Assembly: GCA_045105515.1 (NCBI GenBank)
Contig: JBGCDR010000196.1
Span: 1 to 19,700 of the forward strand
Length of the DNA stretch: 19,700 nucleotides
DNA from: Oligoflexales bacterium
GTDB taxonomy: Bacteria > Bdellovibrionota_B > Oligoflexia > Oligoflexales > Bog-1112
Direction of reading: 5' to 3'
Position 1 is the stretch's first letter. Every line of letters begins with the position of its first letter. The notes under the pieces were generated by a model. The model saw nothing but the letters and a program-made list of their open reading frames with translations, searched no databases and was not told where the DNA came from. A program made the translations under genes and the position numbers. Below, piece after piece: positions 1-19,700 of this stretch.

Positions 1-139
1 TTTTAATAAAAGTGAGCCATTTTTTTTAAGTTTTTTCTTCCTATATTTTTTTTATCTAGTCACTTTTGGTACTGCGGCTTAGAATTTTTCTGACCTATTT
101 AATGAAAAATTGGAAAAAATCTTATTTGAATCAGCCCTG
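1..139 (-). mobile_element. Possible terminus of an IS element (ISAs1-like CAGGG end) running off the left edge
   Basis: The minus strand reads CAGGGCTGATTCAAATAAG from 139 to 121. Coding-like sequence switches abruptly to very AT-rich sequence here, and the lipoprotein ORF ends 13 codons later in an atypical tail. No transposase or second end is in the window. Confidence 0.35.
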
Positions 140-1322
140 CTGCATCGGTATATCTAGTACCAGTATCGTCCCAGTATTCAAAGGTGCTTGCTGTTTTAAT
201 TCGTGCTGAGAACAAAGCTGTTGTGATATCCAATGCACCACCAGCATCCTTTGCAGACAAATCCATAGTTTTGTAAGTTGATGTGGCTACACAGCCCTCT
301 TGATTAGCCGTTGTGCAATCACTGTAAACTACATTACTTGTAATACCCTGAATGCCTGCGACTGTTTCTCCAGATACGATTTTCGAAGCTAGGGTATTGC
401 TGTCAGCAGCAGGAAAAGAAGTGTTCGATACACAGTTTTTTTGACCATCTGAGTTACATTGTCCGAGGCTGCCACTGATCCCGGCAATTGTCTTTCCTGC
501 AAGAATATTCTCAGCCTTTAAATTGCTAAGATCTAAGGTCCCGGTAACCCCACAGATTTCAGTGTCAGATGTAAATTTCGATGGTTCAAGGTTTTCCGGG
601 CATTTCTGAGAATCGCTTACTTGTTCGTCTACCAAGCCATCTTCAATTGGTTCATCTTCTACCACTTCATCCGGAAAATCTGCTTTAGGTTGGACATTTC
701 TAGTAGACTCTATTTCTTTGTTTAGAGCACCAGAAAACTCAAAAGCTGCTAACTGGAAAGATGCCTTAGTGTAGTTACCCTCAGTGACAAAATCGAAGCT
801 TGCAATTAGCTCTTTAACAGAGATATCTGATGTAGGCACCACACCAATCTTTGGTCCATTATTGGTTTCGAGAATATAGATGGATATAAATATTTTGCCA
901 AGACCAGCTGATAGTGAAAGGTTTTCGTTCATTTCTAGCGCAATACTAAGAGGCACCGATCCTTCTATTTCTGTCGAAGAACTTATATTCACAGGCTTAC
1001 TGTAAGGAACATAGTCCTCTTCTAATCCAAGGTCTTGTTTAGATTTCGCATCTACAATGTCAACTCCCTCTTCCATGCTGACTTCACTCTCTGCAGCAAA
1101 AGCACCAGGCAGGAACACAGCATTACTCTGACCTAGATTGCTAGATTCGCCTGCGGTTAGTTTTTGTGGTTTTGTAGAATCGGGGGAAATAGCAGCAACA
1201 ATCTTGCCACCTTCATCTTTTATAATAGGAGCTACTTCAGCTTCCTCTACCTTTGGTTCAGTTTCCATTGGTTTGCACCCGAATACGAGGGCTACCATTG
1301 GGATGATATTAAGTAGCTTCAT
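99..1322 (-). CDS. Lipoprotein with acidic N-terminal region and Cys-pair repeats; probably 3'-truncated
   Basis: Signal peptide with lipobox LVFG-C15. Internal repeats C-x6-CV (CNSDGQKNCV / CTTANQEGCV) and ILAGKTIAGISG / IVSGETVAGIQG. Confidence 0.75.
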   Translation of the reverse strand: MKLLNIIPMVALVFGCKPMETEPKVEEAEVAPIIKDEGGKIVAAISPDSTKPQKLTAGESSNLGQSNAVFLPGAFAAESEVSMEEGVDIVDAKSKQDLGLEEDYVPYSKPVNISSSTEIEGSVPLSIALEMNENLSLSAGLGKIFISIYILETNNGPKIGVVPTSDISVKELIASFDFVTEGNYTKASFQLAAFEFSGALNKEIESTRNVQPKADFPDEVVEDEPIEDGLVDEQVSDSQKCPENLEPSKFTSDTEICGVTGTLDLSNLKAENILAGKTIAGISGSLGQCNSDGQKNCVSNTSFPAADSNTLASKIVSGETVAGIQGITSNVVYSDCTTANQEGCVATSTYKTMDLSAKDAGGALDITTALFSARIKTASTFEYWDDTGTRYTDAAGLIQIRFFPIFH

Positions 1323-1662
1323 ATCTTAAACTCATAAGCGTTTGCTCTAAATATCGTATCGTAGCAAATTTATAATAATTTAGATCGAATATATTTTTCT
1401 CATATAATCAAATGCTTGTGGTGTGGAAGGGTTATTTCTGAAAACTATCTAAGATAAATCCTGACATTTAGATCCGGGATGGGTTTAGTATAGCCGTCAA
1501 AAGAAAAAATATTTTTTCGTTTTTCTGTGCTAGTTGTACCCAATTTTAAAAACCTTAAATTGTATTTCGTAGGTGATAATTAACAATAGTGGGATTGATT
1601 ATGAAATTTATTAAGGCTGAAAAATATTACCAATACTTTTATAAAAAAGAGGAGTTAAAAAC

Positions 1663-1809
1663 ATGAAGGATAAGACATTCGCAGCACTATTTACATTTTT
1701 ATTAGTGGTATTGGCTTTAAGCCTGTCGTTGCTAGATTTTTGTAGACCAAGAGAATTGCCGTTAGACCCTGGAAATGAAGTCGAACTATACGCCTTTGGA
1801 GGAAATTAG
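1663..1809 (+). CDS. Small 48-aa membrane-anchored or secreted protein (not in the ORF track)
   Basis: RBS AGAGGAG just upstream of ATG1663. Reads MKDKTFAALFTFLLVVLALSLSLLDFCRPRELPLDPGNEVELYAFGGN*, with one hydrophobic helix. Confidence 0.55.
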   Translation: MKDKTFAALFTFLLVVLALSLSLLDFCRPRELPLDPGNEVELYAFGGN

Positions 1810-1898
1810 ATGTAAGCGGGATTTGGAGCTTTCATGCTCATGCATAATAAGAAATATTACCTATAAATCAAGTGATTATCCGAGTACTGAGAAGGTGT

Positions 1899-2232
1899 CT
1901 AGGGTACGGGTTTACGGATCTCATCAATTACGCAACCATCCAAGAGCAAGGCAAGCTTACTTGCATCTATGGTTATCGATTTACTCTTTGACTTGGGCAT
2001 ATGGAAAAATCCTTTCTCTAATCTTTTAGTCAGTAAGCATGTACCAGTTCCGTCATAAAAATAGATTTTTGCTCTAGTCTTAGCCTTGTTAAAAAAGATA
2101 AAGACACCACCAGACCTTGGCTCAAAATCCATTTCTTTCTTTACTATATGGGCAAGCCTATCAGCTCCCCACCTTTCATCCACTAGATTGTTGTAGAGGA
2201 ATATTTTGACCATTTTTTGGTGCCACAATCAT
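1899..2232 (-). pseudogene. tnpB: IS66 accessory protein TnpB (Orf2), frameshifted near its start
   Basis: Motifs KIFLYNNLVDERWGADRL, VFIFFNK..TRAKIYFYDGTG.CLLTKRLEKG.F and LALLLDG. The likely start ATG2232 overlaps the tnpA stop (ATGA) and is one base out of frame at the A6 run 2213-2218. Confidence 0.85.
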
Positions 2233-2651
2233 AATGAAATACTCGGAAATATGTTCTTACGGATCGACTCAACCTGCGATTGTTTGCCAATAAATTTGAT
2301 GAGCTGGACCTCGATTAAGTCAAAATCGGGGTTGTTTTTAGGTAGGTTATTATCTTCATAGTTTACATGAATAAACTGAGATTGTGGTTCTTGAGTATCT
2401 TCTATTTTTTTAATTGGGTTAGGCTTTTTGATTTTTTGCTGATTAATTTTTATGTTGCTAGACTTAAGTCACTTGGATAAACACTGGGTTGAAATTCCTA
2501 AGTTCTCGGACAGCTCGCCAATTTTTTTATCTTGGTTTTGACTTATATATTTGAGGGCCTGTGCTTTGATATTCGCAGGATATATATACTTACCACTTTT
2601 ACTTTTTTCCTTAATCCGACTAATGCGCCGAGCCAAGCTTTCCAGATCCAT
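2229..2651 (-). pseudogene. tnpA: IS66 TnpA-like HTH protein with an internal stop
   Basis: RBS GGAGG; HTH-like segment YPANIKAQA...ELSENLGISTQCLSK. TGA at 2471-2469 sits where Trp is expected, and the frame stays open (…SQFIHV…) to TGA 2231-2229, coupled to tnpB. Confidence 0.7.
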
Positions 2652-2723
2652 GATACCTCCTTAATTTTATAAGTAGATAATCATGTAGCAATTAAACCGA
2701 CAACCTTCCCCTATATCAACCTG

Positions 2724-2945
2724 TTACCTATATTCCATGTCTTCAGTATAAATTGATAAAGCGCTTCGCCAGTCGCCATTTGGAACCATTAGGGCAAAAC
2801 GTGCATTTTTTAAGCGCTGTTGCTGTAGTTCCGATGCTTCAGATTCAACAAGCTGCTCTCCATAAGTCAGGGGGGAGATCCCACATAGAACAAGGAGAAA
2901 TACAGAAAAAAGGTGATTTAGAGTCCACGAATTTTGCTTAGACAT
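2724..2945 (-). pseudogene. 5' fragment of a secreted protein, possibly SnoaL/NTF2-like, truncated by IS66
   Basis: GAGG RBS before ATG2945 and a signal-peptide-like N-terminus. Ends ALSIYTEDMEYR, which resembles the SnoaL-like Y-x-x-D-x-x-[FY]-x-D-P motif. The stop codon is supplied by the IS GTAA end. Confidence 0.55.
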
Positions 2946-3190
2946 TTTCAACCTCATTAATTAGATTAAATATTTTCTTTTATATTTCGAATCAATACAT
3001 TTTTTCAATACGAAATTTTATACTAAGATATTGGGGCAAGATTTTTTTTTGGTTGAATTAGCAAAAATCTTGCAATAGAAGTGAAAAATAGAGAGGATAA
3101 AGACAGTTTCAAACTATCCTGTCTTTATTTTGCTCATTTTTGGATTTAAAATGATACACTCAATTCAAAAACATTAGCTTTGGAGAAAAA

Positions 3191-3637
3191 ATGACAAAGA
3201 AAATTCTATTCTTAGTGTTTAGCTTTGGACTAAGTAATATTGCATCAGCCAATGTAGGATTTAAGTCCTTAAAGAGTAAACTTACAGTTGAAAATGCCTA
3301 CAAAAAAGTCGAAGAAAAAATCAATTCTCTAGGTTTTACTGTGTTTGCAAAAATTGATCATCAAGCTAATGCTAAAAAGGCGGGACTTAATTTACCCCCA
3401 AATATAGTAATTATTTTTGGGAAAGCAAAAGCTGGTACTAAGCTCATGTTAGAAAGCCCAGAAGTCGGTTTTGACCTCCCTTTAAAAATCCAAATATATA
3501 AAAGCGAAAAGGGTTCGGCTATTAACTATCCCGATGTTAGTCTTTTTAAGAAAAAATACCAGATTAAAAAAGAAACAATGATTTTGTCAAAAATTGAAGG
3601 CGTTCTTTCTAAAATAGCTACATATGCAAGTAAATAA
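3191..3637 (+). CDS. DUF302 domain-containing exported protein
   Basis: Signal peptide (ASA). Motifs GFTVFAKIDHQANAKKAGL, IIFG.AKAGTKLM and GFDLPLKI. RBS GGAG. Confidence 0.9.
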   Translation: MTKKILFLVFSFGLSNIASANVGFKSLKSKLTVENAYKKVEEKINSLGFTVFAKIDHQANAKKAGLNLPPNIVIIFGKAKAGTKLMLESPEVGFDLPLKIQIYKSEKGSAINYPDVSLFKKKYQIKKETMILSKIEGVLSKIATYASK

Positions 3638-3897
3638 TAACTCTTACAAGAGAAAATCCTCGATGGGAGTAACGTAAAGAAACATCTTCCTAAGAGTTTT
3701 ACCCGATTTTAGAGTAGAATCAGTTTCCAAGCAACCATTACACTTGCCAGCACTCCTTTTGTTTTTTATCTTGATCTATCACTAGTACTATTGTATAGCG
3801 TTTTTGATTTTCCTCATAAAATCAATTTATGAGACTTTTTATCAAATGCTTAACTCATTTAAGTTAAACTAGAACAAATTAGTACACTGGTGATACA

Positions 3898-4692
3898 ATG
3901 ACAAAATTTTTTATTTCCATATTTATGATCGAAATGTTGATTGGTAATATTTGCACGGCCACAACTGTAAAGAACCAAGCATCGAAAAATAAAAAGGCAA
4001 ATATAAAGGAATTTCGCACGAAGCGACAAGTTCACCAAGGGGTATTAGAATATCAAATTGGAGTAGAAAAATTTAACAAGAGATCATTCAAAGAAGCTGC
4101 AGGTTATTTTTCATCGGCTGCCAAGAAAGGTCTAGCTGATGCTCAATATTCACTCGGATTTATGTTCGAATATGGTCAAGGTGTTAAGAAAAACTATGAG
4201 ACTGCTGCCCATCTTTTAGCACTTGCTACAAAGCAAGGACACATGAAAGCACAATATTCTCTTGGATTTAAGTACCAGCACGGTCAAGGTGTTGAGCAAA
4301 ACTCTGTAAAAGCCGTTCGACTTTTAACTCCAGTTGCCAAGAGAGGGTATGCTAAAGCTCAGCATGCACTCGGTACGATGTATGAAAATGGAGTTGGTGT
4401 TGAGCAAGACTATGAAACTGCTGTCCATCTTTTCGTACTTGCTATCAAGCAAGGATTCGCCAGAGCTTATTATGCTCTTGGTTTGATGTACGAAAATGGC
4501 AAAAGCGTTGAGCAAGATACAGAAATGGCGATTAAACTTTTCACACACGCTGCTAGTCGAGGTTATGCTAGAGCTCAAGATAAAATGGAGACATATGGTA
4601 GAAAACATAGCACTCCATCCTACCTTGAAGAAAAATCTCTGCAAGAAAACTTGAAAGATCTTGAATGTACATTTAGCGAATTAGATTTATAA
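3898..4692 (+). CDS. Sel1-like repeat (TPR) exported protein
   Basis: Four complete 36-aa SLRs (AQYSLGxMYxxGxGVEQD...A..G) after a hydrophobic N-terminus. Confidence 0.92.
   Translation: MTKFFISIFMIEMLIGNICTATTVKNQASKNKKANIKEFRTKRQVHQGVLEYQIGVEKFNKRSFKEAAGYFSSAAKKGLADAQYSLGFMFEYGQGVKKNYETAAHLLALATKQGHMKAQYSLGFKYQHGQGVEQNSVKAVRLLTPVAKRGYAKAQHALGTMYENGVGVEQDYETAVHLFVLAIKQGFARAYYALGLMYENGKSVEQDTEMAIKLFTHAASRGYARAQDKMETYGRKHSTPSYLEEKSLQENLKDLECTFSELDL
4135..4566 (+). repeat. Four degenerate 108-bp Sel1 coding repeats
   Basis: Units start at 4135, 4243, 4351 and 4459. Confidence 0.85.
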
Positions 4693-4967
4693 CTTACTTC
4701 TTATTTAATCATTCTAGTAAATCTACCTAAACTCGAACATTTTTGGGCAAGGCATAAATCCAAAAATAACGACTTAAATTAGACTTCGTGAATAATGGTT
4801 TTTCTGATTTAACTATTTCTTGTTTGAGACCACTCGGCTTCCACCTTCCTCTTGCGCTTGAACAAATCACTTGGGGTTTGTTAAAATATTTAATTATGCC
4901 ATAATTTAAATATTCGAGAGTTGAGTATTATACTAGTTAATTCCTGCAAATAATAAAAAGTGACTTG

Positions 4968-4987
4968 TTACTTTACAAGTAAAGTAA
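4968..4987. promoter_or_regulatory. Inverted repeat, candidate operator upstream of the SemiSWEET-MDH operon
   Basis: TTACTTTAC-AA-GTAAAGTAA (9-2-9), about 115 bp before ATG5104. Confidence 0.4.
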
Positions 4988-5103
4988 ATTTATTTATCTT
5001 TTTTTATACATAATAAAATATATATTTTTAAGTATTTAACCTTTATCAGTGGCCACCTATAACAAGGTTATTATAATATTAATGGATATTTGCAGAGGTA
5101 ATT

Positions 5104-5396
5104 ATGAACCCAGCTAGCATAACGGAATTATTAGGATGGATGGCTTGTATTATTACTATAATTTATACAACGCTAGGACTTCCTGCACAAATAAAAAAAA
5201 TATTGATAATAAAAATACCTCTGGCTTATCCCTTTTCTTGTTCATTATACTTTCTTTTACCTTTGTATCTTGGGTTACCTATGGAATTTATAAACCAGAC
5301 TGGTTTATTGTTATCCCTAATGGATTAGGCGCTGTTTTTGCTATTGTTTTAGTATTTCAAATTTTTTACTATGGGAGAAAAAATGAACTTAAATAG
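5104..5396 (+). pseudogene. SemiSWEET / PQ-loop sugar transporter, frameshifted at an A8 run
   Basis: Adding one A at 5193-5200 joins the two ORFs into about 97 aa: MNPASITELLGW...GLPAQIKKNIDNKNTSGLSL...SWVTYGIYKPDWFIVIPNGLG. This has 3 TM helices, the T-x-x-LS motif and the conserved W and N. Confidence 0.85.
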
Positions 5397-6858
5397 GGAG
5401 ACATTAAAAAATTTTATGTCAAGCAATGATTTTCTACCTAGTCATATACTTACAAGTGGAATTATACACTTTGGTGTTGGTGGATTTCATAGGGCTCATG
5501 AAGCTGTTTATACTGAAGATGCGATGCTAAAAAGCAAAGATTATAATTGGGGCATCGTCGGTATTGAAGTCATGCCTAGTGGTAAATTAATGAATCAAGT
5601 TATGAAGGAGCAAGATTGTCTTTATACGCTGATGACAAGGCCTTCTAATGGTAAACCTAAAATAAGAGTCATTAGTTCTATTCACGAATATATTTATAAA
5701 TACGATAGTGATGACAAAATTGATCAGATTTCTAGGCAATTTTTGAATGAAGATATTAAGATTATCTCTCTTACAATTACTGAAGGGGGTTATAATATCA
5801 ATCAAAGGACAGGGGATTTTAACCTAGATGATGATTTAATAAAACAAGATATACAAAACTTTGATGATCCGAAAACCATATTTGGGCACTTGGCAAAGGG
5901 AATAAGACAAAGAAAAAATACAATTGGAAAAGGTGTGACCTTTTTGAGTTGTGATAATATCCAACACAATGGGGATATGACAAAAAAAATGTTTCTAACA
6001 TTTTTAGAACATTCCGATAGAGATTTGATGAAATGGGTGGAAGAAAATTGTAGCTTCCCAAACTCTATGGTAGATCGCATCACCCCTAAAACGACAGAAG
6101 AAGATAAAAAGACGCTCAGATCCTTGACAGATATAGATGACTTATGGCCAGTAACAAGTGAACCATTTTCGCAGTGGATAATTGAAGATAATTTTATAGA
6201 AGGTCGTCCTCAATGGGAATTAGCGGGCGCACAATTTGTTGATGATGTTTCACCTTATGAAAAAATGAAGTTAAGATTATTGAATGCTAGTCATCAAGCA
6301 CTGAGTTATTTTGGATTTTTGATAGGTTATAGATATGTTCATGAAGCTGCACTTGATCCAGTAATAAATAAATTTGTTCGATACTATATGAAGAATGAAG
6401 TAGTCAAAACCCTCGATCCGGTTCCAGGCGTTAATATTGAGGAATACCAGAATTCTATTTTAGAGAGGTTTTCAAATCCTAATATAAAAGATACTCTAAG
6501 TAGAAATTGTGAAAACACTAGCGACAGAATTCCTGTATTCAACATTCCCACTATGGTAGAACAGATAGGTCATAGCAAAGAGTTGAATGCTTCTGCTATG
6601 ATTCTTGCTTCATGGGCTATTTATGCACTAGGAAAAGACGAGCAGGGAAATGATATAAATATTATTGACAATAGAAAAGAAGAGATATTGACCGCATCAA
6701 ATAAAGCTGTAGCTAATCCAGAAAATTTTTTAAAGATCCAGGATTTATTTGGATGCTTAGCCAGCGATGAACAATTTGTTAAAAATTTCATTAGATATTA
6801 CCATGAAATTAAAGAAAAAGGTTGTTTAAAAACTATCTCTGACTTTCTTCAATTATGA
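5383..6858 (+). CDS. Mannitol dehydrogenase family protein (long-chain, mannitol 2-dehydrogenase/MtlK-like)
   Basis: Motifs HFGVGGFHRAH, SLTITEGGY, LSCDN, FPNSMVDRITP, EPFSQWIIED, KLRLLNASH and RFSNP. The likely start is ATG5383 after GGGAG. Confidence 0.95.
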   Translation: MNLNRETLKNFMSSNDFLPSHILTSGIIHFGVGGFHRAHEAVYTEDAMLKSKDYNWGIVGIEVMPSGKLMNQVMKEQDCLYTLMTRPSNGKPKIRVISSIHEYIYKYDSDDKIDQISRQFLNEDIKIISLTITEGGYNINQRTGDFNLDDDLIKQDIQNFDDPKTIFGHLAKGIRQRKNTIGKGVTFLSCDNIQHNGDMTKKMFLTFLEHSDRDLMKWVEENCSFPNSMVDRITPKTTEEDKKTLRSLTDIDDLWPVTSEPFSQWIIEDNFIEGRPQWELAGAQFVDDVSPYEKMKLRLLNASHQALSYFGFLIGYRYVHEAALDPVINKFVRYYMKNEVVKTLDPVPGVNIEEYQNSILERFSNPNIKDTLSRNCENTSDRIPVFNIPTMVEQIGHSKELNASAMILASWAIYALGKDEQGNDINIIDNRKEEILTASNKAVANPENFLKIQDLFGCLASDEQFVKNFIRYYHEIKEKGCLKTISDFLQL

Positions 6859-7031
6859 TGCAATAAAGTAGCGAAAGCATGCAAACTCGTTAGGGGTTCC
6901 AAAACCTTCGGGGCGATTGAGCTTCAATGATGTAAATCGGATCTGTAAGCAAACTGAATCAAAAAATGACCAAAGTGAAGCAGTTGATTGGAGCAGGAAG
7001 CGTTCTGGTTAGTCTGTCTATTTAGACCTTA

Positions 7032-7101
7032 TCAAATAAATATTTATTTGACATTTCAAACTATTGGTTTAATCTAAAACTATGTCATATATGACATAGT
7101 T
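7032..7101 (+). promoter_or_regulatory. Promoter with two perfect palindromes; the proximal one is a probable MarR operator
   Basis: TTGACA at 7048-7053; 20-bp palindrome TCAAATAAATATTTATTTGA (7032-7051); 24-bp palindrome AACTATGTCATATATGACATAGTT (7078-7101) ending 2 bp before GTG7104. Confidence 0.75.
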
Positions 7102-7103
7102 AG

Positions 7104-7532
7104 GTGGCCAAAGTGGATAAGAGACTATTCTTCTTAATGAATACTGCACAACATACACTGCATAGTTTTATAAACAGTAAATGCGAGCGTTCCTTGGGGA
7201 TTTCCGTTACACAGGTCGCGACTCTTCTTTATATTGCTAAGAAACCAGGATGCAGTCAGAAAGATATCACTGGTGTATTGGCGCTACAACATACTGCGGT
7301 GGTTGGCCTTCTTAAGAGAATGGAAAAAAACGATTTGATAAGTAAACAAATAAGGCCTAATGATAAGAGAACATCACAAATTTTTTTGACCGAAAAAGCG
7401 AAGAAAATCTTACCTGCAGCCCCACAATTAATTTCTCAGATGAATGAACTGATTGTTGAAGATTTTAGTAAGAACGAAATTGAGACTGTTACCCGATTTT
7501 TGAACAAGATTAAAAGTACCTTTGCTAAATAA
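7104..7532 (+). CDS. MarR family transcriptional regulator
   Basis: Winged-HTH features: GISVTQ..LLYI, SQKDI..L, LLKRMEKNDLI and DKRT..IFLTEK. Confidence 0.93.
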   Translation: MAKVDKRLFFLMNTAQHTLHSFINSKCERSLGISVTQVATLLYIAKKPGCSQKDITGVLALQHTAVVGLLKRMEKNDLISKQIRPNDKRTSQIFLTEKAKKILPAAPQLISQMNELIVEDFSKNEIETVTRFLNKIKSTFAK

Positions 7533-7550
7533 AACATGGGAGGTCGATTA

Positions 7551-8027
7551 GTGAAAACGATAGATATTTTTAATAAGCTAAGTCTCTTTCCTTATGGCAA
7601 TAAAGTGTTCACAACGATACTTTGTCGAAAGGCCCCCTATTTTGGCTCGATTGCACCTACTGTACAAGATCTTCGCCCTTCCTTTGCTAGCGCAACTATC
7701 AGAAATACAAAAAAGGTTCAAAATCACATGGGCTCTGTTCATGCGATCGCTATGTGTAATATGGCTGAGCTAGTCGGAGGATTGATGACTGAAGTTTCGA
7801 TTCCATCTTCAAAACGATGGATTCCATCTGGAATGAGCGTCGAGTATTTGAAAAAGGCTAAATCAGATTTGCGAGCAATAGCTAATGGGGAGAGTATTAA
7901 TTGGTCACAAGAAGGTAGTGCTTTTGTGCCAGTCGAAATCAAAGATACAAAAGGCGACTTGGTTTTTCGAGCTCGTATCGAAATGCGCATAAGTACAAAA
8001 CCTAGTCGGAAAAATCCAAAAGATTGA
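7551..8027 (+). CDS. Hotdog-fold thioesterase-like protein (DUF4442/PaaI-like)
   Basis: Motifs KAPYFGSIAP, VQNHMGSVHAIAMCNMAEL.GG and RWIP.GM.VEYLKKA. GGAGG precedes GTG7551; ATG7536 is an alternative start. Confidence 0.88.
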   Translation: MKTIDIFNKLSLFPYGNKVFTTILCRKAPYFGSIAPTVQDLRPSFASATIRNTKKVQNHMGSVHAIAMCNMAELVGGLMTEVSIPSSKRWIPSGMSVEYLKKAKSDLRAIANGESINWSQEGSAFVPVEIKDTKGDLVFRARIEMRISTKPSRKNPKD

Positions 8028-8181
8028 TGGATCACCAGCCATTCTCCTTAAATCCTCCTAACGGATGCATGGTACAAAACTAATAGATTCCTGGAACTTA
8101 GCAGTGAAAAGAGGGCCAGGAAAAGCTGTATTATATTAACTGTCATTATCCCCAATATTTTCTCAGACTTAGGAGTTTCAA

Positions 8182-8545
8182 TTGAGTGGTATATGGCATT
8201 TTATTATCTTCTTGATATTGTTTTGTATCAACACAATAGGATATGCTGAAAAAAATCAGTCTACCTTGTTACAGAAAATTACCTGCCTTTTTCATGAAGA
8301 ATTACTTAAAAAAGCTTGGGTTTTTGAAATTGTCAAAGAAGCGTTTGAAAGATGCGGTTATGTAGCAAAAATTGATTTTATTCCTTGGCAAATAGCGGTT
8401 CAAAACAAGATTTTTTTAATTAAAATCCCGCAATGATATTTCCTTTAGTGGTCGTATTAGATCATTAAAAAGTTATTCTATTGGGACGGGTAGAGGCTAT
8501 GTAAACAAGAGGAATTTGATGAGGTTGCTTATTTCAATAAACAAA
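8182..8545 (+). pseudogene. Eroded periplasmic substrate-binding protein (family 3-like)
   Basis: Signal peptide, then WVFEIVKEAFERCGYVAKIDFIPW. A downstream broken-frame fragment reads GRGYVN..EEFDEVAYFNKQ (about 8488-8545). Confidence 0.6.
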
Positions 8546-8690
8546 CCCTAGAAAATTCGCTTCTGGGATTCACCAGGCATGAATCTTAATAACCAGCTGA
8601 AATATAGAATATTTAGCGATTATATACAATTTTAGGTGCTATATATTAATCAAGTTGTTATAGTTGTATTTATAAATTATAAATATTTAT

Positions 8691-9479
8691 ATGGGAAAAA
8701 CTATGGCCAGCAGAAGGCAGCTTATAAAAATTGTTGGTGGTATTATTTTTGGTATTAACCCTTGTTTAAGTTACTCACTACCATCTTCAAAGGGAAGCAG
8801 AGTGATTGAGGAATTATATTTACCTGTAATTGATATGGAAAAAGCGATAATATTTTACAAGGAAATGCTAGGTTTTCCCTTAGAAATTACCGATCATAGT
8901 TATATTTTTCATCTAGGTAATGCCAAACTGCGTTTATTTGAGCAAAAGGATCTTGTAAACCATTCTTTTTGTGGTCCCTATGACAATCATTTTGCTTTGA
9001 CATGCAGACATTTAGAAGATGTTGAGAAAAAATTGTCAAGAAACAATGTTGCTTACGGGCTCAATTATCTTGAAGAATTAGATCGTACTCAATTATTTTT
9101 CCGTGACCCTAGCGGGAACTTGGTTGAGGTAATTGAGGAATTTGAGCCCCAATATCTTGTTATAAGCTCTAGAAATTTTCTCCGCTTACATCATGTAACC
9201 AGAATATCCGATGATTGTGATCTGTCTTACATGTTTTATAAGCAATCTTTGGGTTTGAAGAGCAAATTTCGCCCCCCATTTCGAACTAGAGGCTATTACC
9301 TGAGTGCAGGAGGTATAGAAGTGCATATTATCCAGTTGGCAGAGTGGATGCAGCATTCAGGATCAATATCCCCTAAATCAATAGATGAGCAGGCTTACAC
9401 TTGGGCATTTGATTCAGCACTACCTTTAGCATCAAGGACTAAAAATATAGACCCTGATGGGCATCATGTGATGTTTTAA
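8691..9479 (+). CDS. VOC (glyoxalase/bleomycin resistance/dioxygenase) family protein with tandem domains and a twin-arginine signal
   Basis: SRRQLIK at the N-terminus. Domain 1: DMEKAIIFYKEMLGF, NHFAL and QLFFRDPSGNLVEV. Domain 2: LHHVT..DD.D.S..FY...LG, RPPF...GY.L and DPDGH. Confidence 0.85.
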   Translation: MGKTMASRRQLIKIVGGIIFGINPCLSYSLPSSKGSRVIEELYLPVIDMEKAIIFYKEMLGFPLEITDHSYIFHLGNAKLRLFEQKDLVNHSFCGPYDNHFALTCRHLEDVEKKLSRNNVAYGLNYLEELDRTQLFFRDPSGNLVEVIEEFEPQYLVISSRNFLRLHHVTRISDDCDLSYMFYKQSLGLKSKFRPPFRTRGYYLSAGGIEVHIIQLAEWMQHSGSISPKSIDEQAYTWAFDSALPLASRTKNIDPDGHHVMF

Positions 9480-9567
9480 ATGGCATCCGATTATGCTTGC
9501 CAAATTTTGGAGTGGTCCCTTTGTGATAATATAAATAAGCGTTATCAGAACCGTTTCATCTAAAAGA

Positions 9568-10464
9568 TTAAACTTTCCAACGATCTAGCCATGGCCCACT
9601 AATGGTAGTATTATAAGTATCTAGATTTTGCCCTGCTCGCTTTTGCTTTCCCCACTTATCCCATTGTTCCATGGAGCTTTTTATAGGTAAACACTCTTTG
9701 CCTGCACCCATTCCATTGGAAAGACTAGGATCCTGCCATCTTAAGTCAATGGTCCAACGTATTAGCTTTGAGAAATTTTCTAAACAACAGTGAGGAATAA
9801 GCTGATTAAAAAGAACTAAGCTTCCAGCGGGAACCGGACAGAAAATATGTTCGCCTTTTGGTAAATTATCCTCTGCAATTTTTAAGTACCAGGAATCAGG
9901 ATGACCTGAACCACTTTCAAGTTGATGCGGATAAACCTTTGCTTGGGAATGCCCACCTTTTATGAAGACCAAAGGTCCCTGTTCTAAAGTTACATCAAAT
10001 AGGGGAACCCAAGTTGTGATTTGAGAAATACTTTCGCTTCCAGTCTGTAGATATGCTGTATCTTGATGCCATGGAACCGTAGCAAGTGGGTTTTGTGGTG
10101 TCTTTGCTCTGAGATTCCAGACTGGATGCAAGCCAGGAGACTTACCCAGCAATGTTTCAATGAGAGAGATCATGGGTTTTTGAAGACTAAACTCGTGAAG
10201 TTCATGGCTAAATTCTCCTAAACTATGAATGCATACGGATGCCAATGGGTACTCTTTTTCAATCCATATTAGTCTAGTCGATAAGGGCTTATCCGCATAG
10301 GTACTTTTGATTTTCCCTTCCGCAAGTAGGTATGTGGCAAGTTCATTTACTAAACGAGATATCCATGCTTTTAGTGGAACAAGTTCTTGCTCAGTAAAAA
10401 ACTTAGGTAAAATCAGAAACCCGTTCTGTGTATAGTTTCGATGTTGTTGGCTGCTGAGTTCCAT
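9568..10464 (-). CDS. PhyH-family Fe(II)/2-oxoglutarate dioxygenase
   Basis: Motifs Y.QNGFL, VPWHQD (HxD), TTWVPL.DVT.E.G.L.FI.GGH, G..VLF....PH and RWTIDLR. GGGAG RBS. Confidence 0.93.
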   Translation of the reverse strand: MELSSQQHRNYTQNGFLILPKFFTEQELVPLKAWISRLVNELATYLLAEGKIKSTYADKPLSTRLIWIEKEYPLASVCIHSLGEFSHELHEFSLQKPMISLIETLLGKSPGLHPVWNLRAKTPQNPLATVPWHQDTAYLQTGSESISQITTWVPLFDVTLEQGPLVFIKGGHSQAKVYPHQLESGSGHPDSWYLKIAEDNLPKGEHIFCPVPAGSLVLFNQLIPHCCLENFSKLIRWTIDLRWQDPSLSNGMGAGKECLPIKSSMEQWDKWGKQKRAGQNLDTYNTTISGPWLDRWKV

Positions 10465-12203
10465 CTAAATAAAGCTCCCATCTTTGAACAATTTTGCGGT
10501 ACCAGGTGAAGTAGAGTCCGATAGCAGCACATCCTGAAAAACAAACAAATATGATGGCTGCTTGATACCATTGGGCTACAAAATACATCGGTCCCAAATA
10601 CAAACCTGCAATGACAACTATAGCTAAACAAACATTGATTGCGCTTAAAGCTAAGGTTTCACTGGGCTGAGTTGTTTGTTGTGAAACCTTTAACCGAACT
10701 TCCTTCCAAAATCCAAAAGGACGTACTGATTGATAGAACTTGATCAAGATTTCCTTGGGTACGGGGGGAGATAAATAACTCACAAACACAGAAGCTAAAC
10801 TTGAGCTAATAGTGCAAATAAGGAATGAATCAATTGCTTGTAGTTGGGGTACATATAGACTGAAAAAAGCAGTTAGCATTCCGACTACAAGGCCAGCACT
10901 ATATCCCCAACCATTCATTCGCCACCAATACCAACGTAATACATTTGGAACGATCACTCCTGATCCTAATGCCATCATTATCCAGCTCCAGATTTGAGTG
11001 ATAGATTGCTGTAGATCCGCAAAAAATACCGACTAAAACTAGAAGTATATTCGCAAAATAGCTTGCTCTGATCAGTTCTTGATTTGATGCATTGGGAGCA
11101 AAATGCTCGTGCCAAATATCTTTTACTAGGAAAGATGCGCTACTATTTAAAACTGAGCTAAATGTTGACATGAAAGCAGCAAAAAATCCTGTTAGGACAA
11201 AACCTCTTATTCCAGAAGGAAGATACTCACGAAAAACAAGGGGCATGACTTTTTCCGGGTCTTGAACTCCATTTTCTAAGCCTTGTAGGGCTAATAAAGT
11301 AATACCCATACACATAGGCCAGCGTACAACTAAAAACAAACTCCAAGCTGCACCTGTTTTAGCAGCGTCAGCAGGGTTTTTTGCTGCTAAAAATCTTTGG
11401 AAGTCATACATTTGCCCCGGTCCACCTAAGTTTAATAAGAATCCTTTAATACACCAAGCCACTGTCAGGAGTCCAAACGTTTCATAGCCTGGAATGGTAG
11501 TGGTAGATGGAGGTATCAATGAAGCCCAGGAATCATCGAGGTATGTATGTGCAGGTTCTAGAGAATACCATGCTATCCCTGCAATAATAAGAGATGAAAT
11601 ACTTAGGATAATTGTTTGGATGACATCGCTACAGACAACTGCCTTAAGCCCCCCTAATAATGCATAAATAGTAGTAAATCCCATAATGGTAAAGGCACAT
11701 GTTGTTGGAGAAAAAGGTAAATAGACACTAGCAAATTTTCCTATGCCTTGAAAAGCGTAGCCAATGCTTGCTGTTAGTGTAATTACAGCCATGATAGCAT
11801 AGGTGAGTTGAGCAAGCTTTCCTCCTTTACCATTTCCAAAGCGAATACGCATCCATTCAGCAGGGGTTAGCACCTCTGAAGATCTTACCCAACGACCCAT
11901 AAATGCCATAAATGCCATAAATGCCATAAATGCCATAAAAAAAGCGCCCATAAATACACCCCACATCATATGGACCCACATGGATTTCATGCCCATTAGA
12001 AACAAGAGGGAAGTTATAAACATGGTGCCAGCAATGTCAAAGTTGGAAACAGAACCAGACATAGCTAAATAGAGCCAACTAAGTTTATGATCAGCTAGAA
12101 AATAAGACTTTAAATCAACACTAGCGCTTTTTCTCGATAAAATACCAAGCAGCATCAACAGACTAAGATAGGTCCCAAAAATTAAATAATCAAGAAGGTC
12201 CAC
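10403..12203 (-). pseudogene. Sodium:solute symporter (SSS family), split by a frameshift near 11000-11026
   Basis: Motifs SYFLA..LSW, Y..LGGL.AV..SD.IQ, QRFLAAK, LP.G.RG....G..AAFMSTFSS.LN and LRWYWWR.NGW. The second frame continues as QSITQIWSWIMMALG. Confidence 0.9.
11897..11939. repeat. Perfect 9-bp tandem repeat (CCATAAATG)x4 plus a partial copy, in frame within the SSS gene
   Basis: Encodes FMAFMAFMAFMAFM on the minus strand. Confidence 0.97.
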
Positions 12204-12595
12204 TAAGATCTCCCTAAGGCTTCGATTGGTGATATCATCATCAGCGTACTTAATAAGCTTGCTTACTTTATTTATACTAATCTTTTTTAAATTGAACCAT
12301 ACATGCTTTTTAGTTTCCGGTGCAGTTTTGTTATAATTAACTTCATCCTACTTACAAATGTTTCAGAAACGCTCAGAATTTAGAACCCAAATCACAGATT
12401 TTATATTTCCTGTGATTCCCAGAGAAAAATGCTGGAGTTTAGGAGATGGTCTAGCACCCTTTCAGAGCTGGTATGATATCCCTATTGTTGACTGTTATAA
12501 ATACGTATGCTAAACGATTTTAGCTATGTTCTGGTTTTTTCCACCATTAGACCAATTAATCAGAAGCGGGACTATAAATTAGGCATTATAAGCTA

Positions 12596-14158
12596 ATGAT
12601 TCAACAAAAACAGCTTAAAAAATATGCTCATGAAGTTAGCCAAAAACTTATTCATCGTACTAGTCATTTCAGTAAGATCCCTAAACTCAACAAGTTAGTA
12701 GGAACTAAGCATCTGGAAAAGGTTCAGACTTGGATCTTAAATAGACAACTGAAGCAATTTAAACAAACACCTTGGGGTAAAAGACATCTTTCCCAATGCT
12801 ATAGTTATGAGACTTTTAAAAACACTTGCCCTGAAACAAGCTATTCTGATTGGAAGGAGCTTATTGAAAAGCAAAGAAATTTAAGACAAGAAGTTTTCAG
12901 TCCTAAAGTACAAAGATATGTGCCAACGAGTGGATCTAGTGATCTAATCAAATGGATTCCCTACACTAAATTATTCAACCAAGAATTGCAGAGTGCCTTA
13001 TCTAGTTGGTTAGCTAATATTGCAATTTTGTATCCAAAAACTTGTCAAGGCAGCCATTATTGGTCCTTATCTTGGCTACCAGATTCGCTACGAATAAATG
13101 GTGAAACCACTGACGATTCCCAAGTGTTATCGAAACTATCGCGTTTTCTTTATAAACAAATCATGGCAGTGCCTTCTGAAGTTGGTCAGCTTCCAAGCTG
13201 CAGAGATACCCGTTTTGCAAGCGCAATCTATCTTTGTGCTTGTCAGAGTTTATCAGTAGTCTCCTTTTGGAGCCCAACCCTTGGCTTAGAGCTTCTTCAA
13301 GACATCATTGCCCATAAAGAAACCATAGCAGATATTCTAGGAGGGGGTTCTTGGAATTATCCTGTACCTGCACCTCGGTCTCCTCGAAACGCTTCCATTT
13401 TGAGAACTTGGAATAGTGGTGAAGCTCCTCAGGAATTATTTCGCGCATTGTGGCCGAAGTTATCCCTTGTAAGTGCATGGGACACAGGAAGTTCTCGTAT
13501 ATGGGCAGAAAAGTTAAAAAGGCTTCTTGCACCTGCAAACTTTCAGGGCAAGGGTCTTTGGGCTACAGAAGGTGTGGTTTCAATTCCAATCAATGGGTGC
13601 AATGTTCTTGCTGCTACAAGTCATTTCTATGAATTTAAGCTTATCAGTACCGGTGAAATAATTCCTTCTTGGCAACTAGAAACTGGTGTAGAAGTTCAGC
13701 CTATCCTTACTACAGGTAGTGGGCTCTTACGTTACCAACTATTTGACAAAATGGTCTGCCGGGGCTTTTTAGGAGCTCTTCCAAAGTTAGAGTTTATGGG
13801 GCGACTAGGGGGAATTGATATGGTGGGGGAAAAACTCGATTATTCCCACGTTGGGAAATATCTGAATATACTTCGAGGGAATGGGATTCCTGCCTTATCC
13901 CTTATTGGTGTTAATCGCAAGAACCCTCATTACATTTTGCTTATAAAAAGAGAGATTGATCTAGCTACCAATAATAGTATTCGCAGTGAGACAGAAAATT
14001 TTCTCAGGCAGAGTCATCATTATGCTTTGGCTCAAGATATGGGGCAGCTAGGATCCCTTGAAGTTATAGGCAGCCAAGATGCTCTAGGCTATTACCACGG
14101 ATTATTCACCAAACCTCGGGGACAGATCAAGATAGAAGATCTTGCTCTTGCTCAGTAA
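12596..14158 (+). CDS. GH3-family acyl-adenylate-forming amido synthetase (GH3 auxin-responsive promoter family)
   Basis: P-loop TSGSS...KWIPYT, GLWATEG, SHFYEF, TT.SGLLRY.L.D and F.GR...D.VGEKL. Confidence 0.9.
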   Translation: MIQQKQLKKYAHEVSQKLIHRTSHFSKIPKLNKLVGTKHLEKVQTWILNRQLKQFKQTPWGKRHLSQCYSYETFKNTCPETSYSDWKELIEKQRNLRQEVFSPKVQRYVPTSGSSDLIKWIPYTKLFNQELQSALSSWLANIAILYPKTCQGSHYWSLSWLPDSLRINGETTDDSQVLSKLSRFLYKQIMAVPSEVGQLPSCRDTRFASAIYLCACQSLSVVSFWSPTLGLELLQDIIAHKETIADILGGGSWNYPVPAPRSPRNASILRTWNSGEAPQELFRALWPKLSLVSAWDTGSSRIWAEKLKRLLAPANFQGKGLWATEGVVSIPINGCNVLAATSHFYEFKLISTGEIIPSWQLETGVEVQPILTTGSGLLRYQLFDKMVCRGFLGALPKLEFMGRLGGIDMVGEKLDYSHVGKYLNILRGNGIPALSLIGVNRKNPHYILLIKREIDLATNNSIRSETENFLRQSHHYALAQDMGQLGSLEVIGSQDALGYYHGLFTKPRGQIKIEDLALAQ

Positions 14159-14172
14159 GTTTAGGAGTTAAT

Positions 14173-15210
14173 GTGAACCTAAGGGAGCGTGATCAGCGGC
14201 TGCAAGAGAACTGGTATATTGCTTGTCAGTCCTTTCGTCTTAAAAAAAACAAACCGCTTAAGAGTAAGATATACGATCAAAATCTAGTGATTTTTCGCAA
14301 CCAAAATAATGTAGCTTCTTGTTTGCTGGATCGTTGTTTGCATAGACATTCCCCTCTTTCTGCCGGAAGAATAAGTTCTGGGCAAATCGAGTGCCCTTAT
14401 CATGGGTGGTGCTTTAATGACCGGGGTGAATTAACTAAAATTCCTTCAGAGAAGAATTCTTGCACACGCTTCCGTAAGAAAATAAAGCACTTTCCTGTTA
14501 TCGAGCAGGATGGATTAATCTGGATATGGATGGGTGATGATGAAAAACCCTATAAGAAGCCCTGGAAATTCCCAGAAAAAAAAGGATGGCATTCATATAT
14601 TATGGAAACCAATTTTGAAAATGAAGTAACTCATTTAGCAGAAAACTTCATGGATGTTCCTCACACTGGTTTTGTGCATAAAGGTTGGTTTAGAAATGTC
14701 AGTAATCAAAAATGCGATATGACTGTTCGTGCTACGAATGGTGAAGTGTGGGTAGACTATAAGCAAGACAAGGATAAAATTGGTTTCATCGATAAGTTAC
14801 TGAATCCTACGGGAGCTGATTCAGTTCACACTGACCATTTTTTTATGCCAAATATTACAAAAGTTGACTATCTTTTTGGGGCTCATAGAGGTTTTTCTAT
14901 CATTAGTCAATGTACCCCAGAGTCAACATTGCAAAGTAAGGTATTCACGCAAATATCTTATCGATTATTTCCAGGGATCGATGCAGTTTTTAAACCTTTT
15001 CTAAATTGGTATACCAGACAGGTTATTAATCAAGATGTTGAAATTATGAAGCTGCAGGGAAAAAATATTGATGATTTAAGTAGACCTAAATTTACAGGTG
15101 GTCAGGCTGATCAGATTCACCGAGAAATTGAAAAACTGAGGATTCAAGGAATTAATGATCCTGACACTGTCCCCACTTCCTCCGAAAATATAGTGTCAAT
15201 ATGGATCTAG
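14173..15210 (+). CDS. Rieske non-heme iron oxygenase (VanA/KshA-type monooxygenase alpha subunit)
   Basis: Rieske ligands DRCLHR...CPYHGW and mononuclear Fe motif ENFMDVPHTGFVH, with C-terminal QD. RBS AGGAG at 14163-14167. Confidence 0.95.
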   Translation: MNLRERDQRLQENWYIACQSFRLKKNKPLKSKIYDQNLVIFRNQNNVASCLLDRCLHRHSPLSAGRISSGQIECPYHGWCFNDRGELTKIPSEKNSCTRFRKKIKHFPVIEQDGLIWIWMGDDEKPYKKPWKFPEKKGWHSYIMETNFENEVTHLAENFMDVPHTGFVHKGWFRNVSNQKCDMTVRATNGEVWVDYKQDKDKIGFIDKLLNPTGADSVHTDHFFMPNITKVDYLFGAHRGFSIISQCTPESTLQSKVFTQISYRLFPGIDAVFKPFLNWYTRQVINQDVEIMKLQGKNIDDLSRPKFTGGQADQIHREIEKLRIQGINDPDTVPTSSENIVSIWI

Positions 15211-16337
15211 AAGCATTCCTTAAGAAATGGCCTCAGTATAGCCTTGCTGAAGAACAAGATAACTCAGAGATTTTAGAATTTTGTCGTCCTTTGAGTATAG
15301 CTGGAGAAGGATTATCTTTCCAATATTTGCGTGATCCTTGCTTTTTCACCTTCAGTCGTTTTCAAGGAAAAGTTTTTACCTTTGTTGCGCGCATTGAAGG
15401 CAAAATTCGAGGTATTTTTAGTCTTTTAGTTCGTTCTGCTTATATGGATCAAAAAAAGGTAAAGCTTGGCTCATTTAGCGATCTTTTAGTTGAACCTGGA
15501 TATTCAAAATCTGTTGATTGGTATCGATTGGCTGCGGCATTGATGGAGCAAAAAGACAAGATAAATGAACTCATTGGCATTGCAAGCTTCCAAAGTGTTT
15601 TTGTAGATGCCAATAAGCGCGCAAAAAGAGCCATTTATGGAAAGAAAAATCCGGGGAAAGTTTGCTTTTTCAATACAGACCCATATCACATGGTTAATAT
15701 TGTTTCACCGCTAAAACGAGTTAAATACAAGTCTGGGTATAAAGTAGAGTTTGGGTCCATAAAGACAGGAGAAGAAATACTTGACTTTATGGACCGTTGT
15801 CAAAGTCAGCAGCAATTTGGTTTTTCGGCAAGAGATGAGTGGAAGCATCGTCAAATTCATTGGCCATCATGTACTATTGATCGCTTCATTGTTTTAAGGT
15901 ATCTAGACAAAATTGTTGGGGTAACACTTCCTTGGAGCCCTTATCCGGCTAAGAGTATATTGGTGAAGAAAATTCCAAAATCTTTAGGAATACTAAGAAA
16001 GATTCAAAAGATTTTTCCGAGTATGAATATCCCAAAAGAAGGTGATTTCTTTAAGTCAATTTATCTAACACACCTTAATATCTGTAATAGTCTTAAGGAA
16101 AATCAATCTCGCTATATTATGACTCTTCTCATAGATCATGTTTGGAAAAACAGCCTATATGAAGGGATTCACACAGTATCTTTTGCAGATTTTACTAAAC
16201 GCTCTCTAGCACCTTCAAGTTTGTATTTTATTCAAAACAAAATACCAATGCGGCTTTGTTATATGGGCTTTCACAGTCATAAGTCACCGGTATTTAATGT
16301 AGGAAGGGTTTCTGCTCTTGAAATTGCAATGGTCTAA
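15201..16337 (+). CDS. Hypothetical protein, probable tandem GNAT-fold acyltransferase
   Basis: A..EDN.EILEF, Y.RDP.FF, G.FSDL.V.P.Y and DANKRA follow the GNAT motif order; a second similar half follows. Confidence 0.6.
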   Translation: MDLEAFLKKWPQYSLAEEQDNSEILEFCRPLSIAGEGLSFQYLRDPCFFTFSRFQGKVFTFVARIEGKIRGIFSLLVRSAYMDQKKVKLGSFSDLLVEPGYSKSVDWYRLAAALMEQKDKINELIGIASFQSVFVDANKRAKRAIYGKKNPGKVCFFNTDPYHMVNIVSPLKRVKYKSGYKVEFGSIKTGEEILDFMDRCQSQQQFGFSARDEWKHRQIHWPSCTIDRFIVLRYLDKIVGVTLPWSPYPAKSILVKKIPKSLGILRKIQKIFPSMNIPKEGDFFKSIYLTHLNICNSLKENQSRYIMTLLIDHVWKNSLYEGIHTVSFADFTKRSLAPSSLYFIQNKIPMRLCYMGFHSHKSPVFNVGRVSALEIAMV

Positions 16338-17796
16338 ATCTTTACCCACCACCGAGAGGTGGATCAGCGAAAATCCATGGCAAGCTTTTTTAGTTTATTT
16401 TTGTAGTAGTTCAATCCTCTACTATTGGGCCAGCCATCATCCGTGGACCAGTAAATTTAGAATTTTTTCTAACACTCTTGACGCAATGATACCATATATG
16501 CCGGCATTTGTGACTCCATATCTTAGCTATTTTGCTATCGTGCCTACCTTTATTTTTCTGAGTCACAAGGAAAAATACTTTTCGAAAGTTTTCTTAAATA
16601 CCTGTGGGTTTGTGTGGATTCATCTTTTTATCTGCATTGTAGTACCCTCACATTTTAGTTTTGAGCTTCCTAAAACCTCATCTTATCTAGGGAATCTTTT
16701 GGCACAAATAGATACTCCTTTTGCTGCTTTTCCCAGTGGGCATGTTGGCCTACCAATCTGTTTAAGCTTGCTATTGTTTAAAAATGCACCTAAGCAATCT
16801 TTCTTGTTTGGTGCGTGGACAATACTGATGTGTATTTGTACCCTTGCTACCAAACAATACAGTATAGTTGATGTAATTGGAGGGCTAATTTTAGGTAGTT
16901 TGGTTGGTTTAACAGCAATTTCACTAGACGATGATAAAAAACAACATTTTAGGAAAAAATTAGCAACTAAAACGCTTTTAGCAGCCGGGTGCGAATGGAT
17001 GCTTATTATTCTCTCACTTGTATTGTCTCTACAATTTCCTTCATGGCCTTCATATGTGATCTCCTTTTGTATCATTGCTAGCAGACAGCATGCCTTGTTT
17101 ATTCTCTATCATGATGGAGTTCATGGCCTTTGGGTGAAGGATTTGCGAACCAACGATTTTCTAGTCAATCTGAGTGTAGGAATACCCTTTCTTGCCCCTA
17201 TACAAGTTTATAGACCTTTACATCTTTCCCATCATCAGCAATTGGGTAAAGCAGATGATCCAGAGTTGCGGTTCCTATATGCTGGACAACCTTGGAAATA
17301 TAAACCCCTATCAGCCGTCAGATTTTTCCAGCAAGTATTTTATGATTTGTTTGGAATTAGTTTTGTAATGTCGCTGTTTGCCCTTATTAGAAATCCACCC
17401 ACCTTAAAGAGATTCAAGGGCTTTGATCTTTGGTTTTTACTTGCATGTTTTATTTGGTTTCTTATATTACTAGGTATTACTTGTGTTGAACAGGCAAAAA
17501 CCATATTCGTTTTACTATACCTACCCTTATATACTCTTACGCAATGTTTGCAAAAAATCAGGAGTTTTCTAGAACATGGCATCAAGGATGAGCAAAACCA
17601 CACAACATATTCTTGGTTTCCTGGGTTTTTAGGGCGTCTGACTATTTGGCCTTATCACATAAACTTCCATCGTGAGCATCATAAATTCCCCTCTATTTCA
17701 TGGAATCAATTACCCAGTTTACCCTCTCACACAAATTTAAAAAACACTAATCTAGCCTTAGGCCACTTACTCAACCTATCAAGGAAAAAGCCATGA
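16318..17796 (+). CDS. Fusion of a PAP2-superfamily (IPC-synthase/Aur1-like) membrane domain and a membrane fatty acid desaturase
   Basis: N-half: LDAMIPY.P.F..PYLSY, D.PFAAFPSGHV and TLATKQYSIVDVIGG. C-half: His boxes HDGVH, HLSHH, EH and HREHH. The start codon is uncertain (TTG). Confidence 0.88.
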   Translation: MKLQWSKSLPTTERWISENPWQAFLVYFCSSSILYYWASHHPWTSKFRIFSNTLDAMIPYMPAFVTPYLSYFAIVPTFIFLSHKEKYFSKVFLNTCGFVWIHLFICIVVPSHFSFELPKTSSYLGNLLAQIDTPFAAFPSGHVGLPICLSLLLFKNAPKQSFLFGAWTILMCICTLATKQYSIVDVIGGLILGSLVGLTAISLDDDKKQHFRKKLATKTLLAAGCEWMLIILSLVLSLQFPSWPSYVISFCIIASRQHALFILYHDGVHGLWVKDLRTNDFLVNLSVGIPFLAPIQVYRPLHLSHHQQLGKADDPELRFLYAGQPWKYKPLSAVRFFQQVFYDLFGISFVMSLFALIRNPPTLKRFKGFDLWFLLACFIWFLILLGITCVEQAKTIFVLLYLPLYTLTQCLQKIRSFLEHGIKDEQNHTTYSWFPGFLGRLTIWPYHINFHREHHKFPSISWNQLPSLPSHTNLKNTNLALGHLLNLSRKKP

Positions 17797-18563
17797 GTTT
17801 GCGTACAAAAATTAAAAAAAAACAGGACGTGTCTCAAAAAGATCACAAGGATATGTTTTATATATTTCAGAAATATTATGATTGTATTAGCTTTGATAAG
17901 TTTGTCAGAGACTTACAAAATAAAACCCATGTCATTTTTCTTTTCGACCATTTGAAGCTGATTGGTTTTAGTACAGCTCATTTAGGCCAGAGTCCTAAAT
18001 ATAAAGGAACTGTGATTTTTTCTGGAGATACTGTAGTAGAGCGAAAATACTGGGGACAGAAAATTCTGCAAAAAGCATTTTATCAACTGCTCTTTAAGGC
18101 AATCATAAAATCACCTTTTAGACCGGTTTATTGGATGCTAATGAGTAAAGGATACAAAACATATTTGCTGATGCGTAAAAATTTTCCAAGATCATATCCT
18201 AATTTTTACGAATCGACCCCTTATCAATTAGAAGAGATAAAAAATTGTTTTTATAAAGATCACTATGGAATATTTTTTCAAAAAAATCAGTCGATCATAG
18301 CATTTGACTCGTCCAAAGGGCAGCTCAAGCAAGGCATAGCTCAGGCAAGTGAAGCTGATTGCCTCAACCCCGAAATTAATTTTTTTACAGCAAAAAATCC
18401 TAAAGCTAGTTTAGGTGAAGAGCTGGCATGCATAGCGCATATTCGTTGGTATGACTTATTTTATACTGGCATTAAACATTGTAGGCATTGGTTTAAATTG
18501 AATAACCCAGGAAAACAAACAAATGCAAGCATATCAAGATTTCCTACACGTGGACGGGCCTAG
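17793..18563 (+). CDS. Hypothetical protein, probable GNAT-like acyltransferase of the type found beside bacterial GH3 genes
   Basis: Motifs F..DL..K..VI, LIGFST, IFSGDTVVE..YWG, YW.L.SKGYKTY and FF...NP....GEELAC. ATGA overlap with the upstream stop. Confidence 0.65.
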   Translation: MSLRTKIKKKQDVSQKDHKDMFYIFQKYYDCISFDKFVRDLQNKTHVIFLFDHLKLIGFSTAHLGQSPKYKGTVIFSGDTVVERKYWGQKILQKAFYQLLFKAIIKSPFRPVYWMLMSKGYKTYLLMRKNFPRSYPNFYESTPYQLEEIKNCFYKDHYGIFFQKNQSIIAFDSSKGQLKQGIAQASEADCLNPEINFFTAKNPKASLGEELACIAHIRWYDLFYTGIKHCRHWFKLNNPGKQTNASISRFPTRGRA

Positions 18564-19476
18564 CCTGGACAAAGCTTTAGAACAAGCAGGCCGCAAATTA
18601 AAATGTCCTCCCAAAGAGCTTATGCAAGCCGCTTCTTGGTCGACACTATGCAGGCATTGCTTAGAAGAGTGGCTCATGATAGGTGTTTGCTGGTTTGGAA
18701 TTAAATACAGCCCAAATTATTTATATCCTATACTTGCTCTTGTCATCAGTGGAAGGTTTCATGCTCTTGGAGTGATCCTTCATGAAGCATGTCATTTGCG
18801 CCGCAGTCGCAAGTTTCAATCCTGTATTGTTGAATTTTTAGCAGGTTATCCCATTGCGAGCACTATTGAGGCTATGCGGTATCATCATCTGCGCCACCAT
18901 CTAGATACGAGTCAAAAAACCGACCCTTATTTTAAAGAGGGAATTGAAAAAAAAATTTATCTTCGGGTATTAATGTATCTAAGGTCTTTCCTTTTGGTTC
19001 CTTTTTGGATGATTCGACCTATTTTTGGGGTATTGTCTTTCTATCATCATGGTTTACGTAATTTCTATGGTCATGTCTTCTTGCAGGATAAAAGTAAGAA
19101 TGATTTGAGAAAAAGTATAAATATCACTCATTGTATAAATCGTGAATTTGGCCAGCTTGCATTTCAGATGCTGCTTGGCATTGTGGCTTTCATTTTCCCG
19201 ATCGAGATTTTTTACGGATATATAATTCCCGTTCTTATTACTGCATTTACAAATGGGCACCGGGTTATTGTAGAACATTATCACGAGGCAATACCTAATA
19301 GGAGTCCACAGATACTGATGAAAAATACCCGTGATCATGGAAGCAAGTTTATTTATCGATTCCTATTTTTTCCTCGTAATATTGGATATCATCGCATGCA
19401 TCATCTTTTCCCAGCAGTCAGACAAGAGCTGCTCCCAGAGCTTACAAGATGGTACCAGCTTAATGAGGGGGCTTAA
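18523..19476 (+). CDS. Membrane di-iron fatty acid desaturase-family protein
   Basis: His boxes HEACH, HHLRHH, EH and YHRMHH, with hydrophobic segments. Confidence 0.92.
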   Translation: MQAYQDFLHVDGPSLDKALEQAGRKLKCPPKELMQAASWSTLCRHCLEEWLMIGVCWFGIKYSPNYLYPILALVISGRFHALGVILHEACHLRRSRKFQSCIVEFLAGYPIASTIEAMRYHHLRHHLDTSQKTDPYFKEGIEKKIYLRVLMYLRSFLLVPFWMIRPIFGVLSFYHHGLRNFYGHVFLQDKSKNDLRKSINITHCINREFGQLAFQMLLGIVAFIFPIEIFYGYIIPVLITAFTNGHRVIVEHYHEAIPNRSPQILMKNTRDHGSKFIYRFLFFPRNIGYHRMHHLFPAVRQELLPELTRWYQLNEGA

Positions 19477-19583
19477 TGAAGGCTTGGCAACCCGACGACT
19501 ATAATTCTTGGTATCCGTACTATCCTAAACCTAAATTAAGTAAGAATGCTCAAGTAATTAAAGAGGGCGGATTGCTAGATTAA
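19476..19583 (+). CDS. 35-aa ORF translationally coupled to the desaturase (not in the ORF track)
   Basis: TAATG stop/start overlap and GAGGGGG RBS. Reads MKAWQPDDYNSWYPYYPKPKLSKNAQVIKEGGLLD*. Confidence 0.4.
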   Translation: MKAWQPDDYNSWYPYYPKPKLSKNAQVIKEGGLLD

Positions 19584-19700
19584 GTGCAGAAGAAAAAATT
19601 CCATCGCTTCGGAAGGCGGATTTAGTTTAGTCTATGAGGCTAATCTGCTTGCAAGAAAGGGGTATTTATGTCTGCCAATCTCACTTATGAGCAAAGGTAT

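What the first reader, a model, noticed from the sequence alone, without database searches (positions are those of the whole stretch)
12596..19583. Candidate uncharacterised biosynthetic operon: GH3 ligase + Rieske oxygenase + two GNAT-like proteins + PAP2::desaturase + desaturase
Seen: six same-strand genes with a 14-bp gap or overlaps at every junction (15201/15210, 16318/16337, ATGA 17793-17796, 18523/18563). The GH3, Rieske and desaturase motifs are intact. Known: GH3 enzymes adenylate carboxylic acids and join them to amino acids (plant JAR1 and IAA-amido synthetases); Rieske and His-box di-iron enzymes hydroxylate or desaturate; GNAT folds transfer acyl groups. Inference: a PKS/NRPS-free pathway making a multiply oxidised or unsaturated N-acyl amide, amino lipid or signal molecule. 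I know of no assigned product for this architecture, although related gene sets may exist in other bacteria.
Basis: partly seen in the sequence, partly recalled or inferred. Interest (0 to 1): 0.85.

Follow-up and report, generated by a model that had tools for sequence, protein, structure and literature searches.

The report
Orphan GH3 amide-lipid gene cluster
This is a real, widespread and apparently undescribed bacterial gene cluster that most likely builds an oxidised fatty-acyl amide lipid without large assembly-line enzymes; in this genome it had eight genes and has been cut by a mobile element.

Summary
The six genes and their tight junctions are real, and both 'GNAT-like' guesses hold by predicted fold. 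One is a single GNAT (E); the other is a tandem GNAT most like N-myristoyltransferase, with a fixed C-terminus (C). All six recur together in 7 fetched loci (three groups, one in Burkholderia arboris). E almost always travels with one GH3 subfamily.

A seventh gene, an alpha/beta-hydrolase, starts at 19476 and is cut by a multicopy insertion element. Its remainder and a fatty-acid hydroxylase lie on contig C136. The PAP2 domain has also lost its catalytic His (Tyr181; 92 of 92 relatives keep His).

Best reading (0.6): a carrier-free pathway, related in logic to OlsH/OlsI ornithine-lipid synthesis, making a multiply acylated, hydroxylated or unsaturated amide lipid of unknown structure. This copy is probably partly decayed. 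No product is shown, and ten paper searches found no description. This scan had noted related GH3/GNAT cassettes on other DNA.

The parts
12596..14158 (+). A: GH3-family acyl-adenylate/amide ligase, of a subfamily that travels with gene E
   Evidence: Pfam GH3 and GH3_M; family profile hits plant GH3 structures at E 2.9e-39; motifs at T111-K119, G320-E325, G376-D384 and K512 conserved; tree
14173..15210 (+). B: Rieske non-haem iron oxygenase
   Evidence: Pfam Rieske and VanA_C; C55/H57/C74/H77 and N158/D161/H164/H169/D288 conserved in 66-67 of 67 relatives; nearest solved relatives by sequence are DdmC and SxtT
15201..16337 (+). C: tandem-GNAT acyltransferase, N-myristoyltransferase-like, with a fixed C-terminus
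   Evidence: Model pLDDT 94.5; Foldseek best hit Candida NMT, E 7.6e-12; VIA Z 18.6 to MAB_4324 and 18.3 to yeast NMT, tied; 130 of 144 aligned members end 4 residues after E374; 372 relatives
16318..17796 (+). D: PAP2-type domain (catalytic His replaced by Tyr181) fused to a His-box membrane di-iron desaturase/hydroxylase
   Evidence: Pfam; fusion conserved in 92 aligned relatives, including Burkholderia, Pseudomonas and Robbsia; His in 92 of 92 others; base 16858 unchanged in the main contigs of 3 runs
17793..18563 (+). E: single-GNAT-fold protein of an unnamed family, the constant partner of the GH3
   Evidence: 439 relatives; model pLDDT 91.2; GNAT fold, Z 13.1, rmsd 2.5, 148 aligned; invariant S77-T80, K119, G120, E210 and C213 in 120 of 120
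18523..19476 (+). F: second His-box membrane di-iron desaturase/hydroxylase
   Evidence: Pfam FA_desaturase; His boxes at 87-91, 121-126 and 290-294 conserved in 16 of 16 relatives; best NCBIfam GntB 67 bits, cut-off 380
19476..19565 (+). G: first 30 codons of an alpha/beta-hydrolase gene, cut by an insertion element. The rest is on G000:C136 (5418 down to 4633), followed by a fatty-acid hydroxylase gene (C136 4621-3908)
   Evidence: Start overlaps the F stop by 1 base; this piece fits profile positions 2-23 and the C136 piece 31-288; only 1 of 83 flanking frames of this element end scores on the profile; C136 pieces are 48% and 50% identical to the genes that follow F in L016
19566..19700 (+). 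End of a multicopy insertion element; the contig breaks inside it
   Evidence: Same sequence at 78 contig ends of G000; depth in this bin over 200 times the operon's

Best explanation
The cluster is a carrier-protein-free pathway to an amide-linked fatty-acyl lipid. Shown: the folds, the motifs and the co-occurrence. Every chemical step is inferred. (1) A three-enzyme core makes the amide backbone. The NMT-like tandem GNAT (C) puts a long-chain acyl group from acyl-CoA or acyl-ACP on a primary amine. The GH3 (A) adenylates a free carboxylate (a fatty acid or an N-acyl amino acid) and joins it to an amino group. The GNAT E works in the step next to the GH3, either making its substrate or taking over its acyl group. 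(2) The alpha/beta-hydrolase (G) esterifies a second acyl chain onto a hydroxyl, as OlsI does. (3) The Rieske enzyme, two His-box di-iron enzymes and the fatty-acid hydroxylase hydroxylate or desaturate the chain or head group, and the PAP2 domain removes or transfers a phosphate-linked group. In this genome G is split, the hydroxylase is cut off behind an insertion element and PAP2 lacks its His, so this strain probably makes a truncated product or none.
For: E and GH3 co-occur in samples not chosen by either gene. In 401 Planctomycetota genomes E is in 27; 25 of these have a GH3 at E<=1e-20 (background 118 of 401), and 18 lie side by side. In the window's class, 14 of 16 genomes with E have a GH3 at E<=1e-8 (background 39 of 131). 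All 80 E-linked GH3s fall in one 88-tip clade (support 0.94); a 36-tip clade (1.0) has none. All six genes occur together in 7 loci. The hydrolase is in 19 of 22 long loci anchored on D. A bacterial GH3 plus alpha/beta-hydrolase makes N-acyl and then O-acyl ornithine from free fatty acid and ATP (PMC12493201, sections 4, 6, 8 and part 1 of 9 read). The fatty-acid hydroxylase of the related Rieske-rich subtype hits OlsE weakly (69 bits, cut-off 475). MMPL/HpnN-like transporters are in 9 of 39 E-anchored loci. D and F have predicted membrane segments.
Against: No product, substrate or activity was tested. The A. baumannii version (E, GH3, outer-membrane efflux protein, C, behind HlyD and MFS genes) looks like export of a small molecule, and its GH3 is among the closest to A (42%). 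The best named models for D, F and B act on small molecules or sterols (GntB, SdmA, DdmC, SxtT; all NCBIfam hits far below cut-off). C is missing from 21 of 39 E-anchored loci and F from 35 of 39, so the set is modular, not fixed. The hydrolase has no Pfam, NCBIfam or PDB match, so O-acyl transfer rests on analogy. The C196-C136 link is inferred: the 3-bp repeat test was not significant (52 shared vs 47.9 shuffled, 73 of 500 reach it).
Confidence: 0.6

Rival explanations
1. The same chemistry makes a secreted small molecule (a signal, surfactant or antimicrobial amide) rather than a membrane lipid.
For: The A. baumannii core sits with HlyD, MFS and outer-membrane efflux genes. Distribution is patchy: 0 of 15 same-family genomes carry E or a GH3. 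D and F are nearest GntB-type amino-acid hydroxylases among named NCBIfam models.
Against: No transporter lies in the window operon. D-anchored loci showed no MMPL (0 of 22) and no recurring efflux family among their unassigned neighbours. PAP2, the fatty-acid hydroxylase and the desaturases are membrane enzymes. A lipid-like amide can also be exported, so the two readings overlap.
Confidence: 0.22
2. The enzymes modify an outside or pre-existing substrate (for example they conjugate and oxidise a host acid, or C acylates a peptide or protein) instead of building a product from scratch.
For: Plant GH3s conjugate hormones, and NMT acylates proteins (PMC4964394, section 20 read). The Rieske enzyme is nearest demethylases and hydroxylases of small substrates. 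The three runs holding this DNA are labelled plant metagenome (one study).
Against: The cluster also occurs in Bdellovibrio, Pleionea, myxobacterial and acidobacterial genomes. Its varied tailoring sets (radical SAM, di-iron, Rieske) fit biosynthesis. No uptake or catabolic gene family recurs beside it.
Confidence: 0.1
3. It is a ceramide or sphingolipid tailoring locus (GNAT ceramide synthase, desaturase, hydroxylase, PAP2 head-group transferase).
For: The tailoring families match those of sphingolipid pathways (recalled, not from a call). D has a weak PAP2_3 hit.
Against: The only BioF/SPT-family match in G000 is a glycine C-acetyltransferase. The complete Bdellovibrio HCB-110 genome has no match, and the A. 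baumannii and Aquabacterium matches score best as BioF. A GH3 has no role in known ceramide synthesis (recalled).
Confidence: 0.05

Closest known systems
OlsH/OlsI(/OlsG) ornithine-lipid pathway of Singulisphaera acidiphila (PMC12493201; review PMC12971839)
   Same: A bacterial GH3 ligase and an alpha/beta-hydrolase in one operon; amide first, ester second; no carrier protein needed.
   Different: Here there are two extra GNAT acyltransferases, four oxygenases and a PAP2 domain, and no methyltransferase in the operon. The GH3 motifs differ: SGSS and G-L-W-A-T-E here, against SGTT and YPCSE printed for OlsH. SGTT is the majority form in the clade without E.
'Rieske-containing' CylC-homologue gene clusters of cyanobacteria (PMC8406957)
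   Same: Carrier-free orphan clusters with Rieske proteins, a sterol-desaturase-family protein and acyltransferases, proposed to act on fatty-acid intermediates. 18 of 39 E-anchored loci have a similar Rieske-rich layout; likeness to CylC itself was not tested.
   Different: The window has one Rieske gene, and the two unnamed families typical of that subtype were not found in G000. The passages I read do not mention a GH3.
Eukaryotic N-myristoyltransferase (tandem GNAT; PMC4964394, PMC7048800)
   Same: Gene C has this fold. Its structural alignment to yeast NMT runs from model residue 1 to 378 and ends at NMT residue 455, the catalytic C-terminus. The family's C-terminus is fixed in length.
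   Different: About 9-13% identity. A mycobacterial tandem GNAT scores the same (Z 18.6 vs 18.3). The acceptor is unknown and probably not a protein.

Membership tests
GH3 acyl-acid amido synthetases | Family profile match over cut-off and similarity to solved GH3s | tested here: met
   Pfam GH3 95.5 and GH3_M 43.4 bits, cut-off 23.6; profile vs AtGH3.15, E 2.9e-39
GH3 acyl-acid amido synthetases | Three nucleotide-binding motifs as listed in PMC12493201 | tested here: met
   Motifs I (111-119) and III (376-384) present; motif II present as a variant without the Tyr, ending in invariant E325
GH3 acyl-acid amido synthetases | ATP-dependent amide formation | not testable with these tools
   Needs an assay
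OlsH/OlsI ornithine-lipid pathway | GH3 of the OlsH clade | tested here: inconclusive
   OlsH itself was not among the planctomycete GH3s fetched. Its printed motif I fits the clade without E, not the window's clade
OlsH/OlsI ornithine-lipid pathway | alpha/beta-hydrolase O-acyltransferase in the same operon | tested here: inconclusive
   A hydrolase-like gene with a HSKGG motif follows F but is split. The fold label rests on that motif (recalled); homology to OlsI could not be tested without its sequence
OlsH/OlsI ornithine-lipid pathway | Three-gene olsH-olsG-olsI layout | tested here: not met
   No methyltransferase among the eight genes; two GNATs and four oxygenases instead
Rieske non-haem iron oxygenases | CxH...CxxH cluster ligands and a 2-His-1-Asp iron site | tested here: met
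   C55, H57, C74, H77, H164, H169, D288
Membrane His-box di-iron desaturases/hydroxylases | Three His boxes and membrane segments (D and F) | tested here: met
   D: H265-H269, H302-H306, H451-H455 invariant in 93; F; hydropathy
PAP2 phosphatases/phosphotransferases | PSGH motif | tested here: met
   P139-H142
PAP2 phosphatases/phosphotransferases | Catalytic His of the HxxxD motif | tested here: not met
   Tyr181 in the window, His in 92 of 92 relatives. The role of this His is recalled
GNAT superfamily (C and E) | GNAT fold | tested here: met
N-myristoyltransferase-like (C) | C-terminal carboxylate used as catalytic base | tested here: inconclusive
   Fixed C-terminus in 130 of 144 and aligned ends; position in the active site not measured, no assay
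Rieske-containing CylC clusters (PMC8406957) | Two to four Rieske genes and one CylC homologue | tested here: not met
   One Rieske gene in the cluster; no further di-iron gene among the eight
Bacterial ceramide pathway | Serine palmitoyltransferase in the genome | tested here: not met
   The only family match in G000 (90.9% complete) is glycine C-acetyltransferase, 630 bits vs 338 for the best SPT model
Bacterial ceramide pathway | C or E homologous to bacterial ceramide synthase | not tested
   No reference sequence at hand; no NCBIfam hit for either protein
GntB (guanitoxin pathway) and SdmA equivalogs | Score over the curated cut-off | tested here: not met
   63 and 67 vs 380; 76 vs 600

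The most novel reading that the evidence does not exclude
E, GH3 and C are the core of a large unrecognised class of bacterial amide lipids, present in at least 550 species genomes, among them Bdellovibrio, Pleionea and myxobacteria, with further copies in Burkholderia and Acinetobacter. In this class the GH3 does not release its adenylate to a free amino acid but hands the acyl group to the conserved Cys/Ser of E (position 213: Cys in 120 of 120 close relatives; Cys 26, Ser 3, gap 1 among 30 from other loci), a carrier-free acyl relay. C would be a bacterial NMT-type enzyme that uses its own C-terminus as catalytic base.
Probability: 0.2. Interest if true: 0.85.

Novelty: new variant of a known kind. 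Interest (0 to 1): 0.6.

Why it matters
In the papers I found, the only bacterial GH3 with a shown function is OlsH, whose authors report more than 7500 homologues and expect other products. This work defines a separate GH3 subfamily tied to two unnamed acyltransferase families. A relative of E was found in at least 550 species genomes. Cultured carriers exist (Pleionea sediminis, Bdellovibrio sp. HCB-110, Burkholderia arboris), so one knockout plus lipidomics could reveal a new lipid or amide class. This particular copy is a poor choice for expression, because gene 7 is split and the PAP2 His is lost.

Tried and rejected
Promoter and terminator scan: chance level; the hairpin at 19604 lies inside the insertion element. 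Word-indexed search with C found only itself; the full HMMER search found 372. Metagenome scan with F alone confirmed none of 75 candidate stretches. Sequence searches of PDB with C, E and hydrolase queries gave nothing significant. Pfam was not run on the whole C alignment; only single members were scanned. No RNA holder was listed, so expression is untested. No structure prediction of a GH3-E complex was obtained, so contact between them is untested. Target-site repeat statistics for the insertion element were not significant; the 3-bp repeat is only consistent with the link. A first version of that test used a boundary off by one base and was redone. Looking for OlsH among 400 sampled Planctomycetota genomes did not recover it in the 39 loci fetched. 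Sphingolipid reading lowered. Ten paper searches: searches returned no paper. One search listed 30 of 119 papers, of which I read passages of one; one search listed two papers, not read; one search gave the OlsH paper and its review; one search gave the NMT papers. The A. baumannii locus tags used were recalled and unverified. Subscription journals, MIBiG and supplementary files were not searched; the cluster diagrams in the supplements of PMC8406957 may bear on the comparison with that class.
Full report
Observation. The window is the whole of contig G000:C196. Six + strand genes (A-F) run from 12596 to 19476, with a 14-bp gap and overlaps of 10, 20, 4 and 41 bp. A is a GH3, B a Rieske oxygenase, D a PAP2-like domain fused to a His-box desaturase, and F a second desaturase; C and E have no Pfam or NCBIfam hit. 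Operon GC (37.9%) matches the genome (38.3%). Earlier scan notes call this genome Oligoflexales; I did not test that.

The two unknown genes. Models built from 120 and 144 aligned relatives are confident (pLDDT 91.2 and 94.5). E is a single GNAT fold (Z 13.1, rmsd 2.5, 148 aligned), with invariant S77-T80, K119, G120, E210 and C213. Among 30 E proteins from loci L096-L152, position 213 is Cys in 26, Ser in 3 and a gap in 1. That fits a nucleophile, but also a small packing residue. C is a tandem GNAT. Its best Foldseek hits are N-myristoyltransferases (E 7.6e-12), tied in VIA-align with a mycobacterial tandem GNAT (Z 18.3 and 18.6). 130 of 144 members end exactly four residues after a conserved Glu. 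NMT uses its C-terminal carboxylate as base (PMC4964394, section 20 and passages read; PMC7048800, passages read).

The operon is longer than six genes. A 35-aa ORF starts on the last base of the F stop codon. Its first 30 codons fit positions 2-23 of a hydrolase family that I found beside D in relatives (26 sequences). The score is low (9 bits), but it was the only one of 83 frames flanking this element end to score. At 19566 begins a sequence found at 78 contig ends, an insertion element. Contig C136 begins with another multicopy end (71 contig ends), followed directly and in frame by the rest of the hydrolase (profile positions 31-288, 259 bits) and then a fatty-acid hydroxylase. The same three bases flank both sides. 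Locus L016 holds the closest relatives of A, B and E among the loci compared, and a close F (43, 54, 52 and 44%). Its order is F, hydrolase, hydroxylase, with 48% and 50% identity to the C136 genes. The link is inferred, not assembled, and the repeat statistic alone is not significant (73 of 500 shuffles reach it). A short target repeat and the element's first codons recall the IS30 family (from memory).

Signs of decay. The PAP2 His181 is Tyr here and His in 92 of 92 relatives. The main contigs of three runs from one study, possibly the source, agree with the window, while a minor relative in one run (39 differences in 338 bases, depth 3.6) has the His codon. C has Ser at a position that is Tyr in 135 of 143 relatives and Ser in none listed; its Leu96 is shared with a close relative, so that change is lineage-specific. 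A, B and E deviate at none of their conserved columns. The window was the query of these alignments, which inflates such counts.

Co-occurrence. Of the 80 loci kept, 39 had at least 7.5 kb on both sides. These held GH3 in 32, a B-type Rieske in 27, C in 18, F in 4, a separate PAP2 in 5 and the D fusion in 0 (my own score thresholds, several profiles built from these loci). A metagenome scan with the D alignment gave 48 loci; 39 scored as D-type and 22 of these were at least 9 kb long. They held GH3 in 18, B in 16, C in 16, E in 18, the hydrolase in 19 and F in 7. All six genes occur in L101 (Burkholderia arboris), L106, L107, L112, L116, L117 and L121. These form three groups by GH3 identity, each 28-32% from the window, and none has the window's gene order. 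As controls I searched genome sets not chosen by these genes. In 401 Planctomycetota genomes, 27 have E; 25 of them have a GH3 (background 118 of 401) and 18 lie side by side (counted from the tables). In the window's class, 14 of 16 E carriers have a GH3 (background 39 of 131), and none of 15 same-family genomes has either gene, which points to horizontal gain. In a 124-sequence tree all 80 E-linked GH3s fall in one 88-tip clade. The other 36 include 30 planctomycete GH3s, 29 of which lie in that E-free clade by my reading of the tip lists, and whose genomes gave no E match. Kin are not independent, and most E-linked tips were fetched through E or D.

Variants. The constant pair is E plus GH3. 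Around it I saw a Rieske-rich set (18 of 39), a radical-SAM set (4 of 39, and a Citrobacter plasmid), sets with MMPL transporters or an RnfD-like/FG-GAP protein, and a minimal E-GH3-C set with efflux genes in Acinetobacter baumannii.

Mechanism. Shown: three acyl-transfer or amide-forming folds, a probable hydrolase, four oxygenases with intact metal ligands where checked, and no carrier protein among the recurring neighbours. Inferred: C acylates an amine, A activates a carboxylate and forms a second amide, E acts next to A, G adds an ester-linked chain, and the oxygenases tailor the product. The precedent is OlsH/OlsI, where a GH3 makes N-acyl ornithine from free fatty acid and ATP and an alpha/beta-hydrolase O-acylates it (PMC12493201; abstract and sections 4, 6, 8 and the first part of 9 read; review PMC12971839, passages read). 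I give an amide-linked lipid 0.6, a secreted amide 0.22, modification of an outside substrate 0.1 and a sphingolipid locus 0.05. The last is low because no serine palmitoyltransferase was found in G000 or in the single matches of two other carriers, and a complete Bdellovibrio genome has no member of that family. B needs a reductase that the operon lacks (established for the family); two ferredoxin-like genes lie elsewhere in the genome.

Comparison and novelty. It works like OlsH/OlsI but is not filed as a member: the layout differs and the GH3 appears to belong to another clade. It is not the cyanobacterial Rieske-CylC type (PMC8406957, passages read), though one subtype resembles it. Ten full-text searches found no description of this gene set; they cover open-access papers only. 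This scan had noted related GH3/GNAT cassettes on other genomes and none like this stretch by sequence. Those notes are unchecked and are not evidence.

Verdict. A real, widespread orphan pathway and a new variant of GH3-dependent amino-lipid synthesis. Interest is 0.6: the product is unknown but testable in cultured carriers, the family was already noticed in this scan, and this copy is damaged.

Noticed in passing
window 10403-12203 (- strand): The sodium:solute symporter upstream appears as two overlapping ORFs (10899-12203 and 10403-10978) and carries four tandem copies of a 9-bp unit near 11898-11933; a PhyH-type dioxygenase (9568-10464) follows. It may be frameshifted.
   Followed up: no
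G000, contig ends: At least 17 classes of multicopy sequence end the contigs (15-112 ends each); both ends of C196 and of C136 are such ends. The genome is rich in insertion elements. An IS66 orf2 lies at window 1899-2228.
   Followed up: partly
L102 9138-16817 (Acinetobacter baumannii record NZ_CP064203.1): HlyD, MFS, E, GH3, outer-membrane efflux protein and C lie in one run: a minimal exported version of the pathway. E was found in 2 A. baumannii records of the plasmid collection.
   Followed up: partly
L103 11974-24069 (Citrobacter portucalensis plasmid): E, GH3, five radical SAM genes, an N-acetyltransferase, a PAP2 and a desaturase on a mobilisable plasmid.
   Followed up: partly
L019 7074-9887 and 9 other of 39 E-anchored loci: A 930-aa protein joins an RnfD-like membrane domain to FG-GAP and ASPIC/UnbV domains. 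From memory this recalls the UnbU/UnbV genes of enediyne clusters; not tested.
   Followed up: no
L161 (G135, Pleionea sediminis): A second E-GH3-C locus in the same genome as the Rieske-type cluster L041.
   Followed up: no
L153 2088-2900 (G000:C136, + strand): A methyltransferase-like ORF (motif recalled; no Pfam hit) and a thioredoxin-like gene face the hydroxylase on the opposite strand; no link shown.
   Followed up: no
runs X2 and X3, window 11500-19700: Low-depth contigs about 10% different from the window show a co-occurring relative that carries at least parts of the same operon.
   Followed up: partly
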